A DNA stretch of 63,998 nt, the filler included, from Porpidia crustulata (lineage: Eukaryota): assembly GCA_964255105.1 (NCBI GenBank). It is 12 parts of 12 records of this genome, joined end to end, with 100 filler letters (N's around TTAATTAATTAA, not from the genome) between each part and the next. Parts side by side here need not be neighbours in the genome. Positions count along the whole stretch, not along the records: positions 10,777 to 16,055 come from CAXUWE010001861.1; 11 more parts are not named here. One strand, 5' to 3'. The translations under genes were made by a program, and so were the position numbers. Shown in pieces: positions 1 through 63,998 of the stretch; the first letter of the stretch is position 1, and the number at the start of each line of letters is the position of its first letter. The notes under the pieces are model-generated. The model was not told the DNA's origin. It did not search any database and saw only the letters and a program-made list of their open reading frames with translations.

Positions 1-194
1 GCCGAGGGGGGGATGTGGTAGGACGTACACAAAACGCGTGGTCCTGCGTGTGCATGTTAATCGTTGTCTCCCTTGGGAGGGGTAAGAGTGGGTCTTGAGG
101 ACAATCTGGCAAGGTGTTCTAGGCAGATAATAATCGGCAAGTATATTCTGGCAAATAAGTTGATGGGAGCATGAGCTTGCTGACGGACTTACCC

Positions 195-303
195 CTCAGT
201 CGAATACACCCCCCAACCGAACATCATACCTAGGGCTAGGGCTCCATGGATTTTGGCCCTAGCCCTAGGTGCAGTGTTCGATTGGGGGGTGTATTCGACT
301 GAG
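195..303. mobile_element. MITE-like fold-back element (about 48-bp imperfect inverted arms)
   Basis: Left arm ctcagtcgaatacaccccccaaccgaacatcatacctagggctagggc is nearly the reverse complement of right arm gccctagccctaggtgcagtgttcgattggggggtgtattcgactgag, with a 13-nt loop. Arms resemble the terminus at 48344-48397. Confidence 0.7.
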
Positions 304-1512
304 TGTCTTCTCTGCGATGTGACCAGTGCCACTACAACCATTTCTACCATTCAAGCTCTTCTCCAGTAATCCAGTCAAGTTCAATTTCAATGGCAATATC
401 CTACACCTGAAGAGACCCGACCCTAGTCCGCCAGGTCGCTCCGCAGCTATATTACAGGGCGTCGCGCACGCAACCCAAAAACCCGCACCCGATTCTACAA
501 GATATATCAAATCGAATACGCTCTGGCTGATTAGATCCAAGCACTCCGGAGCGTCGTGTAAGAACGAGGATGGGCTACCACACTAGCATGAGAATCCTAC
601 ACAAGCGCACCAAAGCGTATACAAAATCTTCCCGCGCGACCTCGCTTTCAGCATAGAGTGCACTTAGCAGAGGACCGATGGACTTTTCTTAACTCTATGT
701 TATGGTCTCATGAGCCGATGTCATGCACCAATACGCCAACTTCGGTCCTCACTTGTGAATTCCTACTGCATCTAGTAATTTTACTTTATAACGAAGTCAG
801 CAACATTCGAGGGTGAGCCGGAAGCTTTGGGTGGCATATGGACGTCGAGGACGCTCACCCTGGTCTCCCGTCCAAGCTCGCTTTTGCGAGCCCTCATTCG
901 AGGTATGCGGTCCTGGAGTAACTTTCCCAAAGTGACATGTATTCTTCCGTCTCAGAATTGTGGTCTTCTAGTGCACACGAGATCAAATTCCCTCGGAAGA
1001 CGGTGAGGTCTAATCTTCTTCGGAAGCGGCTTCGATTGGACTCTAGTCTCAACAGAAAAGCTGGCACCGGAGATGTCGACTGTCATCGGGTGTTTGCCTA
1101 TGCTTAAACCCTAGATTTGGTTGATTCGGCGAAGCCACCGCGCAGTCGATGTGAACTGTAGCTAGTGTATCGGTTTGAGATTATCATACTACTCTACGCG
1201 ACAAACGATCAAAATCTCTAGAGAAAAGCAGACATCAGGGCAAGAGCAGGCATTTAGGTGCTTCGAAAATCGATGTAATTGCTAATACAACGCTACACCT
1301 TCTCGTCCTATTGAGACTGTTAATTTCAATGTTCAGATTCTGGCAACGCGTGCCGTGTGAGCCGACACGCCGCGACTTGTCAGTCAGACCAGGTGTGTAA
1401 TTATCGCAGATGACACTGTGAACGGGCTTCCGACCACCGTCGAGCTTCAAGAATTTGCTTTTAAAAGGTCTCAACAACTCCTTTCGGGCTACGAAATGGA
1501 GAATCAAGTCGT

Positions 1513-2711
1513 CTACAGCTTTTCCTCTACCATGATTTGGAAGACCTCCTCCAGGGCCTCCCGGTGGTCCTTAATCTGATAGCCATACTCCCCCAGCTGC
1601 TTCTGCAGCTTGGTCGCATCCATGACGCAATTGGCGCGTGGAGCCTTCAGGGTGTCGAACATGTCCATAAGCCCGAAAGTCTGCCACTTCAGGTCAGGTC
1701 GGATGTATTTCTTGGCCAATTCCATAATCTCGACGTTGCTGATCTGGCCGGGTGTCACCTGTTCGGCTTGTCAGCCACACCCCTGAGAACATGGAATTTA
1801 GGGTCAAGTGAAGTGAATGAATAGCTTTAGGCGCATCTGTCGACTTACAAAGTTGTAGATACCCTTCTCGCCATTCTCAGATAAGATGAGGGCACCGGGC
1901 AGCAAATTGGGCAGGACTGTGCCAGACTATGTTTATGTCAGTCTTGCCCAGACAATTGGGTCCTGAGACAACAAAATCGGAGGTAAACCCACCCCCGTCA
2001 AGTCCACAATCTTTTCATACTTCAACAGCCTCCCGATATGGCTATTCTTGTGCAAGTCCGCCGAGATAGGTAGCCGGATGCGTAGCAGCAGCAGGTTGGG
2101 GTAGTGGCGGATGGACAACTCGCTGAGCAAGCGGCTGCGGTTGTACCACGAGCCCTGAAAGAAGGGCTCATCAGTCTCCTTGAAGGGCGGGTGGTACTTG
2201 ATTTCTTCTTCCGACAGTGAGTAGATGCAGGCAGACCCGATGTGCGTGACGTGGATGCCCAGCTGGTAGCAAACGTCGACCACGTTGAGCGCGCCCAGGA
2301 CATTGGACCGCATCGTCTCAACCTTGTGGTCCTCACACCAGTCAGCGTTGGGCGTGCCGCGCGTGCCCGCGGCGTTTATGACCCGAGTCGGCTTGTGCTT
2401 GATGAGTTCACTAGGTGGAGATTAGTGGGGGGCGATAGGCGCTTAGGAGTGTGCCTGTGGCTCAGCCCACTGGGTGCTGTTGCGCGGCACCGCCAGACTT
2501 TGCTAACTAGCATACCTTATCACCTGTTCACGGCTTTCTATCCTCGCTTTGGACATGATGACATTCTTGCCTTGTGCCAGAAGTATATCCTTCATCTGAT
2601 TGGCAATCCAGCCATTACCTGGGTTGTCGCGTTAGTCGCGATCATTACGATGTCTCCAATAAGCCTACCGAACATCAAGAAGATCTGAGAATGGGGCATG
2701 ATTGATCCCAT
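1513..2711 (-). CDS. UDP-4-keto-6-deoxyglucose 3,5-epimerase/4-reductase (UER1/NRS-ER-like; UDP-rhamnose synthesis), spliced
   Basis: Spliced reading MGSIMPHSQIFLMFG/NGWIA..., KPTRVINAAGTRGTPNADWCEDHKVETMRSNV, GSACIY, PFFQGSWY, LRIRLPIS, PRANCVMDATKL. GT-AG introns separate the ORF pieces. Confidence 0.88.
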
Positions 2712-3455
2712 GATGTCGTTTGGAAAGATGCGGACTCGCACAGTTTGGAAATGGCCGCGGCCGTTTTTGATCAAGGAAGACTGGCCGTCTTGTTTCAATC
2801 CGACACAACGTTTTATCTCGACGCAGTGATGCCTGCATGATAGAATAAGCCGGGGACTTTACCACACTCGCCATTTCGAAGCAAAGAGTCAATCACAAAT
2901 CCGCCGCTGGGGTGCGGTGGACTGAGTGTCGCTTTTTCGCACCGTCATAGTGACTCGGGGTTATCGATCTAGGAGGTTGATGACTCCGGATTGGCGAGTT
3001 CTACGTTTCATCGCCCTCACCGCCAGCTTGACGACAGATATGACCGTGGTCAAAGCTGAGAAATGACAGGCTTACACGAATGCTCGAAAATTGACAGTCC
3101 AACCGAGGCATCTGGATTCTACTCCTTACTCACCTCAGGCTTCCGGAGTAATCCAGAGTCAGCGATATGAGGCCTTTCTGAACAGGATTTGCTGACAAAT
3201 TAGAGACAACCTCGATATGTAGACATGATGATGTTGATGGCTTCGTGGCGTCTGACGAAGCCGTTATCGCCAGCCTCTCAAGGTAGTCGTGAGAAGGTAT
3301 TAGGATTGAGTGAAAATTCTGAACCCAAAGGTGTTAAAGATACAAAGCGCGCAGTGTACAAGATATCGTCGGATGCAAGTGAGTGATGAATTGTCCCAAC
3401 ACGTTTCTCATCATCCAATCTTTGTTCTCCTAATTCCAGAGTATGACAGGAAACG

Positions 3456-4846
3456 ATGGCCCGTCCTATTTTGATCACACCTCCTGACAGCTCAACATCG
3501 AAGGCTCAATCTGTGCGTCATCGCGATGTCGTTACTGAACGCCCGAGTGATCATGAAAGTCTACGTCTCATTGGGACAACCAGATTCGAGCCCCTCGGTG
3601 ATATCAAAACCATTTTGATCACCGGGGGAGCAGGCTTCATGTTAGTATATGTCCTGGCTGCCTTCACTATCCATCACAGGTAGCTAACATGAATTTCATC
3701 ACCAGCTGCAGCTGGGTAACCCGACATCTGACAGTCCGATACCCCGAGTGTAAAATTATCTGTTTCGACAAGCTCGACGTAGTCTCTTCTTTCGCCAACA
3801 TTCAATGCCTGGAAGCCTTCCCTAACTTTCACTTCGTACAGAGTAACTTGATGAATCAGGACGCCCTGTCGAATGTGTTCGCCGAGCATGATATTGACTG
3901 TGTCATGCACTTCGCAGCTTGCTCGCACGTGCAGAACTCATTCGAGGATCCCTCAAGTTTCACGTACAATAACGTTATGGCCACGCAGCGGCTGCTCGAC
4001 GTTGTGCGGCACCACGGTAAAATCCGGCGCTTTATCCACGTCAGTACCGATGAGGTTTATGGCGACGCAACGGGCGAGTTCGTCGACGAGACCCAGCAAT
4101 TCATGCCCACGAACCCATACTCGGCTTCCAAGGCGGCCGCCGAAATGTACGTCTGGGCTTATGCCAAGTCATTCGATATCCCAGCCTTGGTGGTACGGAG
4201 CAACAACGTATACGGGCCATGTCAGTACCCTGAAAGTAAAATCACCGACTCCTTTTTGCCTGCGCAGTATTCAGCGTAGTAATACGTTCTAACTGTCTCT
4301 TCCCCTGCAGAAATTATCCCCCGCTTCTACACCCTCCTATCCAATCAGCAGCCACTCACGATCCAGGGCTCTGGCCTCAACGTGCGGCGTTACCTTTACG
4401 GCGCGGACGCAGCCGATGGCTTCGACACGCTCCTACACAAAGGTGTCGTGGGTGAAGCGTATAACCTGAATTCCTCCTTCGCCGTGACAAACCTCGAGGT
4501 CGCGGTGCGCATGCTCGAGTTGTTCGGCTACAGCCCCCAAAATGACTTCCACCAGCGCCTCATGTGGATTGCCGACCGCCCCTTTAACGACCACGATTAC
4601 CGGGTCAATGGCTCCAAGCTCGAGGCGCTGGGGTGGCGCCAGCGCGTCCCCTTTGCGGAGGGTTTGAGCGCCACCGTAAGCTGGTACCAAGGGAACATGC
4701 ATGCGTGGTGGCCGGACGTGGCAAAGACGATCAGTACCACTTCGACAGCGACGACATTCGGCGATATGTCACGCGGTCATGTGGATCATAGCAAGACGTT
4801 TGACAAGACGTCCGACTCCAGCAGTCCTGTGATGGTGGGACAATGA
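3456..4846 (+). CDS. UDP/dTDP-glucose 4,6-dehydratase (RmlB-like extended SDR), 2 introns
   Basis: ILITGGAGF, DCVMHFAA, FIHVSTDEVYG, PTNPYSASK, RSNNVYGP..YPE, RRYLY, DRPFND motifs across ORFs 3456-3683, 3689-4279 and 4382-4846. Confidence 0.93.
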
Positions 4847-5289
4847 GTTTTCCTGCTTTTTTTGATGTTGATTTTTAGATTATGCATTAGATTCTTGGCA
4901 TTAAGGAAGGAGTAGCCGTTCTAGATTGGATAGACCGCGTCATGGATGAAGCAGACGATATTTACTACACCCGCACTCGAAGTCGAGATTTTGATGTTCC
5001 ACGCTGACGCTTTTGTATTCGCAATCGCGGGAAAGCTCAGAAGTCCTATCATCGCGGGATGCGGTTGCTATGCACGAATTGGAAAGATAAAAGTCATCCC
5101 GATCAGCGGATCCCTTTTCATGCCTCCCTCTACACTACTGTGATAATCACCACCCGGGAACAGCCTCATCGCGGTTCCTCTTGAAAACAAGCCCCCGTGT
5201 GGTTTTCCCTCCTTTCAACGAAGAAATCCAATTTTTCCCTTTCTTTCCCTCATCCATTTATCCAAAAAAAAAAACCAATAAAATAACAA

Positions 5290-5389
5290 NNNNNNNNNNN
5301 NNNNNNNNNNNNNNNNNNNNNNNNNNNNNNNNNTTAATTAATTAANNNNNNNNNNNNNNNNNNNNNNNNNNNNNNNNNNNNNNNNNNNN
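5290..5389. other. Artificial contig-joining linker; repeated at 10677, 16056, 21430, 26797, 32162, 37524, 42885, 48244, 53598 and 58950
   Basis: Identical 100-nt N44-TTAATTAATTAA-N44 with stop codons in all six frames. Intervening contig lengths fall monotonically from 5287 to 5252 nt. Confidence 0.98.
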
Positions 5390-5433
5390 TAGTGGGAGGG
5401 GGGTGTACGTGTAAACAAAGGGGGTGTACCGTT
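5390..5433. mobile_element. Probable DNA-transposon terminal inverted repeat end
   Basis: gggggtgtac occurs twice and the segment ends ccgt-TA at the contig edge. Its reverse complement resembles 10635-10676. Confidence 0.4.
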
Positions 5434-5649
5434 ATACTTTCCCATAATTAATTGATTAAACTCGTTCAAGTGTCCGAACATTAAAGACTAGCCTGAGTTC
5501 TGCATGAGTTCAGATTTGGTCCCATTTTTTATTTGCTGGACGTCTTCCCAAGTCAGTGTCATACGATATGTATCGTTCAAATATACAAATATGTCTAGAA
5601 GGTTCTTCGAAATCTACCGTGGACGATCAGACGCATTATACTGATATCC

Positions 5650-8600
5650 TACAAAGAACAAGTGCCTGACACGTTGGTTGCTTTTTTGGATAGCTCGCCT
5701 CGTTCACGAGTTGAGGCACAGCCTTCGGAACCGCACAAAAAACGTCGAAGGTTGAGTCCCAACGGGAACGATTACTTGACACTGGCTCTTGTTATCATAG
5801 ATCTGGTTTGCCTCAGATTCCGATGATCCATATAACCTAACAATCTCTCAGAAGTTTACTAATACGCCTAATGTGACACCCTCGACACCAATCCTGTTGA
5901 ACGAAGATGTAGGAGAGCTTCCTGTGCTCCTAGGCCCCTCCAGAAAACATACTAGCTGTGCGTTGCTGATAAGTGCTACCACACCGGCTGGCATTACTAT
6001 CATCAATTTAAATATACCGTCAACGGTCTCATTGCAGACCTTAGATATTCTAGAAACGTGTGTGATCTACATCTCATATATATCCGGTTTCTGCTATATC
6101 GGAGCGCTGATTAAAGTAAAGAGCTATCAACGCTTCTGACACTCGCAAGAAGAATGGTGTCAAAAATCAGTGCTTCATCGCCAAGATTCCGAACATCTCA
6201 TCTGAGCTTTGTTCCACATATTTCAGACTTACTGTCAGAGTAGTGTTACCAAATGCGAAGCAATTATGGCCGATCGGTCCTAGGCTTCTTCCCAGTATCT
6301 ATGGGTCGCAAGACACTTCTGAGACCTGGTCACCGCGTGAATTCTATCAATCTGTGTATGTACCATTGAGAAACCACTTAAATTCGATACTCCCACAAAG
6401 CGACCAGCTCAAATGTCAACTCTACCCTTTCCAGCGAAGAGCTGTTCAATGGCTGCTTCAGCGGGAAGGCGTAGGCCTTCCCGACAAGCAGATAATTACC
6501 CATGATTCGAATCAGGCCGTTGGCAGACTGCCTTATGACTTTGTAGAGATTTCGGACAATGGCCGAGAAAGCTGGTTTAGTCCTTTGATGGGAATAATGA
6601 CTACGGATAAGAGGCTTCTTCATGATACGGGATTGGATATCAGAGGAGGCATTTTGGCTGAAGAGATGGGCCTGGGAAAGACGGTCGAAATTGTAGCACT
6701 GATTTGTCTCCACCGAATGACAAGAGCTCGTAGCATTCAGGAAACACAACCAACATCACTACAGCTCTGCGGCGCCACTTTGATTGTTACACCGTCATCG
6801 ATTATACAACAATGGAAGAGTGAAATCCAGACTTTAGCGCCTCATCTCCGAGTCACGACATATGAAGGCCTGAAGGTGGAGGCCGCGGGGAGTGATAACG
6901 GGCAGCTTCTGGCACATTTCTCCAGACAAGATGTTATCCTAACAACCTATAATGTTCTAGCACGTGAAGTCCATCATTCTGGACATTTGCCTGATCGCGA
7001 TCTTCGACACAGCAAGAAATTTGAACGAAGGCTCTCACCCCTAATTCAACTTAATTGGTGGCGGGTTGTTTTAGATGAAGCCCAGATGATGGAGAGTGGA
7101 GTTAGTAATGCTGCGACTGTTGCTCAGCTGATCCCACGGCAAAATGCGTGGGCCGTCTCTGGAACCCCTTTAAGAAAAGATGCGACAGACCTCCTAGGCC
7201 TACTCATATTTTTACGTTGTTGGCCGTACTGTCAGTCACCAATCCTGTGGGACCGCATAATTAAATACCATAAAGATATTTTTAGAGACATATTTGGGAC
7301 TCTTGCCTTGCGCCATACAAAGGAATTTGTAAGAGACGACATGGATTTGCCGGTTCAGAAACGCATCTTAATCACAATCCCCTTCACGCAAATCGAAGAT
7401 CAGCATTATTCCACGCTTTTCCAAGAGATGTGCGATGATTGTGGCTTTGATATTAACGGACGCCCAATGGAGGAAGCCTCGGACATGAATTCCACCAAAA
7501 ATATTGAGAAGATGCGGACCTGGCTAGCAAGGCTACGTCAGACAGTACTGCATCCTTCGGTTGGTGTTCGTAACCGGAGGGCACTTGGACTAGGGAAAGG
7601 TCCTCTGCGAACAGTCAGAGAAGTACTTAAATTAATGCGGGAGCAAAATGAGACAGCCTGTAGGGGAGAGGAACGAGCACTGCTTATGTCTCAAGCTCGG
7701 CGAGGTCAGCTTCTTGAGCATGCACAACGGAGTGGAGAAGCCTTAGAAATTTGGTTGCAGACGCTCAAAGAGTCAGCGGTGATTGTGAAGGATTGCAGAC
7801 TCCGATTCAATTCAGATTGGGACAACCTCAAGACTCCTAGCCACATAGCCGAGTCGGCTAGGGTGTGTAGCCAGGAAGCTGCTGGAGCTGCTCGAAGCAG
7901 CGTCCTTAGGCAAAGATTGCGTGGAGCGCTCGAGGTTGAGCACATGTGCACATTTTTTGCCGCTAATGCATATTATCAAATTAAGACCGGTGAGGCTCTC
8001 ACCAATCCAAACTCTGAATCGATCAAGGCGCTACAAGCATTAGAGGAGAACAGTTACGATCAGGCGCAGCGAATCAGAAAGGAATTGCTAGTTGAGATCC
8101 GGACTAAAGCCTTATCATCAATGGAGGTCATAAATGGAAAGGCGCAAAATCATTCATTCGTTGAGATTCCAAGACTGGTATCTTTGGGTGAATACGCTGG
8201 GATCGAGTCTCGAAACATAATCGCCAGGTTCGACAATCTACTGACTATCGCCGAGCGCCAAGCCGGTCAAATTGATGAGTGGAGAGAAACGACGATCAAG
8301 CTCTTACTAATACCTTTGGTTGACGATGAGAAAAATGAGTTACAAGGAGACGAATACGAGACCTCAACGAGGAATCAAGATGAGGTGTACGTATATGTGG
8401 ACGCCCTTCGTGCAATACTAGCAGATCGTCACAGCGTCTTGGCTGGCCTCGTCAACACTCGAGTCGAGCACGAGATCAAGTATGCTCTCGACCAGGCGGA
8501 CAAAGGAACAGGGCATTCTCCCGGGCTCCTAAAGAAGCTTCTCTCCATTCGACACGCCCTAAAGCCATCTCCAGACCTAGGGTCCGTGAGAGGTGGTATC

Positions 8601-10124
8601 ACACAATTACGTGAGCTGAAAAGTACTCTTCGTGCGCAAATGCCAGAAGCGAGTGGCCGAGTGAGCTCAGAGCTTACGATAGTAGATGTCTTGCTTCACA
8701 AAGCGCATAATATCGCAAAAGAACAGAGGAAAGCTCTCGATCTTCTCGACCGGGAGCTCGAGTTGTTCAAAGACACAATGAACTTACGGCTAGATTACTA
8801 TCGGCAGTTGCAGCAAATATCGGATACAGTGGCTCCGTACGAGGAAGATCTAGATGAACGATCTTTGTATACATTGATGGCGGGCATGAAAGACACCGAA
8901 AGGCAAATGCACGCTCGGATTGCTACCTACAAGTCTAAAGCACGCTATCTCAGTCACCTGCGAGATGAGGCGTCCAACATGGATGCACAGCGACTTTGTA
9001 CGATATGTCAGCAGTTCTTTGAGATGGGGGTCCTGACTTCCTGCGGTCATACCTATTGTTTAGAATGTCTACAGCTTTGGTGGAAGAGTTGCACAACGAA
9101 GAATTGTCCTACTTGTAAAAAGTATCTGTCGAGGGATGACATTAATCACATAACGTAAATTTGCAGCACTACTGAGCTTGTTCAAATGAACTATACTTAT
9201 GCCTCACAGTTACAAATCGCAGGATTTCGCCATGCAAGAAGAAACGCAGGCAAAAGAGAAACGAAGGGACGATGAACACAAAAATGAAGCCGCAACAATA
9301 TTCTCAACAATTCAAGACACAATGCTGAACCAGATAAAGAATTATGACGTCGATGGGTCATTTGGCACGAAAGTCGACACCCTGGCTCGTCATATATTAT
9401 GGATCCGAGAGAATGATCCAGGGGCAAAATCAGTGGTCTTTTCTCAATTTAGGGACTTTCTAAATATTTTAACAACAGCTTTTACTCAGTTTAAGATTGG
9501 GTTTACAAGTATTGATATCAAGGATGGGATCCAAAAGTTCAAGAGTGATCCTAATGTACACGAAACTGCCACTTGCTACAATCTGTTGCACAATTGCTGA
9601 CAAAAGTATAGGTGGAATGCTTCTTTCTGCACGCCAAAGCACACTCCTCGGGCTTGAATCTCGTGAGTGCCACCCACGTGTTCTTGTGTGAACCTCTTAT
9701 CAATACCGCAATTGAGCTTCAAGCCATCTCTAGGGTCCACCGGATTGGCCAGCAGGTATCGACAACAGTGTGGATGTATATAGTGGCAAATACTGTGGAA
9801 AAAGCAATATATGACATATCTGTGGCTCGAAGGATGTCACATATAAGCCATGTAAAGGGGCCCAACATGTCAGAGAGTAACATCGAAATTGCGAATTCTC
9901 TCGAAATTCAAGAAGCTTCTCTTTCTAAGCTATTGAGTAAAGGTACTAGCGGCGGCGAACAGGTCCATAAAGATCTTTTGTGGCAGTGTCTCTTCGGCCA
10001 ACCGGTGCAGCCACGTAGTAATGCTTCAAGAATCATAGAGCCAGAGGTCAATCGGCATCTTCACGCCTCAGCAGCTGATAGTAGGTTGGGCCAGTCCGGG
10101 GATTCGACGGTAGCACGTAGGTAA
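5650..10124 (+). CDS. IRC20: SNF2-family helicase with RING finger (IRC20/SHPRH-like); 5' end approximate
   Basis: LYPFQRRAVQW, GGILAEEMGLGKT, WWRVVLDEAQ, WAVSGTP, RING CTIC..CGH..C..C..CPTC, helicase C-terminus GLNL..ATHVF..QAISRVHRIGQ. Introns near 9154-9210 and 9556-9611. Confidence 0.9.
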
Positions 10125-11047
10125 TGATAAGTGATGAGTGTGACGTCTATGTCTCTAGATCACGGATCTCGAGGTTGGTTTCTGCAAATATGGCAAGGGC
10201 TTGGATTAGTCTCCTTATTTACTGTGTTTTTTCTAACCATGAAGATTGTTGATGGAATTCTAGGTTCGTATGTGAGTGACATGAGAAAGCTGGCCGTGGC
10301 GATATGGCGCATCTGCAAAGGACTGTGCTGAAAGAGAACGAAGTCTTGACTCCTCTGCCCGAAGCAATTATCCCCTCGTAATATAGCCATTCAACTCCAG
10401 ATATCCTTGTCGTTGAGAAATTCGTGAAGCACAAATGACACTCGACAGGTCCTTTGCGACTAAAAACCTAAGTCTTATCTTGATTGCCGCCAGAACTCCA
10501 TTTTGCATATTAAAAATATGTCACTTGAGGTTGAAAATATTCTTGGATTAATTGCAATTACGATAAATTTTGTATCGTCCTTTAGTATCATATTTTCTAA
10601 ATTTCAAGTTGAAAATTGAACATGTTTATCCTTTTAAGGATACCCCCCCCCTTTGCTTCTTTGTACAACTCCCCTTNNNNNNNNNNNNNNNNNNNNNNNN
10701 NNNNNNNNNNNNNNNNNNNNTTAATTAATTAANNNNNNNNNNNNNNNNNNNNNNNNNNNNNNNNNNNNNNNNNNNNATTTTATGCAGGACAGAAGGAACC
10801 CTATCCGCCTGGATGCGGCTGACCCTCGCTTTGTCTCGCGCTTTCGCTCGCGGCTGAGTCTGTCCACCTCTGATTGCTGATAATCTAAGCAATCTTGACC
10901 TGTGTGACCCGACACTCGCTGTTATATGTGACTTGGTCATCCTGTCGAAATGCACCACATTCTACCTTCAGCGTCTCTCTTGTTCAGGTGCCGAAAAAAT
11001 CCAGATCTATCTTGCCTCTGCAAGGGGCCATCGTGAAGAGCCCAGAT

Positions 11048-12818
11048 ATGTCGCTCTTACAGCCGGCTAGTCTTGACCTACATTTTGAGACTCCACCACA
11101 CCCTCGCTCTCCTAGGTCACAACTAGAAGAGCAATTCAAGAAAGCACGGATCACGTTCGATAAGACGATTGATGGACACTATCGTCACGGAAAGACGGGA
11201 TACAAAAGGGTGGGCGCCCTCTTCCTGACATGGGAAAAGGATGATCTGCAGTGCAAGAGAACAGAAGTATCTCTGTCCACTGGGTTGCCTGGATGACGAG
11301 AGGCTGACCATTCCAGGTTGATGAATTGCGCGAGCTGTTCGATAAGGACTTCAACTTCGAGACCGACTACTTTGAAATACCGGCTGAGCGATGGCAGACC
11401 AGCCTTCATCGGAAAATCTCGGATTTCATCTATCATTACGACAGTCGGGACTGTCTAGCAATCATCTATTACGGTGGCCATGGATATATAGGCGAGGAGA
11501 CAAAGTCGCTCAAGCTTTCAGCGTAAGTACCTCCACACTTACTAACAGCTTCAAAAACCTTGGGAGTTCCAGTCCACCTTCCCTCCCCTTTCCACTGACA
11601 GTACTCTACGTTTTGGTTTCGTACTAAGATTAAATCCGTGACAATTGCAGGAAATTCGAGCACGACGGAAAGAACCCAAATGGAGATGAGACCTTGTTTT
11701 TCAACGATATAACTACATGCCTTCGACTGCCGTCCTGCGATCAGATCATAATCGTCGATTGCTGTTTTGCTGCGACCGCCTTCGCCCGTGAACCCATTGG
11801 TAAACAAAAATTTGAACTCTTGGCAGCAGCTGGGCCACACAACAAGGTCCCGGCACCTGGGCAGCCAGGTTCTTTCACACACGCTCTACAAATTGTGCTA
11901 AGGAAGCTTCTACATACCAACCCAACAGGTTTTTGTACTTCTGCACTGTATCGCGAGCTTTTCTACTCTATACCGCAAGACATAAAAACAAAGCCCATGC
12001 TGTTTGACCAATCCCGTCATAGCTATGGCAAGATCTGGCTCCGTCCTCAAGAACAAATCTCCGGAAAGGCGCCTACGATCAAGAAGGAAGGCAGATACTT
12101 GAACCTTACACTTCAACTGAATGAAGAGCCCAACGACGTTGTCATGAACGACCTTGCCTTGACATTGCAATACCTTCCACACGTTGACCAAGTCCGATTT
12201 GTCGACTTGTATGCTCCGAGGCACCAAATTGATAGTTTTATGCGCTCGATCTCGATGGCACAAAAATTACGACCCCTGGTCAGAAAACTGCAGGCCAGAA
12301 GAGATATGCGAAAACTCCAACAAGAGATGGCCCAAAACAAACATGTAGCTCGGCGGTCAGCGAGCTTTCTAGGCCTACTTTTCAAGCCAATCTCGCATCC
12401 AATTTATGATTGGAGTAGTGCGCGTGGGCCAAGAGGACTGTCGCCCGCTCGACCTCGACAAAAGTCTTCCACCTGGCCATCAAGCGAAATGGAGCAGCCT
12501 CTGAAGACTAAGGAATTCTCCAATCGATTCTTCTCGTTGAATTATACATTCACCATACCAAACTACAAGGCTTTGATATTAAGAACTTGCAATTCTTTCA
12601 ACCGCTCAATGGGCTTTCTCTTGCGTTGGACAAAATTTCCCTTACCATTGACCATGACAGGATTTCTTCGACAACAAATAGGAACCAATAAGTCATCGGC
12701 TATGGGTGCATTGAGTATGTGGGAAGAAATATACCTTCAAGAAGACGTATGGCATGCAATCATGTGGATCGTGGTTTGGTATGTGATGGCCTACATCTGC
12801 GTATACAAGAACGACTGA
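11048..12818 (+). CDS. Caspase-like (clan CD/peptidase C14-like) domain protein with C-terminal hydrophobic helix; exons 11048-11266, 11317-11522, 11651-12818
   Basis: YKRVGALFLTWEKDDL, then LAIIYYGGHG and QIIIVDCCFA (His-Gly and Asp-Cys dyad motifs), FELLAAA, GSFTHAL. Introns splice in frame. Confidence 0.8.
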
Positions 12819-13668
12819 ATTAGAGATCTTATCGAATGGTCTTTAATCTTTTCATGACAAACTCTCACTCTGCATTCAAGGTTCCTGTTTGAGAATCCTT
12901 TACCCAGCAACAATTTTAGGAGGGCGGCCTGCCGAAGTGTCCAGGAGTTAGATACATGCCTACGTCGTCACTTCGTGGTGCAACGATTTAGTTCAAATTG
13001 GATATTCGATAGAGCCATGAAGAAATCAGGGTCATCATCTGAGCTACAAACTAGGTTCACCAGGTCCAGTCAGTGACGAAAATGCAAGACTAGATGCTGT
13101 CAACGCAGCTCGTAAGAATGGCAATCATGGTTTGCCACATGTTCAGGTTTGCATATAACATCCAGATATGTGCATATTTCGCGGAATTGCGGCTACCTAC
13201 AGCAGCCCCGCATTGGATTTTGGCTGTAACATCACAAGCGCAGAGTCATCAGTTGCCTTCTTTCGTGATGTTCTGCCTAAGAGCAAGGCAGTTCTCGCTT
13301 CCCAAACACCACGTACAATCGTCCTTATATAACGTCGTAGCCTTGCTGCTATCACACATCCATAGTTTGAACCGCGCTGCACACTTAGCAGGACCTTTTT
13401 ACAACAGATTTAGGCTTTGCCCACAATGGCCCAACAATCGACTGATGAGGTTTGTGCATCCTCGTCGCGCACACAGCAAATTATATGGACATCGACCTAA
13501 TCCGAAGTGTTTCAGGGCGTCCCGGATGGCACAGACAGCGTGGGGCGAAGTCCCCCAGCATTTAGATCGCATATTAATCCTACGATGCCGGGTTTAGCTG
13601 AGACAGTGAGTCTCTTGCTATCTAGCAGCAAGTCACGATGATAACGAACTGAGCGCCAGTTTCCCGAC

Positions 13669-13842
13669 ATGGGCTTCACAAAGGGCAAAAAGGTCTATGT
13701 CAACGGCCGGCGAGGTCCTGTAGGACCATGGGAGATAGTAGAAGTGCTCGGCAATGGGCGATACAAATTAAATGATGGGCAAAAGGTGGTGGACAAAGTA
13801 TTCAACGAGGCTGATCTAAGCACGAAGCCTCGCGTGGACTGA
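13669..13842 (+). CDS. 57-aa small beta-barrel (SH3/Tudor-like) protein; may have upstream micro-exons from about 13426
   Basis: Hand translation MGFTKGKKVYVNGRRGPVGPWEIVEVLGNGRYKLNDGQKVVDKVFNEADLSTKPRVD* shows the pattern F-x2-G-x2-VY...GPW-x-I-x2-V...G-x-Y-x-L...E-x-DL. Below the ORF-track length cutoff. Confidence 0.65.
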   Translation: MGFTKGKKVYVNGRRGPVGPWEIVEVLGNGRYKLNDGQKVVDKVFNEADLSTKPRVD

Positions 13843-14196
13843 GGCATTCAAGGCTACTTTCATTCATGATACACTAGCAGAATATCGTCGTCGATAATTC
13901 ATTTGTAAACGCTTGGCTCTGGACAATTATTCTTGAACTCGTATCACAACTGAATGCGGTATTCACATCGGTGGTTGTGAACCAACCATGGAGATGAAGT
14001 TGAGGGGCGTTTCTGTGTGCGCCCGGGAAAGGCACCCCATACAAAGCCCATTCACGCAAGGCTGAACGTGGCTGAGCAAGGCAGATTTGTACAATTTCTA
14101 GGACATAAACCTCCACATTACCCAGTGTGATTCCATAAGCCTCTTTGATGGTCAGAATAGCTCTTTCAATTCAAAATTTGTATATCATTTATTGCC

Positions 14197-15876
14197 ATGG
14201 GTGTCATGCCACCAGCCACACCACCCTCCACTGTTGTTTCGGCACAGTCAAGTCCGGTGTCACCGACTGGCGTTTTTGCGAATGGGTTCGAGTCTGATCT
14301 TGAGAAGGGCCAGTACAATGAGAAGAATGAGGAATCCAATAATGGTATAGACGTTTGGCGCATCATACCTCTCGATCCGCCGTTAACAGCCTTCGCAGTC
14401 GCCGAACCTCCAATTAAGATTCCGCAGAACAGTGTAGCTGGCTGGCACGGTTGGGTACAAAAATTTGCTCCATCAGCTCAGCTGCCGCATGATACATGGC
14501 GAAAAGAAGACGGACGGGAGAAACTTGTCCAACGAAGTACAGGTTCCGTCCTGACCCAAAGCAACTGTAGAGGTCTTAGACTGACCAAGCGACAGTTGAT
14601 GACCACCCGAAAGGATATCCCCAACTAGCAGCGCTTCTAAACAGCGACGAGAACTTTCTCATGTGCCGACGCTTTGGGTTTCTCCACTCAAGGGTTTTGC
14701 TCTACCGTCAGGACGAACTTTACCAGCTTGAAAAGAAGCTCCTCGCCCTGGATGAAGCCGATGCCGAGGAATCGCCATTGGTCCTACGTTCAAGGCAGGT
14801 CGATAATGAGCAAGATGAACAACAGATGCGAAAAAAATTGATTGAGAAAATTGATGGGAAACTCAAGGAATATGGTAAGGTTCACTGCAATTGACGATGA
14901 AAGAACTTCTTCGGCTAACATCTGCAGACGAGTTAGTACAAAGGATCAAAATATCTGTTTCAACTAAGGTTGCAACTACACGCAACTACAATAGCGTTTT
15001 CAACTGGGTGATGGGCCGTAAGCCTGTTTGCCGCGGAGAATCTGAGTTTATGAGGCACAGAGAGGATTTTATCGCTCTTGGCGACGAACAAGAGGGTGGT
15101 TGGTTTGACGCTATTGTTGAAGACGCACTTGGCTGTCTGCCGCGCACACTTGCGCAGGTACATTACTCTTCGTCATTTCACTACGGTAAAATAGATGTCT
15201 TCGGAAGAATTCTAACTCAGAAGACAGGCTCTATTCACTCATCCTGAGCAGCGGAAGAAAAGCGACGATTCTTACGTTCATCTATACAGCAAATACCGCA
15301 TCGATGTCGTAGTGAGGCTGACACTGACAATTATCGCTGTTGCTCTTTTAATGGTGCCCACCACAGTGCTCTTCCTGGTGCCCGAACATGGTACCCTTAA
15401 GATCGTTCTAATCATGCTCTTTACGCTGCTCTTCAGCGCGGCAATGAGTGTTTTCACAAAGGCGAAACGGCATGAGATGTTTGCGGCAACCGCGGCGTAA
15501 GTTCTCCCGATCTCTTTCCCGCATTTCCTTTCGTGAGCCTGACGTATCCCCAAGTGTCGTTGCGTTAATGCTTGTTCTTCCAATGCTGGCATTGGCCCTG
15601 TTCAATAGTGCGAGGACTTGATACTCCTGTCTTCCTCGATCATAATACTTGAAAGCATGCATCTTTTGAATGTCAGGCTCTTTGTTTGCACGAATCATAA
15701 CTCTGCGGCCACTACGGTCTCGCAAAAACTCTTTATCGAGACCGATTCCATTACCAAGACTTCCCAAAAAGATCACACGCTAGTCCTAATCCGGTAATTT
15801 TAGATACTGTGCTGTCTTAGTGATTTTCCTTGGCAACATCGCTCCTCAAGTAGCTGCTCCAGCTGGCCATTCGTGA
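14197..15876 (+). CDS. DUF6594-family membrane protein; exons 14197-14542, 14596-14874, 14928-15157, 15228-15496, 15804-15876
   Basis: VDDHPKGYPQLAALLNSDENFLMCRRFGFLHSRVLLYRQDEL signature. C-terminal hydrophobic helices end TKAKRHEMFAATAA/YCAVLVIFLGN. All four GT-AG introns keep frame. Confidence 0.85.
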
Positions 15877-18295
15877 CGAACGGGATGGCCGTCTCGAACG
15901 CCTCCTGTGCCTCACGCCCGAATGGCTGAAACGGTGTGGATGCGACCGACTCACGGGACCGGCCAATCGGAGGCGAACCTCCAAGAGAGCGTCAGCGAGC
16001 CCGTAGCTGAACCGTTTGCCGCCTGAGTGGCGGGTATGACGATGAGCTTGGAAGGNNNNNNNNNNNNNNNNNNNNNNNNNNNNNNNNNNNNNNNNNNNNT
16101 TAATTAATTAANNNNNNNNNNNNNNNNNNNNNNNNNNNNNNNNNNNNNNNNNNNNGGGGTAGAGGAGGCCGTTGTGGTACTGTGTATGGAGCCGGTATGA
16201 GCGGGGCATGGATGTTGAGGATGATGTCGATGGTGGAGGGTAAGAATTGGTGTAGTATGAAGACCTGGAGAGTTTTCTCGATTGAACGACTACGTAGCGG
16301 TCCATCTTCGGGTAGAAGTCATCGTGATGCTAGGGAGATCTCTGGTTGTAGTGTAATTGATGGCTGATTCGTCGCTTCCGAGATTCACTTCTGCATCGGT
16401 GGATGGATGGATCGCGAGGGGGTAAAGAGGTGGGTGGAGTGTAGAGACCGTGGTGTCGTGGTTGATGAGATTGTAGTTGATAGTATTGCCGGATTCTCCG
16501 TCCTTGATGAGGTTTTTATTTCGAGGGTTTCTGTGCCAGCGCCTGGGGAGTGTTTTAACATTTTTTCTGAAATGGGTATCACTGAAATTATGATATGGCT
16601 CGTTCCAGGCATCTCCTGAACAAAGAGCAATTTCTCCTTATGTACCATCTGTGGCATGTGGAATCAAAAATCGACGTTTACCTGGCCAGTCCGAGTCGAG
16701 CTATTGTGTTTAAACCGATTCGTTAAAATTTCGGATTGAGGATCAAATTTAATAATTTTTTTCAAGAGATCAAGGCAAGCGAGTCGCTGTATTTAATATT
16801 GGTCATATTATGATAGACTTGGATTTGACAAGTGAAATAGCTTGGGCCGTTTTGCAACTCCGTGATAGCAGTGAGACTCGTTAATCATTGCTGCAGACAG
16901 GATTCGGAGTGACAATGTTTGCGTATCTTTGTTCATAAGAGTGTACTCGAATTGGTATACCTCATCTACTTACCACGTTTTATAAATCCAAAGAGGACTG
17001 CCCTTAGGCACAAGAAATGACACGCTGGCGACTTTACATTGGCGCCAATATTTCACCCCGTTTGCGTCTCTTTTTGTCGGCCACGACATACGAAATGGAA
17101 AGTTGAGACTCTATGACGAATAGGATATTCGGTCAATGTACAATCAGAAACAGCTAGAACCTCGTCACTAGCTTTTCTTATCTTCAGAAGCTAGAAAATG
17201 ATCAAAACGAAGGTAACAGCCAAGGAAACTCCTACAGGCCGAAGAAAGCTGTTGCGACACTAGAAGATCTCATTGCAGACATCTTGTAGAATAGGCCCGG
17301 TTCAGTCTGGGTATCATGAGTCCCACGGCATCACCATATCTAGCATGTGATCAGTCCTTTTCATGCTGGTGCCAACCAAGTTGACCATCTCTCGTAAGAG
17401 AGCAGTCTTGGATAAGAGCCTTGAGGATGGGGAATAGGCTACAGCAAATAAGTATCCACGCTGGATTTTCCGGACTAGCCAGAGGAACAACAAGAAGTGG
17501 TCCATTCCTGCAGGCTTTCCTTTGAATAAGGAAATGGTAGAATAAGATGCAGAGCACAAAGGCCAAAGGCAGTATGAGTAGCAGTAAGAATAAATAATCT
17601 TCCGTATTGCAACAGATACAGGTTAAAACAATAGTACATGCTAGATCAAAGTTCACACCCACGGAAAGAATCCGAGTGGGCTCTGGATGTAGAGATTCCC
17701 TTGCTGACGATGGTGGTCTCGTGTTAGCGCAAATAGCTATTGCTTCTGCTTATTCCAGCGAATATATGCAAAGAATACCGGGGATCGACTTTGAGACTGT
17801 CATCCCTTCTATCCCAAAAGGAATCAAAAAAATATCATCGACGGGTATCTCGAATGGAGATCTGCGATATGGTCAAGGGATTGAGTCCGGAGCGTATCCT
17901 TTCTAATATGAGTTCTTCTGCTAAATATTTGATCGGCTTGCTCTGCCTGTATGGTAGCTAGCAAGAGCATCAATAGTGTCACCAGTATCACCAAGCATTG
18001 TTGGTACTTCTGCCTGTTTGGGAGCACCGCTGAATTGAACACGAAGAGGTAGATCAAGCGAAGCGTTGCCCTGCCAGCGGAATAAAGTAAACAACAACGC
18101 ATCCTTGTAACAATTGACGCGCATTTGAAACATCTTGAATTATCGCGAGAACATTTTACCTACCATACCTACGCAAATCATACTGTCTGTTCAACCGCGT
18201 GGCCAAGGTTCTGGATATGTGTGCTGCTCAATTAGCCTGGCTGCGTATCAATATTTCCCATGACTGCGCATTGAACTCAAAATAGCCAAACCGCC

Positions 18296-20830
18296 ATGGG
18301 CACAGTATCGCCGACACCATTCGGGTTAAACCAAGATAGCTTTCCTCGACGGCAACCATCACGACAGAATCTCCGACAGCAGCCTCCAAGACCAAACCTT
18401 AAGCGCGGTCCGCCTCTTTCTTTGGCACATACTGCCAATGATGGCCCTCTACCCGAGGCTTGGAAGTTTTCCATTGGCGACAGCTCCGATGATGATGTAC
18501 CAGTACCGCCCATGAGATTCAGCGCCGAAGCAAAAGCCTTACTTGGAGACGAAGTTTCAGTTATAGGATCTTCTCCGGCACAACGCGACCGTGCGCTCAA
18601 TGATCGTCTGGTTAGAGGGGACCCCATATCCACATTGAAACGAAGCCCCTCGTCCTTCAAGTCCCTAACGAGAGAGCATACTGCTTCTCCAGCTTCAAAT
18701 CGGTCTGGAACTCCTCGCATAGTAAGACTGAGCGGAGGGGTGGCAATAGGACGTAGGGTGAGCCCTAGATCAACTATAGAGGGAAACCGCGATGGACAAG
18801 CGTCACATGACCTGATTACACCTGCTCCCCGACCACGGAAACAGCTTGGAACTAGGATTGCTGGGAACACATCATCAGAGGTCGACAGATCAAAAACCTC
18901 TGCGCCTGCATCAGCATCCTTGGAAGATCCAGTTGAGACCAAGTCAGGGTCAAGGGAGGAGGGTGATAATGTAGTACACGAAGCGACTGCACAAATGGGA
19001 ATTCTTTCGATAGGCAGAACGAAGGGCGATGAGACGGGTACACATGGTTCATTACGGGTGAAAAGGGTGGGCAAGGTTACTGGTCGATATCTCAGTGGGC
19101 CGGCAAGAAGGGGAATGAAGCGAAGGCAAAGCGAAGAAGAGCAGAGTCCGATACAGGAAGACATAGGGTCTTCAGGGGGAGCAGTCCATGAGTCCTTGAA
19201 AATTCGGGAAAATCTTGTACCTCAGCAGCCTGTCGATGAGCCTCCGTCAGAGAAGCCCGAGCCCGAGCCTCGATCTCACGTCGGTCATAGCCATGACCTC
19301 CATCCCACGCGCCTTAGGAGCCAAGCCAGCATTATCACAGGAAGCCCAGTGCCTAATGATGAAAGATTGCTTAAACCACTGGAACCTGTCATCCAAGCTA
19401 GAATAAAGCCTGCGCCTGCTCCTCTACCGCGCCTGGATAGTTCATCCGACAAATTAATCCCACCAGCATTTCGAGTCCCATCACTCCCGCCACTACCATC
19501 GAGATTTGATCAAGAGAATGAGCCGCCGCCTACATTTAAACGCAATAAACCAAATGGCCTCGCTCTGTCGGAGAGACACGCTAAGTTGATGACGGATGGG
19601 AAGATGTTGATCAATACCCCTGCTACGAACTCGCCCCCAAGGACTGCTTTGGCGGCTCGAAGTCAAAACACTCCCCACCGGCCAGCTCCACCACCTCCTA
19701 AGATGACCGTTTTAGAGACTGCAACTGCCACGGCGGGCGCGGCGTCGGCTTCGCAATCCAGAAAGAAACGAAGCTACATCTCTGTCAACGGGAAGCTATT
19801 CACGCGTATGGACTGTATTGGCCGAGGAGGAAGTTCCAAGGTGTACCGAGTTATGGCTGAGAACTATAAAGTCTTTGCCCTCAAAAGAGTCACTCTAGAG
19901 GATCAAGATGAGGCAGCTATTCGAGGCTACAAAGGCGAGATCGATTTACTTCGAAAATTAGAAAGCGTCGATCGAGTAGTCCGACTCTTCGACTGGGAAG
20001 TCAACGAGGCAAGACACACCCTAAGCGTGCTCATGGAAATGGGCGAGTCCGATCTCAACCGTGTTCTGACCATGCGTCTTAACGCTGAAGAGGCCGTATT
20101 CGACATTACCTTCGCCCGCTTCTACTGGAAAGAAATGCTCGAATGCGTTCACGCGGTCCATCAACACGAGATTGTCCACTCGGATCTGAAACCCGCAAAC
20201 TTTCTCCTATTACAAGGGAAACTCAAACTCATCGATTTCGGTATCTCCAATGCCATCCAAGACGACACCATCAACGTCCATCGCGAGCAGCATATCGGGA
20301 CCCCAAATTACATGTCACCGGAAGCACTCGTTGACTCGAATGCAGCGAGTGGTCTGCCGTCGAGTGTGGGTAAGATGATGAAGTTGGGCAAACCGAGCGA
20401 TGTGTGGAGTCTGGGTTGTATCCTGTATCAAATGGTGTATGGCAAACCACCATTTGCACATATTGCCAACCAAATGCAGCGTATTATGGCAATTCCCAAT
20501 CCCCGTCACGTTATTGCTTTTCCCTCCCACGGCATCGGCGGTAAGCCAATCTCGACAGGGCTCATCAGAACATTAAACCGCTGCCTCGACCGCGACGCGA
20601 AATCGAGACCAACAGTTGAGGAATTACTCAGTGAATCGGACCCTTTCCTTTATCCAGATTTCCAGGTCAAGGGGACGGTAGCTATCAACGAACCGATGCT
20701 TGAAAGGATCCTGAAGAATATTATCGAGCATGTGAAGAAAGGAGGTGTACCGACCGATGAGGAGATGAAGCCGTGGCCTGGTTTGTTTTTCCAGAGTATC
20801 CAAAGGGCTGCGGAGGAGGGAAGAGCTTGA
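18296..20830 (+). CDS. MPS1: Spindle checkpoint kinase Mps1/Mph1 (TTK)
   Basis: IGRGGSSKVY, YKGEIDLL, HSDLKPANF, DFGISNAIQDDTINVHRE..IGTPNYMSPE, SDVWSLGCILYQMVYGKPPF after a long disordered N-terminus. Confidence 0.93.
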   Translation: MGTVSPTPFGLNQDSFPRRQPSRQNLRQQPPRPNLKRGPPLSLAHTANDGPLPEAWKFSIGDSSDDDVPVPPMRFSAEAKALLGDEVSVIGSSPAQRDRALNDRLVRGDPISTLKRSPSSFKSLTREHTASPASNRSGTPRIVRLSGGVAIGRRVSPRSTIEGNRDGQASHDLITPAPRPRKQLGTRIAGNTSSEVDRSKTSAPASASLEDPVETKSGSREEGDNVVHEATAQMGILSIGRTKGDETGTHGSLRVKRVGKVTGRYLSGPARRGMKRRQSEEEQSPIQEDIGSSGGAVHESLKIRENLVPQQPVDEPPSEKPEPEPRSHVGHSHDLHPTRLRSQASIITGSPVPNDERLLKPLEPVIQARIKPAPAPLPRLDSSSDKLIPPAFRVPSLPPLPSRFDQENEPPPTFKRNKPNGLALSERHAKLMTDGKMLINTPATNSPPRTALAARSQNTPHRPAPPPPKMTVLETATATAGAASASQSRKKRSYISVNGKLFTRMDCIGRGGSSKVYRVMAENYKVFALKRVTLEDQDEAAIRGYKGEIDLLRKLESVDRVVRLFDWEVNEARHTLSVLMEMGESDLNRVLTMRLNAEEAVFDITFARFYWKEMLECVHAVHQHEIVHSDLKPANFLLLQGKLKLIDFGISNAIQDDTINVHREQHIGTPNYMSPEALVDSNAASGLPSSVGKMMKLGKPSDVWSLGCILYQMVYGKPPFAHIANQMQRIMAIPNPRHVIAFPSHGIGGKPISTGLIRTLNRCLDRDAKSRPTVEELLSESDPFLYPDFQVKGTVAINEPMLERILKNIIEHVKKGGVPTDEEMKPWPGLFFQSIQRAAEEGRA

Positions 20831-21529
20831 TTGGATTTTTCTTTGGGATGGTGGAATTGGGTATTGTTTTGGTTTCGGATGTTCAATCCTTTGCATCTTT
20901 TTGCGTTTTAGCGACTCTTCGTACTTACATGGGGATTGGGATTGGGGTATTGGTTCAGCGTGTGGCTATAGCGACTAGCATTCAAGGTATGTGGAGAAGA
21001 AGGATTCATGAAGTCTGGGTAGCGCGCACTGTGCTACTAGGATTGCATAACAGGATCTTAGATATTCGATAGGAGGTCGGTATATACCCTTTGCATCAGA
21101 TATATTACAGTCTACTGGACTACGATGTTGAAGTGAATAAGTGAAAGTGATTGAAACTCCAATGTCAGGATACATATGCGTGATTGAAGAGATCCCGTTC
21201 TGTGGGATTGATAGTCAATTAATGGAGCTGTACTCCTTTTTCTTTCCCTCATTAGTCTACTTCGCACTAGAGCGGCATCGGCTACACGCCCGATCGGGAA
21301 CGAGACTAAAGTCCACACTAGCGGCAGATTTTGTACTCACCAATGTACGCGAAAACCCTCGAGCACCTCGTAACCACCACCGTCAACAAACTCAACCCAT
21401 CCACCACAATGCTCAGCACAAGCCTCCGGNNNNNNNNNNNNNNNNNNNNNNNNNNNNNNNNNNNNNNNNNNNNTTAATTAATTAANNNNNNNNNNNNNNN
21501 NNNNNNNNNNNNNNNNNNNNNNNNNNNNN

Positions 21530-22371
21530 GGCGCCAGGGTTGCGGGGGTTTCTTGTAGGCTGTGGACATGGTCGAATGCTGAGAGCTGCCTAATAGTCCA
21601 TCGTCCTCTCGGTCTGTCGCCACATCTCGTTCATCATCGACATCTTTCCCGCGCGCAAAGATGATTGTGGGAGTGTCTGATCCATGCTTTTTCCGCTTCA
21701 GAGGCTCTAGGGGGAGAACCCCAAAGAAGCTCACTAGCATGACAACTGGTAGGAGCGAAGAAGCGAGCAATGTCGTTGTCACGCTCAACCCGAGCGATAT
21801 CGTAGCAACTGCATAGGCCCCCGCTCCTATGAGCCCTGCCGCCCCGGTTCCACTACCCCAGGCTGCGAGACTAAAACGGCCGTAAAAATGTGTCATGCTT
21901 AGGAAACTCAGCTCGCCGCCTCCGCTGCTCAGACTTGCCAATATAACCCCGGCCATTTTCACGGAGACGCTACCACCATCAATGTATTCGGGCGTCAGGG
22001 CAATAAGTAGCATGCCAACCGTGGATATGGCGACGAGGAGCAGCACACGGATCGTATATGGCAGATCGTGGAGGAAGTAGGGGGCGATGAGTTTCATCAG
22101 GAACGAAGGGACGACATCCGCGAGAAGCACGACGCTTTTCGGAACGTTGGGTCCGACCAGGTCGAGGGCTGCGGAGAGGATGATTACGTAGAGGACGTTG
22201 TTGATCAGGCCTCACGAGACGTCAATATGATTCGTGGAATTTTGATGGATGAAGCGTACCGAATAGCCAGAACGCAGTGCAAATTCGAGGGTCTGCGCCG
22301 TCAAAGGCGGACTTCAGGCGGGATTTGTACATGGCCCAGGACGACGATGGGCTTCCTGGTAACGGAAGCAT
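21530..22371 (-). CDS. BTN1: Battenin/CLN3 family protein, 5' part (truncated by contig end)
   Basis: [61 protein letters not shown]. Confidence 0.93.
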
Positions 22372-23013
22372 TCTGTGGTCAGGGACAGATTTAGTAAACC
22401 AGAACATTAATATATTGATAGAATGAGCTGCTTCATTAGAAGCGCATCAACGCGAAGGAAGACGAGGGGTCAGGTCCCGAGGTAGCACGTGGGTATTGCG
22501 GGACATGAGGTTGGGAAAGGGTCAGACATTCGAGACTAGGCACTGCAGAAGAGATGGGATCAAGGAAGAGAAGAGATGCGTTTGAATCAATAGGCAAAGA
22601 GATTCGTTCCATGTACGCTCTCTACATTCGGATGTATTTGAAGCTTTTGACAGAGATAGGAAATGAGGATACTCGTTATGGCTTTAGCCTCTTCCTTTCC
22701 AGCCCAATTCAGCTTAGCTGTTATCTATACAGGGGATTCGGCAGGGCGTGACGTCGATCCCGCACTTCCCGCGTAGCCCCGAGCTCTTCACAGATCAGCG
22801 CCAAAATCCATTCCCGTTTTCTATTTCCCGTACATCTACTCTACTCTGCGACCAAACGTTCGCTCCCTGTTGGATCGCCACATGGTTACTATGCCTTCAA
22901 TAGTCTCGCGTTGACCATTTCTTCGAGCTATGCGCCCTCGAGAAATCATTCTTATCGTTTGTAAAATCTAAGATTTCCTCTGCTGATCATAATCCTATCG
23001 CACCCGATCGAAG

Positions 23014-26000
23014 ATGGACCAACGTCGCTCAGCCCCACATCCCTTTGGAAGACCACTTTCAAGTCAACTTCCCAACGATGCACGATTTGCTCCGATACCC
23101 CCTCCACCATACACTTCACAATCTCCGACGCAAAGACCAGATCTTCCACATCATAATGACCGCTTCCTCCGACGCAGAACCGAGACGGACGACCAGCGAA
23201 GGAGTCCGCCCGGTATCTCTTCGCCTCGAGGATATTCTTTCCCAAGCAACTCCCAGCTTACGGCGAACTTATTCCCAGGGGCCTCGGATTTTGCGAGTAT
23301 AGCACACCCGCGCAGAAATAGCTATGGCTCGGCGACCCCGTTTGGTCTTGGAGGGACGGATCGATATGGCTCTAGGATAACATCAGGTACGCGACTCTAT
23401 GGGATTCGGAACTCGACCCGAATCTAGAGGTATTTCCTCTTCTGTGAAGCTCGATGTACCGAGTCTCTGCACTGACTGTTCCAACTTGTTTATTACGTTG
23501 TATTTCCTACGCTGCGACACCATTAGTCTACTACGTCCTTCTAAGCTACGAGTACAGCCGAGCCATATATTCTAGCTTTCTATTATTTTGGGTTATCTCA
23601 TTACCAGCGTCACATGGCTTATAAACGATAATGGTCTGTCTTTTACTCAGCTTCTCTATCTCTTTGCTTTGCAGACTTGCATGATATTTGAGTCTGATGT
23701 CGCTCGCTCCTGTTTGGCTTCTCGATACATCAGGACCTATTCATTATATCAGCTCTCCGTCCGTCCACCACATTTCTCGACTATCCTCTCTACTTTGATT
23801 TTCGTCTTCCTCTGCTGAGATTGTCAGTCGATCCGCTAACGGTCTACTGGGATTCCCCATATCCCGTTCTACCTCATCCCTGCTGCCTCGGGATCTCCAC
23901 ATTAGCGTTACCGATGACTTTTCTTTGCTAACGCATGTAATCTGACGTTTCAGATTCAGATCCTGCGAATACTCCCCACCAGGCCCTTCCACCACCTCCT
24001 CCACCCGCCAATTATGGACCTTCACCGCACCTGCGGAACTCTCAGGGGGGAGAACCGGCAAGACAGATAGTCAATAGACCTACCTCACCGAGGATGCTTG
24101 GAGGTACGTACTTCCCGGCTACTCCAGTCAACCCCGCCCCCTGGCGCACCGTGATTTCCAGATATCGTTTCCTCCGACTGATCATATTGCCTACGCGATT
24201 CCATCGCTCTACAACCTGTTTTCCATGCCTTTTGCACCTGCAACGCCGTAAACCTCTCTTACACGGCGGCTGATTGTAACACGTGTCTTTCTAGATCAAC
24301 CACTTCCCCCTCCTCCGCCATTTAATGGTCGTCACATGCTGCCACCCTCGTCGCCACAGGCTTCCCAACCACAACATAACTTCCAAGCTTCAATTTTGCA
24401 AAGACCTCCTCCTCCTCCTCCTTTCTCCGGTAACCGCGAACTTCCAGCATTGTCGACAGCGCCTCGGCCTGGGAGCAGCATGTCAATCTCCTCAATGCTA
24501 GGGACGGATCCAGGAAGACCAGCTCGCGAGTCTATACCATACTTGCATCCTACTGCATCGAAACTCACCTCAATAGCTGCTTCGCCCTCCGTACCGGCCC
24601 AATCCCCTACTCGTGCTTATCACAGCGGTAGTGCCGATCAGTGCTCACGATCACCTGAGAACTATAAAACAAGCCACATGGGAACAACGCGGCAATTCCG
24701 TGCATATTCTGGTGGATCACCACGACGTTCAACTTCCAGTGCCGATGCTACGCTGTCGGAAGCCTCAAAGTTTGGAGCAGCACCATCATTCCAGCCCTCT
24801 CCATATTCACCCTCGCCAGACAATGGGTCGCGTCAAGATTGGAAAAATGCACACAATAAAAGTCAAAGTACCGACAGAATGACACAACGTCCGAACAGCC
24901 AACCAATCAGCCACGGTACGTCTGCCCTCGACGTCCAAGACAGAACGCAGCAGCCTTTCGGAATTTCTGAAATAAATGAGCTTCGACGGCTCCAAGGTGC
25001 CAAAAGGTATATTGGGAAAACGGAAAACACGATTAGTGAAGCAGCCGTCGGTCAGGCGCGCCGTGACTATCGCGATTCGCAACTTATACCCGAGCCACGA
25101 CTGGAGCCACAAACCGAAAGGAGGCCTGGGAACCCAACGACACATACGAGTCCTAACCAGAATCGGTCCCAGGGTTTGAACTATCCATTCTTGGCCAGAT
25201 CGTCCGCCAATTCCGAGATTGCAAGCAGTCGATTTGGTTCTCAGGTTGGGTCTGTTGTCCACAGCGCATTAGAGAGAAACTCGCCTACGTCTACCACTCT
25301 AAGTCAGTCACCATTCTCTCCAGAATCTCTCCGCCGTTTGCGTGATGAGCGCCTAGCAGTGGGAACACAGCAACACAGTATAACACTATCTCCAGCAAAC
25401 CCTCAATCGCGACTGACAGAGCTCGTGGAACCTCCACGGGACAATGCATACGCTCGGACTGCTTCTGTACCAGCAACCTTGGGCGCGCCTCCGACAGCCA
25501 ACAGTAATGATCATCGCAATAGGTCTGGGGATGACATGAGCCTCATACAAAAAAGCTCGGTTTCTATATTCATGGATAGCCAGAAACGGGGTGGTCGAGT
25601 TTCACCCCTACCTCAAGCAGTCCAAGGCGCGCAAGGCAAGCTCAGCACCCCTGCAAGTGATCCTGGGATCAAGAATGAATTTGAGAGGATGTTCATCGGC
25701 ATTGGGAGTGGAGTGGGTAGTATTGGACCCATACGCAGCGAGACGTCAACTCCCTTCCAGCAAAGCCCAACAAGGAATCAAGAACCCGAGCGAAGAGCTC
25801 CATTTGGCACTCAAAGCGATGTAATCGACTCGAATAAGCCTCGAGCTGGTTCAAGGGTTGGTAGGCGCGTGCGGAAGCCAAAGGAAGACCTACTTCAAAT
25901 TGATAAAGAACACGTAGATGGTCGAGCGTCTGTTGGGGCCACCAGTTTTAGGGGCATGAAGCGAAGCAGGCCAAGCCAGCAACAGTATGTTTCCTCTTTT

Positions 26001-26796
26001 CCCTCTCTGTGGAATGTCTGACACCTCTCATCAATATAGGTCTGTTCACCACCATGACGAGCATGGAAATCGAGCTCTGACTCATCATCACCGCCTTGAG
26101 CACCGCAATCAACCCCACAGTCATGCTCCAAAGGCTCCTGTAGTATCTCCTCGTATGCCGAAGACCACCATCGACAATAAGGCTCTATTGAAGGAAGTTA
26201 AGCAGTTACCACGCCGTCATCTGGGCTCCACTCTCTACTGTCCATCGACTATCTCATTTAAGCCAGCTGTATATCTAGCCACCGATTTCGAGTGCACCGG
26301 CACCCCCAAACCCATCCCTCGCTTTGACGGCCAAGAAAATTGTACCTACACTGTACGGATCCCAAGATTGTATCTCACGCCAACAGAACGAGAGGACATC
26401 TGCCGCCGTCGTATCCTTTGGGGCTCAGACGTCTACACCGATGACAGCGATCCATTAGCTGCTGCTATCCATTGTGGCTGGATCCAAGGCGAATGGGGTG
26501 ATAACATCGATCTCTCCATGCTCCGTGTTGGTAATATCGACGATCCACAACTCGGGCTAGTCATCAAAGACAAGTGGACTACAAATATCGTGTCCTCACC
26601 ACCTCCTCGGCCACTAGCCCCTCCCCTAGGCAAGGACCTCCACATGACGCTGCGCGTCCTCCCCGCTCTTCAGTCGTACGCCTCGACCACCAATCACGGT
26701 ATCAAATCCCGCGTGTGGGGCAGGGACCACGACGGCCTGAGTTTCAAGATCGAGAAGTTGGCCTGGGTGGGTGAAGGGGCTGGTAACATCGAGGAG
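23014..26796 (+). CDS. RXT3: Rpd3L histone deacetylase complex subunit Rxt3-domain protein, multi-exon, 3'-truncated
   Basis: Long Pro/Ser-rich N-terminus, then LPRRHLGS, ENCTYTVRIPR, LWGSDVYTDDSDPLAAAIHCGWI, GIKSRVWG..HDGLSF. Confidence 0.85.
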
Positions 26797-26896
26797 NNNN
26801 NNNNNNNNNNNNNNNNNNNNNNNNNNNNNNNNNNNNNNNNTTAATTAATTAANNNNNNNNNNNNNNNNNNNNNNNNNNNNNNNNNNNNNNNNNNNN

Positions 26897-26949
26897 GGTG
26901 GGCGCTGTCTCGTTTGAGGGTGTGTCTCGTTTGAGGGTAGACTACGTTA
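26897..26949. mobile_element. Fot1/pogo-type (Tc1-mariner superfamily) TIR end
   Basis: Reverse complement reads TA-ACGTAGTCTACCCTCAAACGAGACACACCCTCAAACGAGACAGCGCCCACC: ACGT start, a 16-nt internal direct repeat twice and a TA target site, at the contig edge. Confidence 0.7.
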
Positions 26950-27098
26950 GGTGGGTTGGTGGGTAGGTATCCGTAATTCATCGTCATACCCGCTAAGGAA
27001 ATACAAGGTACATGCTCACTTGCCCTAGATACAGGCAAAGTGGTAGACAGGTGATTCCTTCATCGACCAGCGTGCGCCAAGAAAATTTTGATCAATCG

Positions 27099-28436
27099 AT
27101 GAAAGGCACAATCATGGAGCCAGGTATAGCTGCCGCTGCCTACACAGCAGAAACCGCCATCGAAGGTGTTGCTGGTGCTGGATATGCCATTTCCAAACCC
27201 ACAATGCCTCTTAAAGCTACCTGGAAGAGCATTCCCACAAATCAGGCTTTACCGCGCTCATCACACTCTATTTCCGTTGTCAATGGAAAAGCGTACGTCT
27301 TTGGTGGCGAAGAGCAGCCTCGAGAGCCCGTCAGCGATGACATGCATGTTTACACCCTACCATCATCAGGCGTCTCAGACGCAGATTATAGGAAGGTTGC
27401 CCCAAAAGCAGGCCCAGATGGAGGAGAAGTCCCATCCCCGCGGGTCGGTCATACGGCCAATGCGATTGGTAGTAAAATCTACGTCTTTGGGGGACGAGGT
27501 GGTAAGGCAATGCAGCCGCTGGAAGAGAATGGCCGCATTTGGGTATACGATATCAAATTGAGCAGTTGGACTTTTTTAGATCCCGTCAAAGGTTCAGCAT
27601 ATCCTGCAGCAAGGTCCTATCACGCTTCCGCCGCTACATCGAATCCTCGTAAAAGCGATCAAGACCACAATGGAAACCCCGCGAAGTCGGATGATTCCGA
27701 CGTCCACGGCACTATCTTCGTCCATGGAGGCTGTCCCGCATCGGGACGCGTGGCAGATGTTTGGGCTTTTGATACACAGGCGCGAACATGGTCACAGTAT
27801 CCTGATGCCCCGGGACCCGCACGAGGTGGCCCCAGTTTGACCTTTACACAGAATCGACTTTATCGGTTTGGTGGCTTTGATGGTAAAACCGAACTTGGGG
27901 AACTTGATTATCTAGATGTCTCGGTGTCTGGCTCGAATGATGGAAGTGGTAGTGCTGAACTTGCTATCATACCAACTAGTGGGAAATGGGAGACAGTCAC
28001 ATCACCAGCTGGGGCAAAGACACCGGGTGACCGAAGTGTAGCAGGTCTACAGCCGATCACTACAGGACAGGGTCGCAATTTCCTCTTACTTTTCCTAGGT
28101 GAGGGGAACCCAAGCTCCCTCGGTCACGAAGGTGCCGGTAAGTTCTACAACGACGTATGGAGCTATCAGTTACGACCCGATGAGATGACGGCTGCAAGCT
28201 TCAAAGACACTACTAGGCAGCTGGTGGGTGTACAAACAGGCGAAGGGTTTTGGGCACAAGTCGACATACCAGAAGCCTCAATGACGAAAGGTAAATATGA
28301 GCACCCGGGTCCGCGAGGATGGTTTGCTAGTGCTCAGGGACATGACCTTGACAGGAGTAGCGTCGTTTTGTGGGGAGGAGTCAAGAGCGATAACTCAAGG
28401 GCAGGCGACGGTTGGATTCTGACTGTTGAGGTGTAA
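27099..28436 (+). CDS. Kelch-repeat beta-propeller protein (nitrile-specifier-like family); start codon uncertain (27012/27099/27114)
   Basis: Repeated kelch blades: PRSSHS..YVFGGE, PRVGH..IYVFGGRGG, ARSYH..FVHGGC, LYRFGGFDG, PRGWFAS..VLWGG. Confidence 0.85.
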   Translation: MKGTIMEPGIAAAAYTAETAIEGVAGAGYAISKPTMPLKATWKSIPTNQALPRSSHSISVVNGKAYVFGGEEQPREPVSDDMHVYTLPSSGVSDADYRKVAPKAGPDGGEVPSPRVGHTANAIGSKIYVFGGRGGKAMQPLEENGRIWVYDIKLSSWTFLDPVKGSAYPAARSYHASAATSNPRKSDQDHNGNPAKSDDSDVHGTIFVHGGCPASGRVADVWAFDTQARTWSQYPDAPGPARGGPSLTFTQNRLYRFGGFDGKTELGELDYLDVSVSGSNDGSGSAELAIIPTSGKWETVTSPAGAKTPGDRSVAGLQPITTGQGRNFLLLFLGEGNPSSLGHEGAGKFYNDVWSYQLRPDEMTAASFKDTTRQLVGVQTGEGFWAQVDIPEASMTKGKYEHPGPRGWFASAQGHDLDRSSVVLWGGVKSDNSRAGDGWILTVEV

Positions 28437-29394
28437 TACATACCATCAACTGGAGCCCTGACTTTGTGGAAGTGAAGTAATAATATGAAATGCGGTGTGC
28501 ACCATCCATCCTCACAACAGACATACCTACCACGCCAGACTACCGATCATGGGAAAACCCTTGGGGCTTTATATTCCAGAAGACTCATTGAGCTGCTATT
28601 GTTAGCTCGGCCGAAATTCTCGAGCACAAGTCATGCGCCTTGAACATGTGAGTATTCAATCGTACGATACCTCCATCACGCAGTGAAAGTCAAATTTTCA
28701 TCACTAAAACTTGGTGGCACGTTGTTTCAAGAAGTATGATATGGTAGGACAGGCTTCCTCGATTGTGCCAAGTCAAAGCCCGCGGCAATAATTCTCCCAC
28801 AATCGTCAGACATGGAGACTTAATCTAGAATTCTCCGATCAGCTCAAGATTAGACAGGTCTTCCTTCCGACAAAGGTTGCAAGTAACTTTGTTAATCATT
28901 ATATGCACTTGTGATAGCACAGAAAACAAAACCCAGGGTATTTAATTGGGATAGAGTCTTTATTTGGCAAGCTACGAAGCATCGACCGAAAGGTAGCATA
29001 AATAGATTTGGGCTTTCCAGTAACATTACTGCTCATGCATAGATAAAGTTTTCAGATCTCTGCCCACACTTCACAGTGCTAGCTATGGGTGGTAGCCCTC
29101 CGCTCCTTCCTTTTTCAATGTCACTGACGACTTCCTTTGACCATTTGCAAAACTCGTCATCTTGGTCCAGCGTGACCTTTCTATCTTTTACTTATGGTCT
29201 CATTTTCTTCGAGACGCCCCTTATTGACCTATGTCACATTACCTTTGTACTATATGCGCCTTCACACCCTGTATTATTATCCTACACTCAAAAACTGGCT
29301 GGGCCGTCCATTTCAAGTATTCTTGCCTCTTACTCTTGCCGAAGCTGAATTCCTCATTGATGTCTAATCAGGCATACCGAGGTAGCTTGTCACA

Positions 29395-31541
29395 ATGACA
29401 ATGTCTTCAGTCTTCAGCAAGATCGATGGGGCACGAGATGGGGAAAAGTCCAAGGTAGTGCCCACTAGACCATGCTGAACGCTCAACAATTAAATTATAT
29501 ATAGCCAGCTTTGGACATTAAATCTGGTAAGATCAAGTCCCAGCAAAGCACAGCCGTCAGTCGCCACCCCCTATCGCCTTACCTTTCCTTTGGCCAACTA
29601 GATCCTATCGACGTCTTAAGCAATGTAAATGGGTATAGCCCTTTATATCTCAGTCCACCAGTATCAAGTAACGCCTCAAGTCCTCCACCAAGAAAAGGCG
29701 ACGACTACTTCGGATCATTGGTAGATCAGCGTAGGAGGAGGAAAAATCGGATGAGTGACCAGACCAATCAGTCTCTGTTACTCGAGAGTGAAAACATAAG
29801 CCCCATTCATTCCGAAGAACCACATGGGACGTCACTGAGCGATACCAACGCCGCTAAGATTGATGAGAGTATTTTCAATAATGCACCTGAGCGAGAAATT
29901 GCACAAGCTGCGGCGACGGCCGTACGACGGCCACACACATTCCAGTTCGATTGGTATCATGAAATAGGGATAATTCGCAAAGCGGGGCGACACCTGAAAG
30001 AGGCTTCGGACAAAAACAGAGCCTACGGCCACGACTCTACTGCTGTGAAATCACTACGAAGACACAGTGAGGCAAAATCGGTCGTCTCAGCTGGCATCCC
30101 TTTGCTTCAGTCTGCTGGTGTTACGTTGCACGCCCTCTTTACGTCTCAGAATCGAGGTCCTTTGGACGATTCCTCTGACAAGACTAATGACCCAAGGACC
30201 TCCTATGTGAAGCGAAAGAGAGCTGCGCCACATGTGAGCCATGCGGCCGGAAATCGACAAGGTGCAAAAATCAAGCAAAACGTGGATACCGCTGCAAGCT
30301 TAACTGTACCAGCCACAATAATACTAAGAAAAGCTAGCGAGGCTCGTTACATGGAGCCAACAACAGGTACTGATAATCAATGTGTAGCAGCCGAGATGTT
30401 GCATGAAGATGGTGGTGTAGTCCGAGCGGCCGCATGTGCTTTGGCTGTCCACAGCCAGCAGCTCGACTCTAGACGGTTCTCCTCGTTTGAAAGACACAAG
30501 ATTCGCACAATGTCTTCCCCAAAGGACTCTACCAATCATCCTTTGACTATGGAACAGAGGGCGAAGTCGGTCGCTGGGCTTAGTGGACTATCTGGGTCAC
30601 ATCAACACGGCTTGGCGGCTGAAAGAACTCTTACTCCAGAAGAGGCTCGTCTGAGTCCAGATGGATTTATAATTAGATCGAACTCAAGAAGACAATCAGT
30701 CTCTGCGGCTGATTCACTTCGCCGATTCAGCGTCATTCGAGCTGGTGTTAATGTTCGTGGAAGCGTGCATGAGATCATCTGGCATGAAGATGAGACGTCT
30801 AGTAGTGCAAGCTCTCCCGTCTCGGTGGACTCTGTCGAAAACGGATCGTTGGCTACCAAAAGTCTCGAGCGGAAGACTAGTCCAGACGATATCACCGCAA
30901 CAGAACTCAGTAGTCTACCCAAAGCCTCTGCTAGGAAAAATTCGTTCTCCCTTGAAAGGAAGCAAAGCATCTTCCAAGGAGACCTCTTCGACTGGTCTTG
31001 GAACAAGCAATCTACAGGAGCGTCCAGATCGCCAGCCCCCGAGCCGTTCACTGCCGTAATACGAGAGGGAGCAGATGAGGTTCGAGATAGACGGCCTTCC
31101 ATTTCGAAGTCTTGTAGAATTCACTCTTTCCCACCCCTGAATCCTCGACAAAACACTTCTGAGTGGCGTCTAGCTCCGTTACCAGATCTCAATGATCCAA
31201 TTATTGACCAGGCGCCTTGTGAGATATTAGAGCCAAAGTATTTGGATGGTGTCGGTAGCCTCATGGACCGCGGCCTGGAGATGTACTCTAGCATACCCGG
31301 TGCCGTGCGAGCGAGCGTGGCGCCGGATGTCGATGCGGGGCTCGTTACGCAGGTCGCTGATACGCAATTTGAATATTCGCATGCCGGACTTGAGAGTGTT
31401 GTGGTTGAAGGGAACACGGGTCCAGGCTATAAGAGAAGCAAAAGCGTCAGCGGCGCTCCGCTCGCCCCCGGGAGAGTGGGAGAGGTGGGGAAAATGGGAG
31501 GTGCGATTGGTGTGAGCTCGCGTAAGAGATTTAGACGATGA
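29395..31541 (+). CDS. Hypothetical Ser/Arg-rich, largely disordered protein (short exon 1, intron 29455-29504)
   Basis: 676-codon open frame plus an in-frame upstream exon. Island motifs SVHEIIWHED and IHSFPPL. No recognisable domain. Confidence 0.65.
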
Positions 31542-31937
31542 TGGGAACCTGTCATCTTTGATCCACTGCTTGAGCTTGGTACTGCATAGACCTGAGTACT
31601 GGGCACGGCGGTAGTGGAAGACGAGCACACGGAGCAAGCTACAGTTAGCTTTTGCCCAGCTTTTTGAGCAAATCTCTATCAATTGCTGCTCAAGAAATGA
31701 TCAGCAGAATCGAATCGTAAAGGTTCCATGGCCGTTTTCTCATGTGTCCCGTTAATCATTAGACATCATCATCACAGTGACATGCGCAAAAATCGTCTAT
31801 GATCCAACAAAAACCCCAAGATCCAAACCAAGACCCCCGACCAAAGCCACACGCTTCCGCACACCCATCACACATTAGCGCTTACTCACAAATCCACCCT
31901 GCCTCCCTACCTACTCCCCCGCCGTCGTACGCCCGCT

Positions 31938-32161
31938 TCAAGACTCCCCCGGAAACACCAAACCATGCAACCCCCGATACGCCGGAACCTCAGGCGGCTT
32001 CCAGCCCTCCATCAGCGCAGGGTCGGTCAGCCGGTAGACCTCAACGCCTAGCGGGCGGCAGGACGCTTGCATTTTGTCGTCCTCGGCGCCACCATCCTGC
32101 GCCCAAGCCCAGGCCGAGAGGTCACCGCCGGGGCAGGCGCTCATGGCGCAGAGGAGGGGGA
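31938..32161 (-). CDS. DUF1989 / urea carboxylase-associated family protein, 3' fragment
   Basis: LLCAMSACPGGDLSAWAW...CRPLGVEVY...GWKPPE..YRGLHG C-terminal motif. Confidence 0.75.
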
Positions 32162-35100
32162 NNNNNNNNNNNNNNNNNNNNNNNNNNNNNNNNNNNNNNN
32201 NNNNNTTAATTAATTAANNNNNNNNNNNNNNNNNNNNNNNNNNNNNNNNNNNNNNNNNNNNGGATGAAGTTAAAGCTGTGGGAGCTAAAGAAGGGCGATC
32301 AATTCATGAGTGAACCCTGGTATTTAAGGTAGACGTCCCTCGTGACAATGTATATGAAGGCCTTGGTGGGGCTCAATAGATTGCTTCGGGAGAAGAAAGG
32401 TGAGGCGGGCAGGCAAGCTTGATGATAAATAATATTCATATGCTGCCTGAAAACTAGCTTGAAGGAAGTTGAGGGTGTGATGAAAGCCCTTTTCATGAAC
32501 AAATTTGCCCGTGTAAAGTAGAGAATGAGATGTTGGAGATATGAAAGAACTTATCCTAACTCTTGTGTGACTCGAAAAGATCGGCGGCTTGCAATTGCTG
32601 CACGCCCTGGTAAGCGGGGCCAAATCGGTAGAGAGCCTGTGTCGGTAGGACACGTCTGCGCCCCCGTGACTGACATTACTCGTCAGTCTAGTACATGGTT
32701 CTGCGGCCAGCGTCTGCAGCCTGTGAGGCAGCGACAAATGGGACCGGCAAGGCTGCAGGGCGTTTCCAGCATTGAAGCAGCTGAAGACCCTGCCAAGCGG
32801 ATGCACAGCACACCACAGCAGACCACAACGGAGTCCACTCCATCGCCCTACCAATTGACCCGTCCTTTTCAATCCCAGCGATAGTTATATGATGCATCAT
32901 GCTATGTTATGCTCTAGAGCCGCGTTAGAGCTACCTATGTGGATCATATCGCAGTAGTGAACAGCCAAAATGTCAATTCCTTCGTTTCAAGCTGTCATTG
33001 TCTGAACATGTTCATCCGAGACTCAAGAAGTCGCCAGTAGCGCTGCTGTGGACGAACCGCCGAATAAAATAGAGAGCAAGTCGCCCGGATAAGCTTGTAG
33101 ACCGGGTGGGGGGCGCCTTGCCTCACTCCCGGTGTGCCATACACCCACCAACGACACTGGCCGCGCGACTCTCGCCGGGCGTGGGATGGAGAGAAATTCC
33201 ACATGTATCCGTCCTATGGGGAAAAGGCTGGATCAAGCCGAAAGCCCTCTCTTGTTACTGCGAGATCCCGCCCCATGTCATGAATTGTGAGATTGTGGCT
33301 AAGTACCATGTCTGCACAGCCAGATGATTTCGGGGCGTAAAAATGTCGCGTTGGTGAGGGCTTCACGCTAGGCAGATACGCCCTCGCTGTGCATTCTTGC
33401 AAGCATTTGTTATTTTCCATTCCATGTAGGCTTCGTAATCCATCCCCGAAATCACCAACCCTTGTCCTGCATGCAATGAGAAAGTAGTCGCCAGTGTAGT
33501 GGTATCTGTAATGGTTTTTGCTCGCCAACTCTTGCGAGTCTGAGAGGGCGGAACAGTTCAGCCAATGAGAGAACGAATAATCTATTACGTAAGGATCTCA
33601 CCGGTTTCGATCTCGGTTAGCGTGTGTCGCGCGTGTAGAGAAGAGCATCGAGGTGCCTCGCTCACCAATGCTCAATTCAACCACAATGTCCAACTAGCTC
33701 GACACTTCTAACGTTGATACCCAACCATACCATCTAGTAAGCCATTGTGCGCCCGGTGATTGCATGCTGAGGGTCTATTGGCCACGATTTCAAACTCCAC
33801 TCCCTCACTCCAGCATTGGGGGATCACACCGGATCAAGTCTGCACCCTCAGCTGCCTCGTTGTTCAGCAGAGCCTCCTGATCGACTCTGTCTACACTCGC
33901 CATTGTAAACTAGGGCAAACCTGTTTATCGTGGGTGACGGGTTAGCGTCGTCTACTAGTTCGGTTACGATGATCGGCTTCGACTACGACTGCAAGCCATC
34001 GATTGATCAAAGGTTCCAAGTACGGGTGGAATGACACCAACAAGGTGTCGAGCTAAGAGCAGGCTGCCGGGGGTCTGCAAATTGGCTTTGGTGCTTCGCG
34101 TCTCACTTGCAAGTTCTCTATTTTGAGGATGATCCCAATTGCCAAGGCTGGCGCTTCGTGTTGCAACTTGCAAGGCTTCCTTCCTGTGTTTCACCAGTCT
34201 GTTCGGATCATGAACATCCTTTGGCCTCCGATATCCCATAATCCTGCTTGTGCATGGCCGTCGGAGCTGAGAAACCCACAACAGGCAGGCATCTGAATCC
34301 TCCCGTCTTTTCTCATCAAACCTTTGGAACAAACCCATGGAAGGGGGTTGCTGATATGGTATATATTTCAAAACTGGCCTTAAAGTCCTATATACGGGTT
34401 GCTGATACTCGACTCGCGGCCCTTGACCTGCTAATTCTAGAGTCTAGCCCTCGGGAATCCTTTGACGACTGACGTAAGCGCGATATCCAATTCCTAGCGT
34501 TTGAACCCTGCTAGCGAAGATGTCTCCCCCGGTTCTCAGCTAAAGCCTGGAGTCTTCTCACTAAAGCAAGCTTTTGATCCGCTTTCATACTATCCCAGAG
34601 TTCGCAGTCAGAATTTTGATGTTCCTGTCAGCTGCCGTCAGGCCGCACGAAAGGACTGTGATGCCTGTCATAAAAGGCTCGATGGTGCAACCCCAAGGGC
34701 TCACGACCACGAGGCAAGCCGGCCCGGTCCGAGTCATACCATCCACAAGCCTCCGGGGGAGTATCCAGAAGTAGAGCACTTGCTCCGAGGGTTGCTATTG
34801 TAGCCTCGCTGCCATTGAGCTGGATGCCTAACAAACGCGACCGCTCCTAAGAGTGGTGACAGAATAGGGAAGCGCTCTGGTCCCATGCATATGGTAAGGA
34901 ATTGTCTAAGTAAAGGCATAGTCTTGCTTCTGAACTCTGAGACAGGGCTTGGGGCTTACATAGCTTGTTGTATTGATTACCTTTCGAGCGGCTACGTTTG
35001 GAATCAAACAGCAAAATCGACGTGTCCAATGGTAGGGACGTAAGCACAAGCCATGCCGTGGACTTCTCAGGTTGGGGCCTATCTTTCTGGTGATTGAGAG

Positions 35101-35168
35101 CGCTCAGCGTGTGCAAATAAAATCTGCAGAAGACTACGGTCTTACATTTAGACGCCTACGTATCATTC

Positions 35169-35700
35169 GTGTCACTACGCCTTTCTTTGCTTCACTTTCC
35201 GTTTGTACGTAATGAGCGTTTCTCACCCACCAATCTGCAATACCCTGATCTTCAGTTCCCTCCCCTTGTCCACTCAGATCCCAAGCTCAATCGTTATCAG
35301 TTGCCTCGAAATGTTTCACTCTCTCGCGCAATGGACGTGTTACTCACTTCCAAGCTTGTTACACAGTCCGAGGCCCCTTGGATCTATGCGGACTACTACT
35401 GACTCGACGCCTACGCAGAGACCTCATTTTCCAGGTGGATACTGAATCGTTGGAGGCTAGGGTCGATATCAAGGTGAAGGTATCAACACCTGTACTCAGA
35501 TCTGAAGCCTATCTTTTGATCTCAAAGATCCGTGTCCATGATACTGGAGGAATTAGCTCTATCTCTTCCAAGCCTCCGTGGAAGCAAATAGCTACTTTAG
35601 TGATGGACGGCTATCTACATAGTGCCAACAATGCGTCGCAATGCATAATTGGTAGCCAACCCTTCTTTCCGGGCATTTCCGCTATCCACTGGATCTAAAT
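35169..35700 (+). pseudogene. Possible degenerate copy of a fungal 'LP.E.R..IY / LL..SK....EA' hypothetical protein
   Basis: LSLLHFPFVRN and VLLTSKLVTQSEAPWIY loosely resemble the protein at 54174-54860. Frame is interrupted by stops. Confidence 0.2.
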
Positions 35701-36680
35701 ACAAGAAATGCGGCCAGCGACATTCGAACTGGACAGGACGCTCCCGGTTCTGGGGACGACGGCGATCCTGTTAGATTTTCTAGGTCAAGTCTCTCAAAGA
35801 GACTGTTGTTGATATTTGCTTTTGCATTCAGCATTTCGTGTACTGGTCCATATCCTAGACGAGACAGCCACACAGTGCTTGGTTGCTTACTAGCTTCCAT
35901 GGACGTATAGGACACGGGCGAATCGACTTGATTCTCGATTCCATCCACTGTCATATTTGGGAGCGAGATATCCCAAACACCGCGGCTTTCACACCGAGAA
36001 TTCGTAACCTCAGCGCAGTAGGCTACGTGGGCTAAGAGTTGTCATAGTATATATGCTTATGACGTGAACCATTTGAGACTTCTCGTCCGCCACACCCTCA
36101 GGAGCGTGTGATAATATTTATGTCTTTCTTCTATGCAGAGGAACCAAGAGCGTGATTTCTAGCTCCTGTTCTGCAAACGAAGCATTCTGTCGAGCCTCCA
36201 GAAACTATGTCCAGGAACAGAATTCACAATACGACCAACTCTGGAAACGTCGATGATATGGCGTGCCATCAATTCTACCTCATGAGATCTCTTTGCTAGA
36301 TGTACCAAACTAATCAGGACTTGAATACTTGGCCAGACTTTTAGATCATCTCAATCAAATAAATCTGAGGAGCCCCAGCAGCTCTCTTTGTTGTCGATAA
36401 CTGTTTACTCACTTCTCTTTATCACGTCAAGTCCCTTGCTCCCAGTGCTACGTTGCAATCTCAACACACTTGCCGTTCCTAATCAGTCGCGACACCTCAC
36501 CATCTTATTGTTACTCTTTCCAGTAGTGAACTGTTGTGCAGCCACAACATCTAGATTCATCTCCTTTGTGTTCACATCACCTCAATCAACTCTCTCATCC
36601 TCAAAACCCCATCTAAAACAAAAATGAGACAATCTCGAACCCCACGCCGCAAGCATCTCTCTTTCAAGTTGAAACCAAAA

Positions 36681-37028
36681 ATGGGTTGTATCTCCTCCCG
36701 CCTCTTTCGTACCAGTACTGCTGCCCGCGACGAAACTACCCTACACAACAATGCGGCCGGCCAGCCCGCAAATCCCTTCGAAGGTCCGAGCAAGCGAACA
36801 AGAGACGGGAGCTGGCATGAGAATAACTACTTGGAACACCCCAGAAAGGACGTGGTAGCCGCAAGGATGGATGACGAGCAATCCGAGGTGCAAGAGTTGC
36901 AGGAGGTACATTGGTCGCACGAACGACATGAGTTAGAGGTCGACGATACCATCGATTCGGTGTATCCGATCTTGCGGAGCTCGAGCGCGCCGTTATGGAA
37001 CGAGAATACCGTTAGGGTTGCCTATTGA
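36681..37028 (+). CDS. Small hypothetical protein starting MGCISS (possible N-terminal lipidation)
   Basis: ATG in good context (caaaaATGG), MGC-x-x-S start, acidic C-terminal half. Confidence 0.4.
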   Translation: MGCISSRLFRTSTAARDETTLHNNAAGQPANPFEGPSKRTRDGSWHENNYLEHPRKDVVAARMDDEQSEVQELQEVHWSHERHELEVDDTIDSVYPILRSSSAPLWNENTVRVAY

Positions 37029-37623
37029 TCAATGACTTGCCACTGCTGCATGATTAGTTTGGCATGCAGAATTTAGGGGTCCATCGAAAAGGTATGTGAA
37101 TGTTACTCTTCACATACTAATGAATCTATCATTAGGCAGCCACTGAGTTGTATTCGTAGCCCAAAAATCCTACATAACAAAACGTTCATCCATCTGCATC
37201 GATGGCTCGTTGCACTGACAGTTAACATCACTCGGTTCCAGATCGGAACCAAAAATTGCTACAAAGCATCGCCCATGACTTGTGTCTACACCATCGAAAA
37301 ATCAAACGACAATCAAACCCTTGCCAACAATTCGAGTTGAATAAGCAGGTGAGAACACGAAGCGTTGCGCTGTTCGACACATCGACACGATAGAAATACT
37401 AACACGAAAACCAGCGACCCAAACAGACAACCCTGCCTAATTAACGTCTCCATTTCCTTCTTCCTTTTTCTTCCCAAACAAATCTATTGTATCTTATTCC
37501 CCACTGACCCATCTATCTTCACCNNNNNNNNNNNNNNNNNNNNNNNNNNNNNNNNNNNNNNNNNNNNTTAATTAATTAANNNNNNNNNNNNNNNNNNNNN
37601 NNNNNNNNNNNNNNNNNNNNNNN

Positions 37624-38515
37624 TATCCTGGCCTCCTCCCGGCTCGAACCACCATGCTGTTCCTTCAAGCTCTCCTCGCCATTCTTCTCAATCACCAGCT
37701 TCCTCAACCACGCATTCTCCGTCTCCAACTGCCCGATCCTAGACTGTAGCGCATTGGCTTTATCGGTCAGGTCCTTGGTCGTGCGCTCGAGCGCTTGTTC
37801 GCGTTGCTTCTTCTTAACACGAAAGCGAGCAGAGGCTGCGGTATTGCGCCGGCGTTTGTCTTCGTCAGCAGCTTTGTGGGAATCTTCTTCGAATGTAGAG
37901 ACGGCGGGGGAGGTAGCTTGACGTTTGTTATCAGGGTAAGAAATGGCATTGAAAGGAGAGGTAATCGTCGTGTTGTAGGGGTTCGGGAGATTTGGTTGAG
38001 GGAGTCCTTGTGGCGCAGCGTAAGAGGCTGAAGGATTGTACTCCGCTGGATTTGTTGCATTGAGCGGAAGGATTGGCTCAATCTCGGGAAAGGCATAGTC
38101 GCCTGTCAGCTTCGGTCAGCACGATATGCATGCAGTACGACGTCACCGCATGGTACAGCAACAGGCCATCGAGCCAAACTCGAAGCGAGACAGTTCAGAC
38201 GATACGTCCTCGCGAGAGAAATTCAAAGAGCATACCATTAACAAAGACCAATCCTTTAGCCCCATTCTCCGCCGCAACGGCATTCTCTTTCTTCAAGTGT
38301 GCCTCTTGCGAAGCGTCATACCTGGCCGACGTCTCATCGGCACGGACGCCCAGGTCAAAGTCGTAGAATTCGGCATTGGTAAATATTGCAAGGTCATCGG
38401 TGAGACTGAAGTTTTCTTCCTGCTGAGCGGCGATATCGATTTCGGAAGGGATGGTATTCAGGTTGGCGACATACTGGGATACATTGGGTGCCCTGCGACC
38501 GCCGAAATTGGCCAT
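37624..38515 (-). CDS. metR: bZIP sulfur-regulatory transcription factor MetR/CYS-3 type; intron 38103-38235; 3'-truncated
   Basis: N-terminal GRRAPNVSQYVANLNTIPS and DDLAIFTNAEFYDFD. bZIP EDKRRRNTAASARFRVKKKQREQALE...LETENAWL. Confidence 0.9.
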
Positions 38516-39231
38516 GGCCGATTAGACCAGTCAAAGGTCCAGACTCGGCCTCAGATTGGTCAGGTCCCAAAGTCAATCAAATGTCGTCTTCGACAAAGGT
38601 AAATGATGGAAGAATGAGGGTGGATGATACAATGGAGATAGAGAGTTGTGAGAGCGGGGCCAAATGGATTGCAAATCTCGTACTCTAGCCGAGGGAAAGA
38701 GCCGCACTTCTGTTTCCGGCTGCTTGGAACGGATGGTTCATACAAAACGCGGGATTCAAATTTGAAGAATTACGAATAGCTTCAGCAATTGCAGCACAGC
38801 GTTTTGTTTGGCTGCAGCGTCAAAGACATTCCAGTGTAGAATTATTTGATTATTTAATCACATTCAATTGCCTGCGTGCATCAGTAATGCCACAGACAAT
38901 CATCATAAACCAAGTGTGAACAATGACGGATAAGCATCTTACTAGCACAATCTCACCCCCTGATCCTTGTTCTACACACATCATTAAAGGACAAAACCCA
39001 GTCCCAGGTCAAGAGTAAGGTAAATAGTCAGTCGAGCCAGTTTCGTGGCCAATCAGCTTACATAGGTAATCATGATTATCAAAACAACATGACGAGGATT
39101 TTATCTCGGTATATCCGGAATATATACAAGCGAACAGGATCAAATTTGTTGGAGCATCTAAGCCCTTTCCAACCTTTCCCCCAACGCCACGCTGGAATGC
39201 AGGACGAAAGTCATACATGCAAGTTGATGAT

Positions 39232-42209
39232 TCACCCGGGCCAAGTCTCCTGCTTACCCTCAACATGCGTCGTCGTCGGGAGATCGGAAGAACGCTTCTT
39301 CCGCCGCACAACGGCGCTGAATGCTTTGCTTAGTCGACGGGATGCAGGTCTGTCATGCATAAAGGTATCGTCTCGAGGTGTGTGAACGGGATCGACTTGA
39401 TCCTTCGCCGCAGGGACAGCTACGGTGTATAGCGGAAGGATGGCACCGAAAGCACACACGGCCACGACTACGCAGAGCGAGTATGGTACACCTCGGTGGT
39501 AAGCCACTGGGCTCATGATGCCAGGGACCACCGCACCGCCAGAGATGGCCGCTGTGAGAAACACTGATCCCATCTTGGTGAATGCTCCGAGTCCGCGGAG
39601 AGACATGGCGAAGATGATGGAAAAGATACCCGACTGAGGAAAAGTCTGTGAGCTTTATCTAGACGGCTACAACTCTACGTAGATGGCTCACCTCGAAGAG
39701 ATAAATAAGCATCATCATTGCTATCCCGGAATAGCCAGCAAGGTTCATCGCAAGCGTCGATGTCACTACTAAGCCTGTGTATAGGAATAATAGGATCCAC
39801 CTTGGCGCCACAATGAGGCCAGCGATTGCAGAAAGGAAACGGCCGACAGCGAAGACCGTGCGGCCAATGGCTTGGTAATAGAATGCGCTTACCTTGGAGC
39901 TATATAGTAGTCAGCATATGTCAACGTGGAAAGTTAGTAGGCAGCTTACTTCGGCTTCGTGGTAGCGATGTACTGGCGGAAGTTCACCGACATAGCTTCT
40001 TGGCCACCCACATAGCAGAATTGAGAGAACACTCCAAGAGCAAGTGTGATGTATACGATTGGTAGCCCAATCATCTTCCTTTGGTTTACGAAAGCCCGTT
40101 GTTGAGCCACTTCTTCCAGATCTTCATCTGAGGCTTCTGGTATGGGTAGATAATAGTAGATGAGCGCAAGCACCACGACAAACAGAGCAATTCCAAGATA
40201 AGTCCATTGGATGTTGATGAGTGATGGCGCGTCAAGAACATTCCTGAACAAGACTTTTTGAGCTAAAATAGGGGAGAGCACACTGCCAATCGCTTGTACT
40301 GCCTGCGACATGTTGAGGCGCACCTCGGCGTACTCTGGTGGTCCGCAAAGGGCGATGAATGGATTGCCGGCGACTTCGAGAGTGGCAACACCCAGGCCGA
40401 CAATGAAATTAGAGATGATGAATGCAGGAAACGAAGCAAGTACTGCCGAAGGCCAGAACACAAGAGTGCCACAACCGTAGATACAAAGTCCCGTCATAAA
40501 CGTGGCCTTGAAACCCCACTTTTTAAAAACGACTTGCCCAAATGTGAGGGGTGCAACGAGATATGCCCCAAAATAAGCCGAATGAAGGCCAATAGATTGT
40601 GCTGTGCTCATGTGAACGATTCGCTGGAACTGGGAATTGAGAACATCCAAGAGACCATAAGCGAAGCCCCAAAGAAAGAAGAGAATCGTTACAAGACACA
40701 ACGGACATATGGACTCTCGGTTGGTCATCTTCACCATACTTTTTTGGTTCTGTACGTTGAAATATTCCAATGCTGCCAAGCTTCCCTTGCGAGATTTCGT
40801 AGTATGTATACTATCAAAAGACTGAACGTTCTCGGCAGGCGCTTCTGTTTGAGTGCTCCGAAGAAAATCTAATGCGTTCACGGATTCGTCTTTAGGGTCG
40901 GATCCAGGGTTTGCCGCATGAGTGTGAGCGGTGTCAGGGGTGGTAAGAAAGTCCAGAGTTTGAGTGTCTCCCATGTGAGCGGTGTTAATATCACCATTGG
41001 AATAGATGGGGATATCTTGCGGGCCTGAGTCATTGGAAGGGACTAGGTCCAAGGCCGCTTCCACGCTCATGCCTCTATCATGACCTCGAGATCTTGGACG
41101 GTTCGCAGCGTTCGGTGACCCGAGACCAGAGTGAGTCCGACCCCGAAGTCTAGGTGGTGGAACGCTGGCCCTTTGCGTATTGCCAGGTCGGTAGTAATGT
41201 GATCCCGTCACATCACCAACGTGTTTGATACGACCCAACAGCGTCGGGAATATTTTCACAACCAACGGTTTAACACCAGGCACGCAGGCGCATATCATTC
41301 CTACATGAACCTCAACAGCCGACCACATAAACGACAGAGAGGCTATCCAGGAGAAGTCCCTGGTTGAGTCGACACTTGTTCCGGTATGTCTCTGCAGCTG
41401 AGCCAGGGATGCCGACTGGAGATATGCAATACGGACGACGTCAATGACAGCAACAAATGCCCCGAAACTGAAGGTCACGATCAGAATAAGCTTTTCGTTA
41501 CGTGGCAGCTTCATGCCGGTGAGGATAGGCATCGGGAGAAACAAAAGGGCAAGATCGGTGATGATATTGACAGGCGCAGACGATAGATACAAGGTCACAA
41601 TATCGATGCACTTTTCCGCAGGTGGCATGGGAAAGTCAAAAGTAGCTCCTATCGGACGGCACTGGAAGATGTTGAGCAGCGTCAAGGCCATGCCCGCGAC
41701 GTTGACAACGACGAGCGTGCATATTGTTGCCCATTTGAAAACTCTTTGATTCTTCGACAACGTAAGGTAGAACAGACATATGGACGTCTTCGTAGCCATC
41801 AATGCCGGGTTCTGCCTCTGTTAGCGGGTTCCTGCAGCGAAGGCATCGGGGACGGACATATAGAACGGAGAAGGCATATTCCGACTTCTTTAATGGATGC
41901 TCCCAGTCTAGCTTGACGTCTTCTTGGTGCCTCCCGAGTCCAAGCGAGGTTCCATAGCAGATGGACAAGGAGAAACCAAAAGCGATGAACTTTTGATATG
42001 TTAGCACCCGAATCTGCAGCGATTGCGGTTGAACTCACCCAAGCAACGAGAATAGCATAGTCATCTGCAGTCAGTCTCTTAACAATTCCAATGCGAGAAA
42101 TGAAGCGCAAGACTATGAAGACCGACGATGCGACCAGCAATGCTATGGTGACGGCGAGCACGACATGTCCTCGGTCCTCGAGCGGTGGCGGAAGATCCGC
42201 CATGCCCAC
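39232..42209 (-). CDS. Fusion of PTH11-like (fungal rhodopsin-domain) membrane region and FucP-type MFS sugar transporter, multi-exon
   Basis: N-half LRFISR..LT.DDY, GLGRH, TKTSICLFY, FQCRPI, NIITDL..LPMP, WSAVEVHVGMICACVP. C-half LVTILFFLWGFAYGLLDVLN, LEVAGNPFIALCGPPEYAE.RLN, FCYVG. Confidence 0.88.
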
Positions 42210-42984
42210 TGGACATTCGTTATGACTCGGTTCGTCTTGGATTGCTTCGAGCGATCACCTCCATAATGGGCCTCGACTTCGGTCAATGCGTATGGGCAGC
42301 CTCCAGTAACAGTAAGAATAATTGTGTGCAGTGATTAATGATAAGAGATGCAAGACATGTCCGCCAAAATGTGTTTACTAAAGCGGTACCGACCTAGTTC
42401 ACGAGTCAGCATACTTTGGGTGTGCATTTCCTTCCATCTGCGAAATTCTCTTTAGCCAAGCACCGAGGCCGAATCTCCGGGGAGACTCTTGTGTGGGTGG
42501 GGCTTCGGTACCGAAAGAGGGCAAGTCGTGGCTCGATTGGCGGCCAACTCACTGCCTTACCTGATGGGTACCTCTAAGCAGCCTGACGACAATCAGTTTA
42601 GGGCTAATATGCGATCATACCCCGCCTTGAGCACGTGAGCACTAATACCCCGCAATCCACGCTTGCCATCCTGATGACATGCAAGAGCAAGCCCTAAGAC
42701 GAGTCGCAGCTCGGGAGGGGTTGAAAATAGTTAGTCAAGAATTGAAATCGTTAAACGTTAAATCTTAATCCGCGACGATCTTGAGCATATCCTGAGCATT
42801 TCATTTCTGATGTTGAGATATATGATGGACTGACTTAGGATGAAAAGGGTTGTGGATTGAGTCGGTCTAGCTACGTGTCTATATNNNNNNNNNNNNNNNN
42901 NNNNNNNNNNNNNNNNNNNNNNNNNNNNTTAATTAATTAANNNNNNNNNNNNNNNNNNNNNNNNNNNNNNNNNNNNNNNNNNNN

Positions 42985-43038
42985 GGTTATATTGACTAAT
43001 CTTAACTAGCGCGGACCGTTTGGGGGTGGGAACGAGTA
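42985..43038. mobile_element. Right half of the MITE family seen complete at 51030-51122
   Basis: Ungapped 42/54 identity to 51071-51124, ending ggggtgggaacgag-TA. Confidence 0.8.
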
Positions 43039-43500
43039 CTCTAAGCGCAACAGACGCTCGATATTGGCGGGTCGGGCCGTCAGCCCTGTCATAGCTTTGC
43101 TGTCCTCCGCCCCAATGGCGCTCATATCAGAGTCGGATTCCCTAGGTATTCGAAGGAGAGCACGCATAAGCTCTGACGTGTGTGTTTCAAGTAACCAACC
43201 AGAAAACCTAGGAGGTGAGACTCACTAGTCCCTATCCTGAAGTCAGGGACCAAGTCCCAGCATGGTTACCTACTCAGCGCAAATTATCTCCGGAGGTATT
43301 TAGTGTCAAGTGACTTGATCTACCCACTTTTCTTTCAAGCTTGGTGGCAACAGTAAAGTAGTTCATTTAAGCCTACCAAACCCCTCCTTCAGCTCGCTTC
43401 ACCGAATACGTCTCACTACTTGAGCTCATGATCTCTGTATTTCTCTTCCATCCTTCAATCTCCATACTGCTCTCAACTCCCTCCCACACACCTGCGAGCC

Positions 43501-44977
43501 ATGGATAAAGGTGGTGAACTGTCTTTCTCTGAACGCATGATACAAGCCCAACAAGCAGCACGACTAAGGGCCAAACATGCTTATCGGATGAAAAGCGCCG
43601 CCGATGCCACGTTAGAGTCTATCACCAGGATGAAGGAAGAGTCGAAGCCTGAGATCGTCGAAGCCTCTGTGCATTACACTAACCCATACTCGGGTCTGAA
43701 AGCTACAAAGAAGACTAAGCCACGTCCTGAGAAGCTTGAGGAAGAGCTTTTTGTAAGTCAGAGCGAAGAGAATGACTCGGATGTCTCGCAGGCCTCAATT
43801 ACTCCCACCAAGGCACACAATTTACCACAAAGGCCCAAATCAGCCAAAGGTAAGGACAAAGCCGCTGTCATTGCGCGTCCGTTTGCTCCACCGAAAAAGC
43901 GATTTTCAAAGAAGACTACTGAGAAGAAGGGGTAAGTTTATGTGCATATTCGATGCTTTGACTCGATGTTGTACGTACTGACGGCGTTCAAGGCAAGCCA
44001 TTGAGAATCGAGTCGCTAGTCATCCCGCATCGTGGTATCAGGACATAAATCCGAATCAGCTATACAGCCGAAGAGACCTTGAGACTTTGAAATATGTCAT
44101 TATCTTGATTCAGAAATGTACTGCAGCCGTCAGTGCTGAAGAAGATCTGAAAACACTTTTTAACACGCTACGCAATCGTCTGCATGCTATGGAGTTTTTC
44201 GACTTCCTGTCTGATGTGTTGATGAAGAAATCCAAGGTCCTAGAGGAAAAAGGTCTCAAGAGTGTGATCTACGGCACGGATGTCGAGTATCCCTGGGACA
44301 TTCGCGCAGACGCTATGTCCTTACATGAAAAGTGGCTTCACGGAATCATTGATCCACACCTGCTGCGAGGAGTCGAAACAAAACAAGGTAAATCTTTGGC
44401 CTTGAGCGGAAAGCGTTTCACATCTCATCGTCTTCACAAATCATATGAGCACAAAAAGTCTTGCAATTATTTCGGACATGGAAACATCGTGAATGGTCAG
44501 TGGTGGCCTCTTCAAATCTGTGCGATGAGAGACGGCGCACACGGCGAGATTGAGAGCGGGATCCATGGAAAAGCCGGGATGGGAGCTTTCTCCGTTGTAC
44601 TCAGCGGAGGCGGCTACTCTGATATTGACCAAGGCGACATTATTCAGTATTGCGGCACGTCCGGGAAGGAAGAGAAAGCGTCGGCAGGCACAGACTTGCT
44701 CATGAAGTCGTACAAAGATGGGAAAGATATTCGAGTGCTCCGATCATCAAGCTTAGACAAGGAGAACGTCTACCGTCCAGTGAAGGGTCTTCGTTACGAT
44801 GGATTGTATAGGATCATCAAGGATGAGATACTTGATCGCGACACGGCCATGCACCGCTTCACACTACGTCGTCGCATCAGGCAAGATCCAATTCGTTGCA
44901 CTGGTGTCGAGAAGCGCCCAACCGAAGAGGAGTTGGCAGAATACAGTAAAATCAGAAACCTCATCGGGCTCTCCTGA
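43501..44977 (+). CDS. SRA-YDG domain protein (one intron about 43933-43992)
   Basis: NGQWWPLQICAMRDGAHG..GIHG..GAFSVVLSGGGYSDIDQGDIIQYCGT, IRVLRS, GLRYDGLYRI. Confidence 0.88.
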
Positions 44978-46278
44978 CGTGTGGCGTACGACTCCCGGGT
45001 CGTTTCCTTTGATGAGACGCGCGTACTAGGTGTTTGGAAAGAACAGGATAGGATGGAGGGGGCGATATTTTCGTCTAGGAGGGATTGGATGTGAAAAGAC
45101 GTTGGATAAGAGCAACGATACCATGATGGATGAAGGCGAACGACCTTCTCACATGATTGATGCAGTTTGGTTTACGAAAATGTAGTGCACGAAGCATGAT
45201 TTTTCCTGGATGGTTCGGTACAGCTAAAGATATCCCACATAGTTAACTGACGAATTCCGGCAGTCGGACGGCGAATTGCTGTCCAGCCAACATAGATTTT
45301 ACCAATATTGATACTCCAAATGCTCTCCACTTCAGTGGCAGATGATCCTTTGAGTGATTTATGCACATAGCAACAACGAAATGCATGCATCAATTGTTTT
45401 GTCGCTGTACATTGCTGTAATGCGAATGATCCACACAGTCAAGCACATTGCATTGTATTGCTACGAATTTAGACAGAGACAAAAGATCACGTGGCGATAT
45501 GGATTATTCGTATCATTACAAGATTCCACGCTAAGGACGAGGCGTCGGCCAGGTATCCCAGTTGGTAGCCAATCATATTGCTGAAGACGGCCGTCGAGTC
45601 ATCCTTCATATCAATCCGTCTCCTTTCTCTTCACGGATGTCAGCAACAACGTGGAAGAGGATAGTTTCCTTGATAAGCCCAAGACTAAGAGGTTGCCGGT
45701 GCCTGACTAACATGTAGCATGGCGCCGTTGGAGTGGAGAATACTGCCGATCACCTTTCAACTTGGAAGCTTCTGCCATTGAGGATGAACTACACGCACTC
45801 AGATCTTTGATGCAAGGGACTGTGCCAGCTGCAGACCATCACAGCATGATGTGCTTCCACAGGTACCTCATTCTTCTTGATATAGTACCATGTATTTACT
45901 GACAGCTATCAGACTCATCTCCTTCGACCGCGGTCCAGGTTCACGGGCACACGGGTCACATTTACATCCCCTGGACGATGGCATGAAAACTCTACCGGCA
46001 AACGTTCCCCGCAGATAGGTAGCTTTCCATGGCTTGGCCTGCTTAGCCCGCAAGCAGGCAAGCAGCCAAAGCTGACACGGGTGAAACCTCGCGAACCTTG
46101 CGATCCGCCCTCCATACTATCACAACGAAACCCCAGAACCCAGTGCGCCAATAACGCTAGCCGTGCCCATCAGAATGCTTTGAGAGGCATCACATGATAT
46201 CGTGTACCACTTTACACGTCGTATCTCTACACCCCTGGTCAAATCGCGTCTCTCTGGTGCCTATGATACTTTAGCGCA

Positions 46279-47476
46279 ATGACTCCCAAAAGACGCATAT
46301 ATTATCGAGCTGGTCCCCTCCCTTTTCCATCTTCTCTAGCTATTGAAATGCTGAGATGCTCTGTTGATGCCTGATTGTACTGAGGCATCTTTATTGCATC
46401 TGAACTTTTCAATGGTGGTGGGTGTGCATCGACTGCTGCCTGTTGTCAATCGCCCGTAACTGCTTGCATCTGCTCCACTATCCTTGAAAACCAGCTCATC
46501 ATGTTTGCAAAACGTTCCCATCATAATGAAAGCTTCTCAAAGCATCGAGCCACCAAGTCCACAGCGCCGAGCAAAGGTAAACGCTCATTTCGTGAGCACG
46601 CTGCCATAACCAAGAAGACCGAAAAGCCTCGAAAACCCGACACAAGCCCTTCAAACCCAAAGTAAGTCATCCATCCATTTGTAACATTCTATCTCTAACC
46701 CATCACTAAAATAGCAACCTCACTTCCCCTATCATCACACTCTGCATCGGCCCCGAATCCCGCCTTTTCGCCGCCCACGAATCCATACTCTCCACCTCCC
46801 CCTTCTTCGCCGCCATCTGCCGCGGTCAATTCCTCGAATCCGCCGCCAAACGCATCTCCCTCCCTGACGAGCTCCCCGAAATCTTCTCCTCGGTACTCGA
46901 ATACCTCTACAAAGGCGACTACTACCCTCGCCTGCTGCACAACAAACGCCGCAACTGCTGGGAGCTCGAGGATAGCCAAAGCGGCAGCGGTGCCGTCGAG
47001 AGCACAGTCACAGACACCGGCACGGGTATCCGGTTGCTCAAGGATACGTTGGTGTATTGTACGGCTGAGAAATACGGACTCGAGGAGCTTAAGCGGTTAG
47101 CGTTAAGGAAGCAGGGGCTACAAGGCGGGATCCAGTGTTCGACAATCCTGGCGAGTGCAAGATATGCGTATGCGAATACGCCTGACAGCGATTCAAAGCT
47201 TCGAGCACATTATTTGGCGTTGATCATCCGGTCGAGGAGCACGTTCAAGCGAAGCGGGACGATGCAGATGGAGATGGAGGGGGGTGGACGATTGTGAGTT
47301 GTTATTAACTTAGTTGTTGGTCAATGCTGACTTGAGGCAAACAGGTTTTTCGACCTCTTCGTCGCCATGTGCAATCATATGGTACGTTCCTCGCTCTCAC
47401 ATTTAAATTATCATCCACATCTGCTAACATTAGACACCAGGACGACATCACCACCATCACCAAGTCACCTCGCTAG
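46279..47476 (+). CDS. BTB/POZ domain protein, multi-exon; start uncertain
   Basis: TSPIITLCIGPESRLFAAHESILSTSPFF...ISLPDELPEIFSSVLEYLYKGDYYP, then LKDTLVYCTAEKYGLEELKRLALRKQGLQ. Confidence 0.85.
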
Positions 47477-48343
47477 GCTCCTCGGCCATCTCGATCCCGT
47501 CATCTCGATGGACAGATATCGAGGTTCCACGACCTTTTACCCGCCATCCATCCACACACCTACCTCCATCTCAGTCCTGGCTTTTCACACGCCCGCTATA
47601 CCATCCCCTCATTCCACCAAGACGTCCGCCACTCGCTCCTTGCCTTTCCGATTCTCCCACCAGCCATTAATTCCTTCAACCATTGAAAACATGTACAATA
47701 CCATTTTCTTCTTTCGTCTTATTTTTCTTATCTGTAGGCGAAGATACCAGGCGTTCTCATCCTCTCTTTCAAACGTTTTCGCTTCACTTGTATCATAGAC
47801 AATTTCCTCCTTTTCTAAGCTGTCGTTTCGGGTGTTTTTTTAAGGGATCAACAAGCGTGCCTGGGTCGCACAATGGGGTAATCCTCAAGCCTCGTGGGTT
47901 TTGGCTCGAAAGGCCGGTTCTGCACCGTACAGATTCGGTATTTATTTTTAGATCCAGCTCAGGATGTCAGAGGCGGGATAAATCTAAGATCGAGCACTCA
48001 TATTTCTCAACCGACTTTTTTTTGCAGACGTTTCGGGATAATATGGGGAGCGGGAGGGGGCGATAATACTCCAGCCAAGATGCTTTCTATGTGTCTCCAA
48101 GCGGCTGTAGCGGCAGAAATTGAGATAGATAGTGTTGTGGTGGGATTTAAATCTCGAAAAGTCTCCAACTCTAAAACCTCAAAACCTCCGCCCATCGCTC
48201 TTCACTCCATCGTGCCCATGCTCCCCCCACTCTCATACACAACNNNNNNNNNNNNNNNNNNNNNNNNNNNNNNNNNNNNNNNNNNNNTTAATTAATTAAN
48301 NNNNNNNNNNNNNNNNNNNNNNNNNNNNNNNNNNNNNNNNNNN

Positions 48344-48397
48344 AGGCTTAGGGTTTTCGAACTAGGGGTGTAATCGAACTAGGGGTGAGTACGAGTA
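48344..48397. mobile_element. Tc1-mariner/MITE-type TIR end
   Basis: tcgaactaggggtg occurs twice and the segment ends gtacgag-TA at the contig edge. Shares the acgag-TA terminus with the 51030 MITE. Confidence 0.65.
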
Positions 48398-48746
48398 TGC
48401 TGTTCTTCATAGCATCTTATATACGGGATGCACTGTACACATAAAATCCAGGGACTTGAGGTACCTCACGGAACGTCTCCTTTCCAATTTGAGACAAGTA
48501 TGCATGCGATGACGATGCCTATCTCCACTCGCGGCTACTTCGGGCCCCCAACACCGAAACTTCATTTCAACCTCGTATTGACAGCTAGCGACCTTTATTT
48601 AGAAACTTTTTTCATCGTCAGACTTTCGTTATTCCAACTCTACATTATCATTATTTCTTTCCTTACCACTGTCGTTTCTTATAAAACCCGGTCCACAGAC
48701 GTTCGCTTTGCTTCATTGGAAACCCTATTACCTCAGGATAATCAAC

Positions 48747-49726
48747 ATGCTTTCCCTTATCAATACCTCATTACTTCTAATGTTGAGCACCACGGCTCAA
48801 GCATACTGGAAAGGCTTCAATGTACGGAGACAAAGTCTGTGACTCAATCCGTCCGTCGCTAATACATCTCGTAGCTTGGAGCCAATCTTCCCAATGGTGC
48901 TTGCAAAAGCCAGGCCGATTGGCGAAAGGATTTTGAAACATTGGCAGCCCTTCCCGGACATTTTACTTCTGCTCGCCTCTACGCGTCCTCAGACTGTAAT
49001 ACCCTCGCAAATGCGGTACCAGCTGCCATTGCGACCGGTACCACGCTCCTTGTCGGCGTATGGACCGAAGATGCAAATCACTTTAAACTGGAGAAAGCGG
49101 CACTTCTAGCTGCTGTTCAAGAGTACGGTCACGATTGGATGATAAGTGCTTCAGTGGGAAGCGAGGACCTTTACCGGGGAAACACCGACGCGAACACTTT
49201 GGCAGCACAGATCAACGATGTACGCGGAATGCTATGGTCTGTAGGAGCAGGATCCATCGAGGTCGGACGTACGTAGTCTCCATATCTTCACCGATGGCAG
49301 TGCACTAGCTAATTGGAGTTTGTAGATGTGGACACATGGACTGCCTGGGTAAAACCTGAAAATGCTGCTGTCATTCGGGCGTGCGATTTTGTGGGTACCG
49401 ATGGATATCCGTACTACCAAGATGCCTCCATCAAAGACGGATCCAATACCTTTTGGTCCAGCATAGATGCGACCAGGAACGCCGTCAATAAGGTCAAGCC
49501 CGGAACGTGGGTGTGGATCACGGAGACAGGGTGGCCTATCAGCGGAGGTAGCCTGGGTGCATCACAGCCATCGTTGGCTAACGCTCAGTCGTACTGGAAG
49601 TCGGTGGCGTGTCAGGCATTCCAAGAAGCGCACACGTTCTGGTTCACATTGCAAGATTACTCCAGCAGCCCAAGCTTCGGAGTAGTGGATTCGGCCTTTA
49701 AGCCCAATTATGATTTGAGCTGTTAA
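48747..49726 (+). CDS. Secreted GH17 beta-1,3-glucanase/glucanosyltransferase (EglC/Bgl2-like), 2 introns
   Basis: Signal peptide MLSLINTSLLLMLSTTAQA, then KGFN/LGAN, SARLYASSDCNTL, SVGSEDLYR, DTWTAW, DGYPYYQ, VWITETGWP. Confidence 0.92.
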
Positions 49727-51029
49727 GGTGACCTACAGTCAAGGCGAGCAAAGGTCGGGGAAGTAAGAGTCAGACGTCATGTTTTGAAGTAGAGACTGGA
49801 TACCTCCCTTAGAATAATCATTAATTGCCGATTGGGAGATGCCCTGGTATCGCTACTATGGGTTTCATTGCTTTACGTGTGCTTTATTCCCTAATCTGGA
49901 AATTGTATCCAGATGCCTTGAAAAACAAAAGTACAACCTAACATTCTTTCATCGCGAATCTTCACCCCCAATCCCACCGACCGCTTCCCCTGTTTCCGAT
50001 GGCATTTCCCAATTTCTAAAGCACGACCACTAAGCACCCGATACAAGTATCCCAGAGCTATCCATGTCATTGTACAAATGCCTAGGATGTCGAATAAAGC
50101 CCCATCATATGCTTAAATGAAAAGAAACGACCACTTACACCGTAGCATGATTTTGCATGACGGAGAAAGAGGGCTTGAGGGATGAGAATGCAAAGGCATG
50201 GAACTATTGATGGGGTAAGTGATAGAGAAGGTCATGGAGATGAAAATGTAATGATGATTAGAAGATGTGAGGTAATTGTAATGGGTTTAGCAGGGGCATC
50301 CTGAACTAGCTATTTGTGGCTGGCCCAGTATCGAGGTGCAGCGTAAGAATTCTGGCAACGGTTCACGTTTCGAAGTGGAATTATCGCTTGATGGCCAACG
50401 TAACTCTGTTGAAGTGTGCACTGTGAAGACCATGGGTGCATGGGAAGTGGACGCATACCAGCCACTTGACTATGTTTCATACCCAGTCTCGCAATTCGAT
50501 ATTTTTAATTCCTTCAGCGAGAAATACCGTAGTCTCTGAACTTTAGTAGCTCTCCTTTGCCAGTGCGTAGATTTCGAGGTTGCTATTTCAAAGCCAAAGA
50601 CTCATGACCTCTTTAAGGAATCTTCTCCTAGAACATTGTAAATGTTGGAATACTCAACCTTTCCATCATGTACGATGATAGGGGAGGTGAGGACAACCAG
50701 ATGGATTTTTGCGACTTTGTCGACAGGGTTGGCCAGCTCATTGATTGGGTATGACTGATGACCGTTGTTCCTGAAACAAAACGAGAGAGAGGATCATGGT
50801 CGAGATGCAACAGTCAATAGTTTACCTTGGATAAAAGAGAGCAGCTCCTTGGATAGGTTGACAGTGGAAAGTTGGCGCATAGTCAAAAGACTTTACGGAG
50901 TGACAGCCAAGCAGTGCATGTCATACTTTTATAAGTGATCTGAGTTTCCAAGTCTTCAGAGTCATCAAGGATCTAATTTCTGTGCCTCTGTGCTTCTGTA
51001 ATGTGTCTTAGGGCTGTCATCGTGATATA

Positions 51030-51122
51030 CTCGTTCCCACCCCCTGATGGTCCATCACACCTAGGGTTAGGGCTATATCGACTAGCTTTAATTGGGGCAT
51101 ACCGTTGAGGGGTGGGAACGAG
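51030..51122. mobile_element. Complete 93-bp MITE with 14-bp perfect TIRs and TA target-site duplication
   Basis: TA-ctcgttcccacccc ... ggggtgggaacgag-TA. A second partial copy is at 42985-43038. Confidence 0.85.
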
Positions 51123-51711
51123 TAAAGCCTCGGCTTAAATGGACCCTGTCGGACACGGCTGTTATCCGCTAAGTACCTTAATAGCCGAGTCAAGACCTGT
51201 TAAAGACCCCTGCTCAGGTACGAAGACTAGAGTAGCCTAGAATTAGATGCATTTTTAACCCCCGCACTGATGTACTCAACGGTCCAATTGGCTAGTCCAA
51301 CGGCCAACACGTTTATCGCGGGTTGTTGTCGTGCAGTCCATGTTCTCCATATCTTCATGGATCCGGACAATATCCATGAGAGCTACCAACGCCTCTGGGA
51401 TGCCAGGCGGGGTCTGCTTGGGAACCATCCTCGGGGGTCATGTGTGAATACTGTACACTGATTGGCTATTCCCCAGCCTCATGAACAAATTCTTCCTTAG
51501 GACTTCCAACCCCGCGGGGCCCATTGTTAAGGAACGCTAAAGACGAAGCTATCTCTCCTCTGCGTCAAGCTTGCACAGACTGAATGCAGGTCCGGCAGTG
51601 AGCTCATCGCCCAGAGTAAGGGTTATAAAGGTGAGGTCCCGCTGCAGCCCAGATGTAGTAGTAGTGGTGGACCTTGCTGTTGTTGAATCCTTCCAGTGAC
51701 CACCAGCCAAG

Positions 51712-53597
51712 ATGCTGCAACTTTTGACCGTCGCCGCCTTGGCCACTACGGCTGCAGCCTCTTATGCGCGAAACATCAACTACGGCAGTCCTTCCTACAA
51801 TCATCCCAGCTTGGGCATCTCAATTCACAAAGTGAACAAGCGCAATGGAGGCTCTGCGCCATACAACGCCACCGGCTTGAACTTCACGCACGGAGTTGCT
51901 TCTGGAGACCCATATCCGGAGTCGGTCATCCTATGGACAAGATGTGCGCCCATGCAAGACAGTGTCGACAGTAACATAACTGTATCAGGCTACGTGCCAT
52001 TGTATAATCCGGTACCAATTCAGTCGGACACGGACGAGCACAAGCCAGTTTCTACGGCTCCCGTCTGTGTCAGCTACAAAGTCGCGACTGATAAAACGTT
52101 GAAAAAGGTGGTGAATTCGGGCAAGGCATACACAAGCTCTGATGTCGATTACACTTTGAAGGTATGAATTGGCGCAACTAAACGAAAGTCATGGATTGCT
52201 GCAGATCATCCAGCTGACAGGATCGTAGGTAGAAGCTACAAACCTCAAGCCATACACCCAGTATTATTACCAGTTTAGTGTCTGCGATTCCAACGTCACG
52301 AGCCCCATGGGCCGTACCAAAACCACCCCCGAGAAGGATGATTTGGTCACGAAGATCGGCCTTGCCATTTACTCCTGTAGCAATTTTCCCTTCGGATTTT
52401 TCAATGCATACGGGAACCCGGCGCGCAAAGACTCGGTCGACTATGTCATCCATCTTGGGGATTACATCTACGAGTACAAAAACGGAGAGTACGGGCATGG
52501 CCAGACAATTGGACGTGTGCCGCTCCCGGATCGAGACATATTCACCTTATATGACTATCGCAAGCGTCATTCTTCTTACCGTACAGACTTTGATCTACTC
52601 CTGAGCCACCAGCAATTCCCTTGGATCCCTGTGTGGGATGACCATGAGGTGGTACGTTAATGTCATTGTCTATTATTGTTTTATGATCTAATGCCGTCAG
52701 GCGGACAATACTTATAGGGATGGCGAAGCCGATCTCAACAACACCGAAGCCTCCTTTGTTATGGACGGTGGCGTCAGCGTCGATCAGCGAAAGATGAATG
52801 CTGTTCGCGCCTATTTTGAGTGGATGCCGATCCGCCAAGTTGAGATGGACGACAACCTGCGTATCTGGAGAAGCTTTTCGATTGGATCCCTGCTCGATCT
52901 CATCATGCTCGACACCCGTCATTACGATCGATCTCTGACGGATCTATACTACAACACAGACTACGTCCACGCCATTTCCAACGATGCCGGACGGTCGATG
53001 ATGGGCAGCCGCCAGGAGAATTGGTTTTACGGCCAGCTCATCTCTTCAGCACAACGGAAGGCGGCATGGCGGGTGATCGGCTCGCAGACTGTATTCTCTC
53101 GCATCAATGAATCTATTGCTTATGGGAACGTGAACCCGCTGGATTATGACGCTTGGGATGGATACCAGAGCAATCGCAACAGGACGTTTCAAGTTCTATA
53201 TGACCACAACATCAACAACAACATTGTTATCTCTGGAGACTCTCATGCCAATTGGGTCAGCGATCTAGTGTGGCTCGACGACCACGAGTATGATCCCGCG
53301 ACGGGGAAGGGTAGCATCGGTGTCGAGTTTGCCGGCACAGCTGTTTCAAGCCCTTGCCCATACGGTCAGAATATCAGCATTGCCAAAGCCAACAACGCCA
53401 GCAAATACTTGGTGGAATACAACCGAGAGCTGCAATGGTCCGAGCTATACTACCGCGGCTATTATGAATTACAGATCAGTCACGAATCGGTCAACGCCAG
53501 CTTTTTCGGCCTGCCCACGATCATCAACCGCAACCCCAACGAGATCAGCCTGGCTAATTTTACCGTATTGAGCGGGGCGAATGCGCTCTACCGGAAC
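51712..53597 (+). CDS. phoD: Secreted PhoD-family alkaline phosphatase, 3'-truncated
   Basis: Signal peptide, FTHGVASGDP..SVILWTR, SCSN..GFFNAY, HLGDYIYEY, VWDDHE, LDTRHY, DAWDGY, SGDSH. Confidence 0.94.
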
Positions 53598-54173
53598 NNN
53601 NNNNNNNNNNNNNNNNNNNNNNNNNNNNNNNNNNNNNNNNNTTAATTAATTAANNNNNNNNNNNNNNNNNNNNNNNNNNNNNNNNNNNNNNNNNNNNCTC
53701 TAGTCTATCTCTGTTTATATCTTGTGTTGTTATTAGAACAACCGTTACATTAAGTCAGTTATTAAGTTTCAACATTGATGATGACGCGGCGGCAACAAGA
53801 TGAGATGATTAATTTGAGGATAAATGATGCGTATAACATCGAGTTATGATGTTGGACATGCTATATCTAATTAAGTAAGCAGGTGGTGGCCGCAGTACCA
53901 AAAGCGGTGTTTTTGATCTTCTGGAACTGGCATGCGATTTTTAGTTTATCATTTTGATTTGCAAAATCGGCTCCAACTCTAGCATATGACGCTATTTCCG
54001 ATCTCCTCAACTCGATGCTAAAGTTCTTTGATATTTGGATTGAGAGATTGTATCTCTTTTTTCGTCATGTAATTGCCCCGTTAAGCCGGATATGATCTCT
54101 CAGCATCCGCAGATAACCTCGACCGAACCCGATGTCTTGTGAAGAAGATTCCGAGTTCCGCAGAAACTCCAGT

Positions 54174-54860
54174 TTATCGGCGCAACGAAGAAGACCAGCC
54201 CCGACACGCGAACCCGAGTGCGTTCAAGGTTTTTGCTTCTTCGTCATCAAGCCAGCCAACGGCTTCGACGTTTGCCTCGAGGATTCCCGATCGAATGCTC
54301 TTCCACGGCCAGACTGGTTCTAGTTCGGGCATTTGGAGTAGTCGGCAGCAGCCGACGGGACAATAGCAGTTTGTAAAGTCGAGGTGGAGATCAGTCAGCC
54401 TCATTTCGAAGGTTTTATCCATTTTCCACCACCATCTATCGTGCACCAAGCTTATAATGCCTCGCTCGTGACACTCCTCCCGGAGATTTATCGAAGTAGG
54501 AAACTTCGGAGACTCTCGCGCAGCGACGGCGATTTCAAGACGATACGTGCTGTCGAGATCGCGAACATCAAAGCTGATGATGAGCTTGCGGATGTGATGT
54601 TTCGAGGCCTCCCACAGTAAATCGCTTGCTTCGTTGTACGAAAGCTTCCAAGTATTCTTCTCGTAGAGCACTACCGCAGCTTCGGCGCCGATCGATTTGT
54701 TGACTCGTAACAAAGCAACGTCAGGGTTTCGAGGACGGTACGGTCCGAGCTCGGGTTGCTCGTAGATCATGGGATATGGGTCGATTGCGCTGTCAGCAAT
54801 GAGGCAGTACTCATATATCATAAATCGAACCTCCGTAGGTAGACGGAGGAAGTGAGACAT
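54174..54860 (-). CDS. Hypothetical protein with F-box-like N-terminus
   Basis: FLRLPTEVRFMIYEY, ALLRVNKSIGAEAAVVLYEKN, and C-terminal LDFTNCYCPVGCCR. Confidence 0.7.
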   Translation of the reverse strand: MSHFLRLPTEVRFMIYEYCLIADSAIDPYPMIYEQPELGPYRPRNPDVALLRVNKSIGAEAAVVLYEKNTWKLSYNEASDLLWEASKHHIRKLIISFDVRDLDSTYRLEIAVAARESPKFPTSINLREECHERGIISLVHDRWWWKMDKTFEMRLTDLHLDFTNCYCPVGCCRLLQMPELEPVWPWKSIRSGILEANVEAVGWLDDEEAKTLNALGFACRGWSSSLRR

Positions 54861-56267
54861 CGTGGTAGTGACGAGCACTAAGTGGGATCAACGGCAATTA
54901 GTAGAAGCTGGATCATAGCTTACTATGTGTAACTCCGCTGGCTATAGATCTGGTAACCGTGTCTTCATTTCTGTATGTTGGTGGTTGGAGAAGGCAAAAG
55001 TATGACAATTTGAAGAATCTAGCAATAAAACCATCAAAAGCTCACATGCAATCAGCGCTGCGCCACTAATCCGTTTAGAATTAAACATGACGCTACTCTA
55101 CCACGCGGATAACAGAAAAAGCCGGACGCACAAATTGAGCCCCCACCAATTTTCAAGTATATCGCCGAAGTTCGATACGTACCATGAGATTGAGCCTTAA
55201 GCAATAGGATACATATAATATTGAAAAGTTGAGGTGTAATCGAATTTCGTGAGCGAATGACTTTTAAAATTTAGTAGTAAATTTGGTGATGTGGGCGAGG
55301 AATCAATTTGTGCGTCCGGCTTTTTCTGTTGCCCGCGTGACTACCCACAGGTGAGTCAAAATAGCAGCCTAAGAAGCCTAAGAAATAAGGCAATTACTCA
55401 TTCATATTCTTTTGCTCTCGAAATGACCAAAAAGATTGATGCCTTGCATTCTAGGCATAACCTGCCACAATCAAGAGAGCGCCGTCAGGCCTTTGTGTAT
55501 CACAATGAAGACTTATCGTGGCCTAATACTCTCACGAATAAGCAGAAGCATGTCCTTGAGAAGTGCTTGTCACTAGGGACAGATTAGATACACCCTTGTC
55601 AAGACGCCAACACACCGCACCGTCGATGGACTGCGAAACAAGGAATCCACGAGGCAAGGCTGATTCCAGGGGACATATCTGATGAAGCTGGAGATATCCA
55701 ATGGGCCAGAGTCTCCATGATCGATGGGTAGATATGTAGCAGCTTGCGGACTAGCCATCGCATGAACGCTTCGCACGTGTACATGGTTCTTATGCATATA
55801 TCCTTGATATTCAACTAAATTCTGCAGCAAACGATGTTTCTTCATGGCTCCGATGATCATCGTATGGTCGATTGACTGTAAGACTATCAGGTCCCTTGAT
55901 CATCGGTGTTGATATTGCTGTCTTAGCGAGCACTGTCTTGTATCCACTGATAGAATTGTCAACAAAAAGCCGGGATCACCTCTTGTTTAGACATGTAGCT
56001 GGACGCAAAATCCAAGGCTTAAAGGGTGAAGACGATGACGCTGTGCTGTGAGGATGTGCAGCTGTCGGGTATACGCTTAGAAGATTGCAATCTTGAAGTC
56101 TTCACTCTGTAATGTAGAGAGAGAACAGCACAAGGCATTTCAGTCCTTCGCTAAGCCGGTAGGGAAATTGAAGGGTTATCTACCAAGGCGGAAGACATAG
56201 AAAGTGTGCAACAGGGAGCACTTCTAGAGTCGACTGTCCATTGGTATACGAGTTGGTTCCTTGGCCA

Positions 56268-57798
56268 TCAATTCTTCTTCCCAAAATAGTTCATCAGATT
56301 ATTCTTCTGTGGTGTGGTTTTGATTTTCCTGATCTTGTTCGCTTCTCTTCCTTCGACAGGATCCGGCTTCTCGCCAACCTTCATCAAAGCCATTAGCTCT
56401 TCAAACTCGGCTACAGGTATGATACCGCCAGAAGCTTCTTTATGCCCTTTGGCAAAACTCTCACCCATTCGCTGCACCAGATCCGTGGTGGCTAGATCCG
56501 CTACAGCCTTCAACGATGATATGATGTCCACAGGAGGATCACGATTGCGGGCGACACGAGCGATCCGGCAAGAGAAGTTCACGAGACCGGGTAGGTAGCC
56601 GGTGTTTGCAACCATGACGATCTCAAGGGCTTTCGAGTGAAGATGACCGGCCCATCTTGTGGCAATTACAGGATGAACTTGAGCAGCGCTATGGATTTTT
56701 AGAACGGCGATTTTGCCGTCTTTGCTGAACTTGGGCGGCGTATGCGTTTGCGCTTCGACCTCGGCGTTGATTTCGGCACGAGCGGAAAGCAGTCTTGGGT
56801 TGCTGAGAATTTCTTTTGGGCTTTCGGCTCCGAGCAAGGCTTCCCAAGCGGACATGACATCGAAGTTCGAGGTCCTTCTTGGAGCGTTGATCAGCGATAC
56901 CGCAGCATTGATGGACTTTTTCGAGTACGTCTTGAAGACCTCGGTCATATCAGGAAAAGGAGGCTTCCATTTGAGGGTATTCCCCAGATCGCCATGCGTC
57001 CCCATTGCACACAAATAGCCGCACTGTGCCTCAACGTCCGGATGTAAGGGTCTACAGATCTCGTAGGTCAATAATGAGGACGTTGCTACAGGCGGATAAT
57101 GACAGGCGGAAACAACCTGTCTTTCATCAGCCCAGCAAGACAGCACACTCATAGTCCCCCTACCATTGCATTCTCGGGAAACTCATCGCTGAGATGATGA
57201 TCTATAATCAACGCTCTCACATCCCCACCATCAACTACCGCTGGCCCTTTCCGACTCCCATGATCCACAACAATGATATATCTCGCACCTTTTTGCCGCA
57301 TCGCTTCTCTCTCCCCCTCAATATGCATATTCGCCCCTTTCCCTATCAGATGCACATCGATCAACGACTGGGGTAGGCCCAACGCCGTCAAAGTCCTGTG
57401 TACAATCACCCCGGCACCCAGCCCATCAGCATCTTTGTCTGGCACGATCAGCGTCTTGGCGTTTGATGCCGCACTGTGTACCTCCCAATCAGCCTTCATT
57501 TAACGCCCCGCCCCTTTTCCTCGACGCACCACTCCCTCAAAAAGCCCCTGGCGCTCTCTATGGCTTCAGTAGCAGCCGGCCAGACGATCGCGCCGCGCCC
57601 GTCTCTCCGACCCTCGACGTCACAGTAATCTGGCAACGATTCCCTTGTACGCTTAGCCTTTGGCATCGCCGGAGTGTCGATGGCTTTGCGTTTCATATCG
57701 GCGGCAGAACTGGCAGCTTGTACTCGTATCGAAGGCTTAACGAAGAGGTAAGTCAATTGCAGACTCGGACGGACGAGCCTAGCATGGCTTAAGATCAT
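56268..57798 (-). CDS. DHH-family phosphoesterase (RecJ-like), spliced; alternative start at 57696
   Basis: IVPDKDADGL, IIVVDHGS, LIIDHH, GTHGDLG, and DHHA1-like KGHKEASGG. Confidence 0.85.
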
Positions 57799-58239
57799 GG
57801 AGAGGAAAAATTGTGCAGCGGTCTGTATAGGTAGAGCGCGGACTATTTGGTGCTGATCACGATAATTGTAACATGATGTCTGATGGACGTCTTGACTAAA
57901 TTGTAGTATTGAAGCGGATTGCGATTGGACCTGATGACGTCATAATCGAGTCGATAGCTTTCTGATCAATCCATTTTGACAAACATGTTAGATAAATTTC
58001 CATTCAACTTTCCTCGAGCATACAAAGCACATGTGGTCCAGAACGAAGCACACCTCCATGAAAATTTCCTCCACTACACATACAACCCCATAGTTGTGCA
58101 CTCCTGATCAAGAGTCATCCATTGAGGATGCATTCTTATGGTTCGAAGAAGCACCATCGCAAAATCACCTCATATAGACAATCGCGAACCCATCCGCTAG
58201 CTTAGATAATTCTCGTACCTAGCGAATCAATCCCAAGTC

Positions 58240-58620
58240 TGTATAAAATCAAATAATATGACGGAACGGGGATAAGAGTCACTTTCTTCCGTAGTGCCTT
58301 ACGTGCTTGGCTTCCACGATGGACCTGAATTGGTTATCGGATTGCCTTGCCTCCTTCTCTACAGCTCTCCCCACCCCTTCATGTCTTTTCAATCTCAACA
58401 CCTCACTCATCCTCTCCCCAATCCCATCTCCCCCCAGTCCTCCGCTTTCGCTGAACGCAGCCAGCAAGGGGTAGAAGTGACCTGATTCCAGCCGGATGGC
58501 CGTAGCATCGAAAGTCTTTACCGCACTTGGAAAAAAATCCGCTCGGTCTCATGGCGAGCTTGCCCTGAAGGCCCATAAACACAACAAGATCTTCAAATTC
58601 CTAATCCCACTTTCACCCAA
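58240..58620 (-). pseudogene. Degenerate coding remnant of an unidentified fungal protein
   Basis: Protein-like stretches DLVVFMGLQGKLAM, ARHETERIFF, GWNQVTSTPCWL, KDMKGWGEL and GNPITNSGPSWKPS are broken by stops and a frameshift. Confidence 0.35.
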
Positions 58621-59049
58621 ACGCTTGTAACCGCCAAAGAACAAAATCTTCATCGCTCAAATACCCGACTGGCTTCCTTTCCGAACCGCTACGTCAATTT
58701 TTCCTTCTCGAAAGAACCCTTATTTAGATATTTTTGTTATTTCATTCTAGTACACGTAAACCGAAATTAAGACTTAGAAAAGTGTGTTGTATTTTTCGTG
58801 AATTTGGGGAGGGTATGCTTGTCTGGGGGTTGCGGAGGGTACTTCTTTTATTTTATGATTATTTAGCTTCTGTTTCATATCTAGCACAGGATATACTCAT
58901 GATCTTAATCTCTGTCACCATTATCCCTTGAATCCTTGCTTCTCTCCCCNNNNNNNNNNNNNNNNNNNNNNNNNNNNNNNNNNNNNNNNNNNNTTAATTA
59001 ATTAANNNNNNNNNNNNNNNNNNNNNNNNNNNNNNNNNNNNNNNNNNNN

Positions 59050-60463
59050 TATTAGTAGTGCCTTTCAAAAAGTGTTGATCGATGGTGAACCAGAACTCCA
59101 GAACATAGTGCTATCAAGTTTCAAAGAGTTTTTCGCCATGCAAGAAGGTCAAGCTGAAGTCAAGACTGAAGAGGCTCATGTCGAGAACAGTGCTGCAAAT
59201 GGTGGGAAGCTTGGAGGATCGATGACGGCAAGTGATAGCGACGGAGCGTCTGCACTTATTGCGCAACAATTTCTAAGGAGCGTGCTACGTATTGCTCTGG
59301 CCAGTCAGGACTTGCCCGCGCTAACAGCCACTGAGGTGGTCACGAGCATTAATAGGCAAGGCTTGGTGCATCCTAAAGAATCCGGACCCGCGCTCGTGGC
59401 CTTGGAAACGTCTACAAATCCTGCAATTGCCGAAGTAGCATACCAAGAGCATCGGAATCTACATCAGCAACACGAGAGTATGTTTGAACGGGAATACATG
59501 AGAGCCATTCGGGAAGCCTTCCAATATCAGACAGAAATTGTAAAAGACCCTCTCGGCTTTACAGCGCAGCCACCTATCGCAAAGCTAGGTCGCATGTTTG
59601 AGATCATCAAGACCAGCAAGGGCAAGTATCAGAAAAAGTTTCTGCTCAGCTACTGTTCGAAAATCGACTTTGATATTGCGAAGTTGGACGTCTCAGACAG
59701 TTCGCCATCAATTCTACAGTATTCGAGATTTTTGATTGAAAATCTAGCTTTATTTGAATTTGGCCGGATGGATGAACTTTTACATGCTATTGCATGCATG
59801 GAGAAGATCGTTGCGGGTACAGGATCAGGCATCGCTCACAGTATCAACACGGAGATTTTTCATATTGGTGTAGAGGCAGGTCAGCCTACTGACAGCATGG
59901 TAAATGATACTGGGATTGCTAATGACGCTTCGAGCGTAAGTTTCGCTGCTTCGAGACTACGCCAACTGACAACTGGTTCGATCATCCTGTCATGCCTGTG
60001 GGATGCAAGGACATATCTTAGGCGACTGTATGGTTTAGCGGTAACCCAACAAAGGCGCGACAGCAAAGCCAAAGCCGCCGCCAAGGATCTCAACAAGGTC
60101 CCAACCAAGGCTCCGGGGGTTAACGCCGATCGCTTGCTGGCAACGGTCGCCGAAAAGATCAATTCGCTGGATAGCCAAGAATCAATGGTGCAGCAATGTA
60201 AAGATTTTGTGGAGTTGCTATCTGTAGACAACGAGGTCAAAGTGGCCGCAGAGGGTGAAGAAGATGTAGAGAGAACAGAGACACCGAGTGGGGAGGATGA
60301 AGGGGACAGTCCGATGCAGACTAACGGGGGGCCGAAAACGTTGAAACGGAAGAGCTCGGTATCTGTTGCTGGTACTCCGCAGAAGAAACCGCGAGGAAGA
60401 CCGTCTCTTGGGAAGCGTAAGAAGAGTGGGAAGAGCATTGGGGGAGACGAGGATTGGGACTAA
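59050..60463 (+). CDS. SCC2: Cohesin loader Scc2/Mis4/NIPBL, 3' part
   Basis: Q.FL..VL.IAL, INRQGLVHPKESGPALVALETS, H.QHESMFEREY, FLIENLA.F, and a basic C-terminal tail. Confidence 0.9.
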
Positions 60464-61947
60464 GGAACAAGGATTTACGGGCGCACCGCATTATGCTCCG
60501 ACGTTTGGGTCTCGGATGCATTCGAGAATTGCTTGGGTGTGCTCCGCATTGCATGACGAAAAAAGGAAAACAGGAAAAGGAAAAAGGGAAAAGATGTGGC
60601 GTCATCATGGAAGATACCCTTTTTGCCAGGTCAACGTTTGCTTTTGATATGTAGGCATTCTATGTTGAAGCTTTTTGCCCATAGACGACATATTCAGAAT
60701 CTCTGCTTAAGCTTAATAATGAGCTTATCTTTCCTTTGTCGCCTCCACGGTTGGAATGCTACGCATGTAGGTTGCTGGGCTGCCAGGACGGCTGGTTGTA
60801 TCTTGCGACAGCCTTAGATACGTTACTCTGCGGTTGATTCTACTGGTTCCGTCGATGGTGTAGCGGGGATGAATTCGTGCGCTGTTTCGGCATAGCCTCA
60901 TACTTGACGAGAATGCAACAACAGATCTAGCATATTCCAAGTAGCTGATACAGGAACCTGTTGGCCTTCCTTCATCTTAAGCTGCAGAAAGGTGCATGGT
61001 GGTTGGCTAATAGTATGTACCTGAAGGTCTTTGGCTAGGATGGCGGTGCTTACGTGCCACCGCTAGCGGAACTGCTCGAGACTTCAACCAACACCCCGTG
61101 TGCCCGTTCTCACCCACACACCCACACACTCACTCACATACATTTCTCACAACTCCGACCATTCGTGATCCTTCCGCACCCAAGTATCGGAAACAGCTGA
61201 AGCAGCGTCATCGCTAAACCGAGATGGAGCAATTCCCATTCTACAGCGAGCATATGCAGATTCACGTACCAAGATTCAATAATCATCGTTACGTGATCCT
61301 TTGTGCATTAGGACCTATCCTTTATTTCTTTTCTCGAGGGCCTTGAAACTTAACGAGCTAACTGGTGAACCAATTGTTAGGGCTGTGATGAGACAAACTA
61401 CACTGTGTCACTGGAGATCTTTCATTCTAGAACCTCTCACCATCATTGCTATCTTTACGCCATTAGATTTGTTTGACTGTTTCTTAAAAGATAGCAGAAT
61501 GGGTTTCAAACACGCTGGCCAAACGCTACAGAAGGTTACTTCGTCGTTGAAATATTCATCAGGCTGTCGAGAACGCAGCAGCAGGATCAGGCCAAGGATG
61601 TTTCAAACCCCTGGTGAAGCTGCTTGTCCGAGAATTAGGGCAAGTGAATACGTTGTGCCTCCTTCAGGCCTGCTAAGCTTGGATCCTTTCCCTTACAGCC
61701 CCTGTCAACAATTTCACACTCTTTTTCTAAACAATGATATTATATAAAGCCATGGGTACATTCATTGTCCAGGAACAACAATTCCTTTCTTTCTTGATAT
61801 AAGCAAAGATCCTGGGGATCTTTCTACGTGTCACCCACAGACACTTGCTATTCTTATCCCATTCATTCTCTGGAGACTACAATCAATTTCTGCGCTTTCT
61901 TTCGAACTTGCGAACAAACGCTCTATCTGGAATAGAGTACTCTCAAA

Positions 61948-62658
61948 ATGCACACCTCTAGCCTCATTTCGGCTCTGGCCTGCCTCGTAGGCGGCATCAG
62001 CGCTCTCGGCGTTCCGTACGGACCCAATGACCCTGTTATCACGATCATCAACATGGGCACCAAGCCCCATTACTACAACGCCGTCAAAGACTCCTCGGCC
62101 TCCCCGACATCCTGGACTGGTTGCGCGGACAACTGCATCACGGTCCAACCCGGCAAACCTTTTCAGCTGCACCCAGGCGTTAGGTGGAACGGGGTCATCA
62201 CGAGCCAACCGCAACAGGTCAGACATGAGATCAACATCGATGATCGCAATACGCCCGGAATGTTTTTCTACGACATAAGCATGCAGTATGGCCTCGGTGA
62301 TTCCACCCTGGGCCCCACGGACAACAGTTCCCCCATCGCCGGCGAGCAAGACTACCTGGCCAAGGCAAATGTTGGGTGGAAAACCCTTGGCAAAGCTAAG
62401 CAGACGGAGTTGCTTGCCGTGAGCGTGAACGGCGCGAAATATCTCACCGGCACCGTCGGTGGTTCCTTGACGGCCGCCCGGAACGATATGAGCGCACCCC
62501 AAAATATTCTCAACTTCTACCAGATCACCTCTCAGATCAACGCGTACATTGACCCTGGCAGTGTGACCGGTAAGGCCGCCACCGCCTCGACGGGGACGGC
62601 GGATAAGAAAAGCACGTCGACCAAGTCCAATAAATTTACCATCATTGGATATCACTGA
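61948..62658 (+). CDS. Secreted protein, possible thaumatin/osmotin-like beta fold
   Basis: Signal peptide, ITIIN, WNGVI, RHEINI, FYDISMQYG. TATA-like tatataaa at about 61741. Intronless with strong codon bias. Confidence 0.7.
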   Translation: MHTSSLISALACLVGGISALGVPYGPNDPVITIINMGTKPHYYNAVKDSSASPTSWTGCADNCITVQPGKPFQLHPGVRWNGVITSQPQQVRHEINIDDRNTPGMFFYDISMQYGLGDSTLGPTDNSSPIAGEQDYLAKANVGWKTLGKAKQTELLAVSVNGAKYLTGTVGGSLTAARNDMSAPQNILNFYQITSQINAYIDPGSVTGKAATASTGTADKKSTSTKSNKFTIIGYH

Positions 62659-63950
62659 GGAAGCTCTTATACCTGCTTGGGAGTAATCATGCGTCTTGTG
62701 TGAATAGGGGTTATACAGGCGTTTGGAGACTGAAGGCGTTTACCACATCGTTCAGTGGATTTCACCCATAGTCCTTTACGGATTTCTTTGTTCTCTTTTC
62801 TTTCCGATGTATACATTCATCTATATGAAAGCTCGCGACGTTTTCGATATAAAAAGTATAGAGATTATATAACCTAAACATCCAACTACAACACGACCAT
62901 TGAAATTCATCGCAAAACAATCCGCAACTCTCCAGCAGAAGCTGCCAAATTATCATAACGCACTAGCTACTACCCCCCAAAAACAATCTCGAAACCTAAC
63001 TCCGCCCTGCCACCCTGCCAGAGACATAATAATAAGGCACCCGCCCACGCCACTTACCCGCATCAGATCCCCTAAGCCTCAACCCGCGCCACCTCCCTCC
63101 CGCGCCGTCCAATCTCGCTCCCGGTAACCCCTTCTTCACCACTAACCATCACCACCCACTACTCATCACCCACTGGCAAAACATTGGATCCCAACAACGG
63201 AGAAAAAAAATGGTGTTTCACGTTGCGGGAACGCTAGTACATGTACAAGACCGCTCAGATCTGCGGCGTTGGTCTGGTTGGGGTTGATGGTGAGGATGGA
63301 GGGAATGTGGGGGCATAATGGGGATGTTGAATGGTGAATGGATGCTTCAATTCCCTCGTTCAAAACCTCACGACATCATGGCATTCGATATCTCGCCAAG
63401 CTCATCATGCTAGAGTACGTGAGTACCTACATTAAACAAAGTCATCTTTGAAAAGCGCTAGTCCCCAAAATCTCAATCACGACCATGAAAGCCGTGAGTC
63501 GACCAATAATGCACTCCATCTCCGCTTCCATCCCATCCTTCTCTTCCTCCCTTTTTCCCTTCTCCCCTCTCCCCTTTCATAACCACCACCGCCATCACAT
63601 CCCCTCTCCATTTCCATCCCCACAACAACCCCGCCTAATTAATCGCCCTCTCGAAATCCTCTACGTTCGTATCTATCAATCTCACACCAACGCTACCTTG
63701 ATGTGGGAGAGTCGATTGCCGCTGGTTTCGAATCTGTGGAGTAGGAGGAGGATAGTTGGGTTCGGTTGTGTTTTTGCTGTTGGGTTTTGATGATGTGTTT
63801 ATTGTGGATGGGTGGAAGGGTGGAAGGGGGGGGTAGGGTGGAAGGAAGAAAGGAAGGGATGGGAGTTGATGGAGGAAGAGTTGTAGGATATGGCAGTGTG
63901 ACTAGGAGCGGTGATTGGGGGGTTGTTAAGATGTGTGTTGGTAATAGAGA

Positions 63951-63993
63951 AAGGTAGGTAAACAGGTAGATAGGTAAACAGGTAGGTAGGTAT
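63951..63993. repeat. Simple repeat (aggt)n / ggtaaacaggta
   Basis: aggtaggtaaacaggtagataggtaaacaggtaggtagg. Confidence 0.6.
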
Positions 63994-63998
63994 AGAGG

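Follow-up and report, generated by a model that had tools for sequence, protein, structure and literature searches.

The gene cluster

The window analysed, 63,998 nucleotides of Porpidia crustulata DNA (assembly GCA_964255105.1), consists of 12 unrelated contigs of approximately 5.3 kb each, joined via linkers of the form N44-TTAATTAATTAA-N44. One of these pieces, at positions 10777-16055, harbours three intact genes on the same strand, encoding a caspase-like protease, a 57 aa microprotein and a DUF6594 protein (Table 1). As the trio lies entirely inside this piece, DNA beyond its ends does not count as its neighbourhood. Gene models were drawn by eye from the DNA and then checked by script; the protease introns are GT-AG, with a reading frame free of internal stops, and the four introns of the DUF6594 gene are likewise GT-AG. 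The microprotein ORF starts 850 nt after the protease stop codon and lies 354 nt upstream of the DUF6594 ATG. A previous sequence-only reading of this DNA had described three intact, co-oriented genes inside one contig, namely a clan CD-type protease, a beta-barrel ORF and a DUF6594 protein; the limits of the contig piece, the verified splice models, and the family profiles together with a structure model bear out these respective points.

Table 1. Features of the three-gene cluster (window coordinates)
Feature	Position	Strand	Details
Gene 1, caspase-like (divergent C14) cysteine protease of 530 aa	11048..12818	+	Exons 11048-11266, 11317-11522, 11651-12818; splice model verified
Presumed catalytic histidine, His128 codon (in YYGGHG)	11479..11481	+	Invariant column H129 of 17-sequence alignment A2
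Presumed catalytic cysteine, Cys180 codon (second Cys of VDCCFA)	11763..11765	+	Invariant column C178 of alignment A2
Protease C-terminal hydrophobic tail, aa 508-526, presumed tail anchor	12747..12803	+	Kyte-Doolittle window 1.89; just 4 residues follow
Gene 2, 57 aa SH3-like microprotein with GPW motif	13669..13842	+	Relatives, dN/dS, AlphaFold2 model
Conserved non-coding block, presumably a promoter or 5'-UTR element for DUF6594	14016..14092	+	CCCGGG core; GGCTGA twice
Gene 3, membrane protein of family DUF6594, 396 aa	14197..15876	+	Exons 14197-14536, 14596-14874, 14928-15157, 15228-15496, 15804-15876
DUF6594 exon 1, N-terminal extension (aa 1-113) rich in Pro/Ser and presumably disordered	14197..14536	+	Stops just before invariant (I/V)DDHPxGYP domain start
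Three-transmembrane-helix region, aa about 306-330, 337-360, 367-387	15294..15876	+	Hydrophobic segments; split by intron 4 (15497-15803)
Intron 4, initial ~145 nt, with exon-level conservation	15497..15640	+	Alignment

A divergent caspase-like protease

The window protease aligns almost end to end with the HMM of its own family (positions 11-531 of 534, E = 1.5e-206), for which 128 relatives, chiefly from lichen fungi, were found. Against the C14 family PF00656, for which the curated cut-off is 21.4 bits, exon 2 by itself reaches 18.0 bits (E = 0.0025); the relative P0012 exceeds the cut-off with 22.5 bits, and 12 of 17 full-length relatives are matched at E <= 0.01, the best with an E value of 8.3e-08. 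Among Atlas clusters, Peptidase_C14 groups from Ascomycota come nearest (0.96-0.97); MALT paracaspase lies at 0.86. Comparison of the family profile with the PDB gave no match at E <= 1 to the solved structure of a caspase or metacaspase, so the C14 assignment depends on the Pfam matches and the His/Cys dyad. The motifs containing this dyad, YYGGHG and VDCCFA, had been picked out in the sequence-only reading and were found in the spliced protein at aa 124 and aa 177, respectively. The first cysteine of VDCCFA is nearly invariant among the 17 aligned relatives; the histidine of YYGGHG and the second cysteine of VDCCFA, occurring in the order expected for C14, are those that we take to be the catalytic positions of the family. 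Judged from these profiles and motifs, the window protease can be classified as a C14 enzyme that is very divergent and in which the His/Cys pair is intact.

Like the caspases, metacaspases and paracaspases of PF00656, it has an invariant histidine followed by an invariant cysteine, but unlike them it possesses a conserved C-terminal region of approximately 300 aa that corresponds to no Pfam family and that ends, in this lineage, with a presumed membrane tail. The tail is retained in seven of the 17 aligned relatives and is missing from the Alectoria, Heterodermia, Lasallia, Cladonia and Puttea models; it had been overlooked in the earlier reading. Pfam searches of the window exons and the 17 relatives identified no repeat or NOD sensor domain, whether NLR, WD40, TPR or ANK, and the matches besides PF00656 among the relatives were DUF6594, on a merged Diplodia model, and single weak instances of DUF6066 and Raptor_N.

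A conserved SH3-like microprotein

Relatives of the microprotein share 73-81% identity with it, and as a rule they are ORFs that stand alone, 52-114 aa in length and bounded by an ATG and a stop (22 sequences read); in the window, two in-frame stops are found just 5' of the ATG. Comparison with three related metagenome loci (L001, L003 and L004) gave dN/dS values of 0.06-0.08, calculated from nearly saturated synonymous sites (pS 0.72-0.74), and this pattern of substitution indicates strong purifying selection. The AlphaFold2 model is all-beta, with four strands and a mean pLDDT of 87.2, and the predicted fold class fits an SH3-like barrel; relatives, dN/dS and model together uphold the 57 aa beta-barrel ORF as originally read. 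The conserved non-coding block separating it from the DUF6594 gene is invariant across the window and the same three loci, despite the near-saturation of synonymous sites.

The GP(W/F/Y) motif of the microprotein is also found in the C-terminal SH3-like module (GPY/F; PF24626, SH3_Tf2-1) that Ty3/gypsy and Tf2 integrases possess, described in the available part of PMC2836005 as mediating multimerisation. The best Foldseek matches of the microprotein, all with weak E values of 0.011-0.1, are to retroviral integrase C-terminal domains, namely those of Rous sarcoma virus and HIV-1 (TM 0.52-0.62), and to Tudor and PWWP domains (TM 0.73 for the Tudor domain of PHF20), and the microprotein profile matches the retroelement polyprotein P0219 (E = 1.4e-05 library-wide) at positions 333-370, overlapping PF24626 at 324-368. 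P0219 is the one clear retroelement protein among the 28 profile matches, of which 26 (all except P0227 and P0228) were read. Unlike an integrase, the microprotein lacks an integrase core; none of 23 family members matches PF24626 at E <= 1, and the window ORF matches no Pfam family. Despite the resemblance of the microprotein to the Ty3/Tf2 integrase SH3 domain, descent from a retroelement is therefore graded as a lead, given its free-standing nature, the absence of PF24626 matches, the weak Foldseek E values and the similar scores of Tudor, PWWP, Agenet and Hfq barrels.

The DUF6594 membrane protein

The third gene, which spans positions 1-360 of 360 in the HMM of its own family, encodes a clear member of DUF6594 (PF20237): exons 2, 3 and 4 score 80.1, 34.5 and 70.8 bits (cut-off 30), covering positions 1-85, 90-154 and 162-231 of the 238 in the profile. 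The subfamily is set apart from other DUF6594 proteins by the linked microprotein and protease and by its conserved Pro/Ser-rich N-terminal extension, in which a TPPSTAPTSP-type motif and an EDGRxK..QR stretch can be aligned. In the model of the homologue P0149, residues 1-144, the equivalent of this extension, have pLDDT < 50 and are followed by helices and then by three long C-terminal helices (306-334, 339-360 and 365-385), in agreement with the three hydrophobic segments of the window protein and with the disordered, helical and transmembrane regions originally described. The transmembrane part is the most conserved: its helices include conserved small and charged residues, and the KAKRHE loop between helices 2 and 3 comprises near-invariant columns. 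No P1 residue at the boundary between extension and domain is conserved across classes in the alignment of DUF6594 relatives, the sequence reading ..QR-IDDHP in Lecanoromycetes and either ..ED-IDYHP or ..QC-IDYHP in Botryosphaeriales.

Comparison of DUF6594 with solved folds and pore-formers detected no similarity (best Foldseek E value 1.5), the best VIA Z, 7.7, being to generic helical hairpins, and no gasdermin was present among its fold or Pfam matches. No published work on DUF6594 or PF20237 was found in the library searched.

Recurrence of the gene linkage

The protease gene is recurrently adjacent or nearly adjacent to a DUF6594 gene, although the basis for this is mostly indirect, consisting of locus-tag numbers, merged gene models and longest contigs of equal size. 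In Heterodermia, the tags of the protease (Q9195_005499) and DUF6594 (Q9195_005500) genes are consecutive, and in Alectoria fallacina they are two apart (ALECFALPRED_000370 and ALECFALPRED_000368, respectively). A single 827 aa model in the dothideomycete Diplodia seriata, SLS55_002412, comprises PF00656 followed by PF20237, the same order as in the window. For nine of the 79 DUF6594 matches, the longest contig is identical in nucleotide length to that of one of the 120 protease matches listed; one of the nine is 4.49 Mb in size and carries little weight. For P0006 (protease, 60% identity to the window), P0122 (microprotein, 81%) and P0125 (DUF6594, 90%), the longest contig is in each case 16,636 nt in length, from which we infer that all three genes are present on a second contig. 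The microprotein HMM also matches the C-termini of protease models from Lasallia (P0049, E = 2e-23) and Heterodermia (P0076, E = 1.8e-18) and, weakly, the N-terminus of a Neofusicoccum DUF6594 model (P0158, E = 0.002). The recurrence check proposed in the earlier reading thus returned protease-DUF6594 proximity in several Lecanoromycetes and in Diplodia, with the microprotein domain alongside. Since the genes also adjoin one another in distant fungi, the members of the trio probably work together.

The exception is a set of five related metagenome loci, L001-L005, in which the microprotein and DUF6594 genes lie 245-261 nt apart, with the DUF6594 exon structure seen in the window and 84-87% protein identity to it over exons 2 and 4. 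Neither tblastn nor a six-frame search with the family HMM detected a protease-family ORF within 10 kb upstream (5 kb for L003) or 8 kb downstream of the pair. The contigs are near-identical and therefore count as about one lineage; nevertheless, retention of the pair there means that the protease is not obligatory in cis. The core is the pair of microprotein and DUF6594, to which linkage of the protease is frequent but not obligatory. The pair in L001 is surrounded by housekeeping genes.

Comparison with fungal gasdermin clusters

Approximately 80% of fungal gasdermin genes adjoin protease genes, 19% of these being CHAT caspase-like, and cleavage by the neighbouring protease activates the gasdermin, according to the available part of PMC8851545; the background invoked in the sequence-only reading, of gasdermin genes next to their activating proteases, is borne out by that text. 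As far as these clusters are described there (het-Q1/het-Q2, or Q1-6/Q2L-6 with a CHAT protease), the trio is similar in being a cluster of two to three genes, recurrent across fungi, in which a protease gene, of clan CD type or another kind, is found beside that of a membrane-directed protein. It is dissimilar in that its DUF6594 partner is all-helical, with three transmembrane helices and no gasdermin Pfam or fold match; in that its protease is C14-like, rather than S8 or CHAT, and is devoid of a repeat or NOD sensor domain; and in that a third, SH3-like gene sits between the two.

Proposed mechanism and alternatives

The cluster is a real, conserved and previously unreported module, the mechanism of which we infer. 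Our tentative proposal, which we consider possible rather than probable, is that the three gene products act as a functional module at the cytosolic face of one membrane, where the protease would cut DUF6594 and the microprotein would bind it. The protease would be held on the membrane by its C-terminal tail anchor, at least in this lineage, and DUF6594 would be a three-pass membrane protein with its disordered extension and helical domain on the same side. According to the positive-inside rule, the basic residues before the first transmembrane helix and within the KAKRHE loop would make the N-terminal domain of DUF6594 cytosolic. The SH3-like protein, as a constant partner of DUF6594, may bind it, plausibly at the conserved Pro-rich motif of the extension. 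Cleavage within or near that extension might then alter the activity or oligomeric state of the highly conserved transmembrane part, with an outcome that could be either death through damage to the membrane or a switch in signalling or homeostasis. Such a mechanism would have a precedent, by analogy, in fungal gasdermins activated by an adjoining protease (available part of PMC8851545). Against it stand the lack of a conserved P1 residue at the boundary, the missing protease at L001-L005 and the lack of any detected similarity between DUF6594 and a pore-former or other solved fold.

Alternatively, DUF6594 and its SH3-like partner might serve at the membrane as a receptor or anchor by which the protease is recruited or regulated, with a different protein, such as a latent regulator, being cleaved and DUF6594 not being an effector. 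Such an arrangement, although rather unlikely, would fit the Heterodermia and Lasallia protease gene models, which are devoid of a tail anchor and run into the SH3-like domain, as if this were the tether; the C-terminal region of the protease could dock partners, and strong conservation of all three genes, with housekeeping surroundings in L001, would be expected of a signalling or homeostatic device. Yet the cluster has no linked candidate for such another substrate, the pair persists at L001-L005 without the protease, and the conservation of the DUF6594 transmembrane part goes beyond what a plain anchor needs.

The loci that retain the pair, its 245-261 nt spacing and the conserved intergenic block in the absence of the protease raise a further alternative, that the real unit is microprotein and DUF6594 only, the protease being a frequent syntenic or co-regulated neighbour without a direct biochemical link. 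The difference in divergence between the window and the 16,636 nt contig, just 60% identity for the protease against 90% and 81% for the other two, likewise suggests that the protease evolves under different constraints. This reading is nonetheless also rather unlikely, as the order of protease then DUF6594 extends from Lecanoromycetes to Diplodia in the Dothideomycetes, long for chance synteny, and is accompanied by the nine coincidences of contig size.

A strict form of the cell-death or allorecognition module envisaged in the sequence-only reading, in which cleaved DUF6594 would permeabilise membranes as a non-gasdermin executioner, appears improbable. It draws on the parallels with gasdermin/protease clusters, as far as PMC8851545 and PMC12881547 describe them in part, of an adjacent clan CD-type protease, a membrane-active-looking partner, a removable extension and a size of two to three genes, and also on the small and charged residues of the transmembrane helices. 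However, DUF6594 matches no pore-former fold, and no sign was seen of the polymorphism or presence/absence variation that typifies het loci; strong purifying selection, the housekeeping neighbours in L001 and a protease without an NLR, WD40, TPR or ANK sensor argue against an allorecognition locus, to which the tighter association of the microprotein with DUF6594 than with the protease is also a poor fit. It is speculative, and in our judgement improbable, that DUF6594 proteins represent new membrane executioners or gated membrane devices of a non-gasdermin kind in Ascomycota, licensed by a membrane-tethered C14 protease through removal of the N-terminal extension, and with a domesticated SH3 domain (GPY/F) of a retroelement integrase, turned into the free 57 aa protein, as adaptor or safety catch at the Pro-rich N-terminus. 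Also improbable is that the 57 aa ORF is an exon of either neighbour or a uORF in the DUF6594 mRNA, as its proximity to the DUF6594 ATG (354 nt in the window, 245-261 nt at L001-L005) and its fusion by annotators into P0049, P0076 and perhaps P0158 might suggest, because free-standing ORFs are the rule among its relatives, in the window two in-frame stops precede its ATG and the protease stop lies 850 nt away, its predicted fold is confidently autonomous, and the block at 14016..14092 resembles a promoter or 5'-UTR element in its own right.

The DUF6594 gene has one further feature. Identity in intron 4 is 0.77, compared with 0.60-0.67 in introns 1-3, and its conserved stretch has no Rfam match and shows no covariation among four sequences. 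The intron 4 donor makes an in-frame TAA, such that the protein made from an unspliced mRNA would end in ..AATAA, midway through helix 3.

Composition of the window and gene models

The window is composed of twelve pieces of approximately 5.3 kb, separated by linkers of the form N44-TTAATTAATTAA-N44, and is not one genomic stretch; since it consists of joined contigs, genes flanking a linker are not genomic neighbours. The genes for the C14 (caspase-like) protease, the SH3-like microprotein and the DUF6594 membrane protein all lie entirely inside the piece at 10777-16055, which is the sole valid context for them. The other pieces harbour ordinary fungal genes, encoding an SNF2/RING helicase, a protein kinase, CLN3, Rxt3, a Kelch protein, a bZIP factor, PhoD and Nipped-B. 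One single 623 aa open frame, in which a fungal rhodopsin-domain part (PF20684) is combined with an MFS transporter part (PF07690), may represent two genes or intron read-through.

Gene models were based on fungal splice signals, and both spliced models, those of the protease and DUF6594, were confirmed by script. The products of these two genes match HMMs of full-length relatives from end to end (E 1.5e-206 and E 1.1e-148, respectively). The first DUF6594 donor was set at 14537, rather than 14543, as only the former yields the ..QR-IDDHP junction found in relatives. The sequence-only reading of three co-oriented, intact genes on one contig is therefore borne out by the splice models, the family HMM matches and the position of the trio within a single piece. 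A search of the contig against Rfam returned no match at E ≤ 0.1. An ORF on the minus strand across intron 4 of DUF6594 was discounted, since L001, a metagenome locus with relatives of the microprotein and DUF6594, lacks both its ATG and any minus-strand ORF of at least 110 aa at this place.

Coordinates of linkers, genes, conserved blocks and other open frames in the window, with the equivalent L001 positions in brackets
Feature	Coordinates	Strand	Description
Linkers	5290-5389, 10677-10776, 16056-16155 and eight further sites
Protease gene	exons 11048-11266, 11317-11522, 11651-12818	+	530 aa; two GT-AG introns; no internal stops
Invariant sequence 5' of microprotein	13648-13668 (9980-10000)
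Microprotein ORF	13669-13842	+	57 aa; two in-frame stops directly 5' of ATG
Conserved block upstream of DUF6594	14016-14092 (about 10290-10370)
DUF6594 gene	exons 14197-14536, 14596-14874, 14928-15157, 15228-15496, 15804-15876	+	396 aa; four GT-AG introns
Rejected ORF over intron 4	15278-15592	-
Conserved block in intron 4	15497-15640 (11725-11870)
Open frame with PF20684 and PF07690 parts	39946-41820	-

A probable, divergent C14 protease

Exon 2 of the protease gene alone matches Pfam Peptidase_C14 (PF00656) weakly (18.0 bits, E 0.0025; cut-off 21.4). A search with the exon 3 translation identified 128 relatives at E ≤ 0.001 and, among the 120 of these matches listed, the taxa recognised by name are lichen-forming Lecanoromycetes (Teloschistaceae, Alectoria, Lasallia, Cladonia, Heterodermia and Puttea) and one Dothideomycete. 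PF00656 is matched by 12 of 17 full-length relatives, with a best E of 8.3e-08. The histidine of YYGGHG and the second cysteine of DCC are invariant in an alignment of the 17 and are both found in the window protein, which fits the clan CD-type protease originally proposed from the YYGGHG and VDCCFA motifs. The language-model neighbours of one relative, P0017, are Ascomycota Peptidase_C14 clusters (0.96-0.97). Searching PDB with the protease family profile returned no caspase at E ≤ 1, the rows obtained being at chance level (E about 0.9). These sequence comparisons suggest that the protein is a probable, very divergent member of C14.

C-terminal to the protease domain is a conserved region of around 300 aa that corresponds to no Pfam family. 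A hydrophobic stretch at aa 508-526, ending four residues short of the C-terminus, is present in the window protein and in seven aligned relatives, and is predicted to be a tail anchor. A 10.4 kb contig of another organism (same study, run X3), matching two short conserved stretches of the gene only (11159-11255 and 11454-11505) at < 90% identity, is a relative. Of two other sequencing runs compared with the contig, X1 contains it as two pieces and is probably its source, and X2 yielded no match.

A constrained SH3-like microprotein

Three close relatives of the microprotein ORF, 56-67 aa in size, are 73-81% identical to it, and searching 1.84 billion representatives with a profile yielded 28 matches at E ≤ 0.001. 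The relatives are mostly free-standing proteins of 52-114 aa with the common pattern VYVxGxRGxxGP(W/F/Y)xIxxVLGNGxYKL (22/28 sequences examined). Comparison with the loci L001, L003 and L004 gives a pN of 0.16, a pS of 0.72-0.74 and a dN/dS of 0.06-0.08, the last of which marks this as a protein-coding gene under strong constraint. The AlphaFold2 model is confident and all-beta (pLDDT 87.2). In Foldseek it comes closest to the integrase C-terminal domains of Rous sarcoma virus and HIV-1, with Tudor, PWWP, Agenet and Hfq barrels next; every match is weak in E-value (0.011-0.1), at TM 0.52-0.73. None of 23 family members matched any Pfam family at E ≤ 0.05, and a PDB sequence search with the profile produced a single chance-level row. 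The modelled fold supports an SH3-like protein, one that belongs to no Pfam family, in agreement with the small beta-barrel first read from the ORF.

One of the profile matches is to a retroelement polyprotein, P0219, in which the matched stretch lies on the Pfam SH3_Tf2-1 domain (PF24626). The GP(W/F/Y) motif of the microprotein resembles the GPY/F module of gypsy-type integrases, to which a role in multimerisation has been ascribed (PMC2836005). Ancestry in an integrase domain can be treated as a lead, and the microprotein may represent such a retroelement domain that has been taken into use as a free-standing protein of the cell.

The 20 nt 5' of the microprotein ATG are invariant. In the five metagenome loci L001-L005, a further ATG upstream makes them coding and yields MARQFPD-MGF, which is also seen in the relative P0123; in the window, two stops precede them. 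A QFP(D/E) motif is also kept at this place in longer microprotein relatives. P0212 (526 aa), which has a C-terminal microprotein-type domain and cysteine/histidine zinc-finger-like motifs and matches no Pfam family, represents either a genuine fusion or one more case of merged gene models, and P0206, P0207, P0211 and P0220 (91-114 aa) are a subgroup with the conserved N-terminal extension GPNKIEWRSR..RP..LK.

The DUF6594 membrane protein

The match to PF20237 (DUF6594) spans exons 2-4, and by this measure the window protein is a clear member of the family. A structure was predicted for the complete homologue P0149, using a 36-row alignment; its mean pLDDT is 61.6, with residues 1-144 below 50 and the helical domain and three long terminal helices at 70-90. 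The window protein has hydrophobic segments matching the P0149 helices, with a KAKRHE loop between segments two and three, and the architecture initially described, a disordered N-terminus followed by a helical region and C-terminal transmembrane helices, is confirmed by this model and these segments. The most conserved parts are the transmembrane part and the domain start, (I/V)DDHPxGYPQLAAF, and a TPPSTAPTSP-type motif is kept in the N-terminal extension in Lecanoromycetes.

Fold searches of solved structures with the DUF6594 model retrieved generic helical hairpins only, and an Atlas structure search nothing but DUF6594 itself above TM 0.5. The literature searched contained no paper naming DUF6594 or PF20237. 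When the microprotein was co-folded, without alignments, with P0129 (residues 1-268), a DUF6594 homologue of another species, the score was 0.00, a result of no weight either way.

Recurrence of the gene order

Outside L001-L005, linkage was judged by proxies, namely locus tags, merged gene models and equal sizes of longest contigs. By these proxies, the order protease, microprotein, DUF6594 recurs, and the linkage first noted in the window is found in other genomes, those of Lecanoromycetes and Diplodia. For instance, a longest contig of 16,636 nt is common to P0006 (protease), P0122 (microprotein) and P0125 (the closest DUF6594 relative, 90%), which are inferred from this identical size to be on the same contig. 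Protease and DUF6594 have the adjacent tags Q9195_005499 and Q9195_005500 in Heterodermia, and are ALECFALPRED_000370 and _000368, respectively, in Alectoria fallacina. Diplodia seriata SLS55_002412 is a single 827 aa model with the protease first, then DUF6594; as a Lasiodiplodia DUF6594 model begins where that of Diplodia reads through, this 'fusion' is probably two adjacent genes merged and, even if not a true fusion, is adjacency in a different class. Nine of the 79 DUF6594 matches are exactly equal in longest-contig size to one of the 120 protease matches listed (16636, 18001, 33033, 33880, 119857, 120590, 130472, 160830 and 4490236 nt), the last size being chromosome-sized and uninformative. 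The microprotein HMM matches the C-terminal ends of protease gene models from Lasallia (E 2e-23) and Heterodermia (E 1.8e-18) and, weakly, the N-terminus of a Neofusicoccum DUF6594 model (E 0.002), so that there too a microprotein-like ORF lies between protease and DUF6594, merged into a neighbour by annotators.

A metagenome scan recovered five loci, L001-L005, whose microprotein is 75% identical to that of the window. Each of them also has a DUF6594 orthologue of the same five-exon structure, which begins 245-261 nt downstream, exons 2 and 4 having 84-87% protein identity to the window. In the 10 kb upstream (5 kb for L003) and the 8 kb downstream, neither tblastn nor a six-frame family HMM search found a protease-family ORF. 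The L001 neighbours are housekeeping genes, for a short-chain dehydrogenase, an FAD oxidoreductase, a sterol methyltransferase, an SLT11-type splicing factor and a transketolase-like E1 beta subunit. As the five contigs, of 114-179 kb, are nearly identical, they count as about one lineage. A further candidate, L006, was rejected as a chance pattern match of 15 residues that the microprotein HMM did not recover.

Possible mechanisms and relation to known systems

What is observed is three intact, constrained genes, an intact protease dyad, two gene products out of three with membrane segments, and a recurrent order. The predicted tail anchor, together with basic residues that precede TM1 and occur in the KAKRHE loop, suggests that the soluble parts of the protease and DUF6594 would be exposed to the cytosol. 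The microprotein would bind DUF6594, perhaps at its Pro-rich N-terminus, and the protease would cleave DUF6594 in or near the disordered extension, altering the conserved transmembrane part. Taken as a whole, this combination of topology, binding and cleavage is tentative, being plausible yet somewhat doubtful. The residues preceding the IDDHP/IDYHP boundary differ between classes, which counts against a fixed cleavage site; alternatively, DUF6594 and the microprotein might act as a scaffold recruiting the protease to another substrate, which we consider unlikely. Because the microprotein and DUF6594 occur in L001-L005 with no protease nearby, they are the tighter pair and the protease a frequent but dispensable neighbour; that it is a syntenic neighbour only, despite the recurrent order, is an improbable explanation. 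The strict cell-death or allorecognition module envisaged in the sequence-only reading is very unlikely, given the strong conservation of the genes, their housekeeping surroundings, the lack of a sensor domain and the lack of similarity to pore-formers.

The nearest known logic is that of the fungal gasdermin/HET-Q2-like cluster (PMC8851545; review PMC12881547). By contrast with such clusters, the partner here is not a gasdermin, their defining feature, and the protease is C14-like and sensor-less, rather than S8 or CHAT. The trio is not one of these clusters, but may, by analogy, work like one. Were the protease to act on DUF6594, fungi would have a case outside gasdermins of a protease encoded next to the membrane protein that it targets. 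DUF6594 is an orphan family of many ascomycetes, for which the conserved link to a protease and an SH3-like protein provides a first testable functional handle, and the presence of the cluster in cultivable Dothideomycetes means that experiments do not depend on lichen fungi.

Conserved non-coding sequence around DUF6594

Between the window and L001-L004, the first 145 nt or so of intron 4, the long last intron of the DUF6594 gene, are as conserved as exons, despite near-saturated synonymous sites. This block has no Rfam match, and its consensus fold across four sequences is without compensatory change. The intron 4 donor makes an in-frame TAA, so that translation of a retained intron would stop at ..AATAA, midway through the third transmembrane helix; most NCBI models of relatives stop exactly at this point, and regulated retention of the intron is possible. 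A further conserved non-coding block, 105-180 nt upstream of the DUF6594 ATG, has a CCCGGG core and two copies of GGCTGA with a 4 nt spacer, and is probably a promoter or 5'-UTR element.
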